In this document: one piece after another, positions 1-64,000 of the stretch
Layout of the letters: every line of letters starts with the position of its first letter
Position numbering within the stretch: position 1 is the first letter of the stretch
Assembly (NCBI GenBank): GCA_045636465.1
Contig: JAZTXP010000069.1
Location: forward strand, 1,112-65,111
Direction: 5' to 3'
DNA: 64,000 nt
Origin: Eubacteriales bacterium
GTDB lineage: Bacteria; Bacillota; Clostridia; Oscillospirales; CAG-272
The notes under the pieces: model-generated
The model's input: the letters and a program-made list of their open reading frames with translations, nothing else
What the model was told of the DNA's origin: nothing
Databases searched by the model: none
Translations under genes and position numbers: made by a program

Positions 1-801
1 CATGCTAAGAAGCACGGCCACGATATGGTGCTGATCGATACAGCGGGTAGATTGCATATTGACGAGCAGCTTATGAAAGAGCTGGTAAATATCAAGAACG
101 CAACAAATCCCACCGAAATCCTTCTTGTAGTTGACGCAATGACAGGTCAGGACGCTGTTAACGTGGCAAAATCCTTTAATGATCTTCTTGACATTACAGG
201 CGTTGTTATGACAAAAATGGACGGTGATACCAGAGGCGGTGCTGCTCTCTCGGTCAAATACATCACCGGCAAACCTATTAAGTTTATCGGTACGGGCGAA
301 AAACTCGATGCAATTGAAGTTTTCCATCCCGACAGAATGGCATCCCGTATTCTCGGTATGGGCGATATCCTTTCCCTGATCGAAAAGGCGGAGGCCGCAT
401 ACGATGCAAAGAATGCCTTGGAAATGGAAAGAAAGATTCGCGAGCAGACCTTCACTCTTGACGATTTCCTCGATCAGATGAAGCAGCTCAAGAAAATGGG
501 AAGCCTGGATCAGATTGCAGGAATGCTTCCCGGTGTCAAGGCAGGTTCGCTTAAAGATGCCCAGATAGATGAAAAGCAAATGGCAAGAACCGAGGCTATA
601 ATTCTTTCAATGACAAAGGCAGAAAGGACAAAGCCCGATATGATCAATGGTTCCCGCAGAAAGCGCATTGCAAAGGGTAGCGGAACCTCGGTCGAAGAGG
701 TAAACAAACTCTTGAAGCAGTTTGATCAGATGAAGAAGCTGATGAAACAATTTACAGGCATGGGTAAGCGCAGATTCGGCGGAATCAAGCTTCCCTTCTA
801 A
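1..801 (+). CDS. ffh: Signal recognition particle protein Ffh, C-terminal part (5' end lies outside the window)
   Basis: Frame 1 is open from base 1 ([21 protein letters not shown]...). It has G-domain motifs (DTAGR, TKMDGD) and a Met-rich M-domain tail. rpsP follows, as in the Firmicute ffh-rpsP operon. Confidence 0.92.
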
Positions 802-860
802 TTCAAAATCAATAAATAAAAATAAACAAAAATAAACACACATTTTGGAGGAAAAAAGAA

Positions 861-1103
861 ATGGCAGTAAAAATCAGACTTAAGAGAATCGGCGCAAAGA
901 AGACACCCTTCTACCGCGTAGTTGTTGCAGACGAGCGTTCTCCTCGTGACGGTAAGTTCATCGAAGAGATCGGTTACTACAACCCTCTTACAGATCCCGT
1001 TGACATCAAGATCGACGCTGAGAAGGCTCAGAAGTGGATCAAGAACGGCGCTCAGCCCACAGAAACTGTTCGTTCTCTTCTCAAAAAGAGCGAAATTATC
1101 TAA
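861..1103 (+). CDS. rpsP: 30S ribosomal protein S16
   Basis: [42 protein letters not shown] is the canonical S16 N-terminus. A GGAGG Shine-Dalgarno (SD) sits upstream. Confidence 0.97.
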
Positions 1104-1126
1104 TCATTCGGAAAAGGTAGTTCATA

Positions 1127-1360
1127 ATGAATTTCAAGGAAATACTTACCAACATAGCACGTGCTATCGTTGATGAACCGGATGCAGTTAACGTTGCAGA
1201 AGTTGTTGATGGCGACGATATCGAGCTTACTTTAACAGTAGCCGAAGGTGATACCGGCATGGTTATCGGCCGTCACGGCAGAATTGCAAAGGCAATACGC
1301 CAGATCATGAAGGCTGCAGCTAACACTTGTGGCAAACATGTTACTGTAGAAATCAAATAA
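1127..1360 (+). CDS. KH-domain RNA-binding protein (YlqC/UPF0109 family)
   Basis: 77 aa containing VIGRHGRIAKAIRQI (KH GXXG motif), in the conserved position right after rpsP. Confidence 0.85.
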   Translation: MNFKEILTNIARAIVDEPDAVNVAEVVDGDDIELTLTVAEGDTGMVIGRHGRIAKAIRQIMKAAANTCGKHVTVEIK

Positions 1361-1365
1361 TAAAA

Positions 1366-1403
1366 TGAGGCAGTTTCTCAAAAGCTGCCTCGTTTTATTA
1401 TTT
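1366..1403 (+). terminator. Rho-independent terminator after the rpsP-KH operon
   Basis: TGAGGCAG ... CTGCCTC hairpin followed by GTTTTATTATTT. Confidence 0.7.
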
Positions 1404-1500
1404 AGAGTTATGTCGTCATCTGCTCATTTTTTGATTTTAAAATGTCCGAATCATGTATTTTAAAAATTTGAAAATATATGATAATAAATATCATTCAATA

Positions 1501-1529
1501 TTGACAAGTAAAGAAAAAAATGTTATAAT
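1501..1529 (+). promoter_or_regulatory. Consensus sigma-A type promoter upstream of glpK
   Basis: TTGACA (1501-1506), 17-nt spacer, TGT-TATAAT (extended -10, 1524-1529). Confidence 0.65.
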
Positions 1530-1572
1530 GTTTTTGTACAATATTAATAATATGTCTTTTGGAGGGTATTAC

Positions 1573-3060
1573 ATGAAAAAATATATTATGTCGCTTGACC
1601 AAGGAACTACCAGTTCGCGCTGTATACTTTTTGAAAAGGACGGCACGATTGCCAGCGTAGTACAAAGAGAATTTCCTCAAATCTTCCCTAAGGAGGGATG
1701 GGTTGAACACAATCCAATGACCATTTGGTCTACCCAGATCGCGGCTTGTACCGAAGCACTCCTTAAAATTGGAGCAAGCTGGGATGAGGTGTACGGAATA
1801 GGTATAACCAACCAAAGAGAAACAACTGTTGTTTGGGATAGACAAACCGGAAATCCTATTTACAATGCTATAGTCTGGCAGTGCAGGCGAACTGCTGACT
1901 TTTGCGAAGAATTGAAATCTCAGGGACACGAAAAGATGATAAAAGAAAAAACCGGTCTTCTTATCGACCCCTATTTCTCCGGAACCAAAATCAAATGGAT
2001 CCTCGATAATGTTGCAGGCGCAAGAGAAAAAGCCGAGAGGGGCGAATTGTGCTTCGGTACTATTGATACCTGGCTAATTTGGAATCTCACTGGCGGAAAG
2101 ATTCACGCAACCGATTACTCAAATGCATCAAGAACCATGTTATTCAATATCAAGACTCTCAGCTGGGATGATGAGCTGCTCAAGCTTTTGAACATTCCCG
2201 CCTCAATGCTTCCTCAAGTAAGACCATCATCCTCTATATTCGGCCATACAGATGCAAAAATACTTGGCGCGGCGCTTCCTATCGGCGGTGTTGCGGGCGA
2301 CCAACAGGCTGCTCTCTTCGGTCAGTGCTGCTTCAATGAGGGCGAACTCAAAAATACATACGGAACCGGTGGATTCATGCTTATGAATACCGGCAAAGAG
2401 CCTTATATGACGGATAACGGATTGATCACCACCATTGCTTGGGGTATCGGAGACAAGGTTACTTATGCTCTCGAAGGATCGGTATTCGTTTGCGGAGCCG
2501 CCATACAGTGGCTCAGGGATAGTATGAAACTTTTGGAATCTGCTCAGGATAGTGAATATTACGCATCCAAGGTTGAGGATTCAGGAGGAGTGCTTGTAGT
2601 TCCTGCATTCCAAGGTCTTGGCGCGCCTTGGTGGGATCCTTATGCAAGAGGCATAATCATAGGTATTACTCGCGCAACTACCAAGAACCACATCATTCGC
2701 GCTACGATAGAATCAATGGCTTATCAGACTGCAGACGTTATTGACCTTATGGAAAGCTCAACGTCAATGAAGATCGACAAGCTGTCGGTTGACGGTGGCG
2801 CAACATCCAACAATCTCCTCCTTTCTTTCCAGGCAGATATCCTGGGTGTTAAGATTGAGCGCCCCGAATGTATTGAAACCACCGCTCTTGGTGCGGCATA
2901 TCTTGCAGGACTATCAACGGGTGTTTACGGCTCCTTCGAAGAGATAAAGCAAAACCGTAAGATCGCAAGAGTTTATGAGCCTGCCAAGGACGATAGCTGG
3001 CGCGAGGAAAAAATCTCCGTTTGGAGAAAGGCTGTTCAAAGAAGCCTTGCTTGGAAGTAA
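1573..3060 (+). CDS. glpK: Glycerol kinase
   Basis: [20 protein letters not shown]..., the FGGY kinase family signature, about 495 aa. The start is set at ATG 1573, 6 nt after GGAGGG. The 5' extension in the ORF track is AT-rich leader. Confidence 0.95.
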
Positions 3061-3080
3061 TCTTATATGTAAATATGATA

Positions 3081-3117
3081 GGCGATACCGTGTTTTCCAT
3101 GGTATCGCCACTTTTTT
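3081..3117 (+). terminator. Hairpin terminator between glpK and the convergent DUF3021 gene
   Basis: GGCGATACC (3081-3089) pairs with GGTATCGCC (3101-3109), followed by CTTTTTT. Confidence 0.7.
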
Positions 3118-3122
3118 AATCG

Positions 3123-3587
3123 TTATTTTGTTGAATTACCATCATTAAAATTATCGTTTTTCTCTATGATTTTATTTAACTTTTCAGTCTGCTTTTTCAT
3201 TATTACATAAATTATTCCCCACACTAATAAATAGCCAAAGACAAAAATAAGTGTAAATACTATGAATGGAGTCATTCCTGATTTCAACCATCCGTTCACA
3301 AAATATACAACGGTATACGCAACATAAAGAATCAAACCGTGAGAAAAAATCGACCATATAAGCGGAAGCTCTTCAATCCGGTAAAGTATTGTAATGCCGC
3401 CGGAGATGAATGCCAAGAGAGTGATTGATATGATGCCAATACACATCTCAGAAACCGAAACGCTTACGACAACGCCCGAAAGTCCAAGTATAGTATATAT
3501 TATCGCCAATACAATTGGGCCGAATCCCATAGCCATAACACCTCTTAAAAGAAAATCCTTATGATACCGTTTAATAATTGATTTCAT
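3123..3587 (-). CDS. Small multi-pass membrane protein (DUF3021-like partner of a LytTR regulator)
   Basis: 154 aa with about 4 hydrophobic helices. It overlaps the upstream LytTR gene by 4 nt, which is the usual LytTR+DUF3021 pairing. Confidence 0.6.
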   Translation of the reverse strand: MKSIIKRYHKDFLLRGVMAMGFGPIVLAIIYTILGLSGVVVSVSVSEMCIGIISITLLAFISGGITILYRIEELPLIWSIFSHGLILYVAYTVVYFVNGWLKSGMTPFIVFTLIFVFGYLLVWGIIYVIMKKQTEKLNKIIEKNDNFNDGNSTK

Positions 3588-4024
3588 ATATTATACCTCC
3601 TTTTAATATTTGCAAAGCAACGCCTGGAAACGTATTCCTTATAACCGCACTTAAACACGGCATCCACTGCTCCACTGAAAGCAGTTTTGTAGCTTTTTAT
3701 CCGGTTTTCATTTGCAATTGATGATTTGTTTATACGAATGAAATATGAAGGCAAGCCGGGTTCTATATCGCAAAGTTTTTTATTTGTTCTGTATTTCTTG
3801 CCGTCTGCGCATATCACATATACCTTCCTGTCGATTATAGTCATACACTCAACATCCGGAAGATCAATGCGCTTTATCTCATCTTCATTGTAAACATAAA
3901 GCCCGCCTTCCCCGCTCTCTTCCGCAACCATTTTCTCAATTTTGACGGTTAATTCGTTGGCAGAATGTGCATAAACAATTACTTCTTCGTCCTTTTCTTT
4001 ATCTATGATCAGACTGAATTTCAT
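3584..4024 (-). CDS. LytTR-family DNA-binding protein
   Basis: YFIRINKSSIANENRIKSY...VSRR pattern typical of the LytTR domain. The start is set at ATG 4024 (MKFSLII) with an AAAGGAAA SD. Confidence 0.7.
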   Translation of the reverse strand: MKFSLIIDKEKDEEVIVYAHSANELTVKIEKMVAEESGEGGLYVYNEDEIKRIDLPDVECMTIIDRKVYVICADGKKYRTNKKLCDIEPGLPSYFIRINKSSIANENRIKSYKTAFSGAVDAVFKCGYKEYVSRRCFANIKRRYNI

Positions 4025-5090
4025 CCATTTCCTTTCCGATTCCCAGCACGGCAAACCTCATGACAGGAATCCTTTTTATTATTTCGTTTAATATCAAAGT
4101 TGCTATCAATCCAAGCGCGGCTGTCAATACGACCTTTCCCCATAATGGAATACCGATATAAGTATAAAAATAGTATCCTATGTATACCATGCAGGGATAA
4201 TGCAAAACATAATAACCAAAGGAATTGCTCACAAAATATGATGAAAGCTTGGTTTGCTTGTTGCAGTATTTCTTAAATAGCCCAAGCATAGTCAGAGACA
4301 TCGACCATGCGTAAAAATTGGTGATCGGACTTTTCAAAACCGCATCGCTTACATAGTTTTTTCCTGCATAAAGGCAGAAATATACAACTCCCAAAGTTAT
4401 CGATGCAATAAGATTTATATGTAATGCTTTTTCTGTTCTTTCTATGATCTCATCGTGGGAAAGAATAAAATATCCAATGAGAAAGCTTGCAAAATAAATA
4501 CCGATTCTATACGTTGTAATAACCGGCATATTCAATATTTGTGCGCTTACATAGATTGCTAATCCGCCAAGCGAAAACAGTGCTAAGTAAGGAGGCTTTC
4601 CTCCCAGTTCATATAGTTTTTCTTCTGCTTTAGAACATGATATTGTTGATATTATCACCGCATACAGAAATGCCAGATGCGCAAACCATAACGGCCCGGA
4701 TCCGCTTAAAACGGATATTGGATAAATAAGAAAAGGTGGGATGTATTCAAGTCCGCCGCCGATTTTAATGTACAGATAACCCGTTACCCAGTGCAATACA
4801 AAAAGCCCTATAGTTGACGGTACTAAAAGTTTTTTCGCTCGTTCGTGCAAAAACCGCTTTTTGCCTCTTTTTTGCAGTGAAAAACGCGCGACAATTCCCG
4901 ATATCATAAATAGCAGGACCATAAACCAGGGATATATCAATGAGCAGAATGCATCAAATATAAAAACTCCCTCATCTATAGAAAATCCTCCGGGAACACC
5001 GACACCGTTGAAAATATAGCATGCGTGATAGATGATAACCGAGATAACCACGAATACTCTTAGGTTATCTAAATAGTTTTTTCGCTCCAT
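3999..5090 (-). CDS. Acyltransferase-3 family integral membrane protein
   Basis: N-terminal YLDNLRVFVVISVIIYH motif and about 10 hydrophobic segments. The start is ATG 5090 with an AGGAG SD. Its 3' end overlaps the LytTR start by 26 nt. Confidence 0.7.
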   Translation of the reverse strand: MERKNYLDNLRVFVVISVIIYHACYIFNGVGVPGGFSIDEGVFIFDAFCSLIYPWFMVLLFMISGIVARFSLQKRGKKRFLHERAKKLLVPSTIGLFVLHWVTGYLYIKIGGGLEYIPPFLIYPISVLSGSGPLWFAHLAFLYAVIISTISCSKAEEKLYELGGKPPYLALFSLGGLAIYVSAQILNMPVITTYRIGIYFASFLIGYFILSHDEIIERTEKALHINLIASITLGVVYFCLYAGKNYVSDAVLKSPITNFYAWSMSLTMLGLFKKYCNKQTKLSSYFVSNSFGYYVLHYPCMVYIGYYFYTYIGIPLWGKVVLTAALGLIATLILNEIIKRIPVMRFAVLGIGKEMDEIQSDHR

Positions 5091-5215
5091 AAGTAAAGCT
5101 CCTTTCGTTGTGTTGATAATATTATAACACATAAAAAGGAGCTTTTGTAAAGTTTTGTTTTTTCGGTATTTTCTATTGCTTCTTCGGTTGCTTTTGCATA
5201 CTTTAAGGCTGAAAA

Positions 5216-6097
5216 TTATCGGGACATCTTAATATCTGTCAAATGATTTGACAGTATAACGAATTCTTCTGTGGAGAGGCGCTCACCACGGATTTTAGGA
5301 TCGAATCCCGATCTTGAAATCGCCTCGGCAACATCCTCCTTAGAGAATCCTCCAAGCTTTGCGCTGAGCGCATTTTCTAATGTTTTCCTTCGCATCTCGA
5401 AGGCGGCCTTAATGCAATTTCTGAAAAGCTTTTCATCCTTGATATCAAAGGGGCATTTTTCATAGAGATCAATTCTGACAACTGCGCTATCTACCTTTGG
5501 TGCCGGCACGAATGAGCCTGCTGAAACCTTAAAGAGCTTTCTGACAGTACCGTAATAGCCCAAAATAGCGGTTATGGCGCCGTAATCGGATGAGCCTGCC
5601 TTAGCAGAAAGCCTTTGCGCAACCTCATTTTGAACCATAACGGTTATAGAAGAGAATTTGGCACCGGATTCTAAGAGATGCATAAGAATGGGCGTAGTAA
5701 TATAGTAAGGAAGGTTAGCGCATACGGAAACGGGCTTCCCTTCTGCATAACACTCTACAAGCTCCCCGATGTTGATTTTCATTACGTCCTCGTTTATTAC
5801 AGTGACATTATCAAATTCAGCCAAGGTTTTTTCGAGAATGGGTATCAAGCCCTTATCGATTTCAATAGCAACGACCTTGCTATATCTCATTGCAAGTTCC
5901 TGAGTGAGGCAACCGATACCGGGGCCTATTTCAATTACGAGTCTATCAGAGGTGTCCGCACAGTTCTCTGCGATTTCCTCGGGGATTATTCTGTTTGTTA
6001 AGAAATTCTGTCCGAATTCCTTGCGGAAGGTTATTCCCGCATCGGACATCAAGGACTTGATTGTAGAAAGATTACATAAATCCATAAGCTTCTCCAA
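5216..6097 (-). CDS. rsmA: 16S rRNA (adenine1518/1519-N6)-dimethyltransferase RsmA/KsgA
   Basis: KEFGQNFL motif, EIGPGIGCLT SAM-binding motif and NLPYYITTPI motif. Confidence 0.93.
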   Translation of the reverse strand: MEKLMDLCNLSTIKSLMSDAGITFRKEFGQNFLTNRIIPEEIAENCADTSDRLVIEIGPGIGCLTQELAMRYSKVVAIEIDKGLIPILEKTLAEFDNVTVINEDVMKINIGELVECYAEGKPVSVCANLPYYITTPILMHLLESGAKFSSITVMVQNEVAQRLSAKAGSSDYGAITAILGYYGTVRKLFKVSAGSFVPAPKVDSAVVRIDLYEKCPFDIKDEKLFRNCIKAAFEMRRKTLENALSAKLGGFSKEDVAEAISRSGFDPKIRGERLSTEEFVILSNHLTDIKMSR

Positions 6098-6153
6098 ATA
6101 GCCGAAATAAGAAAAAGACTGTCACAAACAAAAATCCGGACAGCCATTTCGAT

Positions 6154-6229
6154 GGAGCTGGTAAGGGGACTCGAACCCCTGACCTGTTGATTACGAATCA
6201 ACTGCTCTACCAACTGAGCCACACCAGCA
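6154..6229 (-). tRNA. tRNA-Thr (anticodon CGU), CCA encoded
   Basis: Reverse complement reads GCTGGTGTGGCTCAGTTGGTAGAGCAGTTGATTCGTAATCAACAGGTCAGGGGTTCGAGTCCCCTTACCAGCTCCA. The cloverleaf folds by eye, and the anticodon loop TTCGTAA gives CGT. Confidence 0.93.
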
Positions 6230-6363
6230 TAATCGCTTAATTATTGTAACACTTTTAGCCTTGTTTGTCAATAGATTTTGAATAAATATTTGGATTTATT
6301 TGTTTGATGATAACCTGATATCGGGCATTTCATATAATACAACTATATAATCTACGGAGGTAT

Positions 6364-7401
6364 ATGATGGAAACAAAATATTTTGCTTCTGCCAATAGCT
6401 ATAATGGCTTTTACAGCCTTTTTGGCAGTATTTTTGACTCGAGAAGATTTGATAACGTTTTCGTCCTCAAAGGCGGGCCGGGCACGGGAAAAAGTACGCT
6501 GATGAAAAAAATCGCCGATTTTACAAAAAGCAAAGGAGGGCAAACGAAGCTATACTACTGCTCATCCGATATAAACTCTCTTGACGGTGTCATAATAAAT
6601 ATAGACGAAAAGCACTTTGCCATTATTGACGGTACGGCGCCCCACGAAAGAGATGCTGTTTTGGTAGGAGCTATAGATGAGATAATAAATTTAGGCGATA
6701 GCATTGATCGAGATTGGATAAGAGGACACAGGGATAATATAATAAGCTTGTCGAAGCAGAAATCCGAGGCCCACAAGGCAGCATACTCATATTTAAGAAT
6801 CGCAGGAGCTTGCTACGAAGAGATATATAAAAAGAATCTTTCAGGCTTCAGTGCTTATTCTGCCTCAAAATTTATAAGCGATTTGCCTATTAATACCAAT
6901 TTTATCGAGCAAAAAACAGAAAAGACCTTTATATCCTCGTTCAGCAAAGTGGGGTATAAAACTTTTCAAATATCGAATGATAGTTATAACAAATCCATCA
7001 AAATATGCGGAGACAAGACTAATATAAAAATTCTCTTGGAATATATAAGTGATATATTTGAATATGGAGATGCGAAAATCTTCCCTTCTCCATTAAATCC
7101 GGATCTACCTGAGGCTTGCATAATTGACGGTTGCCTTATTATAGGTACGGACAACGATTCTTCTTCAACCGACTCCGCCAAATTTTTTGATACATCAAAA
7201 ACAGATAAAGAAGAGGTTCGCCTTATGAAAACGATTCACGATGACGCGCTTGAGGAAGCATCAAGATGGCTTTCCATAGCAGCCGACATTCATTTTCGCC
7301 TCGAGGATATATATACGAAATGCATGAATTTTGAAAATAATGAAGCTATTTTCGATAAAATCTGCAAAAAAATACTTAAAGTTTGCGAATGTGACAACTA
7401 A
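6364..7401 (+). CDS. Conserved uncharacterized P-loop ATPase (resembles the Bacillus/Clostridium PRK06851-type family)
   Basis: Walker A motif LKGGPGTGKSTLMKK, then CSSD..SLDGV and IIDGTAPHERD motifs. ATG 6367 may be the true start (GGAGG sits 6 nt upstream). Confidence 0.6.
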   Translation: MMETKYFASANSYNGFYSLFGSIFDSRRFDNVFVLKGGPGTGKSTLMKKIADFTKSKGGQTKLYYCSSDINSLDGVIINIDEKHFAIIDGTAPHERDAVLVGAIDEIINLGDSIDRDWIRGHRDNIISLSKQKSEAHKAAYSYLRIAGACYEEIYKKNLSGFSAYSASKFISDLPINTNFIEQKTEKTFISSFSKVGYKTFQISNDSYNKSIKICGDKTNIKILLEYISDIFEYGDAKIFPSPLNPDLPEACIIDGCLIIGTDNDSSSTDSAKFFDTSKTDKEEVRLMKTIHDDALEEASRWLSIAADIHFRLEDIYTKCMNFENNEAIFDKICKKILKVCECDN

Positions 7402-7493
7402 ATTATTGACTTATTTAATTATTTATGGTATGATATATATTTAGAGGTATAATTCAATAAAGCGGCAGGAAAGCCCGCCGCTTTATACTAGAG

Positions 7494-8699
7494 TTAAATG
7501 TATTTCACGATTCTTTCGGTATCGGACGCGATTACAAGCTCTTCGTTCGTGGGAATCATATAAACCAAAACCCTTGAATCATCCGAAGATATCTTAACCG
7601 GTACGCTTGAATGGCCGAAGGTGTTGCGTTCGCGATCGATTTTGATGCCTAGGAATTCAAGTCCGGAAAGAGCATTTTCTCTGATATAAGGAGTATGCTC
7701 ACCTATTCCTGCGGTAAATACGATGGCATCTACACCGCCCATTGCGGCAGAATAAGAGCCTACAAACTTCTTGATTTGATAGCAAAGCATATCAAATGCA
7801 AGCTTTGCACGATGATTTCCACTCTTCATTGCCGCTTCTACGTCTCTGGAGTCAGAACCAACACCGCTTATTCCGTCAAATCCGCACTTCTTGTTCATAT
7901 AAGTGTCAACCTCTTTGGGAGAAAGCCCCTTCTTTTCCATAATGAACGGAACGATAGCAGGATCTATAGAGCCGCATCTGGTTCCCATAAGTAATCCGTC
8001 AAGAGGTGTAAAGCCCATAGAGGTATCTACGCATTTTCCGTCTTTGACAGCGGCAATTGAAGAACCGTTTCCAATATGGCAGGTGATTATCTTCTTATCT
8101 TTAAGATCGGCGGGCATCATTTTTGCCATCTCACCGCTTACGTATCTATGGGACGTGCCGTGAGCACCGTAACGGCGAACTCCGTATTCCTCATACATAT
8201 CGTATGATACACCGTACATGTATGCCGCCTCCGGCATCGTCTGGTGGAATGCGGTATCAAAGACAAGCACCTGTGGTGTATTTCTCATAACTGCTGTGCA
8301 GCCCTTAATGCCCATAATGTGAGCCGGTGTGTGCAAAGGCGCATACGATACGCACTTTTCAAGAACCCTCATAACCTCATCGTTGAGCAAAACCGACTGT
8401 GTGAAGTATGGACCGCCATGCACGACTCTGTGTCCAATGGCTTCAATTTCCAATACGTCGGAAATACATCCTACTCTACTGTCAAGAAGAGTTTCAACCA
8501 AAAGCTTGGTTGCCTCGGAATGATCCTTAAGCTCCATTTCCTTTACATACTCTTCCTTGCCGCTTGTTTTATGAATAATTCGAGAACCCTCGATTCCTAT
8601 TCTTTCGCAATTTCCCTTTGCGAGCACAGACAGGGTCTCTGTATCAAAAAGCTGATACTTGAGTGAGCTTGAGCCCGCATTAACAACTAATACCTTCAT
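7494..8699 (-). CDS. ackA: Acetate kinase
   Basis: MKVLVVNAGSSSLKYQLF N-terminus and full-length similarity to AckA. The start is set at ATG 8699, because the track's 16-codon extension lacks an SD. Confidence 0.95.
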   Translation of the reverse strand: MKVLVVNAGSSSLKYQLFDTETLSVLAKGNCERIGIEGSRIIHKTSGKEEYVKEMELKDHSEATKLLVETLLDSRVGCISDVLEIEAIGHRVVHGGPYFTQSVLLNDEVMRVLEKCVSYAPLHTPAHIMGIKGCTAVMRNTPQVLVFDTAFHQTMPEAAYMYGVSYDMYEEYGVRRYGAHGTSHRYVSGEMAKMMPADLKDKKIITCHIGNGSSIAAVKDGKCVDTSMGFTPLDGLLMGTRCGSIDPAIVPFIMEKKGLSPKEVDTYMNKKCGFDGISGVGSDSRDVEAAMKSGNHRAKLAFDMLCYQIKKFVGSYSAAMGGVDAIVFTAGIGEHTPYIRENALSGLEFLGIKIDRERNTFGHSSVPVKISSDDSRVLVYMIPTNEELVIASDTERIVKYI

Positions 8700-8811
8700 T
8701 GTATCGAATATCTCCGTTTCTAAAGTTATGACAGATATATTATACAACGAATGGGAAAAAATTTCAACATAAAAATTTGACTTTTATAAATATTTTTGAT
8801 GAGGAGAGAAA

Positions 8812-10026
8812 ATGAAGCTTGCCGCTATTATTGCCGAGTATAATCCGTTTCACAACGGACATAAATATCAAATCGATAAAGCACGAGAATTGCTTAGTGA
8901 CGATCTGGCAATTGTCGCGATAATGAGCGGCAATTATACTCAACGCGGAGAGCTTGCTATAGCCGACAAGACCTGTCGCGCAAAGGCAGCAGTTATGTGT
9001 GGCGTAAATCTTGTTATTGAGCTTCCCTTCCCTTATTCATGTTCATCAGCCGAAATATTTGCGACTGCAGGAGTTCATATCGCCAAATCAATCGGCGTTG
9101 ATTATCTGATATTCGGCAGTGAATGCGGAGATATAGATGCGCTGAAAAGGGCGGCTGACGTTTTAAGCTCCGAGGAATTCAAACAGAACGTAGCGGAAAT
9201 CAAAACAGGCAAATCGAGCAATGCTATGGGATATCCACAGATCGTTGAGGCGGCATACAAAAAATGCGATGGCGCCGATATACAGCTTGATATTTCTACC
9301 CCTAATAATATTTTGGCTATAGAATATATAAAGGCTATAAAGGCACTGGGGGCAGACCTTACTCCTATCACTGTCAAGAGATCGGGCGCAGGATATTCCG
9401 ACAGCGACATTGTTGAAGGTCAAGCTCTTCAAAGTGCAACAGCAATAAGGAGCTTGATGGCAAAAAAAGATAATTCTGCCTTCCAATATGTACCGAATTC
9501 TTCAAAAATAGCTTTTGATGAAGCAATTGCACACGGATTGATGCCTGCTTCTATTGAAAAGCTCTCCCCTGCAATAATTTCATCTCTCAGGTTAAATACG
9601 TCCTCCGACGTTAAGATATTTGACGCGGATGACGGTTTATATAATCGTCTTTGCAAACTTAGCATGAAGACAAACAGCATTTCATCTTTGGCGACGATGG
9701 CCGAAACAAAAAAGCATACCAAAGCCAGGATCAGACGCGCAATTATTAACTCTTTCTTTGGCGTTACCTCCTCCTTAGTAAAAGAGCCCCCTGCGTTCGC
9801 TCAAGTTCTGGCAATGGATGAAATCGGCTGTCAGGCGCTTAAAAGAATCAAGAAAACGACGTCCTTCCCCTGCATAACCAAGCCCTCCGACTATACCGAT
9901 CTTTCCCCTGAGGTTGTATCTCAAAAGGAAACGTCAAACGAAGCGGATGCTATTTATGCACTTTCTCTCCCAGGAGAAATCCCGGGAACGTTCTACCTCA
10001 CCTATACCCCGTTTGTAAAAAAATAG
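8812..10026 (+). CDS. tmcAL: tRNA(Met) cytidine acetate ligase TmcAL (YlbM/UPF0348 nucleotidyltransferase)
   Basis: MKLAAIIAEYNPFHNGHKYQI (HxGH nucleotidyltransferase motif), about 400 aa, typical YlbM architecture. Confidence 0.8.
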   Translation: MKLAAIIAEYNPFHNGHKYQIDKARELLSDDLAIVAIMSGNYTQRGELAIADKTCRAKAAVMCGVNLVIELPFPYSCSSAEIFATAGVHIAKSIGVDYLIFGSECGDIDALKRAADVLSSEEFKQNVAEIKTGKSSNAMGYPQIVEAAYKKCDGADIQLDISTPNNILAIEYIKAIKALGADLTPITVKRSGAGYSDSDIVEGQALQSATAIRSLMAKKDNSAFQYVPNSSKIAFDEAIAHGLMPASIEKLSPAIISSLRLNTSSDVKIFDADDGLYNRLCKLSMKTNSISSLATMAETKKHTKARIRRAIINSFFGVTSSLVKEPPAFAQVLAMDEIGCQALKRIKKTTSFPCITKPSDYTDLSPEVVSQKETSNEADAIYALSLPGEIPGTFYLTYTPFVKK

Positions 10027-10159
10027 GGGATTTTGCGATATTTTATAAAGCACTCTTTTTGTCGAATGTATTTACACCAGAAAAAAAGTTTGCTATTATA
10101 TCTATGAGGTGGACAAGCAGCCGTCATTTTCAAATATTACGAAAGGAGTTTATACTATT

Positions 10160-10453
10160 ATGATCAATGCAGAAGGCATTAGTAACGAGGAGTTCCTTGA
10201 ATATAAAGGCAGACCTCTCGTTAGACAGGATGATGATATTTACTACGGCGATTTGTCAGATAAATATTACATCTACATGATGGTTATTCAGAACAAAAAG
10301 ATTCATAAGGGAGAAAAAGAGCTCCCCGGTACTATTATGGTACAACTGCTTAACAGCGCTACTCAAAAGCCTGAAAAGCAGCAAATTATAACAACAGGCT
10401 TGGCAGAGGCGTTTGATTTTGCCGATGCATGGCTTACACGTTATAACAAGTAA
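10160..10453 (+). CDS. Hypothetical small protein
   Basis: Open frame with an AAAGGAG SD 11 nt upstream of ATG 10160. The GTG at 10109 in the track has no SD. I recognise no family. Confidence 0.45.
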   Translation: MINAEGISNEEFLEYKGRPLVRQDDDIYYGDLSDKYYIYMMVIQNKKIHKGEKELPGTIMVQLLNSATQKPEKQQIITTGLAEAFDFADAWLTRYNK

Positions 10454-10500
10454 TTTTCATACGTGCATACAGCGATTTGCTTTATGCAAGGAGGTAAAAA

Positions 10501-11589
10501 ATGAATACAACAAAAATCAGCAGCTACAATAAGCTAATTGCGTTTTTTCTGATTATTGTTGCGCTTTTGTCCGTATTGGTCGTTTCAGCGAACGGATGGC
10601 AGGATGATACACCGTTCTGGGGAAATGATGACGATACTGCGGATAATAATGAAAACAATAAAACAGACGATGATGTTCCAACGGAAGATCCCGCCGACCC
10701 TATTGAGCCTGAAGTGCCAAAATTTTATCACCATATAACCGGCGTAGAGGTGACAGAGGAAAACTATGGTGATTCGCAGGTAGCATACGTAATAGATGGT
10801 AATTCTCCGCTTTGCGGCGTTGCAAGCTGCAACGTGCTTATAGAGTTTCCGATGGAAAATCAGAAAACACGGTATATTATGATCGCAGATAAAAGCGCTG
10901 AGATGATGAAGGTAGGATCTGTTACCTACTCTAGAAAATTTATGTCAAATCTTGCGCCCGTGTTCGGCGCAACGCTAGTATCCCTGGGTAACGACGATAC
11001 CGTTGAATACGAACACGCGGATATTGGCGAGAATTTCGTTGAGTTAACAAAAAATCCGGGATCGTATTATACAGAATATACTTATTTCACTTATACAAGC
11101 ACAAAGCTTCTCAGCTCCGTAATGCCTGCATCGCCAAAAATACCCGCCTCGCTTCCGTATAGCTTTATTGGAGAGTCGGACGTAGCGATCAGAAATATAT
11201 CTGCAAAAACTATAAACATTCCTTATGAGACTGCGACTTCTTTAGTATTTTCCCAAGAACAAAACGGATACTGCTTATACAAAATGGGATCGGATAAGAT
11301 CGACGTATCTACGTCAAAGCAGGCGATATTCACTAATGCGCTCATTCTCTATGCCGATACTATGACCTATGAAACGGCAGAAAAAACCGAAATGGTTATG
11401 AATACCGTAGGGAGCGGCTCAGGATACTTTGCATACAACGGTATGGCAGAGGAAATCACCTGGTCTATGGATGCAAACGGAAATATGTCCTTATACAGCA
11501 AAAACGGCGAAAAGCTACAGATCGGCAGAGGAAGCGCCTATATAGCTTATGTGAAATCCTCCAAGATCAACAATACTATATTTTCATAA
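10501..11589 (+). CDS. DUF3048-like secreted/membrane-anchored protein (YerB-like)
   Basis: N-terminal signal anchor followed by an acidic linker. The C-terminal ...GSGSGYFAYNGMAEEITWSMDANGNMSLYSKNGEKLQIGRGSAYIAYV resembles the DUF3048 C-domain. Strong SD (AAGGAGG). Confidence 0.6.
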   Translation: MNTTKISSYNKLIAFFLIIVALLSVLVVSANGWQDDTPFWGNDDDTADNNENNKTDDDVPTEDPADPIEPEVPKFYHHITGVEVTEENYGDSQVAYVIDGNSPLCGVASCNVLIEFPMENQKTRYIMIADKSAEMMKVGSVTYSRKFMSNLAPVFGATLVSLGNDDTVEYEHADIGENFVELTKNPGSYYTEYTYFTYTSTKLLSSVMPASPKIPASLPYSFIGESDVAIRNISAKTINIPYETATSLVFSQEQNGYCLYKMGSDKIDVSTSKQAIFTNALILYADTMTYETAEKTEMVMNTVGSGSGYFAYNGMAEEITWSMDANGNMSLYSKNGEKLQIGRGSAYIAYVKSSKINNTIFS

Positions 11590-11629
11590 CAAAAAATTCT
11601 GCCCTTTATTAAGAGCAGAATTTTTCATT

Positions 11630-12184
11630 TTATTCCTCAAGCTGTTTGCCTAAAAACATTGCCGCGGTTTGTACAAGCTTTGATTCTATTTCATCAGAAA
11701 TTTTTCCCGCGGTAGGAATATCATACTGCCAACCCGATATTACGCATCCAATAATATCGCCGTCGCACAAAATCGGCATAGCACAGTTAACGTAGTGTGT
11801 GCCGACATCGGTAATAATAGATACCGATTCTCTTTTGCCGCCTCTCACATACAAGCCCCTCAGCTCAATTATTTCTTCGAGCCCCTTCGAAATCTTTCTT
11901 TCAAGATACTCTCGCTTCGATGCACCTGCAACGCTGATGATCTCATCTCTGTCGCATATAAAAATGGGAACGGATGAGGTTTTATATAATGCCTCAGCAT
12001 ATCGGGAAGCAAACTCCTGCATCTCGCCTATGGGGGAATATTTTTTGAAGATCACTTCTCCATCGCGGTCTGTGTAAATTTCAAGCGGGTCTCCCTCCTT
12101 GATCCTCATAGTACGACGAATTTCTTTGGGTATAACTACACGTCCGAGGTCATCAATCCTGCGGACAATTCCTGTGGCTTTCAT
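11630..12184 (-). CDS. spoVT: Stage V sporulation protein T (AbrB-type N-domain plus GAF-like C-domain)
   Basis: MKATGIVRRIDDLGRVVIPKEIRRTMRIKEGDPLEIYTDRDGEVIFKKYSPIGE is a near-canonical SpoVT N-terminus. The start is ATG 12184 with an AAAGGAG SD. Confidence 0.93.
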   Translation of the reverse strand: MKATGIVRRIDDLGRVVIPKEIRRTMRIKEGDPLEIYTDRDGEVIFKKYSPIGEMQEFASRYAEALYKTSSVPIFICDRDEIISVAGASKREYLERKISKGLEEIIELRGLYVRGGKRESVSIITDVGTHYVNCAMPILCDGDIIGCVISGWQYDIPTAGKISDEIESKLVQTAAMFLGKQLEE

Positions 12185-12269
12185 ATATATACAAAAATCT
12201 CCTTTATTTTTAAGGTACGTTGTTAGTATTTGTAAACAAAGGGGATTTATACTTGGGTATTGACTTTTT
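12087..12269. repeat. Direct repeat copy A (spoVT codons 1-33, its SD, the forespore-type promoter and a divergent -35 box)
   Basis: Aligns base for base with 12967-13149 at a constant 880-nt offset. I count about 7 mismatches in 183 nt by eye. Confidence 0.9.
12224..12252 (-). promoter_or_regulatory. Forespore (sigma-G/sigma-F type) promoter candidate for spoVT
   Basis: On the minus strand: GTATA, 17-nt spacer, AATACTA. This is close to the GHATR-17/18-CATnnTA consensus, and spoVT is sigma-G dependent in Bacillus. Confidence 0.45.
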
Positions 12270-12309
12270 GGGATCAATAGTATAAAATAAAAGTAAAAGG
12301 AGTGTTGTT

Positions 12310-12879
12310 ATGAGATTAGAGAATGATAATTATACAATAGAAATAACCAAAGACGAAAACTATACTCTCGATTCAACTGATAATATCACAGACTATGATT
12401 ATATATACAACCCTAATAACTTGTCTAGGAATGTGAATTATACAACATTTTTTGTTAAAATCATCTCGCAAAATAACGAAATAAAAATTGCATTAATAGG
12501 TGGAGCGTACTCGTTTGTTGAAGACTGTGCGATAATAAAAAATGACACCTTGATAGTGTTGCAAAATGAAAATGTTGCGGTAATTGATTTATCCTCGGGA
12601 AATTTAGTCAGTTATAAAAGTATAGATACCTTTGGATGTAATTTTGCTATATACGAGATTCCATCTGGATATATAATTTACGGTGAAATAGAAATATTAA
12701 AGTTATCTTTCAATTTTGATGTTGAATGGCGTTTTTCGGCAAGAGATATTTTTGTTACAATAAATGACACAGTTCCTTTTGAAATAAGTGACCAATGTAT
12801 TAAATTACATGACTTTGAAAATAATTATTACGAAATAGATTTCGAAGGAAAAATAATATACGAAAAAACAGCGGAGTGA
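12310..12879 (+). CDS. Hypothetical protein (189 aa, AT-rich orphan)
   Basis: AAAGGAG SD. It lies downstream of TTGACT-17-TAAAAT, whose -35 sits inside repeat copy A. Rich in Asn/Ile/Tyr, with no motif I recognise. Confidence 0.55.
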   Translation: MRLENDNYTIEITKDENYTLDSTDNITDYDYIYNPNNLSRNVNYTTFFVKIISQNNEIKIALIGGAYSFVEDCAIIKNDTLIVLQNENVAVIDLSSGNLVSYKSIDTFGCNFAIYEIPSGYIIYGEIEILKLSFNFDVEWRFSARDIFVTINDTVPFEISDQCIKLHDFENNYYEIDFEGKIIYEKTAE

Positions 12880-12881
12880 TT

Positions 12882-13064
12882 TCATTCCGCTGTTTCTTTA
12901 TACCTGCTAAGCACACTATGTATTGCAATATGAAACCTGTCGAATTCTGTCAATGTTGTAAAATAGGGGTCTCCCTCCTTGATCCTCATAGTACGACGAA
13001 TTTCCTTGGGTATAACTACACGTCCGAGGTCATCAATCCTGCGGACAATTCCTGTGGCTTTCAT
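12882..13064 (-). pseudogene. Truncated duplicate of the spoVT 5' end (33 SpoVT codons fused to unrelated sequence)
   Basis: MKATGIVRRIDDLGRVVIPKEIRRTMRIKEGDP is identical to SpoVT, then diverges (YFTTLTEFDRF...). It lies in repeat copy B and keeps the SD and the promoter-like sequence. Confidence 0.75.
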
Positions 13065-13149
13065 ATATATACAAAAATCTCCTTTATTTTTAAGGTACAT
13101 TGTTAGTATTTGTAAATAGAGGGGATTTATACTGATGTATTGACTTTTT
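12967..13149. repeat. Direct repeat copy B
   Basis: See copy A. The sequence diverges on both sides of the 183-nt block. Confidence 0.9.
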
Positions 13150-13343
13150 TATGTGGATATGGTAGAATAAAAAAGCAAGGGACTTAGATATGAGAAAGCC
13201 AACTGTCATAGATGGATTAATACTTAATATGTATATCCAGAAATAAGAAAAATTTTTGAGGAGAACAAATAATATCGTATGTTAAGGTTAACGTAGTTTT
13301 TGTAAAATCAAAACTATAGTTTATAAAAAAGGAAGGCAAATAT

Positions 13344-13640
13344 ATGAATATCGACAAAATTCAAGGGAAAGCGATAGACGTAATTGATTTCAACTTAAAT
13401 GTTAACAAAACTGATTCTATGATTGCGATGAAGTTTTTGATAAAGGACGAAGTTGTACGTATGATTTTTCATAACGTTTCCTCATTGAATATCAAAAATT
13501 TTTCGATGCCATATCAAATAGGTGGATTTGAAATTTTAGATAACAATGATAAAGGTTGGGAAAAATCTCACAGATATTCTGTTAACGATTACGAAGATGG
13601 TACGATAAAATTCTATTGTGAGAGTTTTGAAATAATATAA
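13344..13640 (+). CDS. Hypothetical small protein (98 aa, AT-rich orphan)
   Basis: GGAAGG SD. It lies about 180 nt downstream of TTGACT-17-TAGAAT, whose -35 sits in repeat copy B. No TM segment and no motif I recognise. Confidence 0.5.
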   Translation: MNIDKIQGKAIDVIDFNLNVNKTDSMIAMKFLIKDEVVRMIFHNVSSLNIKNFSMPYQIGGFEILDNNDKGWEKSHRYSVNDYEDGTIKFYCESFEII

Positions 13641-13690
13641 ATTATTAAGACAGCGAGTAATTTCAATACGGTTTTGTATAACCTTTGGAT

Positions 13691-13731
13691 AAAAAAGCCG
13701 AGTCAAGGCCAATGCTTTGACTCGGTTTTTT
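13691..13731. terminator. Bidirectional hairpin terminator (sigA on the minus strand, 98-aa gene on the plus strand)
   Basis: A-run, GCCGAGTCAA ... TTGACTCGG, then TTTTTT. Confidence 0.75.
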
Positions 13732-13762
13732 ATGACTGTTTAACTTAATCAGTTACAAAACA

Positions 13763-14818
13763 TCAATTGGAAAGATAGTCTCTTAGGGTCTTAGATCTTG
13801 AGGGATGACGGAGCTTACGAAGTGCCTTTGCCTCGATCTGTCTGATACGCTCTCTTGTAATGTTGAACTGCTTTCCTACCTCTTCAAGAGTTCTGGGACG
13901 ACCGTCTTCAAGGCCGAATCTAAGTTTGATTACCTGCTCTTCTCTGGATGTTAAGGTATGAAGCACATTGCAAAGCTGCTCTCTAAGGAGAGAGTACGAT
14001 GCGCTGTCAGAAGGAGCGGGGGATTCGGTATCCTCAACGAAATCTCCTAAATGGCTATCCTCTTCCTCGCCGATAGGTGTTTCGAGAGAAACGGGATCTT
14101 GGGCAATCTTCATAATTTCTCTTACCTTGTCAGCCGTTGTTCCAAGGCTTTCTGCAATCTCATCAGTTGTAGGCTCGCGACCGAGAGTCTGAAGAAGCTG
14201 ACGGGCAGTTCTTGATACCTTATGGATCGTTTCAACCATATGTACCGGAATTCTTATTGTTCTTGCCTGATCGGCAATAGCTCTTGTAATAGCTTGGCGG
14301 ATCCACCAGGTAGCATAGGTTGAGAACTTGTAACCCTTGCTATAGTCAAACTTCTCTACCGCTTTGATAAGACCGAGATTTCCCTCCTGGATAAGATCAA
14401 GGAAATACATACCCTTGCCTACATGGCGTTTAGCAATGCTTACAACAAGGCGAAGATTTGCCTCGATAAGCTCGTCCTTTGCAGCTTTATCACCCACAGC
14501 GATCTGCTCCGCAAGATAGGTTTCGCGCTCGGGAGTAAGAAGCGGAATCTTTCCTATTTCCTTCAAGTACATACGAACGGGATCGTCGATAGCAAGACCT
14601 TCCTGAGTGCAGAGGCTTTCGAGATTTTCGTTTGCATCATAGGCTTTCGCATCGAGCTCGATTTCTTTCAACTCCTCATGCTCGATATCGTCGGCGCTAT
14701 CAATGTCAGCCTTGGAGATGCTATACTCAATATCCTCCAGTGCCTTCATAATATCGGAATCGCCGATACTGTTTTTCGAGTCAATAAACTCATTAACGTC
14801 GATTTTTTCTTTTCTCAT
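13763..14818 (-). CDS. sigA: RNA polymerase primary sigma factor SigA/RpoD
   Basis: Regions 1.2-4.2 are intact ([71 protein letters not shown]). The start is set at ATG 14818 with a GGAAGG SD. The GTG at 14845 in the track overlaps the dnaG stop. Confidence 0.95.
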
Positions 14819-14841
14819 TTTTACCTTCCTTTCAAAGGTGC

Positions 14842-16611
14842 TCACTCCGTGCGCTTCTTTTTATCTAAAAGCGCTTTGAGCCCTTCATATGTATTGGTTT
14901 TTTCGGTTTTTTTCTTCTCTACAGAGCTTTTGAGATTTTGTATGCAATCATCAAGAACCTGCTCTCCGTTATCGGATAGCTGCATTCTGTTGATCTTCAT
15001 TTTTGTTATTCTGCCTACCTCATCGGAGGTGAATACGTCGTTTATATCTATCATATCGTCATCAGAGGCATAGGAATCAGAAATGTAGGCGAATACCCTT
15101 TTATTAAATTCGGTAAAGAAATCATCAGCTGTCAGCCTCCGGTTTTCAAATACCGACCTGCGATGCTCGGGATAAACAAGGAGTAACCCAAGAACGGCCT
15201 CTTCATTTTTAGCAACGGCGGGAGCTTTTATAAAATCTGTATTAACCTTATCGGAATATCCAATAGAATCCTGTTGCATTTTTTGCGATTCCTTCTGCTT
15301 ATATTCCCTAAGGTTCTTACTTATTATGCGCTCCACGTCGGTTTTAATACTTTTTGCCTCTACACTAAATACTTTCGAAATAGTCTGTATATGAATGTCT
15401 CTTTCTGCCGCAGAATAAATCTCAGAAACCACTTTTTCAAGCTCATACAGTGCTTTAACCTTGTCTTGTGACAAATTGATATCATATTTTGAAAGTATGT
15501 TTTCCATGTGATATTCAAACTTGGTTTTGGATTCGTTAAGCACCTGCTTAAACTTGTCCGCACCAAAGGTATTGATATATTCATCGGGGTCCTTTGCTCC
15601 CGGAACGCGCAGAATGGTTACGTCAAGACCAACGTCAGAAAGCATTTTTACTGCCCTCATAGCTGCCTTTTGGCCTGCCTCATCGGCATCGTAGGAGATA
15701 ATAACCTTTTTTGTATATCTGCTCATCATCCTGGCCTGCTCTGCCGTGATTGCAGTTCCGAGAGTTGCAACTGCATTGGTGAAGCCTGCAGCGTGCATTG
15801 CAATAACATCCATATAGCCTTCACAAAGTATCAGGCTCTCGGTGCAGGTATGCCTTGCGAAATTAAGCGCAAACAAATTCCTTGATTTTTTGAACACAGG
15901 AGTGTCGGATGAGTTCTTATACTTAGGCTTGGAATCATCCATAACGCGGCCGCCAAAGGCGATAACGTTTCCTGCAACGTCTATGATAGGAAACATAACC
16001 CTGTTTCTGAAGGCATCGAAATAAGTTCCCCGCTCTTCATTTTTTCCGCAAAGGAAGCCTGCCACCAGCTCATCGAATGTGTAGCCAATCCCACGCATAT
16101 GCTTTGAAAACTTATCAAAGCTATTTGGAGCATAGCCTAGTCCGAAATGCTTTATTGTAGCTATGCTGAGCTTTCTGCCGTTAGTGAAATATGACAAAGC
16201 ATTCTTCGCATCAGGAGTATCATCAAAAAGCCTCTGATGGAAATATCTCGCCGCGTCGGCATTCATTTTGAACATTCGGGCTCTGTCTATTTTAGGAGCC
16301 GACTGATATGCGCCGCGATCATCTCTTACTACTGTAATGCCTGCTCTGTTGGCCAGGAATTCAACTGCATCGGGGTAATCGAGATTTTCTCTTTTTCTTA
16401 CGAAGGTGATAGCATTGCCGCCGGCACCGCAACCGAAGCAGTAAAAGCTGTTATCCTGAGGATAAACTGTAAATGAGGGAGATTTTTCGCTATGAAATGG
16501 GCATAAGCCTTTAAGGTTAGAGCCTGCACGCTTAAGTGAAACGTAGCTGCCTATTAATGATTCAATGTCGTTTCTCATCAATACTTGCTCTATTGTCTCT
16601 TTGCTGATCAA
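14842..16611 (-). CDS. dnaG: DNA primase DnaG
   Basis: Zinc-finger motif [22 protein letters not shown] plus a TOPRIM region. The likely start is TTG 16611, 6 nt after GGGGAGGTGA. ATG 16638 and TTG 16662 are alternatives. Confidence 0.92.
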
Positions 16612-16702
16612 AAAATCACCTCCCCGATTTTCTTTCATTTGTAATATACGATAAAAATGCAAAATAACACTTTTTTTATTACATCTTTTGTGAAAAAAGC
16701 GA

Positions 16703-17320
16703 TTAATAGTCGAATTTTTCTCCTAAAACCTCGTTTTCGGCTCTACCTGACGTAATTTCGATAAGCTTTTCTAAGAATATTTCGACCTTACTGCTTAATA
16801 CTCTGCCAATGATCTCTACATCTGCGCTAAAGTTGGTATCCTCTACTCTGAACTCAAACTCTGAAAATAAAAGCGATAGCTTCTGATAATCGGAATATGA
16901 CACACGGACAGTAATTTCGGTATACAGATCATAGGTTATAATTTCTGCCTCTTCAATTGCTCCAAGGGCGGAAGCTGAATATGCATGCACAAGTCCACCC
17001 GTACCAAGCAAGGTTCCTCCGAAATATCTGGTGACAACTATGACAATATCGGTAAGTCCCTTTTTTCTGATGATATCCAATATGGGCATTCCCGCCGTTC
17101 CTTGGGGCTCACCGTCGTCAGAAAAGCGCATAATGGCATTATCGCGAACAACGTAAGCATATACATGATGGCGGGCATCGGGATAATGTTTTTTCACCGA
17201 TTCAATAAATGCAAGAGCCTCAGATTCATTGCTCACTGGAAGCGCCTCGCCGATGAAGATGGATTTTCTGTCTTCAAATTCAAAGCGAGATCTATGATGT
17301 ACGGTTTTATAGCTTTTCAT
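16703..17320 (-). CDS. YigZ/IMPACT-family protein (UPF0029)
   Basis: IEDRKSIFIGEA...ARHHVYAYV...DDGEPQGTAGMPIL motifs typical of YigZ. Confidence 0.8.
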   Translation of the reverse strand: MKSYKTVHHRSRFEFEDRKSIFIGEALPVSNESEALAFIESVKKHYPDARHHVYAYVVRDNAIMRFSDDGEPQGTAGMPILDIIRKKGLTDIVIVVTRYFGGTLLGTGGLVHAYSASALGAIEEAEIITYDLYTEITVRVSYSDYQKLSLLFSEFEFRVEDTNFSADVEIIGRVLSSKVEIFLEKLIEITSGRAENEVLGEKFDY

Positions 17321-17324
17321 ACTG

Positions 17325-18590
17325 TCACCCGTTGTCGATGATATACTTTTCGTAAAGTCCCTTACCGCGACTGTCCAAAATAACCTCTACGGAAATACCG
17401 TTATCAAGATAGTCAACATTCTTTACAGTATAGACATTATACATAGAGCTAAGCTTTCCTTGCTCCGAATACGGAATCAGAAGACGGTATTCCTTTTTGC
17501 ATTTTTGTATCTCTTCGGTTATCAGTCCTAAGAGCTTTTCCAGACCGTATCCCGTCGCTCCGGAAACAATCACAGTATTCGGATCATCGGACTCGGGGAT
17601 AGGAGCTTCTAAAAGATCACATTTATTATATGCGTAAATTATGGGCTTATCGGACGCTCCAAGCTCCTCTATTACTCCTTTGGTAACCTCTATGTGCTCC
17701 GGCGCCTCGGGATCGGTTATATCCGAAACAATAATTAATATATCGGCATATACGACCTCATCAAGCGTAGATTTGAAAGCCTTGATCAGGTGATGTGGGA
17801 GCTTTCTGATAAATCCAACCGTATCGGTGAGTAATATTGATTCGCCGCAAGGAAGCTCGAACTTTCTTGTAGTTGGGTCGAGGGTTGCAAAAAGCTTGTC
17901 CTCGGACAGCACGCCTGCATCGGTCAGTTTATTCAAAAGCGTAGATTTGCCCGCATTGGTGTAGCCTACAAGCGCAACCTTGGGAATTCCGCTTTTATCT
18001 CTCTGAGAACGCATAACCATTCTGTTATGCTCCATTTCCTCAAGCTTTTTTTCAAGGGCAACAACCTTTTCCTTAAGATGTCGCCTATCGCTTTCAAGCT
18101 TGGTTTCGCCGGGGCCGCGCGTGCCTATACCGCCGCCCAATCTGGAGAGCTCTTTTCCCTTTCCAATCAATCGGGGAGCGGAATACTTAAGCTGCGCAAG
18201 CTCGACCTGAAGCTTACCTTCGCCGCTTACCGCGTGAAGGGCAAAAATATCAAGGATCAACATGCTTCTATCGATGACAGAAACATCATTGCCTATATCA
18301 TTTTCAAGATTTCTTATTTGCGCAGGACTAAGCTCAAAATCGAATATTACGAGCTTGATATTCATATTAACGCACATCTCAGAAATTTCCTTAACCTTAC
18401 CGCTTCCAATGCAGGTACGGGGATCAAAGGAGTCCTTTACTTGTATAACTCTTGCTGACGTAGTTCCGCCTGCAGTATCCAGAAGTCTTTCAAGCTCATC
18501 AAGACTTCGCTCACACTCTGCAACATCACATCCACGCTCGGCAATTCCGACCAAGATGGCTTCGCTTTTTACTATTTCCTTATCAGACAT
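17325..18590 (-). CDS. hflX: GTPase HflX
   Basis: HflX N-domain plus G-domain motifs (GYTNAGKSTLLN, DTVGF, NKCD). Confidence 0.92.
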   Translation of the reverse strand: MSDKEIVKSEAILVGIAERGCDVAECERSLDELERLLDTAGGTTSARVIQVKDSFDPRTCIGSGKVKEISEMCVNMNIKLVIFDFELSPAQIRNLENDIGNDVSVIDRSMLILDIFALHAVSGEGKLQVELAQLKYSAPRLIGKGKELSRLGGGIGTRGPGETKLESDRRHLKEKVVALEKKLEEMEHNRMVMRSQRDKSGIPKVALVGYTNAGKSTLLNKLTDAGVLSEDKLFATLDPTTRKFELPCGESILLTDTVGFIRKLPHHLIKAFKSTLDEVVYADILIIVSDITDPEAPEHIEVTKGVIEELGASDKPIIYAYNKCDLLEAPIPESDDPNTVIVSGATGYGLEKLLGLITEEIQKCKKEYRLLIPYSEQGKLSSMYNVYTVKNVDYLDNGISVEVILDSRGKGLYEKYIIDNG

Positions 18591-18609
18591 AAAATCCTCC
18601 TTTCGCTAA

Positions 18610-18655
18610 AAGAGCAAAAAGAGCGCGGATACAGACTACCCAACGCTCTTTTTTA
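18610..18655 (-). terminator. Terminator downstream of rpmE
   Basis: AAGAGCG ... CGCTCTT hairpin with T-runs on both strands. Confidence 0.6.
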
Positions 18656-18664
18656 TTACAATGA

Positions 18665-18871
18665 TTATTTCTTAACCATTGCGAGACGCTTCTTGAACTT
18701 GTCAAGACGTCCACCTGCATCTACAAACTTCTGCTTACCTGTATAGAAAGGATGGCACTTGGAGCAAATTTCAGCGTTCATATCACGCTTAACAGAGTGA
18801 GTCTTAACGGTCTCTCCACATGCACACTTAATGGTAGCTTCCTTGTATTCGGGATGTAAACCTGCCTTCAT
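18665..18871 (-). CDS. rpmE: 50S ribosomal protein L31 (Zn-ribbon type A)
   Basis: MKAGLHPEY...CACGE...[13 protein letters not shown]. Confidence 0.95.
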
Positions 18872-18959
18872 TTTAACACCTCTTCCAATTTGAAATCATT
18901 TTAATGCAATTGATTATACCATATATTTTTATAATTTGCAAGGGGTTTTTGAAAAAAAG

Positions 18960-19664
18960 TTAAATCTTTTCTTCGATTTTTTTCCTTAATCGACTCATTA
19001 TTCGCTTTTCAAGCCTGGAAATGTAGCTTTGAGAAATGCCAAGGCTCTCAGCAACCTCCTTTTGAGTCATCGCTTCACAATTTGAAAGACCGTATCTCAT
19101 TTCTATTATTATGCGCTCGCGACTGGAGAGCTCATGCACAGCATCGCGCAAAAAACGCCTCTCTTCATCCTCTTCCATATCTCTAGATACTAGATCCGCA
19201 TCACTTCCCAATATATCCGACAAAAGAAGCTCGTTTCCATCAAAATCCACACTGAGAGGCTCATCGATGGATATCTCCTTTTTCTGGGTAGTTGTTTTTC
19301 TTATAAACATTAGTATTTCATTTTCTATACATCTTGATGCATAGGTTGCAAGCTTTATGTTTTTATCCATATTGAAGGTGGAGACCGCCTTAATAAGTCC
19401 TACGGTGCCTATAGATATAAGCTCTTCTATGCTCGCCTGGGCATTATCAAACTTTTTTGCTATATACGCCACCAACCGCAGATTATGCTCAATCAGAATA
19501 TCGCGAGCTTCTTTTGTATCTATGCGGGATATCAGCTCGGTCTCCTCTTCAACACTTAATGGCGGAGGGAGCGTTTCACTACCGTTAATATAATACAATT
19601 CCTCGTGGGAAAAAATACGGCTTATTATGTTTTTCAGCTTTATGTAAAGATCACCTAAAAGCAT
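18960..19664 (-). CDS. sigE: Sporulation sigma factor SigE (pro-sigma-E)
   Basis: YYINGSETLPPPLSVEEE pro-sequence junction, IEHNLRLVAYIAKKF, KLATYASRCIENEILMFIRK and GISQSYISRLEKR. It lies directly downstream of spoIIGA. Confidence 0.93.
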   Translation of the reverse strand: MLLGDLYIKLKNIISRIFSHEELYYINGSETLPPPLSVEEETELISRIDTKEARDILIEHNLRLVAYIAKKFDNAQASIEELISIGTVGLIKAVSTFNMDKNIKLATYASRCIENEILMFIRKTTTQKKEISIDEPLSVDFDGNELLLSDILGSDADLVSRDMEEDEERRFLRDAVHELSSRERIIIEMRYGLSNCEAMTQKEVAESLGISQSYISRLEKRIMSRLRKKIEEKI

Positions 19665-20520
19665 TCGAAACAGCGGAATAAGGCATCAGTGCCAAAAATC
19701 CGCCATAGTCACCTCCCTCTTTATCTATGGCTACAGTAACGTCCGCCGAATATACCTTTCCGTTACGGTGAACCTTTACCTCATCGGGAACAAATCCGAT
19801 ATAGACGTGAGTTTCTCCGCCCTTTGTAAGGGGGATCAGCCGTATACGCTTTTTAATATTCTTATCTAAAGCATCAACATCGGTAAGGTTTATAATATCC
19901 TCCGAAACAAATCTTCTTGCCAGCTCCTTTTTCATTATTAAAACCGGCTTCATACCCAGTGGATCCATTGCCAGATTTCCCGTATCAATGAGCGCCTCCG
20001 TAAGGCATGTTTTGCCTATAAATTTTATCTCAAACTCTACCCGGGTTTCAATTTTACCGGTATTCATAACTGTGATCAACATCTTAAATACTCCTATTGA
20101 TAGTAATGCAATTAATGCAAAAAACAGCATCTTTCTGTTTACAACATCGCCTTCGATAAAAAAATCGGAAAAAGCATCCTCTAAAAGACTCCAAACAAAG
20201 CTAACAATTCCTCCCACAAGAGAAAGGAAAATTATTAGGGATATTCCAAAAACCGCACGCCCCTTAGCACCAATATCCTTGCAACAAAACACGGATGCAA
20301 ATACTACCGTCGCGAAAAATAAAGCAACACTGATGATAGGAGAACCGATCAAAACCGAAGTACATGCTGAAAGAGCTCCAAGCAATGCGGATATCAAAAG
20401 TCTTCTGTTGGAAGTCTTGTTTCGCGATAACATAGCCGCAAAATGAAGAGAAATGAGATCAACGGTGAAGTTGATTAAAAAATATATATCTATGTATAGG
20501 GTTTTCACATCAGCCACCAT
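19651..20520 (-). CDS. spoIIGA: Sigma-E processing peptidase SpoIIGA
   Basis: Five N-terminal TM helices plus a C-terminal aspartic-protease-like domain (ALIDTGN), positioned upstream of sigE. GTG 20508 (SD GGTGG) is an alternative start. Confidence 0.88.
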   Translation of the reverse strand: MVADVKTLYIDIYFLINFTVDLISLHFAAMLSRNKTSNRRLLISALLGALSACTSVLIGSPIISVALFFATVVFASVFCCKDIGAKGRAVFGISLIIFLSLVGGIVSFVWSLLEDAFSDFFIEGDVVNRKMLFFALIALLSIGVFKMLITVMNTGKIETRVEFEIKFIGKTCLTEALIDTGNLAMDPLGMKPVLIMKKELARRFVSEDIINLTDVDALDKNIKKRIRLIPLTKGGETHVYIGFVPDEVKVHRNGKVYSADVTVAIDKEGGDYGGFLALMPYSAVSNAFR

Positions 20521-20619
20521 TCAGTATTTTGTTAACAATATTCTAACACCGGCAGGGCGAATATATTGTCATAATATGTAGTACGAAAAATAAATATTTA
20601 TCGGTAAAAGAGTAATATT

Positions 20620-20865
20620 TAAAAACAATAAAGGGCAGCAAAAATGCTACCCTTTATTACCCGCATGGCCGTGTAAAGCAAGTCTTTAACCCGGTCTGAC
20701 CAGGTGGGTGTCCTCTCTGTTGCTTTGCGCTTCCAACGTCCGCTTGGAGGAGGTTATAAAACAGTCCTCGGCGGGAGGCCTGCATCCCGACAACAGAAGT
20801 CCGGACTCCCTTAAAATGTGTGTAGGTTCAAATATCACCTTATCACGCACCACGCAGGAATGAAT
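20620..20865 (-). ncRNA. ssrS: Candidate 6S RNA (ssrS-like) with its own terminator
   Basis: About 350 nt without an ORF. On the minus-strand RNA, a long imperfect closing helix forms (ATTCCTGCGTGG.../...CCATGCGGGTAAT and TTTGAACC/GGTTAAA). It flanks an asymmetric central bubble of about 14/13 nt, followed by a second long helix (GGGAGTCCGGACTTCTGTTG / CAACAGAGAGGACACCC). A -10 TAAAAT lies at 20870-20875 and a hairpin plus T-run at 20615-20655. Confidence 0.5.
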
Positions 20866-20872
20866 TCAAATT

Positions 20873-21175
20873 TTATGCGTCGTAATCAACTTCACTGAAG
20901 AAGAGATCGTTGAAGTACTCTTCAACCTTCTCGAACTCGTCATCATCGTCAATGCTGGAGAGAACGATGTCATCGCCATCCTCTTCAACACTGAGAATTA
21001 CGTACTCCTCGGAATCTTCATCAACGGGAGCGAGAGCGTAATAGAGAGTTTCGTCGATAGTTGCGCTTGCAAGAAGCTCAAAGTCCTGAGATTCTCCGCT
21101 TTCTTCATCTGTAAGCGTAAAAACGGGAACTTCATCAAATTCTTCTTCATTTACATTCTTTTCGATATCAGTCAT
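20873..21175 (-). CDS. DUF1292-family acidic protein
   Basis: 100 aa and very acidic. FTLTDEESGESQDFELLASATIDETLYYALAP resembles the DUF1292 core. Confidence 0.75.
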   Translation of the reverse strand: MTDIEKNVNEEEFDEVPVFTLTDEESGESQDFELLASATIDETLYYALAPVDEDSEEYVILSVEEDGDDIVLSSIDDDDEFEKVEEYFNDLFFSEVDYDA

Positions 21176-21244
21176 TTTTATACTCCTTTTATTTTGGTTT
21201 CCATATATATTTTACAATAATCATACGAAAATGTCAATACAAAA

Positions 21245-22366
21245 CTACAATAATTCTGTAATAATGTAATTGCTCACGTAAAACCCTTTCTCTGTTAATG
21301 AAAGTCTACCATTATTAATAGTAACATACCCTCCCAAAGAAAGGCGCGAGATTATCTCTTCCCTTCCTGATAAGAAATCCTCAGAGAAAAGTTTTTTATA
21401 TTCGGATAATGAAATTCCCTCGCTAAGTCTAAGAGCAAGCATAGCATATTCGTATTTTTCGGCGTCCGGATCAATAATATCGCAGTATTCCGATATTCCC
21501 GATCCGTCTAAATATTTTTGTAAGTTTTTTGTATTGCCAAAGCGCTTACCGTCGAGATATGAATATGCAGAAAGCCCAACACCTATAAATTCTTTTGAAT
21601 TCCAGTATTTTTTGTTGTGGCGGGATTCAAATTCGGGTTTCGCGTAATTCGATATTTCGTAATGATTATATCCGTACTGCGACAATAGGCTACAAGCCAG
21701 CTCATACATATCACACTCCGTATCCTCAGAAGGCAACGGCAATTCGTTTGAACATTCAAAGAAGGGGGTTCCTTCTTCGAGGATCAGGCCGTAGATAGAT
21801 AGATGCTCGGGACCAAGCTCTAAAACTGTCTTTAACGTCTCTCTAAAGCTTTCCATCGTCTGATGTGGAATGCCGTACATAATATCTACGTTGATATTAT
21901 TAATACCAAGGGTTCTCAGCTCCGAATAGGTTTTTAGAAAATCTTCGTAGCTATGTATTCTGCCTAATTTTTTGAGTTCTTTTTCGTGAATTGTTTGCAA
22001 TCCGATACTGAATCTGTTTACTCCGCACTTTATAAATCCACAAAGGCTATCAAGGCTTGTGGTGCCGGGATTTGCTTCCATAGTGAACTCTATATTCTCA
22101 TCGAAAGAAAACGTTTCTCTGATAGCACCCGTTATTTTTCTCATATCCTCTACCGATAGGAGAGTTGGGGTTCCGCCGCCAAAGAAAACGGTATCAACAG
22201 AAATATCTTGTCCCTTATAGGTAAGGATCTCACGGCAGATTTGATCGATATAAGATTCTCTTTCGCCTGAATCAAGTCCGCTAAAAGAACAAAAATCGCA
22301 GTAATTACATTTTTTTACACAGAATGGGATATGAACGTAAAGTCCTTTTTTATCAGTTTTCATCAT
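21245..22366 (-). CDS. hemW: Radical SAM heme chaperone HemW (HemN-like, oxygen-independent coproporphyrinogen oxidase family)
   Basis: [16 protein letters not shown] (CxxxCxxC) motif, in the conserved position after lepA. Confidence 0.9.
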
Positions 22367-24167
22367 TCAAACGAAGAACTGCCATAAAGGCCTCGGGGGT
22401 AACCTCTACGCTACCAAGCTTACGCATTTTCTTTTTACCCTCTTTTTGCTTCTCAAGAAGCTTTTTCTTACGGGTAATATCACCACCGTAGCATTTAGCA
22501 AGAACGTCTTTGCGCATAGCTTTAACTGTTTCTCTAGCAATGATCTTCGAGCCAATAGCAGCCTGAATGGGTATCTCGAAGAGCTGACGAGGAATATTTT
22601 CCTTTAGCTTTTCAGCTATTTTTCTTGCTCTTGTGTATGCTCTTTCCTCAAATACGATGAATGAAAGGGCGTCAACTACCTCTCCGTTAAGCATAAAATC
22701 AAGCTTAACGAGCTTAGACTGCTTATATCCCTTAAGCTCGTAATCAAGAGAAGCATATCCCTTTGAACGGCTCTTTAACGCATCAAAGAAATCGTAGATA
22801 ATTTCATTTAAGGGGAGATCGTAGTGGATTTCAGCACGTGTGGCATCAATATATTTCATATCAATAAACACACCGCGCCTGTCCTGGCAAAGATCCATTA
22901 CACCGCCTATATACTCGGTGGGGGTAATAATGGTGGCCTTCATAATAGGCTCATACGCAACGCCAATCTCGTCGGGAGATGGGAATTTTGAGGGGTTATC
23001 GATCATAACCACTTCTCCACCACGCATCTCTACCTTATAAATAACTGAGGGAGCTGTGGTTATTAGATCAAGATTGAATTCTCTTTCAAGACGCTCTTCG
23101 ATTATCTCCATATGAAGAAGTCCAAGGAATCCGCATCTGAAGCCAAAGCCTAAGGCAATAGAGGTTTCGGGCTCGAATACAAGAGAGGCATCGTTAAGCT
23201 GAAGCTTTTCAAGCGCATCACGCAGATCGCCGTATCTTGCGCCGTCTGCGGGATATATACCCGAATACACCATAGGATGCACGTCTCTGAAGCCGTCAAG
23301 AGGCTTATCTGCGGGATTATCTACAAGAGTAATTGTATCGCCTACTCTGGTATCTCCCACAGTCTTGATAGATGCTGTAATATATCCAACCTCGCCGGCA
23401 GAAAGAATCTCGCACTTCTGCAGACCAAAGGGCTCCATCGTTCCAACCTCGCAAACCTCAAATTCGGTTCCGTGGGCCATCAGCTTGATTCTGTCGCCTG
23501 CTTTTACAGAGCCGTCAAACACTCTGATATAAACTACAACTCCGAGATAGGAATCGTAATGGGAATCAAATATCAACGCTTTCAGAGGCGCGTCAATATC
23601 TCCCTCGGGAGCAGGGATATCGGTTATTATCTTTTCAAGCACGTCTTCTATATTTAATCCGTTTTTGGCAGATACTGCAGGGCAGTCCTCTGCAGGGATG
23701 CCGATTATGTCCTCAATTTCCGCTCTCGCGCCTTCGATATTTGCAGAAGCAAGATCGATTTTATTGATAACCGGCAGTATCTCAAGATCGTTATCAATGG
23801 CGAGATATGCATTTGCAAGAGTCTGCGCCTCAACTCCTTGAGTTGCATCAACGACAAGAAGCGCGCCCTCGCAAGCCTTGAGAGATCTGGATACCTCATA
23901 TCCAAAGTCAACGTGCCCGGGAGTATCAATAAGGTTGTACTGATACTCTTCTCCCGATTTCGACGTATATGCGAGTCTTACCGCGCGAGCTTTAATGGTA
24001 ATTCCGCGCTCGCGCTCAAGATCCATATTATCAAGTATTTGCTCCTCCATATCGCGGGTGGCAACCGTTCTCGTCTTTTCAAGGATTCGGTCGGCCAAGG
24101 TAGATTTACCGTGGTCTATATGCGCAATTATGGAGAAATTTCTAATATGTTTTTGTTTTTCTGTCAC
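22353..24167 (-). CDS. lepA: Translation elongation factor 4 (LepA)
   Basis: [28 protein letters not shown] and the LepA C-terminal domain, about 600 aa. Confidence 0.97.
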
Positions 24168-24207
24168 TGTTTTTATATACTCCTACCACCCTTTGCGGGC
24201 GGTTATT

Positions 24208-25938
24208 TTATACTTCTGTAATTCTTTTTGCATCCTTCTCGTAAGCAGCTACCTTAGCATCGGTGCTTTCGGCATCAGCTCCGTGAGCAAGAACGTAAAT
24301 TTTGATCTTAGGCTCTGTGCCCGAAGGACGAACTATGATCTTATCCTCGTTTTCAAGTGTGTAGTAAAGAACGTCGGAGGAGGGCTGACCGGTAGATTCG
24401 GTGGCGCCGGTTGCAAGAGTGGTTACAACCCCCGTCTTGAAATCGCCGGACTTAGCAACGGAAATGCCGCCGAGAGTCGCCGGAGGATTGTCTCTGAGGG
24501 ACTGCATAACTCTACGTCTCTTCTCAATGCCGTCAAGACCTTCCATATAAATATCTATTGTGCGTTCTCTGTAGAGACCGTAGTTTTCATAGAGCTTTTC
24601 AAGAGCATCGGAAAGCGTCATATTGAGCTTCTTGTAGTAAGCGGTCATCTCGAGGATCATCATAGATGCGCCTACCGCATCCTTATCTCTTGCGTAAGAG
24701 CCGAGAAGATAGCCGTAGCTCTCCTCGAAGCCAAGAAGGAATCCATCCTTTTTGCCTGCAGCCTCGTAATTCTTGATAACCTCACCGATAAACTTGAAGC
24801 CGGTGAGAACATCGTGAAGCTTGATGCCGTTGATCTGAGCAATTCTGTACGCCATATCAGTAGAAACAAGGCTCTTTACGCAATATGCACCATCGGGAAG
24901 AGTGCCTGTGATCTTTCTTGCCTTGATTACGTAATCAAGAAGAAGCGCACCCATCTGGTTTCCTGTGATGGTAGCAAACTCGCCGCCCTTGGTACGTGTC
25001 ATTACACCTACGCGGTCAGAATCGGGGTCGGTGGCAATTACGAGATCGGAGCCAACCTTATTTGCTATTTCGATACCGAGCTTGAATACTGCGGGATATT
25101 CGGGGTTGGGCTTCTCTACTGTGGGGAAATCTCCGTTAGGAGTCATCTGCTCATCTACCGTATGAAGGTGCTTAAGACCGACTCTCTTAAAGATCTCGGG
25201 AACGAGCTTATAGCCTGCTCCGTGAAGGGGTGTATATACAACCTTAAGCTCGTCGGCAACGCTTTTGATAGCCTCGGAGTAAATAGCCGTCTCCATTACA
25301 GCCGCAAGATACTTTTCGTCAAAATCAGAGTGAAGCTCAACGATCATACCCGAAGCAACTCCCTCGTCATAATCCACGATGCCGCTCATATCAAGAACGT
25401 CAAACTTAGATCTCTCGGAGGATACGATCTTTGCCTGCTCAGGACTGATCTGCGCGCCGTCCTCCCAATATGCCTTGTAACCGTTATACTCCTTGGGGTT
25501 GTGAGATGCGGTAATATTGATACCTGCAAGGGCGCCAAGCTCTCTTACAGCGAAGGAAAGCTCGGGTGTGGGACGGATATCGTCAAATATATAGGACTTA
25601 ATGCCTGCCCCTGCTAAAACGCAAGCGCTGATCTTTGCAAATTCTCTGGAGTTGTTTCTGGAGTCGTAGGCGATAGCAACACCGCGGGATTCGCCGTTTT
25701 GTGCCTTAATGAGCGCGGCAATACCCCTGGTGGTCTGCGCAACGGTAAATCTATTCATATTACCGATGCCCTGATACATAGTTGAACGAAGGCCTGCAGT
25801 TCCGAAATCCATAGGATTTGAAAATCTGAATTCCTTAAGCTCCTCGTTATTTTTGATGGATTCCAGTTCTTCTCTTTCCTTTGCAGATAAAACGGGGCTT
25901 TCAAGCCATCTTAAGTATTCATTCTGATAATTTGCCAT
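24208..25938 (-). CDS. Phospho-sugar mutase (alpha-phosphoglucomutase/phosphomannomutase family, PgcA-like)
   Basis: Active-site TASHNPKEYNGYK, GIATDPDSDR-like (VIATDPDSDRVG) and PSGTEPKIK motifs. Confidence 0.9.
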   Translation of the reverse strand: MANYQNEYLRWLESPVLSAKEREELESIKNNEELKEFRFSNPMDFGTAGLRSTMYQGIGNMNRFTVAQTTRGIAALIKAQNGESRGVAIAYDSRNNSREFAKISACVLAGAGIKSYIFDDIRPTPELSFAVRELGALAGINITASHNPKEYNGYKAYWEDGAQISPEQAKIVSSERSKFDVLDMSGIVDYDEGVASGMIVELHSDFDEKYLAAVMETAIYSEAIKSVADELKVVYTPLHGAGYKLVPEIFKRVGLKHLHTVDEQMTPNGDFPTVEKPNPEYPAVFKLGIEIANKVGSDLVIATDPDSDRVGVMTRTKGGEFATITGNQMGALLLDYVIKARKITGTLPDGAYCVKSLVSTDMAYRIAQINGIKLHDVLTGFKFIGEVIKNYEAAGKKDGFLLGFEESYGYLLGSYARDKDAVGASMMILEMTAYYKKLNMTLSDALEKLYENYGLYRERTIDIYMEGLDGIEKRRRVMQSLRDNPPATLGGISVAKSGDFKTGVVTTLATGATESTGQPSSDVLYYTLENEDKIIVRPSGTEPKIKIYVLAHGADAESTDAKVAAYEKDAKRITEV

Positions 25939-25999
25939 AATATCGTACCTTCCTTATGTAATACAAAGTTAGTTGTTAAATAGGGAAACTATGTATGGA

Positions 26000-26254
26000 T
26001 TACTGCTCCGAAAGCTCAACGAGAGCCTTGGAAAGCTGATCGGGGCAAGATGTGCTTCTCATACCGCACTTAATGCCGCCGAGAATTTCGATGACGTCAT
26101 CAACGCGTCTGCCCTTTGCCAAGGCTGCAACGCCCTGAGTGTTGCCGGGGCATCCTCCCACAAATTTGCAATCTACAATGATATCATCTTCTACATCGAT
26201 GATGATCTTTTTGGAACAGGTCCCGCTGGTTGCGTATTCAATATGCTTTGTCAT
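26000..26254 (-). CDS. TSCPD-domain small protein (TIGR03905-like)
   Basis: 84 aa with GGCPGNTQGVAALAKG....TSCPDQL motifs. Confidence 0.75.
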   Translation of the reverse strand: MTKHIEYATSGTCSKKIIIDVEDDIIVDCKFVGGCPGNTQGVAALAKGRRVDDVIEILGGIKCGMRSTSCPDQLSKALVELSEQ

Positions 26255-26482
26255 TTTTATATCCTTTCGTTTTTTTGGATTTGGGCTGTCATAGCCGCAG
26301 ACTTATCCATCATATATTAGTATGCTATTATATTATACAATATATTTTTTAAAAAAACAATATATTTTTCTAATTTTAATAAGAAAATATTTAATTGGAA
26401 CGAAAAATTATTTTCAAAAACATATTGATTTTTCTGATTGTTTGTGCTATAATATTCGCAGCGACTAAAGATCGCACCATTT

Positions 26483-26569
26483 GCCGGTATGGTGGAATTG
26501 GCAGACGCGTCGGACTCAAAATCCGAAGGTAGCAATACCGTGTCGGTTCGACCCCGACTACCGGCACCA
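26483..26569 (+). tRNA. tRNA-Leu (anticodon CAA), long variable arm, CCA encoded
   Basis: GCCGGTATGGTGGAATTGGCAGACGCGTCGGACTCAAAATCCGAAGGTAGCAATACCGTGTCGGTTCGACCCCGACTACCGGCACCA. The anticodon loop is CTCAAAA. Confidence 0.93.
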
Positions 26570-26571
26570 TA

Positions 26572-26611
26572 AAACAATCCGAACACGACCGTGGCGCGGA
26601 TTGTTTTTTTA
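26572..26611 (+). terminator. Terminator after tRNA-Leu
   Basis: AAACAATCCG ... CGGATTGTT followed by TTTTTT. Confidence 0.75.
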
Positions 26612-26686
26612 TTGAAAAAATATTAATGTAAAAATCCCGACGGCTGATTGATGAGTGGGTTCAAAAATCAGTTGTCGGGATTTGTT

Positions 26687-29086
26687 TTATCCTAGGGTAA
26701 TTACGGTTACGCCTGCGTCGCCTTCGCCGTATTCGCCGTGGCGATAGGATTTGATTCGTTTGTCGAATTTGAAATATTTCCAGAGGGCGGCGCGGAGGGC
26801 GCCTGTTCCCTTTCCGTGGATGATTCGGATGGTTGGGATGTTTGCGAGGATGGCATCGTCGATATATTTATCAACCACGAACCAGGCGTCATCGCCAATC
26901 ATACCGCGAACGTCGATCTCGGGCTTGAAGGTAGAGGTGACGGTTTTCTTAACCTTACCTTCGTTAACCTTTTTAGGCTCAGGGCCTTTTGTATATTTAA
27001 CGTTACCTTCAAGAAGACGGATCTTGTCCTCGGTGACCTTTGCCTTCAAGATGCCTGAGGTAACGGAGATCATTCCCTTCTTATCGGCGAGAGCGGTAAC
27101 AACACCTTCTTTTCCGATGGTAGTAAGGTATACCTTATCTCCAACCTTCAGGGGGCGAGGCAATACGTAATCGTCATCAAGGGAGATATCCTTGACGCTA
27201 ACGTCAGCTAAAAGTCCCTCGCTCTCGCGCATGCGCTCTCTTATTGCTTCTCTTGCAGAGATCATCATTGCGTTGCGCTTTTCCTTATCCTCCTGCTTGC
27301 GAAGCTCCTCAAGCTGCTTGAATATAAATTCGCTGGATGCTCTTGCGCTCTCTAAAATCTGCCTTGCTTTAAGTGCTTGTTTTGAGATTTCTTCTTCGCT
27401 CTTAGCAATTTTTCGCTTAAGATCTTCTTCAGCATTTAACTTGAAGGATTCGTATTCAACACGCATTTTTTCGGCGAGATTCTTCTCTTTTTCCATTTGA
27501 ATTCTGTTGGTGTCAAGTCTTTCAATAACGTCCTCGAATCTCTTGTTATCGCGCTCGATGAGCTTGTTTGCTCTCGCGATAATATTCTCGGAAATTCCAA
27601 GCTTTTCGGAAATTGCAAAGGCGTTTGACTTACCGGGAGTACCAACTATAAGCCTATAGGTAGGTCTGAGGGTTTCCACGTCAAACTCGCAAGAGGCATT
27701 TTGCACTCCCTCGGTTTCAAGGGCATAAACCTTAAGCTCCGCGTAGTGGGTGGTTGCCAATGAAATAGCGCCTGCTGATGCAGTATTTTCAAGAATTGCA
27801 ATGGCAAGAGCCGCGCCCTCAATGGGGTCTGTTCCCGAGCCAAGCTCGTCGAATAACACAAGCGAGCCGGGGCTCACCTTTTTCAGTATATCAACTACGT
27901 TGACCATATGCGCTGAGAAGGTAGATAATGAGGCCTCTATGCTCTGCTCATCACCGATATCAACCAGCACCTCATCAAAGATACCAACTGTGGAGCTTTC
28001 AAGGGCGGGAATCTGTAAGCCAGACTGAGCCATTAGGGCGAAAAGTCCTACGGTTTTAAGGGTTACGGTTTTTCCGCCTGTATTAGGACCTGTTATAATC
28101 AAGGTTTTATAGGCGTCTCCTATACTGATATTGATAGGAACAACTTTATCGCGGGGGATCAAGGGATGGCGCGCTCTTCTTAGGTCTATTCTGCGATCTT
28201 TGACTATATTCGGCTTCTCTGCCTTCATCTGATTTGCCAAGGTTGCGGTTGCAAAATAAAAAGCGATATCGGTTATATTATGGTAATCAAGAGTCAAAAC
28301 AGAGGAATATTCTCCGCATTCAGCAGAAAGCTCCGCAAGGATTCTTTCGATTTCGTGCTCCTCTGCCGCTGCAAGGCTCTTAAGCTCGTTATTTGCTTCT
28401 ACCACCGCCATAGGCTCTATAAATAAGGTAGCTCCGGAGGATGAGGTATCGTGAACCAAGCCCTTCATCTCGTTTTTATACTCGGCTTTTACAGGAACTA
28501 CGTATCTTCCGTTTCGCATTGTCACGATATTTTCCTGAAGATACTTGTTTCTGACACCGCCTATATAGGTCTGAAGGGTGTCCTTGATCTTATTATTGGC
28601 ATTTCGTATTTTTCGTCTGATGTCGGCAAGCGCCGGGCTTGCTTCGTCCGCGATAAGATCCTCGGAAATTATGGATCTTGATATTTTTTCTTCAAGAGTT
28701 CTGTTTGGCATCAATCTATTGAAGATAGCATCAAGGGAGGTTTCAAAGGGCTTGTCCGCGCTGATATAATCAAGCATCATTCTTGCCGATCGAAGCATTG
28801 AGGCTATATTCATAAGCTCGCTGGGAGACAGTATCGCTCCTTTGTACGCGCGCTCGGCTGATGAAACAACACTTTCCTCTGCGGAAAAGGATGGGTATCC
28901 TTTTGCATTTATCAGTCTTTTTGCATCATCTGTCTTTGTCTGTCTTTCAACTACCACATCGTAATCGCTTGTAGGCGTCAAGGATCTGGCGCGGCTTTTT
29001 GCCCCGCTTGTAGATGCACACTCGACCAGCATATCTATAATTTTGTCAAATTCAAGGGTAGTTAAGGATTTTTCGGTAAACAGCAT
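26687..29086 (-). CDS. mutS2: Endonuclease MutS2 (MutS ATPase plus C-terminal Smr domain)
   Basis: Walker A motif ITGPNTGGKT, LFDELGSGTDP, a coiled-coil region, and an Smr tail (IIHGKGTGALR). Confidence 0.95.
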   Translation of the reverse strand: MLFTEKSLTTLEFDKIIDMLVECASTSGAKSRARSLTPTSDYDVVVERQTKTDDAKRLINAKGYPSFSAEESVVSSAERAYKGAILSPSELMNIASMLRSARMMLDYISADKPFETSLDAIFNRLMPNRTLEEKISRSIISEDLIADEASPALADIRRKIRNANNKIKDTLQTYIGGVRNKYLQENIVTMRNGRYVVPVKAEYKNEMKGLVHDTSSSGATLFIEPMAVVEANNELKSLAAAEEHEIERILAELSAECGEYSSVLTLDYHNITDIAFYFATATLANQMKAEKPNIVKDRRIDLRRARHPLIPRDKVVPINISIGDAYKTLIITGPNTGGKTVTLKTVGLFALMAQSGLQIPALESSTVGIFDEVLVDIGDEQSIEASLSTFSAHMVNVVDILKKVSPGSLVLFDELGSGTDPIEGAALAIAILENTASAGAISLATTHYAELKVYALETEGVQNASCEFDVETLRPTYRLIVGTPGKSNAFAISEKLGISENIIARANKLIERDNKRFEDVIERLDTNRIQMEKEKNLAEKMRVEYESFKLNAEEDLKRKIAKSEEEISKQALKARQILESARASSEFIFKQLEELRKQEDKEKRNAMMISAREAIRERMRESEGLLADVSVKDISLDDDYVLPRPLKVGDKVYLTTIGKEGVVTALADKKGMISVTSGILKAKVTEDKIRLLEGNVKYTKGPEPKKVNEGKVKKTVTSTFKPEIDVRGMIGDDAWFVVDKYIDDAILANIPTIRIIHGKGTGALRAALWKYFKFDKRIKSYRHGEYGEGDAGVTVITLG

Positions 29087-29105
29087 TATTTTATCCTTTT
29101 ATACG

Positions 29106-29879
29106 TTATATAAGTTTTTTGTAAAATTCCAGCGTTTTATAGGTGTGACCTACCTGGTTAAGCAGGTATTCCTCTGATGCGCGGGAGAAAAGATGCATAT
29201 CCTCATCGGAGATCTTGAAGGAAAACAGCTTATCAAGAGGCGAATAGATCGCATAGCCGAGAGCCATTTTTGCGCCCTCGGATAATATGCAGATTACCCT
29301 GGTCTCGTGAGGAGATTCGGGAAGCTCATGTCTCATTTCGGCCTCTCTGCGGCAATTCTTACATTCTATACCGCCCGCCATTATGTCGAAGAAAAATTCT
29401 CCGTTTTTTTCGCCGCATCTGCCGCAAGAAATAACGTCGGGCATAAATCCGAGAATCGACGCCGCGCGCATTTCGAAAACAGCCTTAATTTTATTAAGCT
29501 CATATTTTCCGCTGGAAATTGCGTACAGGGAGTTCAGCGATAAGCGCAAAAGATCGTTATCTGCCTCAGCGATAGTTACGTCGGACAACACCTCTGCTAT
29601 ATAGCTTGCAAGAGCCAAGCCCTCAATGGTCTCCCTTATGTTGAAGAAGCTCTCAATGAGTGATGCTTCTTTTATCCAATATTTATCTCCTTGCATATAG
29701 AGAACGAAATCGGAATAGCAAAATTGCATAGTCGAGGACATTTTTCTGCTCTTAAGCGAGCGAGCTCCTCTTGCCATAGCACTTACTACGCCCATCTCCT
29801 CGGTGAATATGGTTATGAGTCTGTCAGTTTCTCTGATATCAACCGTTCTGATAACCAGCCCTCTTACGTTTGTCTGCAT
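29106..29879 (-). CDS. recO: DNA repair protein RecO
   Basis: N-terminal OB-fold pattern (GLVIRTVDIRETDRLITIFT) and a Cys4 zinc motif (CGRCG...CKNC), positioned after era. Confidence 0.9.
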   Translation of the reverse strand: MQTNVRGLVIRTVDIRETDRLITIFTEEMGVVSAMARGARSLKSRKMSSTMQFCYSDFVLYMQGDKYWIKEASLIESFFNIRETIEGLALASYIAEVLSDVTIAEADNDLLRLSLNSLYAISSGKYELNKIKAVFEMRAASILGFMPDVISCGRCGEKNGEFFFDIMAGGIECKNCRREAEMRHELPESPHETRVICILSEGAKMALGYAIYSPLDKLFSFKISDEDMHLFSRASEEYLLNQVGHTYKTLEFYKKLI

Positions 29880-30766
29880 TATTCCTCGTCCCTGTACCCA
29901 AAGTCGGAAATATTGAAGTCGGAATCTCTCCAGTTTTCCTTAACTCTTACGTACAAGTCAAGGAATACTCTTGAGTCGAGCATTTTTTCGATGTCCTCAC
30001 GAGCATAAGAACCGATTTTTTTAATGGTAGCACCGTGCTTTCCGATAATGATTCCCTTATGAGATGCTTTCTCACAGTATATCTCGGCTCTGATAGATAC
30101 CAGATCGCCCTTTTCTTTCCATTCTTCAATGGTTACCGCGGTGCCGTGAGGAATTTCTTCCTCAAGCATACGAAGAAGCTTCTCTCTTATGATCTCGGAA
30201 GCAATCTTACGCTCGGGCTGATCGGTAACGATATCCTCCGAGAAGAACCAATCGCTCTCGCTAAGGTATTTTTCACATTCGGAAACCACAATATCAACGC
30301 CTTTGCCGTTCTTTGCGCAAATTGGTACTACTGCATCAAAATTAAAGGCCTGAGAATATGCCATAATGGTTTTTGCAATGTTAGAAGGAGTTACGGTATC
30401 GGTTTTGTTAATAACCAATATTGCGCCCAGCTTCTCAGATTTCAGGCGGGATATGATCTGTTTTTCGATATCGCCCACCTCTTCCCTTGCTTCAACAACA
30501 AGTATAGCACTGTCAACACCGCCTAAGGTATTCGAGGTGGTTTTCACCATAAAATCGCCAAGCTTTGTTCTTGGCTTGTGCATACCGGGGGTATCGAGGA
30601 ATACAAACTGATCGTCTCCTACGGTATGTATTCCGGTAATTCTGTTTCTGGTTGTCTGAGGCTTCTTTGAAACTATGGCAACCTTTTCTCCCAAAATTGA
30701 ATTGAGCAAGGTTGATTTACCTACGTTAGGTCTTCCTACTATTGCTATAAATGCAGTTCTTTTCAT
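29879..30766 (-). CDS. era: GTPase Era
   Basis: GRPNVGKSTLLN, DTPG, NKTD and a C-terminal KH domain. Confidence 0.95.
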   Translation of the reverse strand: MKRTAFIAIVGRPNVGKSTLLNSILGEKVAIVSKKPQTTRNRITGIHTVGDDQFVFLDTPGMHKPRTKLGDFMVKTTSNTLGGVDSAILVVEAREEVGDIEKQIISRLKSEKLGAILVINKTDTVTPSNIAKTIMAYSQAFNFDAVVPICAKNGKGVDIVVSECEKYLSESDWFFSEDIVTDQPERKIASEIIREKLLRMLEEEIPHGTAVTIEEWKEKGDLVSIRAEIYCEKASHKGIIIGKHGATIKKIGSYAREDIEKMLDSRVFLDLYVRVKENWRDSDFNISDFGYRDEE

Positions 30767-30788
30767 TACTTTCCTATTCCTTAAACTC

Positions 30789-31271
30789 TTATATTGATAA
30801 ACTCTCTATTATTTCTCTCTGTCTTTGGCACTGTATTTCCTCTTCCTCGGGGCTTCTTTCGTGATCATATCCAAGAAGATGAAGGGTGGAATGAATTGCA
30901 AGGAATGCTACCTCGCGCTCGAAGGTGTTGCCAACCTCCTTTGCCTGCTCGGCGGCTCTCTCTACCGAAATAACAATGTCTCCAAGAGACAATGTCTCGT
31001 CACCCGGGAAAAGTTCGCCCTCATCCTCAGGTAAATCATACATCGGGAAGGACAAAACATCGGTATGGGTGTTTTTATTTCTGTATTTTTTGTTGAGCTT
31101 CTTTATGTACTCGTTATCACAAAAGGTAACAGAAACGTCTGTGGGGAAAGAAAAATCTTCTTCCCCGAGAGTTGCCGAAATAGCATCTCTTACCACCATT
31201 TTGAGATTATAATCAACGCTTGGCAGCTCTTTTGTGGCAACGAACTTTATAATTAATTTCTTATTGAACAT
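30789..31271 (-). CDS. ybeY: rRNA maturation endoribonuclease YbeY
   Basis: HSTLHLLGYDH metal-binding motif. The start is ATG 31271 with a GGAAG SD. Confidence 0.92.
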   Translation of the reverse strand: MFNKKLIIKFVATKELPSVDYNLKMVVRDAISATLGEEDFSFPTDVSVTFCDNEYIKKLNKKYRNKNTHTDVLSFPMYDLPEDEGELFPGDETLSLGDIVISVERAAEQAKEVGNTFEREVAFLAIHSTLHLLGYDHERSPEEEEIQCQRQREIIESLSI

Positions 31272-31272
31272 T

Positions 31273-32295
31273 TTATACACTTCCTTTTCGTTTTTTAGGT
31301 TCGGCGGTGAATTTTTTAGCATTCACTTCTTTTTCATAGGTATCGTAAGCATTGATGATCTTTCTCACAAGATGATGGCGAACCACGTCTCTGTCTGTAA
31401 ATCTGAAAATGCCGATTCCATCTATGTTTTCGAGTATTTTCGATGCTACGGAAAGACCGCTCTTTTTTCCAAAGGGAAGATCGGTCTGGGAAAGGTCTCC
31501 GGTAACCACGGCCTTGGAATTGTATCCAAGACGGGTTAAGAACATTTTCATCTGCTCCATGGTTGTATTCTGCGCTTCATCGAGAATGATGAAGGAATCG
31601 TCAAGAGTTCTTCCTCGCATATATGCAAGAGGGGCTATCTCGATAGTTCCTCGTTCCATGTGGCGGGCATAGTTCTCTGCTCCAAGCATTTCGAAAAGCG
31701 CATCGTAAAGGGGGCGCAGATAGGGATCGATCTTGCTTTGAAGATCGCCCGGCAAAAATCCAAGGCGCTCGCCTGCTTCAACGGCAGGTCGGGTGAGAAT
31801 TATCCTGGACACGGATTTGTTTCGGAGTGCCTCTACCGCCATTGCCACGGCAAGGAATGTCTTACCTGTTCCTGCAGGTCCGAGGCCGAGAACGATGGTA
31901 TTTTTCTTTATAACCTCAATATATTTCTTTTGGCCTAAGGTTTTTGCCTTTATGGGCTTGCCTCTGTTTGTTACGCAGATAACGTCATTCGTAAAGCCCT
32001 CTGGGATATCCTCTGTTCCGTCCTTAACGAGGCCGAGGACGTATTCCACGCTTTCTTCACCTATAGTTTCGCCGGCACCGCTCATCCGCTTAAGATATTC
32101 GAGAGTCTTTCTTGCCTTCTCAGCGCTGTCAGAATCTCCCGTAATCACGATAGCATCCCCTGAATCGGTGTTTGCATTTCTATTTGAGATTCTCACGTCA
32201 AACGCGTTTTCGATCTTCTTGACATTAGAATCGAATGCCCCGAAAATTGCAGAGGTGGATTCATTTGAATTTGTTAAAACTATTTTTTCCGTCAT
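31273..32295 (-). CDS. phoH: PhoH-like ATPase module, possible independent translation from an internal start
   Basis: ATG 32295 is preceded by GAGGAA at 6 nt. The product length is then typical for PhoH (about 340 aa). Confidence 0.6.
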   Translation of the reverse strand: MTEKIVLTNSNESTSAIFGAFDSNVKKIENAFDVRISNRNANTDSGDAIVITGDSDSAEKARKTLEYLKRMSGAGETIGEESVEYVLGLVKDGTEDIPEGFTNDVICVTNRGKPIKAKTLGQKKYIEVIKKNTIVLGLGPAGTGKTFLAVAMAVEALRNKSVSRIILTRPAVEAGERLGFLPGDLQSKIDPYLRPLYDALFEMLGAENYARHMERGTIEIAPLAYMRGRTLDDSFIILDEAQNTTMEQMKMFLTRLGYNSKAVVTGDLSQTDLPFGKKSGLSVASKILENIDGIGIFRFTDRDVVRHHLVRKIINAYDTYEKEVNAKKFTAEPKKRKGSV

Positions 32296-33477
32296 ATTAT
32301 TCCTCATTTTTTCATCTACAAAAAATTCAGCAGTTTCCGAAACCGAGCATGAGTACACGAGCTCCGAAATCATTTCATATCCCTCATCGGTAAATCTACC
32401 GTATGTTTTAATAGAATTCAAATCAACATCCGAAAGCTTATCATGCACTAAAGCGGTCATCTTATGTGACGCCTCGCGCACCAATTCCTCGTCAGTCGCC
32501 TCATAATGCGCCTCTCTATACTCAAGACGGTATTCCTTGATGATTTCAAGCGGTAATTTTCTGCCGCTTCGGATGGAGATTTGATTTTTTTCTTCTATTA
32601 TATCACATTCCGGATCTAAATTTCCATATTTTTTAAAAATATTTATCGAAAAATTAAATATTTTTATTTTTAAGGAGTTGATTGCTATGTTTTCGATGCT
32701 TTTTTGACTCTTTTCTCTCAATGCAACGGTGCTTACAGTGGTATTTACTCTGCCGATAACATCTCCCTCTGCGCTACAAAAGCGACTTTCTTCGCCGTTT
32801 GCATTTACACCGAGTATCAAGAGATCGCCTTTGGTAACCGCATCACCTACCTTGATTGCGGGTGTACCAGATTCCACACTTATGTACTCGATAATGCAAT
32901 CTTCCTTAGCAACTATGTTTGAATACTCAGGTTTCTCGGGATTTTTCAAGACTCCCTTCTCTGTTTCCTTGATGGAAACGTATGCAACAGTTCCGCTTCT
33001 GTTGATATTTATCCAACCAACGTCACCTCGCATATTAAGAAATCCGCTTTCCACTTCTCCAAGATCTATATTGGTCCACATATTACCGATATACAGACCG
33101 CATTTTTCGAGATCTGAAATTATGGATGAATCGCCAATGCTTTCGTTGCCTTCTACTTCAATACACCAAACTATGTTTGAAAGAAATATCACAATTATAA
33201 AGGTAAAAATCAAGGCAGAAGTAATAACAATTGTTCGTTTTATGTCCTTATCGGCCTTTAAGATTCTACGCTCGCGGGATATCGCAAAATTTATATTTGC
33301 GCCCGATAATACACGCTTTGCATCTTCGAATTGTTGGTACAAAATGATTATTGTATTCTCGCTTTTTAACTCAGCGCGAATACCGAATTTTAAGAACTTA
33401 GTAAATATTTTGCTAAAATCATCGGGGTCCACCTTGATCTCAACAAATCCAAGTATATAATAATCGATATTATACAT
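31273..33477 (-). CDS. Continuous 734-codon ORF: YqfD-like sporulation protein (aa 1-390) fused in frame to a PhoH-like ATPase (aa 391-734)
   Basis: The N-terminal part has the YqfD layout (one TM at about aa 85-105, and it follows yqfC). The C-terminal part has PhoH motifs (GPAGTGKTFLAVAMAV, DEAQN). No stop codon separates them in this sequence. Confidence 0.75.
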   Translation of the reverse strand: MYNIDYYILGFVEIKVDPDDFSKIFTKFLKFGIRAELKSENTIIILYQQFEDAKRVLSGANINFAISRERRILKADKDIKRTIVITSALIFTFIIVIFLSNIVWCIEVEGNESIGDSSIISDLEKCGLYIGNMWTNIDLGEVESGFLNMRGDVGWININRSGTVAYVSIKETEKGVLKNPEKPEYSNIVAKEDCIIEYISVESGTPAIKVGDAVTKGDLLILGVNANGEESRFCSAEGDVIGRVNTTVSTVALREKSQKSIENIAINSLKIKIFNFSINIFKKYGNLDPECDIIEEKNQISIRSGRKLPLEIIKEYRLEYREAHYEATDEELVREASHKMTALVHDKLSDVDLNSIKTYGRFTDEGYEMISELVYSCSVSETAEFFVDEKMRNNMTEKIVLTNSNESTSAIFGAFDSNVKKIENAFDVRISNRNANTDSGDAIVITGDSDSAEKARKTLEYLKRMSGAGETIGEESVEYVLGLVKDGTEDIPEGFTNDVICVTNRGKPIKAKTLGQKKYIEVIKKNTIVLGLGPAGTGKTFLAVAMAVEALRNKSVSRIILTRPAVEAGERLGFLPGDLQSKIDPYLRPLYDALFEMLGAENYARHMERGTIEIAPLAYMRGRTLDDSFIILDEAQNTTMEQMKMFLTRLGYNSKAVVTGDLSQTDLPFGKKSGLSVASKILENIDGIGIFRFTDRDVVRHHLVRKIINAYDTYEKEVNAKKFTAEPKKRKGSV

Positions 33478-33751
33478 TAATTATTTTTATATCCTCCACT
33501 GCCCCTGTTATTTCAAGAGTGTTATGCTCGAGAATGTTGATCAGAATTTTCTCACCGATTATCCGCAGCTTCATTCCGTGACATTTCACCGTTACTCCGC
33601 ACGTATCTACTTCACTGACACCTATTGCGCCAACAATGATCATACGAGCTCCGCCTGCCTTTGGTTGAACCTCAAAATACGGTGATGAAATCATCTGCTT
33701 TATAAATTCCTTGCTTCTGTTTTTTTCCTTCGTTTTTGTCATTGAACGCAT
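33470..33751 (-). CDS. yqfC: Sporulation protein YqfC
   Basis: 93 aa with ...GVSEVDTCGVTVKCHGMKLRIIGEKILINILEHNTLEITG.... It sits immediately upstream of yqfD and overlaps it by 8 nt. Confidence 0.85.
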   Translation of the reverse strand: MRSMTKTKEKNRSKEFIKQMISSPYFEVQPKAGGARMIIVGAIGVSEVDTCGVTVKCHGMKLRIIGEKILINILEHNTLEITGAVEDIKIINV

Positions 33752-33792
33752 GCTCCTAACATATTTCTATATTAAACTTATGTAAAAAGAGG

Positions 33793-34737
33793 ATGAAAAT
33801 GAACTTATCAATCAGCAAAACAAATATTAAAGCAAAAAGCAAAAATAATTTTCTTGCTTTGTTGGTGTTTTCAATAAGTGCCATAATGATAATAATGAAA
33901 CAGGCATTAGTCAAAAATGCCATTGAAATGTCACTAAAGATTTGCATATCGACCATAATACCGTCCGTTTTTCCCTTTATGATACTTTCGGACTATCTTA
34001 TATGCAACTTTACAATTAGCAATGATTCAAAACCATCAAGACTGCTATGTAAGCTTTTTTCCATAAATCCATCAGGCCTTCTCCCGTTTTTAATAGGTAA
34101 TATTTGCGGTTTCCCTCTTGGAGCGCAGATGGCTACAAAGCTTTACGAAAAGAAGCACATGAAACGGGAGGAATATGAAAGGCTTATACCGTTGTGCAGC
34201 AATCCTTCCCTTGCATTTATAATATCAGGCGTGGGAATGGGAATGCGGGGATCGTTAAAAGAAGGCCTGGTTTTATATATCTCTGTTGTTTTATCGACTA
34301 TTGTAACTGGTGTTATATGGCGAAATAAGAATTCTGCTTCGTATTTTCATGGAATTTCAGAAGATAGATCATTTTCAATGACAGAATCCATAAGATCTGC
34401 AGCAATGTCTTCTATATACATATCTACCTATATAGTTTTCTTTTCTATATTGATTGCATTGGTAAAATCGCTTGGAATGCCGAAGCTTGTTACATTGGCA
34501 GTTGCATCATTCTTGGAGATAGGCAATGCTGCATCAATTATATCACAGGCAGACATAGGCTATCTATCCTTGCCCCTTACTGCTTTTTCTCTTGCCTTTT
34601 CGGGTTTATCCGTATATATGCAAATTGCGTGTTTTTCTGCAGTAAAAGGATGGAACAAGTATTATATGAAAATCAAATTTACCGAAGGTGTGATTGCTTT
34701 TATTGTTACATTTGTGTTGTTGCTGCTGATTAGATAA
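33793..34737 (+). CDS. ylbJ: YlbJ-like sporulation integral membrane protein (nucleoside-recognition/Gate domain)
   Basis: IIPSVFPFMILSDYLI and CSNPSLAFIISGVG segments resemble B. subtilis YlbJ, with about 8 TM segments. The start is uncertain. Confidence 0.65.
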   Translation: MKMNLSISKTNIKAKSKNNFLALLVFSISAIMIIMKQALVKNAIEMSLKICISTIIPSVFPFMILSDYLICNFTISNDSKPSRLLCKLFSINPSGLLPFLIGNICGFPLGAQMATKLYEKKHMKREEYERLIPLCSNPSLAFIISGVGMGMRGSLKEGLVLYISVVLSTIVTGVIWRNKNSASYFHGISEDRSFSMTESIRSAAMSSIYISTYIVFFSILIALVKSLGMPKLVTLAVASFLEIGNAASIISQADIGYLSLPLTAFSLAFSGLSVYMQIACFSAVKGWNKYYMKIKFTEGVIAFIVTFVLLLLIR

Positions 34738-34810
34738 GTCATTACATTGTTATATGCAATGCAAAAGCTTCTTTTAATCGATATATATCCGTATTTAAAC
34801 TATATCAAAC

Positions 34811-34845
34811 AAAAAATGCCGCCCATAAAAGAGCGGCATTTTTCG
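34811..34845. terminator. Bidirectional terminator between ylbJ and the PEPCK gene
   Basis: AAAAAATGCCGC ... GCGGCATTTTT. Confidence 0.75.
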
Positions 34846-34903
34846 CATTAAAAGTTCTGGTTTTATAATAAATGTTGGGGTGAGGTTTAACTTTTTTTGA
34901 AAA

Positions 34904-36697
34904 TTACTTTGCAAGTCTTGCCTCGAGAGCTTCAAGCTCACCGTAAAGCTCTGCAGGAACTCTTTCGCCAACCTGAGCGTAGAATTCTCTGATACCCTTG
35001 CAATCCTCAAGCCAAAGCTCCTTATCAACATCAAGGAGACCTTCAAGAGTTTCTCTTGTGATATCAAGACCTTCGAGGTTGATATCCTCTGCGTGAGGAA
35101 CATAACCGATAGGTGTCTCTACTGCGTCAACATTACCTTCGCAACGGTCAAGGATCCAAAGAAGAACTCTCATGTTATCACCGAAGCCGGGCCAGATGAA
35201 GTGACCTTCAGAATCGGTTCTGAACCAGTTAACATGGAAGATCTTAGGAGCGTTGGAGATATTCTTGCCCATATTAAGCCAGTGTGCCCAATAGTCACCC
35301 ATATCGTAACCAACGAAGGGACGCATAGCCATAGGATCGCGGCGAACAACGCCTACCGCACCTGCAGCAGCTGCTGTTGTCTCAGATGCCATAATAGAAC
35401 CAACAAAGGTACCGTGCTGCCAGCTTGTGGACTGATATACGAGGGGAGCAGTCTTTGCGCGACGGCCGCCGAATACGATGGCAGAAATAGGAACACCTGC
35501 AGGATCGCTAAACTTATCGGAGATACAAGGACAATTTTCAGCCATTGCGGTGAATCTGGAGTTAGGATGAGCACCGGAGGTGTTAACCTTATCAGCCTTG
35601 TTATACTTGGTGTAATCCCACTTTTCACCCTTCCAGTTAAGCGCGTTAACGGGAGGATTGTCGTTAAGACCTTCCCACCAAACGGTATTGTCATCAAGAT
35701 TATGACAAACGTTTGTGAAGATACAGTTCTTCATAGATGTATGGAGAGCGTTGGGGTTAGAATGCTCGTTGGTACCGGGAGCAACACCGAAGAAGCCGTT
35801 CTCGGGGTTAACTGCCCAGAGTCTACCATCCTGACCAACTCTGAGCCAAGCAATATCGTCACCTACGCACCAAACCTTATATCCCTTCTTCTTATAAATT
35901 TCGGGAGGAATAAGCATAGCAAGATTGGTCTTGCCGCAAGCGGAGGGGAATGCGGCACTGATGTACTTGATCTCTCCATTGGGATATTCAACGCCAAGGA
36001 TAAGCATATGTTCTGCCATCCAGCCCTCCTTGCGACCAAGGTAAGACGCAATTCTGAGCGCGAAGCACTTCTTACCGAGAAGAACGTTTCCACCGTAGCC
36101 GGAGTTTACAGACCAGATAGTGTTATCCTCAGGGAAATGACAAATGTATCTCTTCTCCTCGTCAATATCTGCTCTTGCGTGAAGACCCTTAATGAAATCG
36201 GGGCTATCGCCGAGAGCCTCAAGAACGTTTGTTCCAACTCTTGTCATAATGAGCATATTAAGAACTACGTAAATGGAGTCGGTAAGCTCGATACCGTACT
36301 TAGCGAAGTCGGAGCCTACTACAGACATAGAATAAGGAATTACGTACATAGGTTTACCTGCGTAAGAGCCCTCGTAAAGCTTAGAAAGCTTAGAATAGCA
36401 CTCAGCGGGGTCCATCCAGTTATTGATGTTACCTGCATCCTCTTTCTTGCTGGTGCAGATGAAGGTACGGTTCTCAACTCTGGCAACGTCGTTGATAGCG
36501 GTTCTGTGAAGATAGCAACCGGGCAAAACATCCTGATTGAGCTTGATAATCTCGCCTGTGGAGCAAGCTTCCTTACGAAGCTCTTCTGCCTGAGCATCGG
36601 TGCCATCAATGAGAATGATCTCAGAGGGCTTAACCATTTTTGCCATTTCAGCAATCCACTCATTTACAAAACGATTGTTAGTAACATTTGTGTTCAT
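34904..36697 (-). CDS. pck: Phosphoenolpyruvate carboxykinase (GTP)
   Basis: About 597 aa with FPSACGKTN (kinase-1a) and other GTP-PEPCK family motifs throughout. Confidence 0.93.
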   Translation of the reverse strand: MNTNVTNNRFVNEWIAEMAKMVKPSEIILIDGTDAQAEELRKEACSTGEIIKLNQDVLPGCYLHRTAINDVARVENRTFICTSKKEDAGNINNWMDPAECYSKLSKLYEGSYAGKPMYVIPYSMSVVGSDFAKYGIELTDSIYVVLNMLIMTRVGTNVLEALGDSPDFIKGLHARADIDEEKRYICHFPEDNTIWSVNSGYGGNVLLGKKCFALRIASYLGRKEGWMAEHMLILGVEYPNGEIKYISAAFPSACGKTNLAMLIPPEIYKKKGYKVWCVGDDIAWLRVGQDGRLWAVNPENGFFGVAPGTNEHSNPNALHTSMKNCIFTNVCHNLDDNTVWWEGLNDNPPVNALNWKGEKWDYTKYNKADKVNTSGAHPNSRFTAMAENCPCISDKFSDPAGVPISAIVFGGRRAKTAPLVYQSTSWQHGTFVGSIMASETTAAAAGAVGVVRRDPMAMRPFVGYDMGDYWAHWLNMGKNISNAPKIFHVNWFRTDSEGHFIWPGFGDNMRVLLWILDRCEGNVDAVETPIGYVPHAEDINLEGLDITRETLEGLLDVDKELWLEDCKGIREFYAQVGERVPAELYGELEALEARLAK

Positions 36698-37167
36698 AAA
36701 TTTATCTCCTAATCATAAAATTATATTCTGTTTATTGTAAAAGTCGAAAAAATTCCCAACTTTTCACATATACATTATATCATAATATGAATGTTATTTC
36801 AATAACAAAAATCAATTTTTATTTTTTTATTGTTAATTTTTTGTTAAAGTATGAATTAAGTTCATATATATATGTTTAAGACTTCTCATCCTCAAGTCTT
36901 TCTTTGTCATAATGCGCCCGATCGAAAACAATCTCATGAAAAGATACTAATCCTCCTTTTGACGGAAATTATAATATTTTGTCGCTTGCCGTCGAAAAAA
37001 GATATTTTTCGCGCAGAATTGGTAATTTTTACCATTTTTTAACATAAATTTTTGGTTATTTTTTCGCTAATTTACATCTTGATTTTACAACTTATTTGTG
37101 ATACAATTATGTTACATCAGTTTTTACCATTTTTTACCATTTTACATCAAACAAAGGAGAAAGAAAC

Positions 37168-37938
37168 ATGGAAGTAAACACAAAAATACTGATTTGTGAC
37201 GAAAATAGCGAAGAAAGGAGACAGCTCGCCAACGATCTGACAAGACTTGGATACCGTTACGTAGAGCAAGCCGCAAACGGAGATGACGCGATTACGCTTC
37301 TCGAAAAGAATGCCTACGACATAGTTATTGTGGATCTCTGGATATCCGGAGTAGACGGTATTGGTATTATACGCGCAAAGAATAATCTTGGATTTAAGAG
37401 CATACCAAAATTCATTCTTACATCACCTATTAACAAGCAAAGCGTTCTGCTTGAAGCATCTGAGGCCGGCGCAGACGTATGCTTATTGAAGCCCTTCGAT
37501 ATATCGTCAATTGCCGGTCATATAGAAGCGCTTGTCAAGCAACACGCAAAGTCCACCAGTGCTACTTCAAATCCTTATGCAGATATGGAGGCACAGGTTA
37601 CAAAGATTATTCATCAAATCGGTGTTCCTGCGCACATTAAGGGATATCAATATCTGCGCTCGGCAATTTTAATGACAATAGACGATAACGAAATAATTAA
37701 CTCTGTAACAAAGGTGCTATACCCCACCGTTGCCAAAAAGTATCAAACCACGACTTCGAGAGTTGAACGCGCTATACGTCATGCCATAGAGGTAGCTTGG
37801 GATCGAGGAGATGTTGATACGCTTAACTCATACTTCGGTTATACTATACATAATTCCCGCGGGAAGCCAACAAACAGTGAATTCATCGCAATGATAGCCG
37901 ACAATCTCAGACTTAAGTATAAGGGATGTACTGTTTGA
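37168..37938 (+). CDS. spo0A: Sporulation master regulator Spo0A
   Basis: Receiver domain plus the diagnostic C-terminal effector motifs [16 protein letters not shown] and [17 protein letters not shown] is AAGGAGA. Confidence 0.97.
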
Positions 37939-38012
37939 TCAGTTTCAATACCGTAAAAAATGCAAAAGGCTAGCCGAGAAAAAGGCTAGCCTTAGGTTGG
38001 TACTATAGAATT

Positions 38013-38624
38013 TTAGTCATTGTTGTAATAACGACGGCCCTCAAGAGCTATACGAAGCGTTACCGCATCGGTATACTCAATGTCGCCGCCCACGGGGATT
38101 CCGTACGCCAGCCTTGAAACCTTGACGTCGTAGGACTTCAACAGCTTTGCAAGATATGTGGCAGTGGTATCACCGCCAGGAGTCAGATTAGTAGCAATTA
38201 CGATCTCCGATATATCTTCCTTCTCTACTCTTTCAATAAGCTCAGCGATATTAAGATCGTCTGGAGTAACATTATCAATAGGAGAAAGCGTTCCCCCAAG
38301 AACGTGATAAACGCCCTTGAATCCGCGTATCTTCTCCATGGTAATTATATCCTTCGCGTTTTCAACCACGCAAATGAGAGATTTGTCTCTCATTTCGGAC
38401 TGACAAATATCGCATTCGCCGTTTTTATCTGTCAATCCACGGCAGGTGGGACAGATAAATACGTCGCGCTTTACACCGTTGATAGAATCGGCAAAACGGG
38501 CTGCCTCATCATCTGTGAGGCTAAGAACCGAGAAAGCAAACCTCGCAGCGGTTTTTGAACCAACACCGGGAAGCCTGCGGAATTCCTCAATAAGTCTTTG
38601 AATAGGTGCTATATATTCAGCCAT
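38013..38624 (-). CDS. recR: Recombination protein RecR
   Basis: LPGVGSKTAARFAF HhH motif, Cys4 zinc finger (CPTC...CDIC) and TOPRIM domain. Confidence 0.95.
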   Translation of the reverse strand: MAEYIAPIQRLIEEFRRLPGVGSKTAARFAFSVLSLTDDEAARFADSINGVKRDVFICPTCRGLTDKNGECDICQSEMRDKSLICVVENAKDIITMEKIRGFKGVYHVLGGTLSPIDNVTPDDLNIAELIERVEKEDISEIVIATNLTPGGDTTATYLAKLLKSYDVKVSRLAYGIPVGGDIEYTDAVTLRIALEGRRYYNND

Positions 38625-38625
38625 A

Positions 38626-38973
38626 TCAGAACATTCCGGGAAGGTTCATATTACCGGTGATCTGTCCCATTTCTGCAGAGGAAACAGATTCTACCTTCTT
38701 TATTGCTTCGTTAACTGCGGCTACGATGAGATCCTCAAGTGTTTCGATATCATCGGGATCTACAATTTCTTCGGCAAGCTTAACAGAAAGAATTTCCTTT
38801 TTGCCGTTGATCTTAACATTAACTACTCCACCGCCGGCTGATATATCGTACTCGCGTTCTTCAAGCTCTGCCTGTTTAGCAGCCATTTCCTCCTGCATCT
38901 TCTGCGCCTGCTTAAGCATGGACTGCATATTCGAGGGGCCACCGCCTAATCCCTGAGGTAATTTAACTTTCAT
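38626..38973 (-). CDS. Nucleoid-associated protein YbaB/EbfC
   Basis: MQSMLKQAQKMQEEM... typical of YbaB, sitting between dnaX and recR. Confidence 0.92.
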   Translation of the reverse strand: MKVKLPQGLGGGPSNMQSMLKQAQKMQEEMAAKQAELEEREYDISAGGGVVNVKINGKKEILSVKLAEEIVDPDDIETLEDLIVAAVNEAIKKVESVSSAEMGQITGNMNLPGMF

Positions 38974-39012
38974 TGTTATTGTCTCTCCTTTATATTAACA
39001 TTTATTTAATTA

Positions 39013-40587
39013 TCAGAATGAATCTAAGTCAGAAAAAGAGGAAGTACTCTTGGTTTCCAAAAGCTTTAGCTCGATAACAATTTTTTCTCTCGGTTCTTTT
39101 TCCTTTTCAGCAATCAAGCCACGAATAAGCTCAATATCGTTTTTATTTCCTGAGAGTATATTGCAGAATACGGGATTGAGATATATCGTGAACGTATTAC
39201 CCATTCTGTACACCTTGGAAGATGAAAGACCGCTTTTGAGCGAATGCTTAAGCTCGGAAATTCTTTCAAGAATATAACCCCAAGAAGAATAATTCTGCTC
39301 CTTATTATCTACCGTTTTTTCTTTTTTATCATTATTAGCCGGCACTGCTTTTTCTTTTTCTACCTTAGCGGCAGGCGAGGTCTTAGCCGTATTGACAGGC
39401 TCGCTTACAGTGACCATAGGAACGCCTAGCTTCATCATAGAAATGCTTTTTTCAAGCTCCTCCACTCTTAAGGCGAGTGACTCAATACTTGTTACTGTTT
39501 TGGCATCGCACATACGGGTGAGGGCTATCTCTGCTATGCTTCGCTTTGAATTAAAGGCGCGTTGCATATCCGCCATAGCGGATTCGAGTATAGTGATATG
39601 ATAAGACAGCTTCGCCATAGAAAACGATTGGGCAACAGAGGATATTGCCGAATACTCCATATCTGTGAGGTCAAGATATTTCTGAGCATTTACACAGTTC
39701 TTCATTACCATTATATCACGATAGGTGTCAATTATCTCCTGCCAGAATACCGATAGGTCTCCGCTCTTCATTACAATATCATCAATTATCGAATACACAG
39801 TATCAAAATCCGAAGCACCAACCGCTCCGACTATCTTATACGCACTCTCGCGATTTCCGCTTCCAACGGTATCGAATACAAGTCGCTCGTCTATCTCCCT
39901 ACGCGCACCTGAACAGAGTTCAAGAAGGCTTATAGCATCTCTCATACCGCCTCTGGAAATTCTGGCAATTACTCTTGCAGCATCCCGAGTAAGCTTGATC
40001 CCTTCAGCATCTGCAATCTCAAAGAGGCGCTTAACTATCACATCGGACGAGATTCGCTTGAAATCAAATCTCTGACATCTGGAAACAATAGTGGTGGGCA
40101 ACTTATTATACTCTGTTGTAGCAAGAATAAATATTACGTATTCGGGAGGCTCTTCAAGCGTCTTTAAGAGAGCATTAAATGCCTGGCCAGACATCATATG
40201 AACCTCGTCTATGATATACACTCTGTATTTAAGCAATGCCGGAGTAAAGGATATTTCATCCTGCATATCTCTGACGTCATTTATTCCGTTGTTGCTTGCC
40301 GCATCCATTTCAATAACGTCCATTGAAACGCCTGAAAGGATGGAACGGCAGGATTCACACTCGTTACAGGGATTGCCATCCTTGAGATTCAGACAGTTGA
40401 CCGCGCGAGCCAAAATTTTGGCGCAGCTTGTCTTACCCGTTCCCCTGGAACCGCAAAAAAGATAGGCATGGGAAAGTTTATTATTTTTTACTTCATATTT
40501 GAGTATATCGGTAATACCGTCCTGGCCATATACCTCGTTGAAGTCTCGCGAACGCCATTTTCTGTATAACGCTTTATAATCAGACAT
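39013..40587 (-). CDS. dnaX: DNA polymerase III subunits gamma/tau
   Basis: HAYLFCGSRGTGKTSCAKILA, zinc module CNECESC, and DEVHMMS. Confidence 0.95.
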   Translation of the reverse strand: MSDYKALYRKWRSRDFNEVYGQDGITDILKYEVKNNKLSHAYLFCGSRGTGKTSCAKILARAVNCLNLKDGNPCNECESCRSILSGVSMDVIEMDAASNNGINDVRDMQDEISFTPALLKYRVYIIDEVHMMSGQAFNALLKTLEEPPEYVIFILATTEYNKLPTTIVSRCQRFDFKRISSDVIVKRLFEIADAEGIKLTRDAARVIARISRGGMRDAISLLELCSGARREIDERLVFDTVGSGNRESAYKIVGAVGASDFDTVYSIIDDIVMKSGDLSVFWQEIIDTYRDIMVMKNCVNAQKYLDLTDMEYSAISSVAQSFSMAKLSYHITILESAMADMQRAFNSKRSIAEIALTRMCDAKTVTSIESLALRVEELEKSISMMKLGVPMVTVSEPVNTAKTSPAAKVEKEKAVPANNDKKEKTVDNKEQNYSSWGYILERISELKHSLKSGLSSSKVYRMGNTFTIYLNPVFCNILSGNKNDIELIRGLIAEKEKEPREKIVIELKLLETKSTSSFSDLDSF

Positions 40588-40654
40588 CTATCCCTCCAAA
40601 ACAAAAAAGCCCGCAGCGGTACACAATGGTAGATCCGCATACGCGCCATTTTAC

Positions 40655-40975
40655 ACACTCCATGTGTCGGATAGAGCCATACACCTAAATTTCGATAATA
40701 CCCTTACATACGGTAACAATTACGTTTGCTCCAAACAGGCACCCCTACGGCACACGCGATAAACCGCTTAATGCTGCTTGGTTCCCCACCTGACATGGTT
40801 CACAGCCTCACGTTGCGTAAGACCCATTTTTCAACACAAACAATAAAAGTGCAGACTACACAAGAATAAACCTTAAAAAAGGAATGGACCCCTGCTATAG
40901 CGGATTTCAGGTACAAGGCACCGCTACCGCCCCGGCTGGTATGGCTCCACCCGACACACGGAATCTTTATATCAA
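40655..40975 (-). ncRNA. ffs: Signal recognition particle RNA, long Bacillus type (Alu domain plus S domain)
   Basis: The minus strand contains GGTAGCGGTGCCTTGTACCTGAAATCCGCTATAGCAGGGG (Alu-domain core as in B. subtilis scRNA). It also contains GAACCATGTCAGGTGGGGAACCAAGCAGCATTAAG (helix-8 SRP54-binding motif). The 5' CGTGTGTCGGGTGGAGCCATAC pairs with the 3' GTATGGCTCTATCCGACACATG. The position upstream of dnaX is conserved. The ends are approximate. Confidence 0.85.
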
Positions 40976-40982
40976 CGTTACT

Positions 40983-41011
40983 ATTATAGCAGAATATTTT
41001 CAAAAATGCAA
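40983..41011 (-). promoter_or_regulatory. Sigma-A promoter of the SRP RNA
   Basis: Minus strand: TTGCAT, 17-nt spacer, TATAAT. Confidence 0.65.
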
Positions 41012-41060
41012 TAGATATTTTAAAAATTTGTAATTTGTTCAAATATTATTTTTTATACCG

Positions 41061-41089
41061 TTGACAAAATCAAATAAAATCAGTATAAT
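41061..41089 (+). promoter_or_regulatory. Perfect-consensus sigma-A promoter for the 232-aa winged-helix gene
   Basis: TTGACA (41061-41066), 17-nt spacer, TATAAT (41084-41089). Confidence 0.7.
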
Positions 41090-41110
41090 TTTACTTAGGA
41101 GGAAGCGCCT

Positions 41111-41809
41111 ATGGTATTAATAATCAGTCAAAAACTAAAAAATGCGGTCTCGCTGTCCGACATATTTTATTATATGAAGGTTCTTTCGTATCCATGCACA
41201 CCAAGTCAGTCTTTGAATGAACTTTCCACTCTTTACCGCGCAATTCTGATATATGAGCCTAATGATCTGCCCGATACGGCGGACTTTGTCCAAAAGCTGC
41301 GCAGTATCGCTCCTGTACCGGTGTTTGCCATTGCAAATGAGCCTAAAAAATGCAGAAGCCCTTATGTATTTGATAAAATATTCCCTTATGCTATTCTTTC
41401 CGGAAATCTCGGCAAGCAGATGCTTCTATATCTTTACGATAGAAATTTACCCCTCTTCGGTCAATATGCGTATATGGGGTTAGATTCTCGCTGTAACGTC
41501 AAAATAGCTACATATTATCTCAAAGATCTTAATGTTACCAAAACCGAAAGAATGATACTCTCCTTTCTCGCTCATACCAATCACAAGCAACAATCGACAA
41601 AGAATATTTTGAAATATGCTTTTCCGTATAACCGAAAGCCCACTGTCAGCTGCGTTCAGACCCATATATCAAAAATCAATGCAAAAGCCACCAAGGTTAT
41701 CTACAGAAAAATTATTGGATGTATCCCCGGCGCGGGATATTATATCATTGTTGCCGGAAATAAAGATATGATCCCAAGGAAAGAAGACAAGACCTCCCAC
41801 ATAGTATAG
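41111..41809 (+). CDS. Atypical regulator: degenerate receiver-like N-domain plus OmpR/PhoB-type winged-helix C-domain
   Basis: C-terminus has LNVTKTERMILSFLAHTNHKQQSTKNILKYAF...VQTHISKINAKA...IGCIPGAGYYI, matching the Trans_reg_C pattern. The N-terminus has an alternating beta/alpha character but no obvious phospho-acceptor Asp. AGGAGG SD lies 8 nt before the ATG. Confidence 0.55.
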   Translation: MVLIISQKLKNAVSLSDIFYYMKVLSYPCTPSQSLNELSTLYRAILIYEPNDLPDTADFVQKLRSIAPVPVFAIANEPKKCRSPYVFDKIFPYAILSGNLGKQMLLYLYDRNLPLFGQYAYMGLDSRCNVKIATYYLKDLNVTKTERMILSFLAHTNHKQQSTKNILKYAFPYNRKPTVSCVQTHISKINAKATKVIYRKIIGCIPGAGYYIIVAGNKDMIPRKEDKTSHIV

Positions 41810-41857
41810 TAAAAACTACTTTGCTATGTGGTTTTTATTTTATTGTCCGGAGGAAAT

Positions 41858-42559
41858 ATGATTAAGTTATCTAACGTTCTGCTTCGCTTTATCTCCCTAA
41901 TCCTGGGTATTGAAGAAGCCGCCAGCTTCCCACCACCACTAAAAAAGAGCGAAGAAGCTTTGCTTTTCAAGAAAATGAAGGATGGTGATATGTCTGCTCG
42001 CGATAAGATCATTGAGCACAATCTCAGACTTGTATCTCATATAATCAAAAAATATTACGCATCATATGAATATCCCGACGAGCTTCTCTCAATAGGAAGC
42101 CTGGGACTCATAAAAGCCGTTGACTCGTTTAAAAATGATTTTGGAACTAAGTTCGCAACATACGGTGCCAGATGTATTCAAAACGAAATACTTATGTTTT
42201 TCAGAAGCAAAAAGAAAACCCTGTGCGACGTATCAATCAACGACACAATAGACATAGACAAGGATGGCAATCCTCTTACCTACCTTGATATAATAGGAAT
42301 TGAGGAGCCTATAGAAAGAAATCTTGATCTTAAGGAATATGTAGAGAAAATCAGGGAATTTGTTGACAAATCGCTTGATAAAAGAGAAAATCAAATAATC
42401 GTATTGCGATATGGCCTTAAGGGTTACATGCCGAAAACTCAAAGAGAAGTCGCAAAATATCTCAACATATCCAGATCTTACGTTTCACGAATTGAGAAAC
42501 GGGCGCTGGAAAAGCTGCGCGATGAATTTGGAGAAAATATTCCTTCGTTTGATGATTAG
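41858..42559 (+). CDS. sigK: Sporulation sigma factor SigK (pro-sigma-K), uninterrupted
   Basis: ASFPPPLKKSEE pro-sequence junction, IEHNLRLVSHIIKKY, KFATYGARCIQNEILMFFRS and ISRSYVSRIEKRALEKL. The start is ATG 41858 after GGAGGAAAT. Confidence 0.9.
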   Translation: MIKLSNVLLRFISLILGIEEAASFPPPLKKSEEALLFKKMKDGDMSARDKIIEHNLRLVSHIIKKYYASYEYPDELLSIGSLGLIKAVDSFKNDFGTKFATYGARCIQNEILMFFRSKKKTLCDVSINDTIDIDKDGNPLTYLDIIGIEEPIERNLDLKEYVEKIREFVDKSLDKRENQIIVLRYGLKGYMPKTQREVAKYLNISRSYVSRIEKRALEKLRDEFGENIPSFDD

Positions 42560-42640
42560 CACCATGTATATTTTTCTGTTTCAGTGAAAAAATATACTCG
42601 GGGACTTCCCTACAAAAATGAAATGAGGCCTAAATTTATT

Positions 42641-42856
42641 ATGATGATCGCAAATAAAATCGCCCTCCTGCTGGCTATAATCGGCGGCATAAACTGGGGA
42701 CTCGTGGGATTATTCTCCTTCGACTTAGTGGCGTGGATCGCCGGCGGAAGCACTATGCTGTTAGCCAGAATCATATACATTTTGATAGCTATTGCAAGCG
42801 TGTGGTGCATTTCTCTTCTCTTCGGCGATGCTGAGGGAATAGAATCCAAGGTGTAA
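42641..42856 (+). CDS. DUF378-family small membrane protein
   Basis: IIGGINWGLVGLFSFDLVAWI motif and two TM helices. The start is set at ATG 42641. Confidence 0.75.
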   Translation: MMIANKIALLLAIIGGINWGLVGLFSFDLVAWIAGGSTMLLARIIYILIAIASVWCISLLFGDAEGIESKV

Positions 42857-42953
42857 AAATTAATGGGGGCTGTCTCGTTTTTAGAGGCAGCCCTTTGTTA
42901 ATGAGAAACGTATTGAAACGTATATTTTTCAATTCTCGGAGATATATTATCAG

Positions 42954-43487
42954 TTATCTGCAAAAATGCTCGACGTAATTATTGATCGCTTCCTGAATGA
43001 TTCTGCTTGCCTCTTCTCTTCCGCTGACCTCATTGACTGCGGTTTCCTTGTTTTCCAGATTTTTATATACCGAGAAGAAATGACGCATTTCATCAAAGAT
43101 GTGACTTGGAAGCTGATCAATATCGGTGTAATTATTATAATTAGGATCGTTGTATGGGATCGCAATTATTTTCTCATCGTTTCTTCCGTTATCTATCATC
43201 GAAATAACTCCGATCGGGTAAGCTCTTACCAAGGATAGGGGTTCAAGGGGTTCTGCGCAAAGTAAAAGAACATCCAGGGGATCTCCGTCATCACCAAAGG
43301 TTCTGGGAATAAATCCGTAATTTGCAGGATAGTGTGTTGACGTGTAAAGAATTCTATCCAGTATAATATACCCCGTTTCCTTATCAAGCTCGTATTTTTT
43401 CTTGCTACCTTTTGAAATTTCTACCACACAAATAAAATCCTCGGGATTTATTCTTTTTGGCGCAATATCGTGCCAAATATTCGACAT
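42954..43487 (-). CDS. ppa: Inorganic pyrophosphatase (family I)
   Basis: VVEISKGSKKKYELDKETG...YPANYGFIPRTFGDDGDPLDVL motifs. Confidence 0.93.
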   Translation of the reverse strand: MSNIWHDIAPKRINPEDFICVVEISKGSKKKYELDKETGYIILDRILYTSTHYPANYGFIPRTFGDDGDPLDVLLLCAEPLEPLSLVRAYPIGVISMIDNGRNDEKIIAIPYNDPNYNNYTDIDQLPSHIFDEMRHFFSVYKNLENKETAVNEVSGREEASRIIQEAINNYVEHFCR

Positions 43488-43725
43488 AACATATACCTCA
43501 TTTAATTTTGTTACACCATTATACCATAATCTTTTTTAATTTGCAAGTAAAATCGAATATTTTATACAAAAGGTTAAATAACCAAAGTTATTTATATTTC
43601 ATAAAATAATAATATCAAATAAAAACGTTTTTTCTGTTTAGAAATTACTAAATCCAGACAAAATATAGGTAGTAATTTAAGGAGATGGGACGTTTTGTAT
43701 TAATACAGAACATCGGTGTGCAACA

Positions 43726-44094
43726 ATGAACATAAAACGCGGAGATATCTATTATGCTGATCTGAGCCCTGTTATCGGGAGTGAGCAAGGCGGCCTCAGG
43801 CCGGTGCTTATAGTGCAAAATGACGTTGGAAACAAATATAGTCCTACGGTCATTGCGGCAGCTATTACATCCAAAATGAGCAAAACAAAGCTTCCTACAC
43901 ATATTGACGTGCCGGGCGAGGACACCGGTCTTGCAAAAGACAGCATCATACTTCTCGAGCAGATAAGAACTATCGACAAAAAGAGATTGAAGGAAAAAAT
44001 GGGACATCTTGACGATGTGACAATGAATTCGGTAAACAATGCTATTCAGGTGAGCTTCGGATTGGGGATAGATAAGAACGACGAAAATTTTTAA
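43726..44094 (+). CDS. mazF: MazF/EndoA (PemK-family) mRNA interferase toxin
   Basis: [49 protein letters not shown]...[13 protein letters not shown] is nearly colinear with B. subtilis EndoA/NdoA. Confidence 0.9.
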
Positions 44095-44188
44095 TTTACA
44101 AGTACCATAATTTTTTCGATAGTAATAATTCGGATTATTACAGCATAGACTCCTATAGTTGATAATTTATAACTGGGAAGGTAAAAAG

Positions 44189-45127
44189 ATGAATAAGTTT
44201 ATGCCTGAGGGGAGCCTATTAACAAGCGAGGAAAATTATAGCTACTTAAGAAATTATGAGGGGCTTGAAAAAGCCATTAAGGATAACATTAATTTGGAGG
44301 CTACGGCAGTTTTATGCGATCACAAGCTGAATTTACACGTTGAGCTTGGAGATGGAATAAAGGGTATCATCCCAAAAGACGAAATACTTTATCCCTGCTT
44401 TGGCAAGGAGCCAAGGGATATAGCCATACTGACACGCGTCGGAAAAGCGGTAGTATTTAAGGTTAAAGAATTGGTAAGATCTCAAAGAGGAGATATCATA
44501 GCCATACTGTCAAGAAGAGCCGCACAAGAAGAATGTATAAAGGAATATACATCTAAGCTTATGCCGGGTGATATCATTCCAGCACGCGTTACTCACATAG
44601 AAAGCTTTGGGGCCTTCGTTGATATAGGGTGCGGGATAATTTCTCTGCTCTCTATAGACTCTATATCCGTATCAAGGATATCACATCCAAGGGATCGGCT
44701 ACGCGTGGGTGAAAGGATATACACGGTAGTCAAGGAGATAGACGAGGCAGGCAGGATATTTGTTTCGGAGCGCGAGCTTCTTGGAACGTGGGAAGAAAAT
44801 GCAGAGCTATTCAATGAGGGAGAAACTGTATGCGGTATTGTCAGGAGCATTGAAAGCTATGGCATATTCGTAGAGCTTAAACCCAACCTTGCAGGACTTG
44901 CCGAGTTTCGTGATGATCTTTCAGTCGGCCAATCAGTTACCGTTTACATAAAGAGTATAATTCCCGAAAAAATGAAGATCAAGCTGATAATAATAGATCC
45001 CTATTCGGAAAGCGAATTTGATGCGCCGCTCCAGTATTTTATAGATACGAACAAGGTAACACATCTCGACTCATGGACATATTCTCCCGATCAGTGCAAA
45101 AAATGTATTGGTACAGTTTTTGATTAA
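44189..45127 (+). CDS. S1 RNA-binding domain protein (about 3 S1 repeats)
   Basis: Repeated S1 motifs (GDIIPARVTHIESFGAFVDIG, GETVCGIVRSIESYGIFVEL). The start is ATG 44189 after GGGAAGG. Confidence 0.75.
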   Translation: MNKFMPEGSLLTSEENYSYLRNYEGLEKAIKDNINLEATAVLCDHKLNLHVELGDGIKGIIPKDEILYPCFGKEPRDIAILTRVGKAVVFKVKELVRSQRGDIIAILSRRAAQEECIKEYTSKLMPGDIIPARVTHIESFGAFVDIGCGIISLLSIDSISVSRISHPRDRLRVGERIYTVVKEIDEAGRIFVSERELLGTWEENAELFNEGETVCGIVRSIESYGIFVELKPNLAGLAEFRDDLSVGQSVTVYIKSIIPEKMKIKLIIIDPYSESEFDAPLQYFIDTNKVTHLDSWTYSPDQCKKCIGTVFD

Positions 45128-45337
45128 TATATAAAACGGTCTCTGAAGCTGCCAGCAATAGGAGATCGTTTTTTGCGTTTCTGCTCGAAATTATATCCGT
45201 AATATCATATTAACGCATTTCACTCGCTTACAAATAGAAGTTCAAAACGAAAAAATAAAATATTATTAAGTATGTAAAATACTATTGATTTTGGTAGAAT
45301 TATGTGGTAAAATATATATGAAGGGAGTGTGATCGAG

Positions 45338-46012
45338 ATGGTTTTTATCGGAAATGATTGGGATCAGGTATTAAAAGATGAATTTCAGAAGCCGTATTAT
45401 TTAGAGTTGCGCGAGTTTTTGAAAAAAGAATATTTCACAAAGGCAATATATCCGCCGATGAACGATATTTTCAATGCTCTGAAATATACATCCTATAAGG
45501 ATACGCGAGTGGTTATTCTCGGGCAGGATCCGTACCATGGAAAGGGACAAGCACACGGACTTTGCTTTTCTGTAAAGGAAGGTACTCCTCTTCCCCCATC
45601 GCTAAAGAATATTTTCAAGGAATTACATAGCGAATTGGGAATAGCCGAGCCTGATACGGGCGAGCTTGTGGGCTGGGCGAGACAAGGTGTGCTTCTTCTG
45701 AATACTACCTTAACAGTTAGAGAGGCCGCTCCTCAAAGCCATAAGGGTCGAGGCTGGGAGATACTCACCGACAGAATCATTGAAATTATAAACGAAAAAG
45801 ATTCTCCCGTTGTCTTTATGCTCTGGGGCGCAAATGCCAGAGCCAAAAAATCGCTCATCACGAATAGAAATCATCTGATACTTGAATGCGCTCATCCGAG
45901 CCCTCTGTCTGCATTTAACGGATTTTTCGGATGCGGACATTTCATTAAAGCAAATGATTTCCTCGAAGCCGTCGGCGCAAAAAAAATCAATTGGGAAAAA
46001 ATTAATAAATAA
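45338..46012 (+). CDS. ung: Uracil-DNA glycosylase
   Basis: ILGQDPYHGKGQAHGLCFSV and HPSPLSA motifs. Confidence 0.95.
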   Translation: MVFIGNDWDQVLKDEFQKPYYLELREFLKKEYFTKAIYPPMNDIFNALKYTSYKDTRVVILGQDPYHGKGQAHGLCFSVKEGTPLPPSLKNIFKELHSELGIAEPDTGELVGWARQGVLLLNTTLTVREAAPQSHKGRGWEILTDRIIEIINEKDSPVVFMLWGANARAKKSLITNRNHLILECAHPSPLSAFNGFFGCGHFIKANDFLEAVGAKKINWEKINK

Positions 46013-46034
46013 ACATAGATTGGAGTATTTAATT

Positions 46035-46607
46035 ATGAAGCTTTTAGAAGAACGAATTCAAAAAGATGCAAAGGTATTACCCGGTAACGTAGTAAAGGTC
46101 GACTCCTTTCTTAATCAGCAGCTGGACGTAGATCTTTTGTCGAAGTGCGGTAAAGAATGGCACGATATTTTTGGCGGCGAGGGAGTTACAAAGATCCTCA
46201 CCGTGGAATCAACCGGTATTGGCATCGCTTGTCTTGCCGCTATCCATTTTGGAGTACCTGTAGTTTATGCAAAAAAGACACGCGGTCTTATTGACACAAA
46301 CGAATACATAGTCTCCAGAGTTGTTTCATATACACACGGAACAGTTTACGACCTCTATTGCAATAAGGATTTTCTTACCAAGGACGACACAGTTCTCATT
46401 ATTGACGATTTCCTTGCTAACGGAAGCGCGCTTAAGGCCTTGATCAAGATGGTAGAAAAATCCGGTGCAAAGCTTGTGGGAGCAGGAATTGCTATAGAAA
46501 AGCTCTACAAAAACGGAGGAAATAACATCCGCGAAAACGGCTACCGCATAGAATCGCTGGCAAAAATCGCCTCAATCGATGAAAACGGAATTATAACCTT
46601 TGGTTAA
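46035..46607 (+). CDS. xpt: Xanthine phosphoribosyltransferase
   Basis: MKLLEERIQKDAKVLPGNVVKVDSFLNQQ... plus the PRPP motif VLIIDDFLANGSA. The start is ATG 46035 after TGGAG. Confidence 0.92.
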   Translation: MKLLEERIQKDAKVLPGNVVKVDSFLNQQLDVDLLSKCGKEWHDIFGGEGVTKILTVESTGIGIACLAAIHFGVPVVYAKKTRGLIDTNEYIVSRVVSYTHGTVYDLYCNKDFLTKDDTVLIIDDFLANGSALKALIKMVEKSGAKLVGAGIAIEKLYKNGGNNIRENGYRIESLAKIASIDENGIITFG

Positions 46608-46725
46608 CCCTTTATTATGTACCAACTAAAAAACGAGAGAGCAAAGCGATATTTTCGCCGAGCTTTCTCGTTTTTATGTTATATAGATGCAAGATGCGAA
46701 GCTTGGGTAACTCCAAAAGCCTTTT

Positions 46726-47559
46726 TCAGCTTAAGGCGAAATACAGAAGCACAACAGCTCCAAGCACGATGCGATATATTCCAAAAGCGGTAAAATTATG
46801 TCTGCGTACAAATTCCATTAAGAATTTTATAGATACCAATGAAACAATGAATGAAATGACTATGCCAACTATGAGCATCCAAACCTCGAGTGCTGTCATT
46901 GCGAGGCCTGCCAAAATAAATTTCAGTATCTTCAAAAGCGATGCGCCAAGCATAATGGGGATTGCCATAAAGAAGGAAAACTCAGCGCTCGCGCTACGGC
47001 TCACGCCTGAAAGCATACCACCAATAATGGTTGAGCCCGATCTTGACGTTCCGGGAATAAGCGAAAGTACCTGGAAAAGACCTATTTTTATAGCATCCTT
47101 ATATGTTATATCGTAAACATCATTTACGGCGAAGGTGTTGACTTCCCTTTTCTCTCTGTATTTCTCTATTGCTATAAAGGCTATGCCGTAAATGATAAGG
47201 GCAAGAGCGACTACCACGTAGTTATAAAAATGCTCGTCAAACCAATCGTCAAAAAGAACGCCTATCACTCCTGCAGGGGCAACACCAACTAAGACCTTGC
47301 ACCACAATGATAAAACCTTGTTTCTCCGCTCTTCGCTTTTTGATTTTCCAAAGGGATTGAGCTTATCAAAAAACAAAACGGGAACCGAAAGAATGGCGCC
47401 AAGCTGTATTACGACGAAAAAAAGCTCCTTGAAGCCTTCGCTTGCATCTAGTTTCAAAAACTCGTCAACAAGGATCATATGTCCTGTAGAGCTTACCGGA
47501 AGCCATTCGGTTATTCCTTCGATAATACCAAGTATTATGGCCTTGAATATTTCTATCAT
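46726..47559 (-). CDS. uppP: Undecaprenyl-diphosphate phosphatase UppP/BacA
   Basis: GIIEGITEWLPVSSTGH and PGTSRSGSTI motifs. Confidence 0.95.
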   Translation of the reverse strand: MIEIFKAIILGIIEGITEWLPVSSTGHMILVDEFLKLDASEGFKELFFVVIQLGAILSVPVLFFDKLNPFGKSKSEERRNKVLSLWCKVLVGVAPAGVIGVLFDDWFDEHFYNYVVVALALIIYGIAFIAIEKYREKREVNTFAVNDVYDITYKDAIKIGLFQVLSLIPGTSRSGSTIIGGMLSGVSRSASAEFSFFMAIPIMLGASLLKILKFILAGLAMTALEVWMLIVGIVISFIVSLVSIKFLMEFVRRHNFTAFGIYRIVLGAVVLLYFALS

Positions 47560-47574
47560 ATCTACCTCACGTAT

Positions 47575-48804
47575 TTAAGATGCGCGGATTATATCTCCCG
47601 GCTTGATCTCAACGGATACGGGCATAAAGAATCTCATATAGGGATGGCTCGTTCCTGTGATCTCGTTCATATTTTCGTCATAGAGCTTTGTCACAGTCAG
47701 GGTGCTTCCCACTTTGCCGGGAGTTAAAAACTCAATCTTATCACCTACAACCATTTTGTTTCTTTGGGTAAACTCGGCAAGTCCGGTTTCTTTATCGTAG
47801 CCAACGGCAACTGCTAAAAAAGCTTTATCCTTTATATAACCGTTGTTTTTTGTCAAGTTAGCATCGGTATGGGAGTTGGAATAATAATACCCTGTTGCAT
47901 AGTCTCTATGGCTTACTGACTCAAGCTCACGATACCAAAGAGGATCGTATTGATAATTACCGCTGAAATAAGAATCAATAGCCATTTTATAGGTGTTGGT
48001 TACTACAGCGGTATAATATGCAGATTTCATTCTGCCCTCGATCTTGAAGGAATCAATACCTGCCTCTATCAGCTCGGGTATATGCTCAATGGTGCAGGTA
48101 TCGCGGCTTGCCATAATAAAGGTTTCGCCGTTGATCTCCTCAATGGGTAATGAAGCATCGGGGCGCTTCTCCTCACTGATCTCGTATCCGCGAATTGTAT
48201 AATTCCATCTGCAGGGCTGCGCACACATACCTCTATTGGCATCCCTGCCTACGATCTGACCCGAAAGAAGGCATCTGCCACTATATGATATGCACATAGA
48301 GCCGTGAATAAAACACTCAAGCTCAAGATCCTCGGGAATCTCTGCTTTTATAGCCTTGATCTCTTCAAGAGTAAGTTCGCGCGCAAGAACTACTCTTTTT
48401 GCGCCGAGAGAATACCAAGCCTTACAATCTGCCGCGCTTACGGCATTTGCCTGGGTGGAAATATGGATCTCCATATTGGGTAAAAGCTCTTTTACAAGCA
48501 TCAATACTCCAATATCTGCGATTATCATAGCATCAAGGCCTATATCGGCAAGATCGGCAAGATAACCGCGCAAGAGCTTATATTCATATTCTCTTGGCAT
48601 TGTATTAAGCGTAAGATATACCTTTACATCCCGTTCGTGGGCATACTTAACTGCCTCGCGAAGCTCATCTATAGAAAAATTATCAGCCGCAGCGCGCATG
48701 CCGAAAATTTCTCCCGCTAGATATACCGCGTTTGCGCCGTAAAGAATAGCGGAACGCATTTTTTCAAAGTTGCCTGCAGGTGACAAAAGCTCAGGTCTTT
48801 TCAT
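47575..48804 (-). CDS. Peptidase U32 family protein (collagenase-like / tRNA hydroxylation TrhP-like)
   Basis: MKRPELLSPAGNFEKMRSAILYGANAVYLAG and E..IHGSMCISYSGRCLLS motifs. The start is ATG 48804 with a GGAG SD. Confidence 0.88.
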   Translation of the reverse strand: MKRPELLSPAGNFEKMRSAILYGANAVYLAGEIFGMRAAADNFSIDELREAVKYAHERDVKVYLTLNTMPREYEYKLLRGYLADLADIGLDAMIIADIGVLMLVKELLPNMEIHISTQANAVSAADCKAWYSLGAKRVVLARELTLEEIKAIKAEIPEDLELECFIHGSMCISYSGRCLLSGQIVGRDANRGMCAQPCRWNYTIRGYEISEEKRPDASLPIEEINGETFIMASRDTCTIEHIPELIEAGIDSFKIEGRMKSAYYTAVVTNTYKMAIDSYFSGNYQYDPLWYRELESVSHRDYATGYYYSNSHTDANLTKNNGYIKDKAFLAVAVGYDKETGLAEFTQRNKMVVGDKIEFLTPGKVGSTLTVTKLYDENMNEITGTSHPYMRFFMPVSVEIKPGDIIRAS

Positions 48805-48876
48805 ATAGTCACTCCGTTCTGTAAAAAACATTTTTATGAAATAATTGTATCACAATTATAATACTTTTGCAATACC

Positions 48877-49974
48877 CTATTTTAATTTTGCAATTATATC
48901 GATTTCCCAGGCAGGTACTGCTCTGAGCCTCTGAAGATATATATTGTAAAACTCGTATTTTTCGTGAATATAATTGATCAGGGAGAATATATCACGGCTT
49001 CTGTGATAAGCAGAAACCAATAGTGTAGGCTTATGCTCCAATATGATTTTGTCCGATCCGAGAAGCGCTTCAAACTCTGCACCTTCCACATCATATTTAA
49101 TATAGTCTATTTTATCCGAGGTTATACCGTCCAGCTTCACTGTGGCTACCGTATTATCCTTATGCTCGTAGGACGAGGTTGATGATATGGAAGAATTGCG
49201 GTTAGCACTGCCGAAAAAGGATGATTCACCATCCTTATCAAATACTGCCGCATTGATGCACTCTACCAAAATGTCGACTTCTGCCTCGGAATATTTTGCG
49301 AGTTTCTTGAAAGTTTTGGGATCAGGCTCTATAGCATAGGCTTTTTTTAGGTTGGGGAAATACTTTTTTGAATCTCTTACAGTATCGCCATTATAGGCTC
49401 CTGCATCTATGATATTCTCAAACTTCTCGCCGCCAATGAAGCTATAAAGCTCATCTTTTGCGGAATAGGCGGATTCGAGATAACCAAGCTTACCTGTGAG
49501 CTTATAGTTGATTATATTGGCAAATGCATTCTTTGAATTATCATCTGCCAGCGCTTCATAAGCCGCCAGAATATCGTTATAGTTCTTGTTATAGAATTCT
49601 CTATCGAAATATTCTTCCCCTGCCACCGGCATATCGGGAATATATAGATCATACTTTCTGTCGATATCCTCGAACAGCGCGATCACCTCATCGCGATTGG
49701 ACGCAAATGACAGAACGATAACAAAATCAGAATACTCTGCTTTTATCTCGGAAAATGATTTTACTCTTTTGCCGTGAAATGAATGTCCGCGCACAAATCC
49801 GTCTGAAGCGAAAAAATCTACGATGGTTATTCCGTATTTTTCAAATCTTTTTATAAGCTTATCTGCGCCATTGCCCATTCCGTAGACTACTATGGGACGA
49901 TCCTCGCGGGATAATTCGTCCCACATATCGATCTTGCACGGATATTCGGGTAAGACTGCTTTTCTGTAAATCAT
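48877..49974 (-). CDS. FkbM-family methyltransferase
   Basis: IIDAGAYNGDT ... AIEPDPKTFKKL ... IDYIKYDVEGAE pattern of the FkbM-type SAM methyltransferase domain, preceded by an N-terminal Rossmann-like extension. Confidence 0.7.
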   Translation of the reverse strand: MIYRKAVLPEYPCKIDMWDELSREDRPIVVYGMGNGADKLIKRFEKYGITIVDFFASDGFVRGHSFHGKRVKSFSEIKAEYSDFVIVLSFASNRDEVIALFEDIDRKYDLYIPDMPVAGEEYFDREFYNKNYNDILAAYEALADDNSKNAFANIINYKLTGKLGYLESAYSAKDELYSFIGGEKFENIIDAGAYNGDTVRDSKKYFPNLKKAYAIEPDPKTFKKLAKYSEAEVDILVECINAAVFDKDGESSFFGSANRNSSISSTSSYEHKDNTVATVKLDGITSDKIDYIKYDVEGAEFEALLGSDKIILEHKPTLLVSAYHRSRDIFSLINYIHEKYEFYNIYLQRLRAVPAWEIDIIAKLK

Positions 49975-50081
49975 AAATACTCCGTAATATTTTTACCTTC
50001 GGGGTTGAATTTTCTCTGAAAATGTGCTATTATAAATATAATGATCTTCATTGGGGTCAAAACTTTTTGAAAGGTAAAAAT

Positions 50082-50420
50082 ATGAATTGTTTGTTTTGTA
50101 GTATAATCAAGGGAAATATTCCCTCAACAAAGGTATATGAAGACGAATATTGCTATGCATTTATGGATATAGCACCTCAAGCCCCCATGCATTGCATCGT
50201 GGTTCCAAAGGCACATATCGCCTCTGCTGACGATATAAACGAGGAAAACAGCGTATATGCATCCAAAATATTCGAAGCTATTCCCCATATTGCATCCAAG
50301 CTTGGGCTTGATGGCGGATACAGAGTTATTACGAACATAGGCGATGACGGCTGTCAGTCGGTAAAGCATCTCCACTTCCACATACTTGGCGGAAAGAAGC
50401 TCCCCGAAAACATTGTGTAA
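50082..50420 (+). CDS. HIT-family (Hint-like) nucleotide hydrolase
   Basis: CLFCSII...; histidine triad HLHFHILGG. Confidence 0.9.
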   Translation: MNCLFCSIIKGNIPSTKVYEDEYCYAFMDIAPQAPMHCIVVPKAHIASADDINEENSVYASKIFEAIPHIASKLGLDGGYRVITNIGDDGCQSVKHLHFHILGGKKLPENIV

Positions 50421-50492
50421 TCCTCATAATACTAAAAAAAGTGGCTTGAACGCCACTTTTTTAGTTAATTTCATTGAAATTACTTACTAAGA

Positions 50493-50834
50493 TTAAATCT
50501 TTTCCTTAACCTTAGCAGCCTTACCAACTCTGCCTCTGAGGTAGTAGAGCTTAGCGCGGCGAACCTTAGCTTCGCGGTATACTACGATCTTCTCAACGTT
50601 AGGAGAGTGGATGGGGAAAGTCTTCTCAACGCCTACACCGTAAGAAATCTTTCTAACAGTGAATGTCTCGGAGATGCCGCCACCGTGTCTTGCGATAACG
50701 GTACCGTCAAACATCTGAGTTCTTTCCTTTTCGCCCTCGACGATTCTGATGTAAACCTTTACACTGTCGCCGATACCGAATGCGGGCACTTCGGTCTTAA
50801 GCTGCTCACTTACAAAAGCCTGGATCTTTTCCAT
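50493..50834 (-). CDS. rplS: 50S ribosomal protein L19
   Basis: ...[60 protein letters not shown].... The start is ATG 50834 after AAGGAGG. Confidence 0.96.
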
Positions 50835-50937
50835 TTTGATGGCCTCCTTATTTACTTCGAACATTCATGCGAGAGCTTGCAGAGGACTGTTCTGATATTT
50901 TCTGTCTTGCCAAATAGGCATATGCACAGTTGTAGTA

Positions 50938-50966
50938 ATTATATCACACAACTTATTAAAAATCAA
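50938..50966 (-). promoter_or_regulatory. Sigma-A promoter of monocistronic rplS (about 100-nt leader)
   Basis: Minus strand: TTGATT, 17-nt spacer, TATAAT. Confidence 0.6.
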
Positions 50967-51099
50967 GTACTTTTTAAAAATAATTTCAACTTTTTTCTAC
51001 ATTTTGCATTTTTATAATATTTCTCGCTAGCGTATTGATTTTTACACATAAAAATGGTACAATAATCTTGATTATTGCATAAAATAGGAGAAAAGGACT

Positions 51100-51642
51100 A
51101 TGAAACTGATTATTGCCTCCGATATTCACGGAGATATTGATTGCACTAATGCTCTTTTAAGTGTATTTGAAAAGGAAAAGGCTGATAAGCTGGTGCTTTT
51201 AGGCGACGTTCTTTATCACGGCCCAAGAAATGATCTTCCCGCAGGATATAATCCTAAACAGGTTATCTCGGCGCTGAATGAGATAAGTGACAAGATCATT
51301 TGCGTTCGTGGAAATTGCGATGCAGAGGTTGATCAAATGGTGTTAAGCTTCCCTATTATGGACGACTTCAGATATATTGAAGCTGACGGATTAAGAATAT
51401 TCGCAACTCACGGACATCACTACAATCAGGATACTCCACCCCGACTGTCTTCGGGCGAAATATTGCTTCACGGTCATACCCATATTCCGAAGTGCGAGCG
51501 CTTTGGTGATAACTACTGTATGAATCCCGGCTCAATATCAATTCCAAAGGGCGGATATAGGCCCTCGTATATGGTATATGAGGACAGAAGATTTACTATC
51601 AAGGATTTTGATGGCGGTATTATTTTCAGTATAACATTGTAA
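51100..51642 (+). CDS. YfcE/MJ0936-family metallophosphoesterase
   Basis: IASDIHG, LGDVLYHGPRN, GNCD, and HGHTH motifs. Confidence 0.88.
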   Translation: MKLIIASDIHGDIDCTNALLSVFEKEKADKLVLLGDVLYHGPRNDLPAGYNPKQVISALNEISDKIICVRGNCDAEVDQMVLSFPIMDDFRYIEADGLRIFATHGHHYNQDTPPRLSSGEILLHGHTHIPKCERFGDNYCMNPGSISIPKGGYRPSYMVYEDRRFTIKDFDGGIIFSITL

Positions 51643-51744
51643 GCAAGGTATTTTAAGGCTTGGTTATTTATCTAGAAATAAAACGGTAATATTAACTTCA
51701 AAAGCCTATAGGATGTGCAAGCAAAAAATTTATATGGAGAATTT

Positions 51745-52575
51745 ATGGAAGGCTACGCATACTATAATGGAAGGATCGGAAGATGCGGGGATATAAGCAT
51801 CCCCTTAAGTGATAGGCTTATCTATTTTGGAGACGGCGTTTATGATGTTATGATCGGTCACTCCGAAAAGCTCTTTTTGGCTGACGAACATATAGATAGA
51901 CTCTTTTCAGGTATCAGAGCACTGAATATATACTTTTCAATGAGTAAAGAAGATATTCTTGAGGTGATTTACCGGCTCATAAAATTATCGGGATATAAAG
52001 GCTATATTGTATATATCTCTGTAAGCCGTGATGCCGATGAAAGAAAGCATTCATATATAGATTGCTATTCTGCAAATCTTTTAGTTACCGTAAAGGAATT
52101 TTCTCTTCTCCACAACAATGCCCTGAAGCTGATAACGGCACCCGATAATAGGTATGGCTATTGTAATATAAAAACCGTTAACCTTCTACCCTCGGTTATG
52201 GCGGCCACCCGAGCCGAAGCCTTGGGATGCGACGAGGCTATATTTGTAAAAAACGGAATAGTTACCGAATGCGCCCACTCAAATATTTTCATAATCAAGG
52301 ATGAAAAGCTGATAACACATCCCGAATCTTGTGATATACTTTCAGGAATAATCAGAAAATTCATAATTAAAAACGCGGCAGTTTTGGGCGTTCCAACTGT
52401 TATGAGAGGCTTTACAGTAGATGAGCTTCTTAATGCCGACGAGGTGATCGTTACCAGCACTACCAAGCTTGCAAAAAGAGCCGAATCGGTTGATGGCATT
52501 AGGGTTGGCGGAAAAAGCAAGGATATTACTAATGCCCTGATGGACACCCTGTTTAACGCATATCAGAATATATAA
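51745..52575 (+). CDS. Class IV (D-amino-acid / branched-chain) aminotransferase family protein
   Basis: Fold-type IV layout with ...FGDGVYDVM..., ...IKTVNLLPSVMA... and ...EC.HSNIFIIKD.... The start is set at ATG 51745. Confidence 0.75.
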   Translation: MEGYAYYNGRIGRCGDISIPLSDRLIYFGDGVYDVMIGHSEKLFLADEHIDRLFSGIRALNIYFSMSKEDILEVIYRLIKLSGYKGYIVYISVSRDADERKHSYIDCYSANLLVTVKEFSLLHNNALKLITAPDNRYGYCNIKTVNLLPSVMAATRAEALGCDEAIFVKNGIVTECAHSNIFIIKDEKLITHPESCDILSGIIRKFIIKNAAVLGVPTVMRGFTVDELLNADEVIVTSTTKLAKRAESVDGIRVGGKSKDITNALMDTLFNAYQNI

Positions 52576-52864
52576 AATCGCCTTGGCGATCCCTTGTGGA
52601 AGTATTCTCTTCTTCGGGATATCGCCGAGGTCTTTTTTTGCGAGTTACTCCCCGTAAAAACAGTATTGCAGCCGGATTATTGCTAATACTATATTTAAGC
52701 TTGTGTTTTTATCACGCGCATATTATAAATGCGGTATTTTTATTTTTTTAACATATATGTATTGATTTTTTTCAAAGCTTGTGGTATAATGATATTTGGT
52801 GTAATTTGTTTTAAAAAATTATGCTATATAACTTACACATACTGAACTATTTGGAGATATTAAT

Positions 52865-54283
52865 ATGCGTAAAACAAAAATTATTTGTACTATCGGTCCC
52901 GCTTCCGATAACGAGAAAATTCTCCGCGCAATGTGCAAAAGCGGTATGAATGTGGCGAGACTCAACTTCTCTCACGGAACTCACGAGGGGCACGGCGCTA
53001 CTATCGCGAAGATCAAGTCCGTTCGTGAAAGTCTTGGACTCCCCATCGCTATTATGCTTGACACAAAGGGGCCTGAGTACCGTATCAAGACCTTTGAGAA
53101 CGGAAAGATCACCTTAGCTGACGGTGATAAATTCACCTTTACCACCGAGGATCGCATTGGAAATCAGGAAATCGTAAGCGTTAACTATGAAAGACTGACA
53201 GATGACCTTAACGTTGGCGACGTTATTATGGTTAATAACGGACTTGTAAAGTTCAGCGTTGACGAGATCGTTGGCAGCAACGTTAACTGTACCGTACTTG
53301 CAGGAGGCGTTATTTCCGACAGAAAGAGCATGAACTTCCCAAATAAGGTTCTTAAGAAGGCATATCTTTCCGAGCAGGACAAGGCCGATCTTTTATTTGG
53401 AATTGAAAATGACGTTGACTTCGTAGCAGCATCTTTCGTTTCCTCTAAAAAGGATGCTCTCGATCTTCGTAACTTCCTTGATAATAACGGCGGTAAGGAT
53501 ATCAATATTATTGCAAAAATTGAAAACAGAGCCGGCGTAGATAATATCGAGGAAATCTGCGAGGTTGCAGACGGCGTTATGGTTGCAAGAGGAGACCTTG
53601 GTGTTGAAATTCCTTTCGTTGAGGTTCCCACCATACAGAAGCATCTTATTTCTAAGTGCCGACTTCTCGGCAAGCGAGTAATTACCGCAACTGAAATGCT
53701 GGAGTCTATGATTCACAATGCCCGTCCTACCAGAGCCGAAATCTCTGACGTAGCGAACGCAGTTTATGACGGATGCTCTGCTATAATGCTTTCCGGAGAG
53801 ACCGCTGCAGGAAAATATCCTGTAGAGGCGGTAAAAAACATGGCAGAAATTGCTGAGTTCACAGAAAACAACATTAATTACATTCGTAGATTTGCTACTA
53901 CAGAGTATAAGATTAAAAACAACCTCGATGCCATTTCCCACTCTGTTTGCTCTATGGCTATCGATGTGAATGCAAAATGTATCGTAGTAAATTCTATTTC
54001 GGGCATGACTGCTCGAATGGTAAGCCGCTTTAGAGCACCTGTTGATATTATAGGTACCACTACCAACGAAAAGGCATGGCGACAGCTCAATCTTAGCTGG
54101 GGTGTAACACCTGTTCTTAGCGAAGAATTCAATTCCCTTGATATAGTATTTTATCAGGGCGTTAATATCGCGAAGAAAACTCTTTCCCTTAAAAAAGGCG
54201 ATAACGTTGTATTGACCGGCGGTCAGATAGGTGGTAAGCCAGGCAACACTAACGTTATTAAAGTTGAAACAATACAAAGATAA
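52865..54283 (+). CDS. pyk: Pyruvate kinase
   Basis: MRKTKIICTIGPAS, MNVARLNFSHG and MVARGDLGVEIP motifs, 472 aa. Confidence 0.96.
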   Translation: MRKTKIICTIGPASDNEKILRAMCKSGMNVARLNFSHGTHEGHGATIAKIKSVRESLGLPIAIMLDTKGPEYRIKTFENGKITLADGDKFTFTTEDRIGNQEIVSVNYERLTDDLNVGDVIMVNNGLVKFSVDEIVGSNVNCTVLAGGVISDRKSMNFPNKVLKKAYLSEQDKADLLFGIENDVDFVAASFVSSKKDALDLRNFLDNNGGKDINIIAKIENRAGVDNIEEICEVADGVMVARGDLGVEIPFVEVPTIQKHLISKCRLLGKRVITATEMLESMIHNARPTRAEISDVANAVYDGCSAIMLSGETAAGKYPVEAVKNMAEIAEFTENNINYIRRFATTEYKIKNNLDAISHSVCSMAIDVNAKCIVVNSISGMTARMVSRFRAPVDIIGTTTNEKAWRQLNLSWGVTPVLSEEFNSLDIVFYQGVNIAKKTLSLKKGDNVVLTGGQIGGKPGNTNVIKVETIQR

Positions 54284-54306
54284 AAATAAAAAAAGGAGAT
54301 ATACAA

Positions 54307-55545
54307 ATGAATTTTATTGAAACCTTCCAAGACCTGTTCAGTGGCGTTACGTCCTGGTTTGGTCCCGGTAACTGGAAAATGATCATAATGTGGATAGTAG
54401 GTGCCACACTGATCTATTTAGCAATCAAAAAAGAGATGGAGCCTACCCTTCTCTTACCCATGGGCTTTGGCGCGATTCTTATGAATTTCCCCGGAGTCGT
54501 TACATATCACTACCACTGCGCTAATTGTCTCAGCGAATTAACAACCATCAATATCGGAGAGATATTATCCGCTTGCTGCGAAAATCCCGATATAATTCTT
54601 AATAAAGAATTTGCGGGCATCGCAGAGCCTCTTCACACATTATATGAAGCAGGCATCGCAAGCGAGCTCTTCCCTCTTATCCTCTTCATCGGTATCGGCG
54701 CGATGATCGACTTTGGTCCTCTTCTTAACAATCCGAAGCTTATGATCTTCGGCGCTGCAGCACAGTTCGGTATTTTCTTCACACTTTGTATGGCCTCCAT
54801 CTTCTTCCCCGAGATCAAGGATGCAGCGTCCATTTCTATCATTGGCGCGGCAGACGGTCCTACATCCATTGTTGTTGCAAACAAGCTTGGTTCTCAGTAC
54901 GTAGGCGCGATCACAGTTGCGGCTTATTCTTATATGGCTCTTGTTCCCATTATTCAGCCTCCTTTCATCAAGCTCCTTACGACTAAGGAAGAAAGAAAGA
55001 TCAGAATGGCCTATAAGGCAAACAGTGTTTCCAAGACCACTAAGATCCTCTTCCCCATTATCATTACAGTTGTTGCTTGTATCTTCGTTCCCGGAGCGGG
55101 TTCTCTTATCGGCTTCCTTATGTTCGGTAACCTTATCAGAGAATGTGGTGTTCTTGATTCCCTTTCCGATACAGCGCAGAAGGTTCTTGCAAACCTTATC
55201 ACAATCTTCCTCGGTATCACAGTTGCATTCAATATGACTGCTGAACAGTTCCTCAATCCTCAGACACTTATCATCATGGTACTTGGTCTTGTGGCCTTTG
55301 TGGTTGATACAATGGGCGGAGTTCTCTTCGGCAAGCTCTACAACCTCGTTGCGAAGGAAAAAATCAATCCTATGATCGGCGCGGCAGGTATTTCTGCATT
55401 CCCCATGTCCGGCCGTATCGTACATAAGATCGCTCAGGAAGAGGATCCTCAAAACTTCCTCCTTATGCAGTCTATCGGTGTTAACGTTTCCGGTCAGATC
55501 GCATCTGTAATCGCAGGATCTATCGTCCTTTCATTCTTCTTATAA
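54307..55545 (+). CDS. Sodium ion-translocating decarboxylase beta subunit (OadB/GcdB/MmdB family)
   Basis: IKKEMEPTLLLPMGFGAIL, IIGAADGPTSI, AAYSYMALVPIIQPP and GNLIRECGV are colinear with OadB. Confidence 0.9.
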   Translation: MNFIETFQDLFSGVTSWFGPGNWKMIIMWIVGATLIYLAIKKEMEPTLLLPMGFGAILMNFPGVVTYHYHCANCLSELTTINIGEILSACCENPDIILNKEFAGIAEPLHTLYEAGIASELFPLILFIGIGAMIDFGPLLNNPKLMIFGAAAQFGIFFTLCMASIFFPEIKDAASISIIGAADGPTSIVVANKLGSQYVGAITVAAYSYMALVPIIQPPFIKLLTTKEERKIRMAYKANSVSKTTKILFPIIITVVACIFVPGAGSLIGFLMFGNLIRECGVLDSLSDTAQKVLANLITIFLGITVAFNMTAEQFLNPQTLIIMVLGLVAFVVDTMGGVLFGKLYNLVAKEKINPMIGAAGISAFPMSGRIVHKIAQEEDPQNFLLMQSIGVNVSGQIASVIAGSIVLSFFL

Positions 55546-55563
55546 TTGTAAAGGAGTACAAAA

Positions 55564-55710
55564 ATGACAGATTTAATTTTTGAACCGCTTAGATTTTTTG
55601 AAAACCTTAAGTATATGGGCGTTGGTATGATCGGAGTATTTCTTATCATCGGCGTTATCATCGGCGCTACATACGCGATAAACTACTTCTGCAACAAAGT
55701 TAGTAAATAA
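55564..55710 (+). CDS. Unannotated 48-aa single-TM protein, OadG-like (decarboxylase gamma/small subunit) candidate
   Basis: ATG 55564 lies 18 nt after the oadB stop. The product is MTDLIFEPLRFFENLKYMGVGMIGVFLIIGVIIGATYAINYFCNKVSK. It is below the ORF-track length cutoff and is followed by a terminator. Confidence 0.55.
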   Translation: MTDLIFEPLRFFENLKYMGVGMIGVFLIIGVIIGATYAINYFCNKVSK

Positions 55711-55716
55711 TGCTAA

Positions 55717-55749
55717 AGGGGCTGCTCTTTTGAGCAGCCCTGATTTTTA
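55717..55749. terminator. Hairpin terminator shared by the oadB operon and the convergent esterase gene
   Basis: GGGCTGCTC ... GAGCAGCCC followed by TGATTTTT. Confidence 0.7.
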
Positions 55750-56670
55750 TGTGTTAAATTTGTTTTTGATATATTCAACTCTTTCGGTAATTGCCGCTTT
55801 CGTGGTAGGAGCGCTTCTTACAGAATCAAATGCGTGCATCGTTCCGTTTGTATGATAGAAGTGAACTTTCGCGCCGTCTGCCTCGAGTTTTCTGCCGTAT
55901 TCTAAACCTTCGTCACGCAGACAATCAAACTCAGCCGTTTCCATATATGCATCGGGAAGGCCTGAAAGGGAGTCTGCCTCTATGGGAGAGGCATATTCAA
56001 TACGGTCGTGATCTACATTGCCAAGATATGCCTTCCACATTCCCACCGACAGCTTACCGTTCCACATTGGAGTGTCTACGAATTTTTTCATAGACTCGGT
56101 GATCATTCTTCTGTCGGTCACGGGATATATCATCATTTGGAAAATCGGAGCGGGGACTTCTCTATCCCTCGCCATAAGAGCTACTGCGGCAGTCAGGTTA
56201 CCGCCGGCACTGTCACCCGCAATAGCGATTCTTGCTTTATTAATATGCAATTTATCGGCATTCTCCATAGTCCATAAATAGGCTGTGTAGCAATCTTCTG
56301 CGGGAATTGGGAACTGATATTTTGGAGAAAGCCTATAATCTACAAATACTATCTTGCAATTAACTCGCAAGGCATATTCCTTGCATAAGGTGTAATGATT
56401 TTTTGCAGCACCGTAAACAAATCCGCCGCCGTGAAAATATACGATACAAGGAAGGTTGCCGTCTGCATTTTTGGGAGACATAATATAAAGCTTGATATTG
56501 CCGTTTTCATAAGAGGCAATCTCTTCGGTATATACATCAAGCTCCTTATCATGGAATATGCTTCTTGGCGGTCTTAATAAAGAGCCGAAGAATCCTGCGA
56601 TCCTTGGATGTACCACAGGAGCAGAAAAATAGTAAAGAGGAAAAAATTCCTTGTTTATAGCATATTTCAT
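55747..56670 (-). CDS. Alpha/beta hydrolase, hormone-sensitive-lipase-like esterase
   Basis: HGGGF oxyanion motif (VYFHGGGFVYG) and nucleophile elbow GDSAGGN. Confidence 0.88.
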   Translation of the reverse strand: MKYAINKEFFPLYYFSAPVVHPRIAGFFGSLLRPPRSIFHDKELDVYTEEIASYENGNIKLYIMSPKNADGNLPCIVYFHGGGFVYGAAKNHYTLCKEYALRVNCKIVFVDYRLSPKYQFPIPAEDCYTAYLWTMENADKLHINKARIAIAGDSAGGNLTAAVALMARDREVPAPIFQMMIYPVTDRRMITESMKKFVDTPMWNGKLSVGMWKAYLGNVDHDRIEYASPIEADSLSGLPDAYMETAEFDCLRDEGLEYGRKLEADGAKVHFYHTNGTMHAFDSVRSAPTTKAAITERVEYIKNKFNT

Positions 56671-56806
56671 AGCAAAACCTCGTTTTTATTTTAATTATAC
56701 CACAGAGTTTTTTTCAAATCAACACATTTTTTTACAAAAAACTATATATTTTTCCTTAAATATATGATAGAATATATATCGCAAGATAAATTAAATGGAG
56801 AATTTT

Positions 56807-57694
56807 ATGAATATTACATCCTGGCTTGAAGAAAATACAACATCACTAAAAGGCAAAACCGTTGCCATTACCGGAAGTACCGGAGGACTTGGCAAAGAGC
56901 TTTGCGGACATATAGCATCACTTGGTGCGAATTTAATTCTCATAGACAGAAGCAGAGATAAATCCGAGGATAATATGAAGGCAATTCGCGCTGAATTTCC
57001 CGGGATTACCGTATCCTGCGTAAGCGCAAACCTGGAGAGCATTGAATCGGTAAAGCGCGCAGTTGAAGGACTCAAAAAGCATCACATTGACCTCTTTATA
57101 CATAATGCGGGTGCATACAATATTCCACGACATAAATGCTCTACGGGGTATGACAACGTATTCCAGATAAACTTTGTATCGCCATATTATATGATCAAGG
57201 AACTAATGCCACAGATCAAGAAAAATAAGGGACGAGTTGTTGTGGTGGGCAGTTTAGCCCATAGCTTTTCCAGAGTGGATATCAATGATATTGATTTTTC
57301 CCGGGTAAACAACGATATGAAGGTTTACGGAAATGCTAAGAGATACCTTATGTTTGCTCTCCACGAATTATTTAAAGAGGAAAAAGGCATAAATCTGGCA
57401 GTCGCGCATCCCGGAATTACTCCCACTAACATAACCTCGGGCTATCCTAAAATCGTTTCTAAAATTATCAAATATCCAATGAAGCTGATATTCACAAGTC
57501 CTAAAAAGGCATCATTATCAATTCTTCGAGGAATATTTGATAAAACAGAGTATCATACCTGGATAGGTCCAAAAGCGTTCGGCATTTGGGGATTCCCTGC
57601 AAAAACCGAGCTTAAATCCTGCTCTATTGAGGAAAGCGAATACATATCTGACGTTGCGGAAAAGATTTATGAAAAGTGCAAATCAATGAGATAA
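56807..57694 (+). CDS. SDR-family oxidoreductase
   Basis: TGSTGGLGKE cofactor motif, NAG, and YGNAK (YxxxK). The start is ATG 56807 after GGAG. Confidence 0.85.
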   Translation: MNITSWLEENTTSLKGKTVAITGSTGGLGKELCGHIASLGANLILIDRSRDKSEDNMKAIRAEFPGITVSCVSANLESIESVKRAVEGLKKHHIDLFIHNAGAYNIPRHKCSTGYDNVFQINFVSPYYMIKELMPQIKKNKGRVVVVGSLAHSFSRVDINDIDFSRVNNDMKVYGNAKRYLMFALHELFKEEKGINLAVAHPGITPTNITSGYPKIVSKIIKYPMKLIFTSPKKASLSILRGIFDKTEYHTWIGPKAFGIWGFPAKTELKSCSIEESEYISDVAEKIYEKCKSMR

Positions 57695-57726
57695 AAATAC
57701 TGTTAAAAGCTTCATAAAGGGAAAAT

Positions 57727-57755
57727 TTGACAAAAAGATCCGGCTGTAGTATAAT
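57727..57755 (+). promoter_or_regulatory. Perfect-consensus sigma-A promoter at the left edge of the AT-rich island
   Basis: TTGACA, 17-nt spacer, TATAAT. Confidence 0.65.
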
Positions 57756-57790
57756 CAACACAGATAATTATTTATCCTAGGAGGTTAATT

Positions 57791-58663
57791 ATGAATAAAA
57801 GCATCAAAATTGCGTTATATTCCGTGCTAAGCCTGGCTTTAATTGCGTTTATTGCACTATGTGTTTTATTATCCTTAGGATATAGATTCTCTCCCGAGGC
57901 TGCGGTGCACGAAATCTATAGGGATAATACTCACATTCATACCGATGAATATGACTTTTATCTGAACGACGTGATGAATGATAATGGCAAGCCCGGTTAC
58001 TCTGACGGCCACATTGCGGTTAAAAGATATGGATTTCTGTATAAGCAAATTGAGGAGTTAAATGCCGACGGCAAGACTCATTCCCTTCTTGTTGACGGAG
58101 ATGGTGCAATTGCCAATATGTATTCCTACCAAGGCAAGGAGCAGACATATCATTTTATTCATTGGTGTGGCTACACGGTTGAAACTCCCGAGGAGGAAGA
58201 CGGATCAACTCACGTATACTTAAGATATTGGACAGATAAAATTATTCTCAACGGTCAAGAAAAAAATCTTTATCTTAATTGCTACTTTGTTACCGATGAG
58301 CCTATTGAAAGCTTAGTTGTTAATGATGTTCACGCGTATATTACACATGGATTTTCAATGGGCGATTATTGGAATGACGAGCAGGTAATGGTTGTCGATA
58401 ATGTGGACGATCTCAATGCCGAACAGTTAAAGTCTCATTACGATAACGGTGGCATTATTGTGGTTCGAAATATATCGCTTGCCGATGAGGTTCAGATAAT
58501 TATTAACGGTCGTGTAACTGCAAAAAGCAGCGAGGAAAATCTTGTTGCTGTATTTTGCAAGAGCAAGTCAGGTGCGCTATATGCAGGATTCGTTCAAGGC
58601 GGTAACTTTGCTTTAGAAAGCGAAATCGATGAAATGGTAGAGTTGGCAAAGGAAAAGCAATAA
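57791..58663 (+). CDS. Hypothetical membrane-anchored protein (290 aa)
   Basis: AGGAGG SD. N-terminal TM anchor (IALYSVLSLALIAFIALCVLL), and the remainder is soluble. No motif I recognise. Confidence 0.5.
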   Translation: MNKSIKIALYSVLSLALIAFIALCVLLSLGYRFSPEAAVHEIYRDNTHIHTDEYDFYLNDVMNDNGKPGYSDGHIAVKRYGFLYKQIEELNADGKTHSLLVDGDGAIANMYSYQGKEQTYHFIHWCGYTVETPEEEDGSTHVYLRYWTDKIILNGQEKNLYLNCYFVTDEPIESLVVNDVHAYITHGFSMGDYWNDEQVMVVDNVDDLNAEQLKSHYDNGGIIVVRNISLADEVQIIINGRVTAKSSEENLVAVFCKSKSGALYAGFVQGGNFALESEIDEMVELAKEKQ

Positions 58664-58785
58664 ATAATCTTATAATTATAATACAAAAACCCGGCAATAT
58701 TATTGTTTTGCGATACAATAGTAAAAATCGACTTATTTGATTTTGATAAATTGACAAACATACTTTTCGAATGGGGAGAAGCTTA

Positions 58786-59415
58786 ATGCATAAGGTATAT
58801 GAAAATGATGATTTGATGATGTACTTTAAGAAAAGATATTGCCATTGTTGTGGAAAAGAATTGCAGAAGAAAAGATATGAAAGGATAGTTCGAAAGGGCG
58901 ATCCCGACCATAAAGCTTATTGTTCTATAGGAACCGGCTATAAACCACACGACGATATATTAGTCATAGGCAAAGAGTATTACTGCCCTTCGTGTAATAA
59001 AACCTTTTCATGTGATGAACAAGGGAAAGTAATTGAAGCGCAAAAATATTATCAAAAGAAAATCGTAACGGATGAAGAAATTAGCAATACATATAAGAAT
59101 GAGTTGATGATTTCCGGACAAAACATTAAAAAGTTAAGTTGGTTTTTATTGATTCCCATTATAGGTCATTTTATATGTACGTATTACATTTTCAATGGAA
59201 AGTTAAGCACTAAAACAACAAAGGGGGATTTACACCAGCTTACGATATCAGCTTTACTAGTTTTTATCGGTGTTGCGTTAATAGCAAAAGTAGTCCTTTC
59301 GATTTTTAACGATATTGACTTTATCAATAATTATCAATCAATATTTATATTGATACCGTCGTTAGTATCGTTTAACATTCCTTTGTTCAGATATATTAAC
59401 AATAATTTTGCTTAA
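58786..59415 (+). CDS. Hypothetical zinc-ribbon membrane protein
   Basis: CHCC...(about 45 aa)...CPSC cysteine pairs at the N-terminus and three hydrophobic segments at the C-terminus. The start is ATG 58786 after GGGGAG. Confidence 0.5.
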   Translation: MHKVYENDDLMMYFKKRYCHCCGKELQKKRYERIVRKGDPDHKAYCSIGTGYKPHDDILVIGKEYYCPSCNKTFSCDEQGKVIEAQKYYQKKIVTDEEISNTYKNELMISGQNIKKLSWFLLIPIIGHFICTYYIFNGKLSTKTTKGDLHQLTISALLVFIGVALIAKVVLSIFNDIDFINNYQSIFILIPSLVSFNIPLFRYINNNFA

Positions 59416-59536
59416 TTCAAGTAAATCGTAATACACGAAAATATCTAATGTAAAAGAAAAAACGAACTTTGAAAAATCGGAGTTCGTTTTTTTCATTCGG
59501 CGTGAAGGAAGCGAGCATGCTTTAACATAGATATTC

Positions 59537-59583
59537 TTGACTTAAAAATATTTTTGTGCTATAATTTTAATAGGATATATCCT
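59537..59583 (+). promoter_or_regulatory. Consensus promoter followed by a perfect 12-bp palindrome (candidate operator)
   Basis: TTGACT (59537-59542), 17-nt spacer, TATAAT (59560-59565). AGGATATATCCT lies at 59572-59583, about at the predicted transcription start. Confidence 0.55.
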
Positions 59584-59664
59584 TTACTATTATCATAGAA
59601 ATATTCAGAGGTGCGTTATTGCTATCTATAATGCGAGTGGCTATACCAAGGCTGAATACTGTTT

Positions 59665-60093
59665 TTGGGGGTGTTTTATTTGAATGATGTGGCTCTCATA
59701 TTGTATATTACAGGATTAGTAGGTCCGTGGATAATGTGCTTATCAGATTTATTTGGCAATAATTTTGACGCACATTTTTCCGATGATACATTAAGAAAAT
59801 TGAGAGTTAAAGATGACTCTTTTTTGCGTAAAATTATACCTCTTAAAGAGGGTAAACTCTTTAATAAAAAAGGGGAACAATATGGATATAGATACTATTT
59901 ATATCCTAGAGTATTGGCGCTATTTATCCAAAGCATAATCGTTTTATTAGGATTGATAGCATTAGCTATACATTTTCTCTTGGTACCTTTTATATCTAAT
60001 TCAGCTTTTCTTATTATAGGACTAACATCCCTTGGTATATGGGCAATATATATATCAATAATAAACATAGCATCTCAAGGATTACACTTATAA
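59665..60093 (+). CDS. Hypothetical multi-pass membrane protein
   Basis: Only non-ATG starts are available (TTG 59665, GTG 59671, TTG 59680 after GGGGGTG). It has 3-4 hydrophobic segments. Confidence 0.4.
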   Translation: MGVFYLNDVALILYITGLVGPWIMCLSDLFGNNFDAHFSDDTLRKLRVKDDSFLRKIIPLKEGKLFNKKGEQYGYRYYLYPRVLALFIQSIIVLLGLIALAIHFLLVPFISNSAFLIIGLTSLGIWAIYISIINIASQGLHL

Positions 60094-60103
60094 AACCGTC
60101 TAT

Positions 60104-60625
60104 TTACACGACGTTGGTATCGAAGTCAACATCTTTAATTTGAATGTGCATCAAGCTACGCTGTCTTACACCGGTTGAAAACAAAAAATTCGTCATAACC
60201 CAACACTGGTATTCGGTAAAGGAGCATTTCTTAAGGTTAGGTTTCTCGAGAAGAAGTTTTAGTTCTGCCTCGCTATAAGTTTCAATTTGAGATTTATCTA
60301 CCTTAATGGCTTGCATTTTGAATCGAGGTATTAAGCCTTCGTTCATGAAGAAATGGAGTGTTGTTATAAGGTCACGGAGATAAGAGTTTATGCAGATGTC
60401 GTTATTCAATGTAGATTTTAGGTGTAGGACATAATCTTTGTAGGCATTTTCGGTTATATCTTCTATTGGCATTTTGGGATCGAAGTATTTATAGAACTGG
60501 GCGTAACTCTGTTTGTAGTGGTTGATAGTTCCCTGCCGGAGATTCCTCTGCCGGCAGCTCTCGAGGTACTTGTTGCAGCCTTCTTCAAAGGTTAAAGTTG
60601 TGCTTGTCATTTTCAGCTTTTTCAT
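60104..60625 (-). pseudogene. 3'-truncated tyrosine recombinase/integrase (N-terminal SAM-like domain plus the start of the catalytic domain only)
   Basis: MKKLKMTSTTLTFEEGCNKYLESCRQRNLRQGTINHYKQ... continues to ...NFLFSTGVRQRSL (first catalytic Arg) and stops about 20 codons later. The His-Arg-Tyr part of the catalytic domain is absent. Confidence 0.7.
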
Positions 60626-60966
60626 TGTAAAAATCCTTTCTGAATTTGTATTGAAATTTATATAAAAAACTAGACACATCACAGAGGATTTCTCCAAAAT
60701 GATGTGTCCAACTTTTTTATTATGTTTTTGTGCTTTAAGGATTTTTACAAGGGATGATTTGAAGATTTTGTTTTTAAACGAATCAAAGCAAATCTTAAAT
60801 TATCTAGTATAAATCAAAGCAGAAATGCAAATCACTTGCGGTTCAAATTGTTTTTTGAGTGTACAGATTTTGAGGGATAAGCGTCGTTCTTGCGACCGAA
60901 GCAATAGAAACCTATTGCGAGCTTGTCGAAAAACGGCGGTTAGCACCAAAATATGCCCGCAAAAAA

Positions 60967-61086
60967 TTATTTGGAAGCTTCTTCGATTGCTACTGCAACA
61001 GCAACAGTCATACCAACCATGGGGGTGTTACCTGCGCCGATGAGACCCATCATCTCTGTGCTGACAGCATTTTGAGTATTTTTGTC
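60967..61086 (-). other. Short open frame / probable gene remnant ending ...EMMGLIGAGNTPMVGMTVAVAVAIEEASK
   Basis: About 39 in-frame codons bounded by an upstream stop. It reads like a hydrophobic C-terminal tail of a larger protein. No SD is seen. Confidence 0.25.
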
Positions 61087-61451
61087 CTATGAATCGTTTA
61101 GTAGTAAACCTCAAAATGCTAGGCTTGTTTTGCAGCGGTTCCCTGCTTTTGCTGTAAAATCCTTTTCGCTGAACACATCGTTTTCAGTTTTGCTGACTGC
61201 ATTATATCGTGTTTCAATGTGTTCGCGAATAGGTTGTTTATAAAGTTCACAGGATGTTTGCAAATCCTAATCAAACTCTCTATGGCAAGTATTTACGCTA
61301 TATTGTTATTTTACCTTCCAGCTTTCGTTTTTCTTGCTGCCGGGTCTATGTATATTAACTTTTACGCCAAAATCGCAACGTCCGCAAATGTCTCAAAATC
61401 AGGAATCTTTTTCAAGAAATCAAAGTTTTTTCATTAATATCCTCCAATGTG

Positions 61452-61904
61452 CTATTGCAAACTGTTTATTTCTTCTTCAGTTATACATGTATCTACATCT
61501 AATTTTTCAAGTTGTTCATACGGAACTATCTGATCGCTTTTATACATTTCTTTTGATATTACTATAGAGATTAAATAGCCAAACAACAGCATTAAAGAGA
61601 TTATTGACAACACAATAACAAAAGAAATCCAGGGTTTTCTTGTATTATCCCCACAGAATATAGATAAAAGATATCCAACTGTCAAACATATAAATGAATA
61701 TCTTGTTAAAATAATCTTTTGTGCGTTTTTCTGAAGTAGTCCTTTATCAATTATACAGTTATTGTTTTTGTCTCTTAAAGCAATATTACTACCAGGAAAA
61801 CACATTTTTAATGCATTTTCTCTTATTTTCGTAAAACATCCAAATGAAAGTATAATTGATCCTGCCAATTGAGCTGCTATCGAAATTTCATAAATCAAAT
61901 TCAT
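61452..61904 (-). CDS. Hypothetical membrane protein (about 150 aa, 3-4 hydrophobic segments), third gene of the AbiH-like operon
   Basis: ATG 61904 lies 8 nt after GAGG. Hydrophobic stretches are IAAQLAGSIILSFGCF, YSFICLTVGYLLSIF and WISFVIVLSIISLMLLFGYLISIVI, with an acidic C-terminal tail. Confidence 0.6.
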   Translation of the reverse strand: MNLIYEISIAAQLAGSIILSFGCFTKIRENALKMCFPGSNIALRDKNNNCIIDKGLLQKNAQKIILTRYSFICLTVGYLLSIFCGDNTRKPWISFVIVLSIISLMLLFGYLISIVISKEMYKSDQIVPYEQLEKLDVDTCITEEEINSLQ

Positions 61905-61937
61905 AAATCTTACCTCACATAGCATTCTTACATCATA

Positions 61938-62147
61938 TTAAATACGATTTGCATCGTAAATAGCATATCCAATTGATTTTCGATTATCGATAGCTACTTT
62001 TTTAATTTCATCAAGCACTTTTTGAGTCTCTATATAATTTTGAGCGCTCTTTTTTGATTCAAAGTAAGATGTGACCATTGAAACTATAGCAAGGGCGATT
62101 GATATAACTCCAATTATTAAAGACCATGTATTTATATCCATATACAT
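61938..62147 (-). CDS. Hypothetical single-pass membrane protein (67-69 aa), second gene of the AbiH-like operon
   Basis: GGAGG SD. N-terminal TM helix WSLIIGVISIALAIVSMV, then a charged helical tail. It starts 17 nt after the upstream stop. Confidence 0.6.
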   Translation of the reverse strand: MYMDINTWSLIIGVISIALAIVSMVTSYFESKKSAQNYIETQKVLDEIKKVAIDNRKSIGYAIYDANRI

Positions 62148-62164
62148 TAACCTCCGATAAAAGA

Positions 62165-63274
62165 TTATTTCATAACAAAAGTTTTGGGTTCGTATGTTTC
62201 TAAGGGATTGAACTCTGTTGATTCTTTTAATGTATGTGGTACAATCTCTTTAAAAGAAAAATTAAACAGCTTTTTGCCGATAGGAATATGTATCTGCTCT
62301 AGAACTGAATCATCGTCTATTTGTAGTTTCTTCAATAATTGGACTTTAATCTCATCTTCAACATCCATAATTTGATCATAATTATGCGGGTCTATGATTG
62401 GAGTATTATGCTTATAGAACACAAGATGATGGTTTTTATCTTTCTCTAACCAATCTGAAATCAACCAAACCCAGCTATTATCAGATTCTCCCATCGAAAA
62501 GCCATAAACACATATAATAGAGCTGTCCATTATAGCCTTTCTTGCGTTTTCGACTCTTGTGTTGTCAAATTGCTTATTGAAAAGAGTCTTGATAAAAGCT
62601 CGTTCGCCTTTTTTTGTAATTTTATACTTGATCTCCATCAACTGATCCGGATCGTCAACACCTAGCACAACATCCTCGCCAAGTTTTCCGTGTATGTGAA
62701 TAGGAGTATTTTCATAGATAAGGCTACTTTTAAAATTAATATTCAAAATAGCCTCTAATGACATTGTATAATTAAATGTTATATAATTACGAACAATAGT
62801 GTTTTCTCCAATTACAGATTTGATTTGTGTTATATCATTTGGTATGAGTCCATGGTAAAATTCATTAAACGAACGATTAACCTCTTGGTGAAATGCACGA
62901 TTATTAGCAATATTTCCAAACTGCTCCAATATTTTTTTATTTTCTTTTTCCAAATGTTTCACCATGAAACCCTTGAAATCTCTAACACATTCTACTAACT
63001 CGTTTTCTGTTTCAAGTGTTTTAGCATAAGATGCCATTCCCATTTCAAAGTCAGACCAGTTTTCATAATTGTTATTCGCTTTTGACTTTAACTCTTTTTT
63101 GAAATGAGCAATAATATCTGATGATGATTGGGATTTTATATAGTCATCGTACACATCTGTATATTTAGTTTTCATTTCAAGCCCCAAGTCTAAACCATTG
63201 CCAAATATAAACGTGATTTTACATTCCTTCGAGATGTTTTTTGTATCGACAAGTTGTATTGTTTTAGGTTTCAT
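62165..63274 (-). CDS. AbiH-like abortive-infection family protein
   Basis: Three colinear motifs as I recall them for the AbiH family: N-terminal ITFIFGNGLDLGLEMKTKYTDVYDDY, central TPIHIHGKLGEDVVLGVDD, and distal SIICVYGFSMGESDNSW. SD is GAGGTGA 6 nt before the ATG. Confidence 0.65.
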   Translation of the reverse strand: MKPKTIQLVDTKNISKECKITFIFGNGLDLGLEMKTKYTDVYDDYIKSQSSSDIIAHFKKELKSKANNNYENWSDFEMGMASYAKTLETENELVECVRDFKGFMVKHLEKENKKILEQFGNIANNRAFHQEVNRSFNEFYHGLIPNDITQIKSVIGENTIVRNYITFNYTMSLEAILNINFKSSLIYENTPIHIHGKLGEDVVLGVDDPDQLMEIKYKITKKGERAFIKTLFNKQFDNTRVENARKAIMDSSIICVYGFSMGESDNSWVWLISDWLEKDKNHHLVFYKHNTPIIDPHNYDQIMDVEDEIKVQLLKKLQIDDDSVLEQIHIPIGKKLFNFSFKEIVPHTLKESTEFNPLETYEPKTFVMK

Positions 63275-63369
63275 TCGTTTTCACCTCACCCAAAGTATTT
63301 TTGCATTAATTATTTTTCGAGAATTTCGAGCTTTTCAAGACTCTTTTTAATAAAATTTTGTTTTTCCTT

Positions 63370-63398
63370 ATTATACCACAAAATCTGACCAATTGCAA
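63370..63398 (-). promoter_or_regulatory. Sigma-A promoter of the AbiH-like operon
   Basis: Minus strand: TTGCAA, 17-nt spacer, TGG-TATAAT (extended -10). Confidence 0.6.
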
Positions 63399-63509
63399 CA
63401 TTTATGAAAACAACTCGAAAAGACAATTATTATTTATTTGCTAAATTATATAGGGTGATAATCCGGTGCTCTACTATTGCTCAATATAATTTTTGAAGGT
63501 GGATTAAAT

Positions 63510-63872
63510 ATGGATAATAAAGAAAATGAGGTTAACAAGGTCACAGAAACACTAAAGAAGGAACTAGAGAGCCTCAGTTCAGAGGGATTACATGAGTTCT
63601 TTAAGTTCGTGTATAAAATGAATCACGTGCATGGGAACATGATGGCAGTTGATCAGTTTGAAGAGTTTTTAGAGGCTTTTGATAGTAATCCTTTTAAGGT
63701 GAATGAAGACAAAGGCTTTAGAAAGCAGCTGATAGAAAATATTATAAAATATTCTCAAGATCATATGAGTTTAATAACTGCTGCCCTGCTTATAAAGAAG
63801 AAATTTACTATTGAAGAGCTTGCTCAAAATTACTACTCAAGTGTAGATTTATTTGATGGAAATTGGTATTAA
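63510..63872 (+). CDS. Hypothetical protein (120 aa), divergent from the AbiH-like operon
   Basis: ATG 63510 after GGTGGA. Helical, with no TM segment and no motif I recognise. Confidence 0.45.
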   Translation: MDNKENEVNKVTETLKKELESLSSEGLHEFFKFVYKMNHVHGNMMAVDQFEEFLEAFDSNPFKVNEDKGFRKQLIENIIKYSQDHMSLITAALLIKKKFTIEELAQNYYSSVDLFDGNWY

Positions 63873-63924
63873 ATAATTTATCTAGCAGAGAGCACAAATA
63901 TAAAAATGCGATGGATAAAAAAGG

Positions 63925-63960
63925 AAGCTGGCAGTCTAAATTAAGGCTGTCAGCTTTTTG
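63925..63960 (+). terminator. Terminator after the 120-aa gene
   Basis: AAGCTGGCAG ... CTGTCAGCTT followed by TTT. Confidence 0.6.
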
Positions 63961-64000
63961 AATGTTGACGAATAATTATTCGCTAAATTAAATGAATGTT

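Follow-up and report, generated by a model that had tools for sequence, protein, structure and literature searches.

An AbiH-type, sirtuin-like gene and two small membrane-protein genes lie between remnants of hsdS and hsdR

The stretch of DNA analysed here (the window, 64,000 nucleotides in length) contains three closely spaced genes, all on the minus strand. The first gene (62165–63274) encodes an AbiH-family protein of 369 residues, which is full length. It is followed by the gene of a small single-pass membrane protein, TM1 (61938–62147), which is 69 residues in size from the first ATG and 67 residues from M3. The third gene encodes the three-TM protein TM2; as an open reading frame it covers 61452–61925 (157 residues), and from M8 it runs from 61904 to 61452 (150 residues). 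The start of TM1 is most likely M3, in agreement with NCBI P0122; the start of TM2 is most likely M8, with which NCBI P0121 and the N-termini across the whole TM2 family agree. The intergenic distances are 17–23 nt between AbiH and TM1 and 12–33 nt between TM1 and TM2. One SD of the GGAGG/GAGG type is present before each of the three genes, and no terminator-like site was found between them. The set of three close same-strand reading frames with individual SDs, as described by an earlier sequence-only reading of this DNA, is thus correct.

The promoter region (63369–63428, minus strand) contains TTGCAA-17-TGGTATAAT at 63398–63370. The motif is of the form TTGCAA-17-(TG)G-TATAAT, a 10/12 match with TG extension. 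It had been claimed that this one promoter drives all three genes. The motif is present, and the 60-bp block around it is conserved in the allelic island L036 (82% identity to positions 423–482), where it is located upstream of one DUF2971 cargo gene; however, promoter-like motifs of this class are not in excess over chance, as 19 were found in the AT-rich stretch versus 17.9 expected. From their arrangement, the three genes look co-transcribed. Owing to the tight spacing and the lack of an internal terminator, a lineage-specific functional coupling of the three genes is conceivable.

The GC content is 0.31–0.34 at 58–64 kb, compared to ∼0.42 in the rest of the window. One truncated tyrosine recombinase (integrase) reading frame is located at 60104–60697 on the minus strand; it is 197 residues in size, and Pfam detects N-terminal SAM-like integrase domains only. 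An AT-rich island beside a decayed integrase, as noted before, is therefore indeed present. The recombinase is weakly similar (23% identity, E = 7e-5) to that of L009, which is located between two hsdS genes. The flank at 60942–61265 is common to the window and the allelic island L036, with 89.5% identity over 324 bp. It was considered as a known RNA; this was rejected, as the Rfam scan of 57–64 kb gave only one chance-level PGK match (E = 0.8), and the block instead holds the C-terminal fragment of a membrane-protein gene (∼60977–61075, minus strand).

Remnants of a type I restriction-modification (R-M) operon are present on both sides of the three genes. The hsdS 3′ remnant (63287–63355, minus strand) abuts the AbiH start, directly upstream and at native spacing; it contains the last ∼21–25 codons with one in-frame stop. 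It shares 76% identity with HsdS residues 345–365 in tblastn and matches the hsdS 3′ ends of at least 10 loci at 78–85% in blastn. The translation of the remnant is ...KKSLEKLEILEK-stop-LMQKYFG-stop, compared to ...QKSLEKLEILKKSLMQQYFG-stop for the intact HsdS C-termini. The hsdR 5′ remnant (61335–61433, minus strand) is located directly downstream of TM2, with native junction spacing. It retains the SD, the ATG and codons 1–33; it is 87% identical to HsdR residues 3–33, and blastn aligns it with hsdR 5′ ends from many loci at 75–85%. Due to one 1-nt insertion frameshift and one in-frame stop, its translation reads NFDFLKKIPDFETFADVAILA-stop-KLIYIDPAA, compared to MTNFDFLKQTPDFETFADVAISAEKLIYIDPAAC; the homology stops at 61335. 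No further HsdM, HsdS or HsdR match was found in the 64-kb window. An intact cognate R-M system is absent in cis, and the remnants of ∼21–33 codons are all that remains of it. The earlier reading had overlooked these two remnants bracketing the three genes.

The 369-residue protein is a genuine AbiH-type, sirtuin-like anti-phage protein, as predicted from sequence and fold. It matches the Pfam AbiH family PF14253 over profile positions 2–260 of 260, with a score of 99.3 bits against the 30.9-bit cut-off (E = 5.1e-28); the assignment to AbiH, originally made from three sequence motifs, is borne out by this Pfam match. The protein has 251 homologues at E ≤ 1e-3, and precomputed PF14253 annotation is found on all 120 listed homologues. 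The PADLOC AbiH model PDLC02345 did not match the 369-residue protein even at E ≤ 1. That model matches 24 of 42 clade members, the best at 6e-9, which places the clade at the edge of the model. The clade alignment has 42 invariant columns, each of which is retained in the window protein, including G25-N26-G27, N168 and H193/H195-G196.

The AF2 model of the protein has a pLDDT of 85.7. In the Foldseek search against the PDB, defence SIR2 proteins take up all of the first 26 places; 8uae_B (Sir2-HerA) ranks first, with an E-value of 1.7e-4, a probability of 1.0 and a modest TM-score of 0.43, followed by DSR2, SPARSA and ThsA. The predicted fold is of the Rossmann-type SIR2 kind, with the modest TM-score as a caveat. 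N168 (in FNYT) and H195 (in HIHG), the candidate catalytic residues, are invariant in the 42 sequences; in the AF2 model they are located after β-strands as in SIR2. As candidates, they are compatible with the catalytic Asn/His pair of SIR2 proteins. The AbiH clade profile gave no sequence-level match to solved structures among the PDB sequences; the HSP82 matches that it returned were spurious and were discarded. AbiH has been assigned to the sirtuins by HHpred/AlphaFold and to the SIRim clade (PMC13064643; bioRxiv 10.1101/2024.09.18.613514); its mechanism, including NAD+ cleavage or ADP-ribosyl transfer, is unestablished for any AbiH (PMC13064643).

To place the gene in context, we compared 25 distinct AbiH-homologue loci, which share 36–84% identity. 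In 20 of the 25 loci, AbiH belongs to a type I R-M operon and is flanked on the same strand by hsdS, hsdR or both. The usual place of this AbiH clade in related Clostridia/Oscillospiraceae genomes is between hsdS and hsdR, and in the closest relatives hsdR follows AbiH after ∼20–30 nt. Association of Sir2/AbiH with type I R-M was published in 2012 (PMC3506569). Among 15 resolved hsdS–hsdR slots, seven contain AbiH as the sole cargo; other cargo in the slot consists of independent defence genes or candidates, namely PD-T4-7, PDC-S31/DUF2971 and second AbiH paralogues. Type I R-M and BREX operons have been described before as hosts of embedded, independent defence genes (bioRxiv 10.1101/2024.01.29.577857; PMC11411939). 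The comparative data agree with the cataloguing of AbiH as a single-gene system, and Streptococcus thermophilus AbiH is active as a single cloned system (PMC12322248). Neither a TM1 nor a TM2 homologue adjoins AbiH in any of the 25 loci, including those of 84%, 83% and 72% identity (tblastn; HMM and jackhmmer searches of 4026 ORFs). One AbiH-bearing type I R-M operon, L032, also holds a TM2-family gene, at a different position, and unrelated TM proteins adjoin AbiH in a few other slots (L029 and L035).

TM1 is predicted to contain one N-terminal TM helix and a charged C-terminal tail, just as it had been described from the sequence. Its relatives form one cluster only among 5.8 billion proteins, at 63% identity. 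In the allelic island L036, the TM1 relative has a separate promoter-like site, its neighbours differ, and neither AbiH nor TM2 is adjacent to it. With the 67/69-residue protein, SLATT_1 gave an E-value of 0.014 and 15.4 bits against a 41-bit cut-off, which is not significant; this match was discarded together with those to Wzz and DUF3181, which are also under threshold. None of the three proteins gave a significant match in PADLOC, NCBIfam or PHROG, and the TM1 DNA pattern found nothing in IMG/VR.

TM2 contains three TM helices and one small α/β domain (AF2 pLDDT 87). Of the three to four helices suggested earlier, three are supported by both the prediction and the AF2 model, but not a fourth. 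In a word-indexed search TM2 appeared to be an orphan, which was overturned by a full HMMER search, in which 147 representative clusters reached E ≤ 1e-3, 44 of them ≤ 1e-10. Length and motifs are conserved across the clusters, and so is the K/R-rich soluble domain, as seen in the family alignment and the confident model. No match to TM2 was found in Pfam, NCBIfam, PADLOC, PHROG, PDB or BFVD, and in Foldseek no structure from PDB or BFVD matched the TM2 model with E < 1. SLATT matches are weak and restricted to 2 of 29 family members (best 0.034); no TM2 match came from phage and plasmid collections by tblastn, nor from IMG/VR with the family alignment.

Members of the TM2 family are found, with no AbiH, in BREX as brxC-TM2-pglX (at least 10 places) and in the hsdS–hsdR slot of type I R-M (10 places). 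In BREX it is tightly coupled, with gaps of 8 nt and 5 nt between brxC and pglX. Further TM2-family genes lie between Fic and hsdM, on a conjugative element, and next to an IS OrfA-like gene in an IS/HTH context. Only five independent TM2 contexts were sampled, and no AbiH gene is present in the four that were gathered independently of AbiH. The same operon lineage has a second small membrane family, TMx, encoded between hsdM and hsdS; it is unrelated to TM2, as its candidacy as a distant TM2 homologue was rejected at an hhalign probability of 1%. The 81-residue gene after the TM2 homologue in L053 was tried as a TM1 analogue and also rejected, as it lacks a TM helix and represents a C-terminal remnant of DUF2971.

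On balance, we think it likely that a type I R-M operon has decayed here and that its cargo block has survived, comprising a single-gene AbiH and two independent membrane-protein passengers. In such a course of events, deletion would have removed hsdM, the greater part of hsdS and nearly all of hsdR, leaving the cargo behind. The cargo would now be read from a promoter which also precedes other cargo in the allelic island. DSR2, ThsA and SIR2-HerA are NAD+-consuming abortive defence systems. In this reading the 369-residue protein is a single-gene SIR2-like AbiH and, by analogy with them, probably an NAD+-consuming abortive effector; it may be latent until a phage cue, and may then consume NAD+ or ADP-ribosylate a target, by which the infection would be aborted. 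TM1 and TM2 would be separate and separately mobile cargo in the same slot, sharing a transcript by position only and not being obligate partners of AbiH.

For TM2 itself, we put forward tentatively that it represents an undescribed three-TM family with a conserved cytoplasmic mini-domain, and that this family is a new membrane-level defence component, stacked with AbiH in the window. Its role in that case, a suggestion no less tentative, might be that of an autonomous exclusion/abortive gene, or that of an accessory coupling R-M and BREX to the membrane. One alternative is that the TM2 family is an accessory of type I R-M/BREX, acting as tether, DNA-entry sensor or regulator, and that the copy in the window is an orphan, functionally unrelated to AbiH. 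The very tight brxC–pglX embedding and the additional hsdS–hsdR and Fic–hsdM positions point in this direction, as do the conservation of length and motifs over 147 clusters, the confident model with its K/R-rich soluble domain, and the unrelated TMx family, which this operon lineage carries between hsdM and hsdS. However, the family is also found outside R-M/BREX (conjugative element, IS OrfA-like neighbour), most BREX and type I R-M operons are without TM2, homology to characterised proteins is absent, and genes embedded in this way tend to be systems in their own right (bioRxiv 10.1101/2024.01.29.577857); we regard an accessory role as unlikely.

Alternatively, AbiH, TM1 and TM2 may constitute one abortive-infection system, in which a cytoplasmic SIR2-like protein provides the sensor or signal and the membrane proteins damage the membrane. 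The single promoter-like site, the tight spacing, the individual SDs and the lack of a terminator inside the block fit this idea; in addition, many defence systems combine one enzyme with small TM effectors. The AbiH-bearing operon L032 with its TM2-family gene, and the unrelated TM proteins beside AbiH in L029 and L035, also speak for it. A superficial likeness exists to CBASS, Pycsar and Thoeris-like systems with 2TM/4TM/SLATT effectors, in which a cytoplasmic enzyme is followed by small membrane proteins on one transcript. Different from those systems, the window block has no conserved pairing and no signalling enzyme, its SLATT match is under threshold, and the TM2 fold is without match to known effectors. 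Moreover, the TM2 model shows a membrane-anchored small cytoplasmic domain and no obvious pore former. The sequence-only reading had proposed, as a possibility, an undescribed three-gene variant of AbiH plus membrane effectors. This proposal is not supported, and what that reading itself named as counter-evidence, TM genes missing next to homologues, is what was found: TM1 and TM2 homologues are absent beside AbiH in 25 of 25 distinct loci, both TM genes occur alone elsewhere, and none of the four independent TM2 contexts contains AbiH. We therefore consider one joint system to be quite improbable.

Of similarly low probability is that TM1 and/or TM2 form an autonomous membrane-level module, conferring superinfection exclusion or an abortive pore, and were carried along as a single-gene passenger. 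The slot does gather independent defence genes (PD-T4-7, PDC-S31 and AbiH paralogues), the small membrane proteins stand in a defence-rich context, and the family is not among curated housekeeping families; against this, neither PADLOC nor PHROG has a match, and nothing matches in the phage, plasmid and IMG/VR collections, where exclusion genes are common. A dying R-M operon might also have left the entire block as non-functional debris, with reading frames that are open but no longer expressed or useful; this can hardly be credited. In its favour, hsdS and hsdR on either side are plainly pseudogenes or deleted, the integrase is truncated, a gene fragment lies downstream and the promoter-like motif is not statistically distinctive, but the three ORFs are full length compared to their families with every invariant residue kept, they stayed intact while the flanks gained frameshifts and stops, and the promoter block is conserved in the allelic island.

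AbiH of Lactococcus lactis S94 (PF14253; a single-gene system in DefenseFinder) and the window protein are alike in the full-length Pfam match, the N-terminal GNGFD Rossmann motif, the single-gene behaviour in the comparative data and the sirtuin-like fold as published (PMC13064643). The window protein differs in belonging to a distant clade that the PADLOC model misses; whereas the lactococcal gene is associated with ICEs, the window clade is found in gut Clostridia, typically within type I R-M. The defence SIR2 NADases (DSR2, ThsA, SIR2-HerA, SPARSA; 'SIRim') are the best structural matches, and the candidate Asn/His residues are conserved where a catalytic pair would be expected in the fold. 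Different from these NADases, the window AbiH has neither a fused sensor domain nor a partner (HerA, pAgo or ThsB), and the TM-score is just 0.43. In the E. coli prr locus, the order is hsdM-hsdS-prrC-hsdR, and PrrC occupies the hsdS–hsdR slot. PrrC/RloC-type genes in type I R-M, and also TgvAB of Vibrio cholerae VPI-2, resemble the AbiH clade with its hsdS–hsdR position, in being a second-line or abortive gene inside the R-M operon (PMC3506569; PMC11411939; bioRxiv 10.1101/2024.01.29.577857). The enzyme class is different, as AbiH is SIR2-like and not an anticodon nuclease or GmrSD. Because the R-M partner is gone from the window, a guard relationship is impossible in cis.

If the locus is the cargo block of a decayed type I R-M operon, it represents a further case of two documented phenomena, the SIR2-like AbiH within type I R-M (2012) and "guilt by embedding", in which defence operons serve as landing pads for independent defence genes. 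It would also mean that passengers can outlive their host operon, since intact cargo ORFs stand between stubs of hsdS and hsdR. For annotation this is relevant, as orphan blocks of stacked singletons may mimic novel multi-gene systems. With many members and with N168 and H195 invariant, the AbiH clade is usable for asking whether AbiH is an NADase. The sole fresh lead of the locus is the embedded family of three-TM membrane proteins, which sits within BREX and type I R-M operons, spans 147 clusters and is uncurated, with no entry in PADLOC, Pfam or NCBIfam.

We also inspected distant AbiH relatives on viral contigs (21–27% identity), beside which a recurrent downstream TM gene follows no consistent pattern. 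Judged by sequence only, the TM ORFs near these viral-contig relatives resemble lysis-cassette or spanin-type genes.

The three genes of the block are all on the minus strand. The first one (62165-63274) encodes the 369-aa AbiH-type protein; the second one, TM1 (61938-62147), is 69 aa from its first ATG, and the third one, TM2 (61452-61925), is 157 aa. As indicated by the SD positions, the lengths of the NCBI calls and the N-termini in the family alignments, the real starts of TM1 and TM2 are M3 and M8, giving proteins of 67 and 150 aa (61452-61904 for TM2), respectively. The intergenic gaps are ~20-30 nt, every gene is preceded by a GGAGG/GAGG-type SD, and no terminator-like hairpin was found between the three genes. 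One promoter-like site, TTGCAA-17-TGGTATAAT, is located at 63398-63370. The re-derived coordinates agree with the three ORFs, individual SDs and promoter-like site of the sequence-only reading. Since promoter-like matches are not enriched in the AT-rich DNA of the window (19 found vs 17.9 expected), the motif alone is no proof; the site lies inside one 60-bp block (63369-63428) common to the allelic island L036, where it shows 82% identity to the upstream region of a different gene.

The 369-aa protein matches PF14253 (AbiH) over the full Pfam model (99.3 bits vs the 30.9-bit cut-off, E=5.1e-28), which bears out its earlier assignment to AbiH. Searches of PADLOC, NCBIfam and PHROGs gave nothing for this protein. 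The PADLOC AbiH model misses the protein itself but does match 24 of the 42 members of its clade, so the clade is a peripheral AbiH clade. Neither the protein nor the clade has any sequence-level match to solved structures. The AF2 model (42 homologues) is confident, with pLDDT of 85.7 and pTM of 0.83. Its best PDB match is Sir2-HerA (8uae_B, E=1.7e-4, prob 1.0), followed by DSR2, SPARSA and ThsA; all best matches are defence-associated SIR2 proteins, with which the protein shares its predicted fold at a modest TM-score (0.43 for 8uae_B). In the clade alignment, G25-N26-G27, N168 (FNYT) and H193/H195-G196 (HIHG) show complete or near-complete conservation. By motif order and secondary structure, rather than by superposition, N168 and H195 would correspond to the catalytic Asn and His residues of SIR2.

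With moderate confidence, we read the 369-aa protein as a single-gene, SIR2-like AbiH and the TM genes as separate cargo. As we infer its trigger, chemistry and expression, a phage cue would activate the protein, which would then abort the infection, likely through NAD+ consumption or ADP-ribosyl transfer, as in DSR2, ThsA and SIR2-HerA. Predicted Sir2-superfamily enzymes have been described as AbiH components linked to type I R-M (Makarova et al. (2012), PMC3506569). Embedded genes are frequent in operons of BREX, DISARM and type I R-M; many of the embedded genes are independent defence systems, and over half of the embedded genes lack a clear function (Payne et al. (2024), bioRxiv 10.1101/2024.01.29.577857). 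TgvAB of V. cholerae is one experimentally validated case (PMC11411939). The single-gene AbiH of S. thermophilus is active against phages on its own (PMC12322248). On the basis of these studies, the window AbiH is a further member of the known AbiH/type I R-M association.

The protein database yielded 251 AbiH homologues at E<=1e-3, and loci were fetched from genomes, metagenomes and assemblies. In 20 of 25 distinct loci (36-84% identity), AbiH is flanked by hsdS and/or hsdR on the same strand; the usual gene order is hsdM, small gene, hsdS, AbiH, hsdR. In the closest relatives (L028, L012 and L009; 84%, 83% and 72% identity), hsdR begins ~20-30 nt past the AbiH stop. In the window, the sequence just 5' of the AbiH start reads ...KKSLEKLEILEK*LMQKYFG* and corresponds to the C-terminal end of intact HsdS proteins (...QKSLEKLEILKKSLMQQYFG*), with native stop-to-ATG spacing. 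Directly 3' of TM2, an SD and ATG are followed by NFDFLKKIPDFETFADVAILA*KLIYIDPAA, the N-terminus of HsdR (MTNFDFLKQTPDFETFADVAISAEKLIYIDPAAC); this remnant contains a 1-nt insertion and an in-frame stop, and its homology stops at 61335. No further HsdM, HsdS or HsdR similarity was found within the 64-kb window. As the HsdS and HsdR remnants bracket the block, the three genes sit in the cargo slot between hsdS and hsdR of an operon that has lost its own genes, and the locus is, to judge from its sequence, a decayed type I R-M operon. Speculatively, AbiH embedded in type I R-M may back up or guard the R-M system; the window has no R-M partner in cis. In the E. coli prr locus, PrrC holds the same place in type I R-M as the AbiH clade; both are embedded, whereas in the window the R-M partner is gone.

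In this R-M lineage, cargo accumulates in the hsdS-hsdR slot, which is a hotspot (L029, L035, L004, L005, L007, L008 and L021). AbiH is the sole gene in 7 of 15 resolved AbiH-containing slots, and the remaining ones contain varied extra cargo. Slot cargo includes PD-T4-7 (L029, 290 aa), one PD-(D/E)xK-like protein, several unknown proteins, second divergent AbiH paralogues (L005 and L007) and unrelated TM proteins (184 aa in L029; 169 aa with 5 TM helices in L035). DUF2971 (PDC-S31 in PADLOC) is cargo of the same slot type, seen in L036 and, as a remnant, in L053. Between hsdM and hsdS, the same AbiH-bearing lineage carries a second, unrelated small membrane family, TMx (L012 3095-3571; L009 1601-2179; L003 3343-3915; L004 3338-3769; L028 66-539; L032 3153-3752). 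TMx has the conserved N-terminus MAKKKEKPQxINNIxELNLEIDYDKLAEAI, followed by several TM helices; its relation to the TM2 family was rejected (hhalign probability 1%). HEPN-like small proteins are also found between hsdM and hsdS, in L009 (1099-1599, weak Pfam HEPN match) and L054-L058 (171-aa gene). L012 and L032 have Fic-domain genes upstream of hsdM, and L012 additionally has SEFIR/TIR and PARG-like genes downstream of hsdR. Dense defence islands surround these operons.

A word-indexed search had suggested that TM2 is an orphan; this was overturned by a full HMMER scan, which gave 147 representative clusters (50% identity), 44 of them at E<=1e-10; the members vary very little in length. The family motifs are FPGSN..RD..NN...K.KLQK.A..IYLN..AF..L..GY and the C-terminal DVDT..T..EID. 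In the AF2 model (pLDDT 87), TM2 contains three long TM helices; its C-terminal tail and the loop that joins helices 1 and 2 together make up one small alpha/beta domain, which would be cytoplasmic because it is rich in K and R. TM2 has no match among curated families (Pfam, NCBIfam), PADLOC models, or PDB and BFVD structures, and no description of a three-TM 150-aa family inside BREX and type I R-M operons was found in the literature searched. One member, P0151 (252 aa), has a ~90-aa C-terminal extension with extra hydrophobic helices and a charged tail; it loosely resembles a fusion of TM2-type and TM1-type proteins.

Besides the window (61452-61904, minus strand), family members are located in L042-L051 (~4001-4462), L053-L062, L032 (1205-1609), L052 (4001-4474) and L039-L041. 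In loci fetched independently of AbiH, TM2 lies between brxC and pglX of type 1 BREX (8-nt and 5-nt gaps, at least 10 places), in the hsdS-hsdR slot of type I R-M with a DUF2971 remnant next (10 places), behind a CHAP-domain gene in a conjugative element, and behind an IS OrfA-like gene (judged from sequence); none of these loci contains an AbiH gene. Guilt by embedding makes the TM2 family a reasonable candidate, on five independent contexts only. Tentatively, the family may be a new defence component that acts at the membrane level in R-M and BREX operons. A role as accessory of modification-based immunity is doubtful; the BREX and R-M positions would fit it, and the family also occurs in the conjugative element and behind the IS OrfA-like gene.

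By tblastn, no TM1 or TM2 homologue adjoins AbiH in the 25 distinct loci, and HMM and jackhmmer searches over the 4026 ORFs of all fetched loci found none beside AbiH. Of the AbiH loci, only L032 has a TM2-family gene, which lies elsewhere, between Fic and hsdM. TM1 relatives form a single cluster (63% identity). In L036, the TM1 relative has its own TGnTATAAT site, is followed by no TM2 gene, and precedes the conserved promoter block; in L036 this block drives DUF2971 and a 323-aa gene. TM1 and TM2 are, from such contexts, apparently independent travellers that share the AbiH transcript by position. The AbiH part of the sequence-only reading stands on the Pfam match; its three-gene system lacks support, as synteny is not conserved. 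With homologue loci free of adjoining TM1 or TM2, the proposed AbiH plus membrane-effector variant is not supported; a three-component model of AbiH and two membrane proteins, which the close spacing of the genes would fit, is improbable. Autonomous membrane-level defence by the TM genes is also quite unlikely. That the block is non-functional debris is very improbable, since the three ORFs, unlike their decayed flanks, retain full length and all residues invariant in their families. On one viral contig (L090), a distant AbiH relative (21% identity) is followed, 4 nt past its stop, by a 152-aa three-TM ORF (6015-6473); this ORF has no TM2-family HMM match and stands alone in the 16 viral loci inspected.

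The downstream flank (60942-61265) is common to L036 (1-3322), with 89.5% identity over 324 bp. Because this flank and the promoter block are shared, the window and L036 represent alleles of a single island that differ in their cargo, which suggests cassette exchange between conserved flanks. The flank contains the C-terminal part of a gene for a membrane protein (AVSTEMMGLIGAGNTPMVGMTVAVAVAIEEASK*, 60977-61075, minus strand), with a terminator-like hairpin behind it (60948-60934). The 81-bp core of the fragment shows 77-89% identity to coding regions close to the ends of two unannotated 'Bacteriophage sp.' records, MT836003 and MT837192.

Housekeeping genes (pyruvate kinase, OAD beta, esterase, SDR) stop at ~57.7 kb; GC is 0.31-0.34 at 58-64 kb vs ~0.42 elsewhere in the window. 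The truncated integrase ORF (60104-60697, minus strand, 197 aa) contains only the N-terminal SAM-like integrase domains by Pfam; this agrees with the AT-rich island and decayed integrase of the sequence-only reading. In L009, a tyrosine recombinase (3353-4348) is located between full and partial hsdS, just upstream of AbiH, as is typical for phase-variable shuffling of hsdS. The window integrase is weakly similar to this recombinase (23% identity, E=7e-5), and may be what is left of an hsdS-shuffling recombinase instead of a mobile-element integrase. Four further island ORFs (290, 214, 142 and 131 aa) lie on the plus strand at 57791-60093 and 63477-63872, with no Pfam or PADLOC match and no homologue in any fetched locus. 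The 214-aa product contains CxxC pairs and hydrophobic C-terminal segments, and the 142-aa product is mostly hydrophobic.
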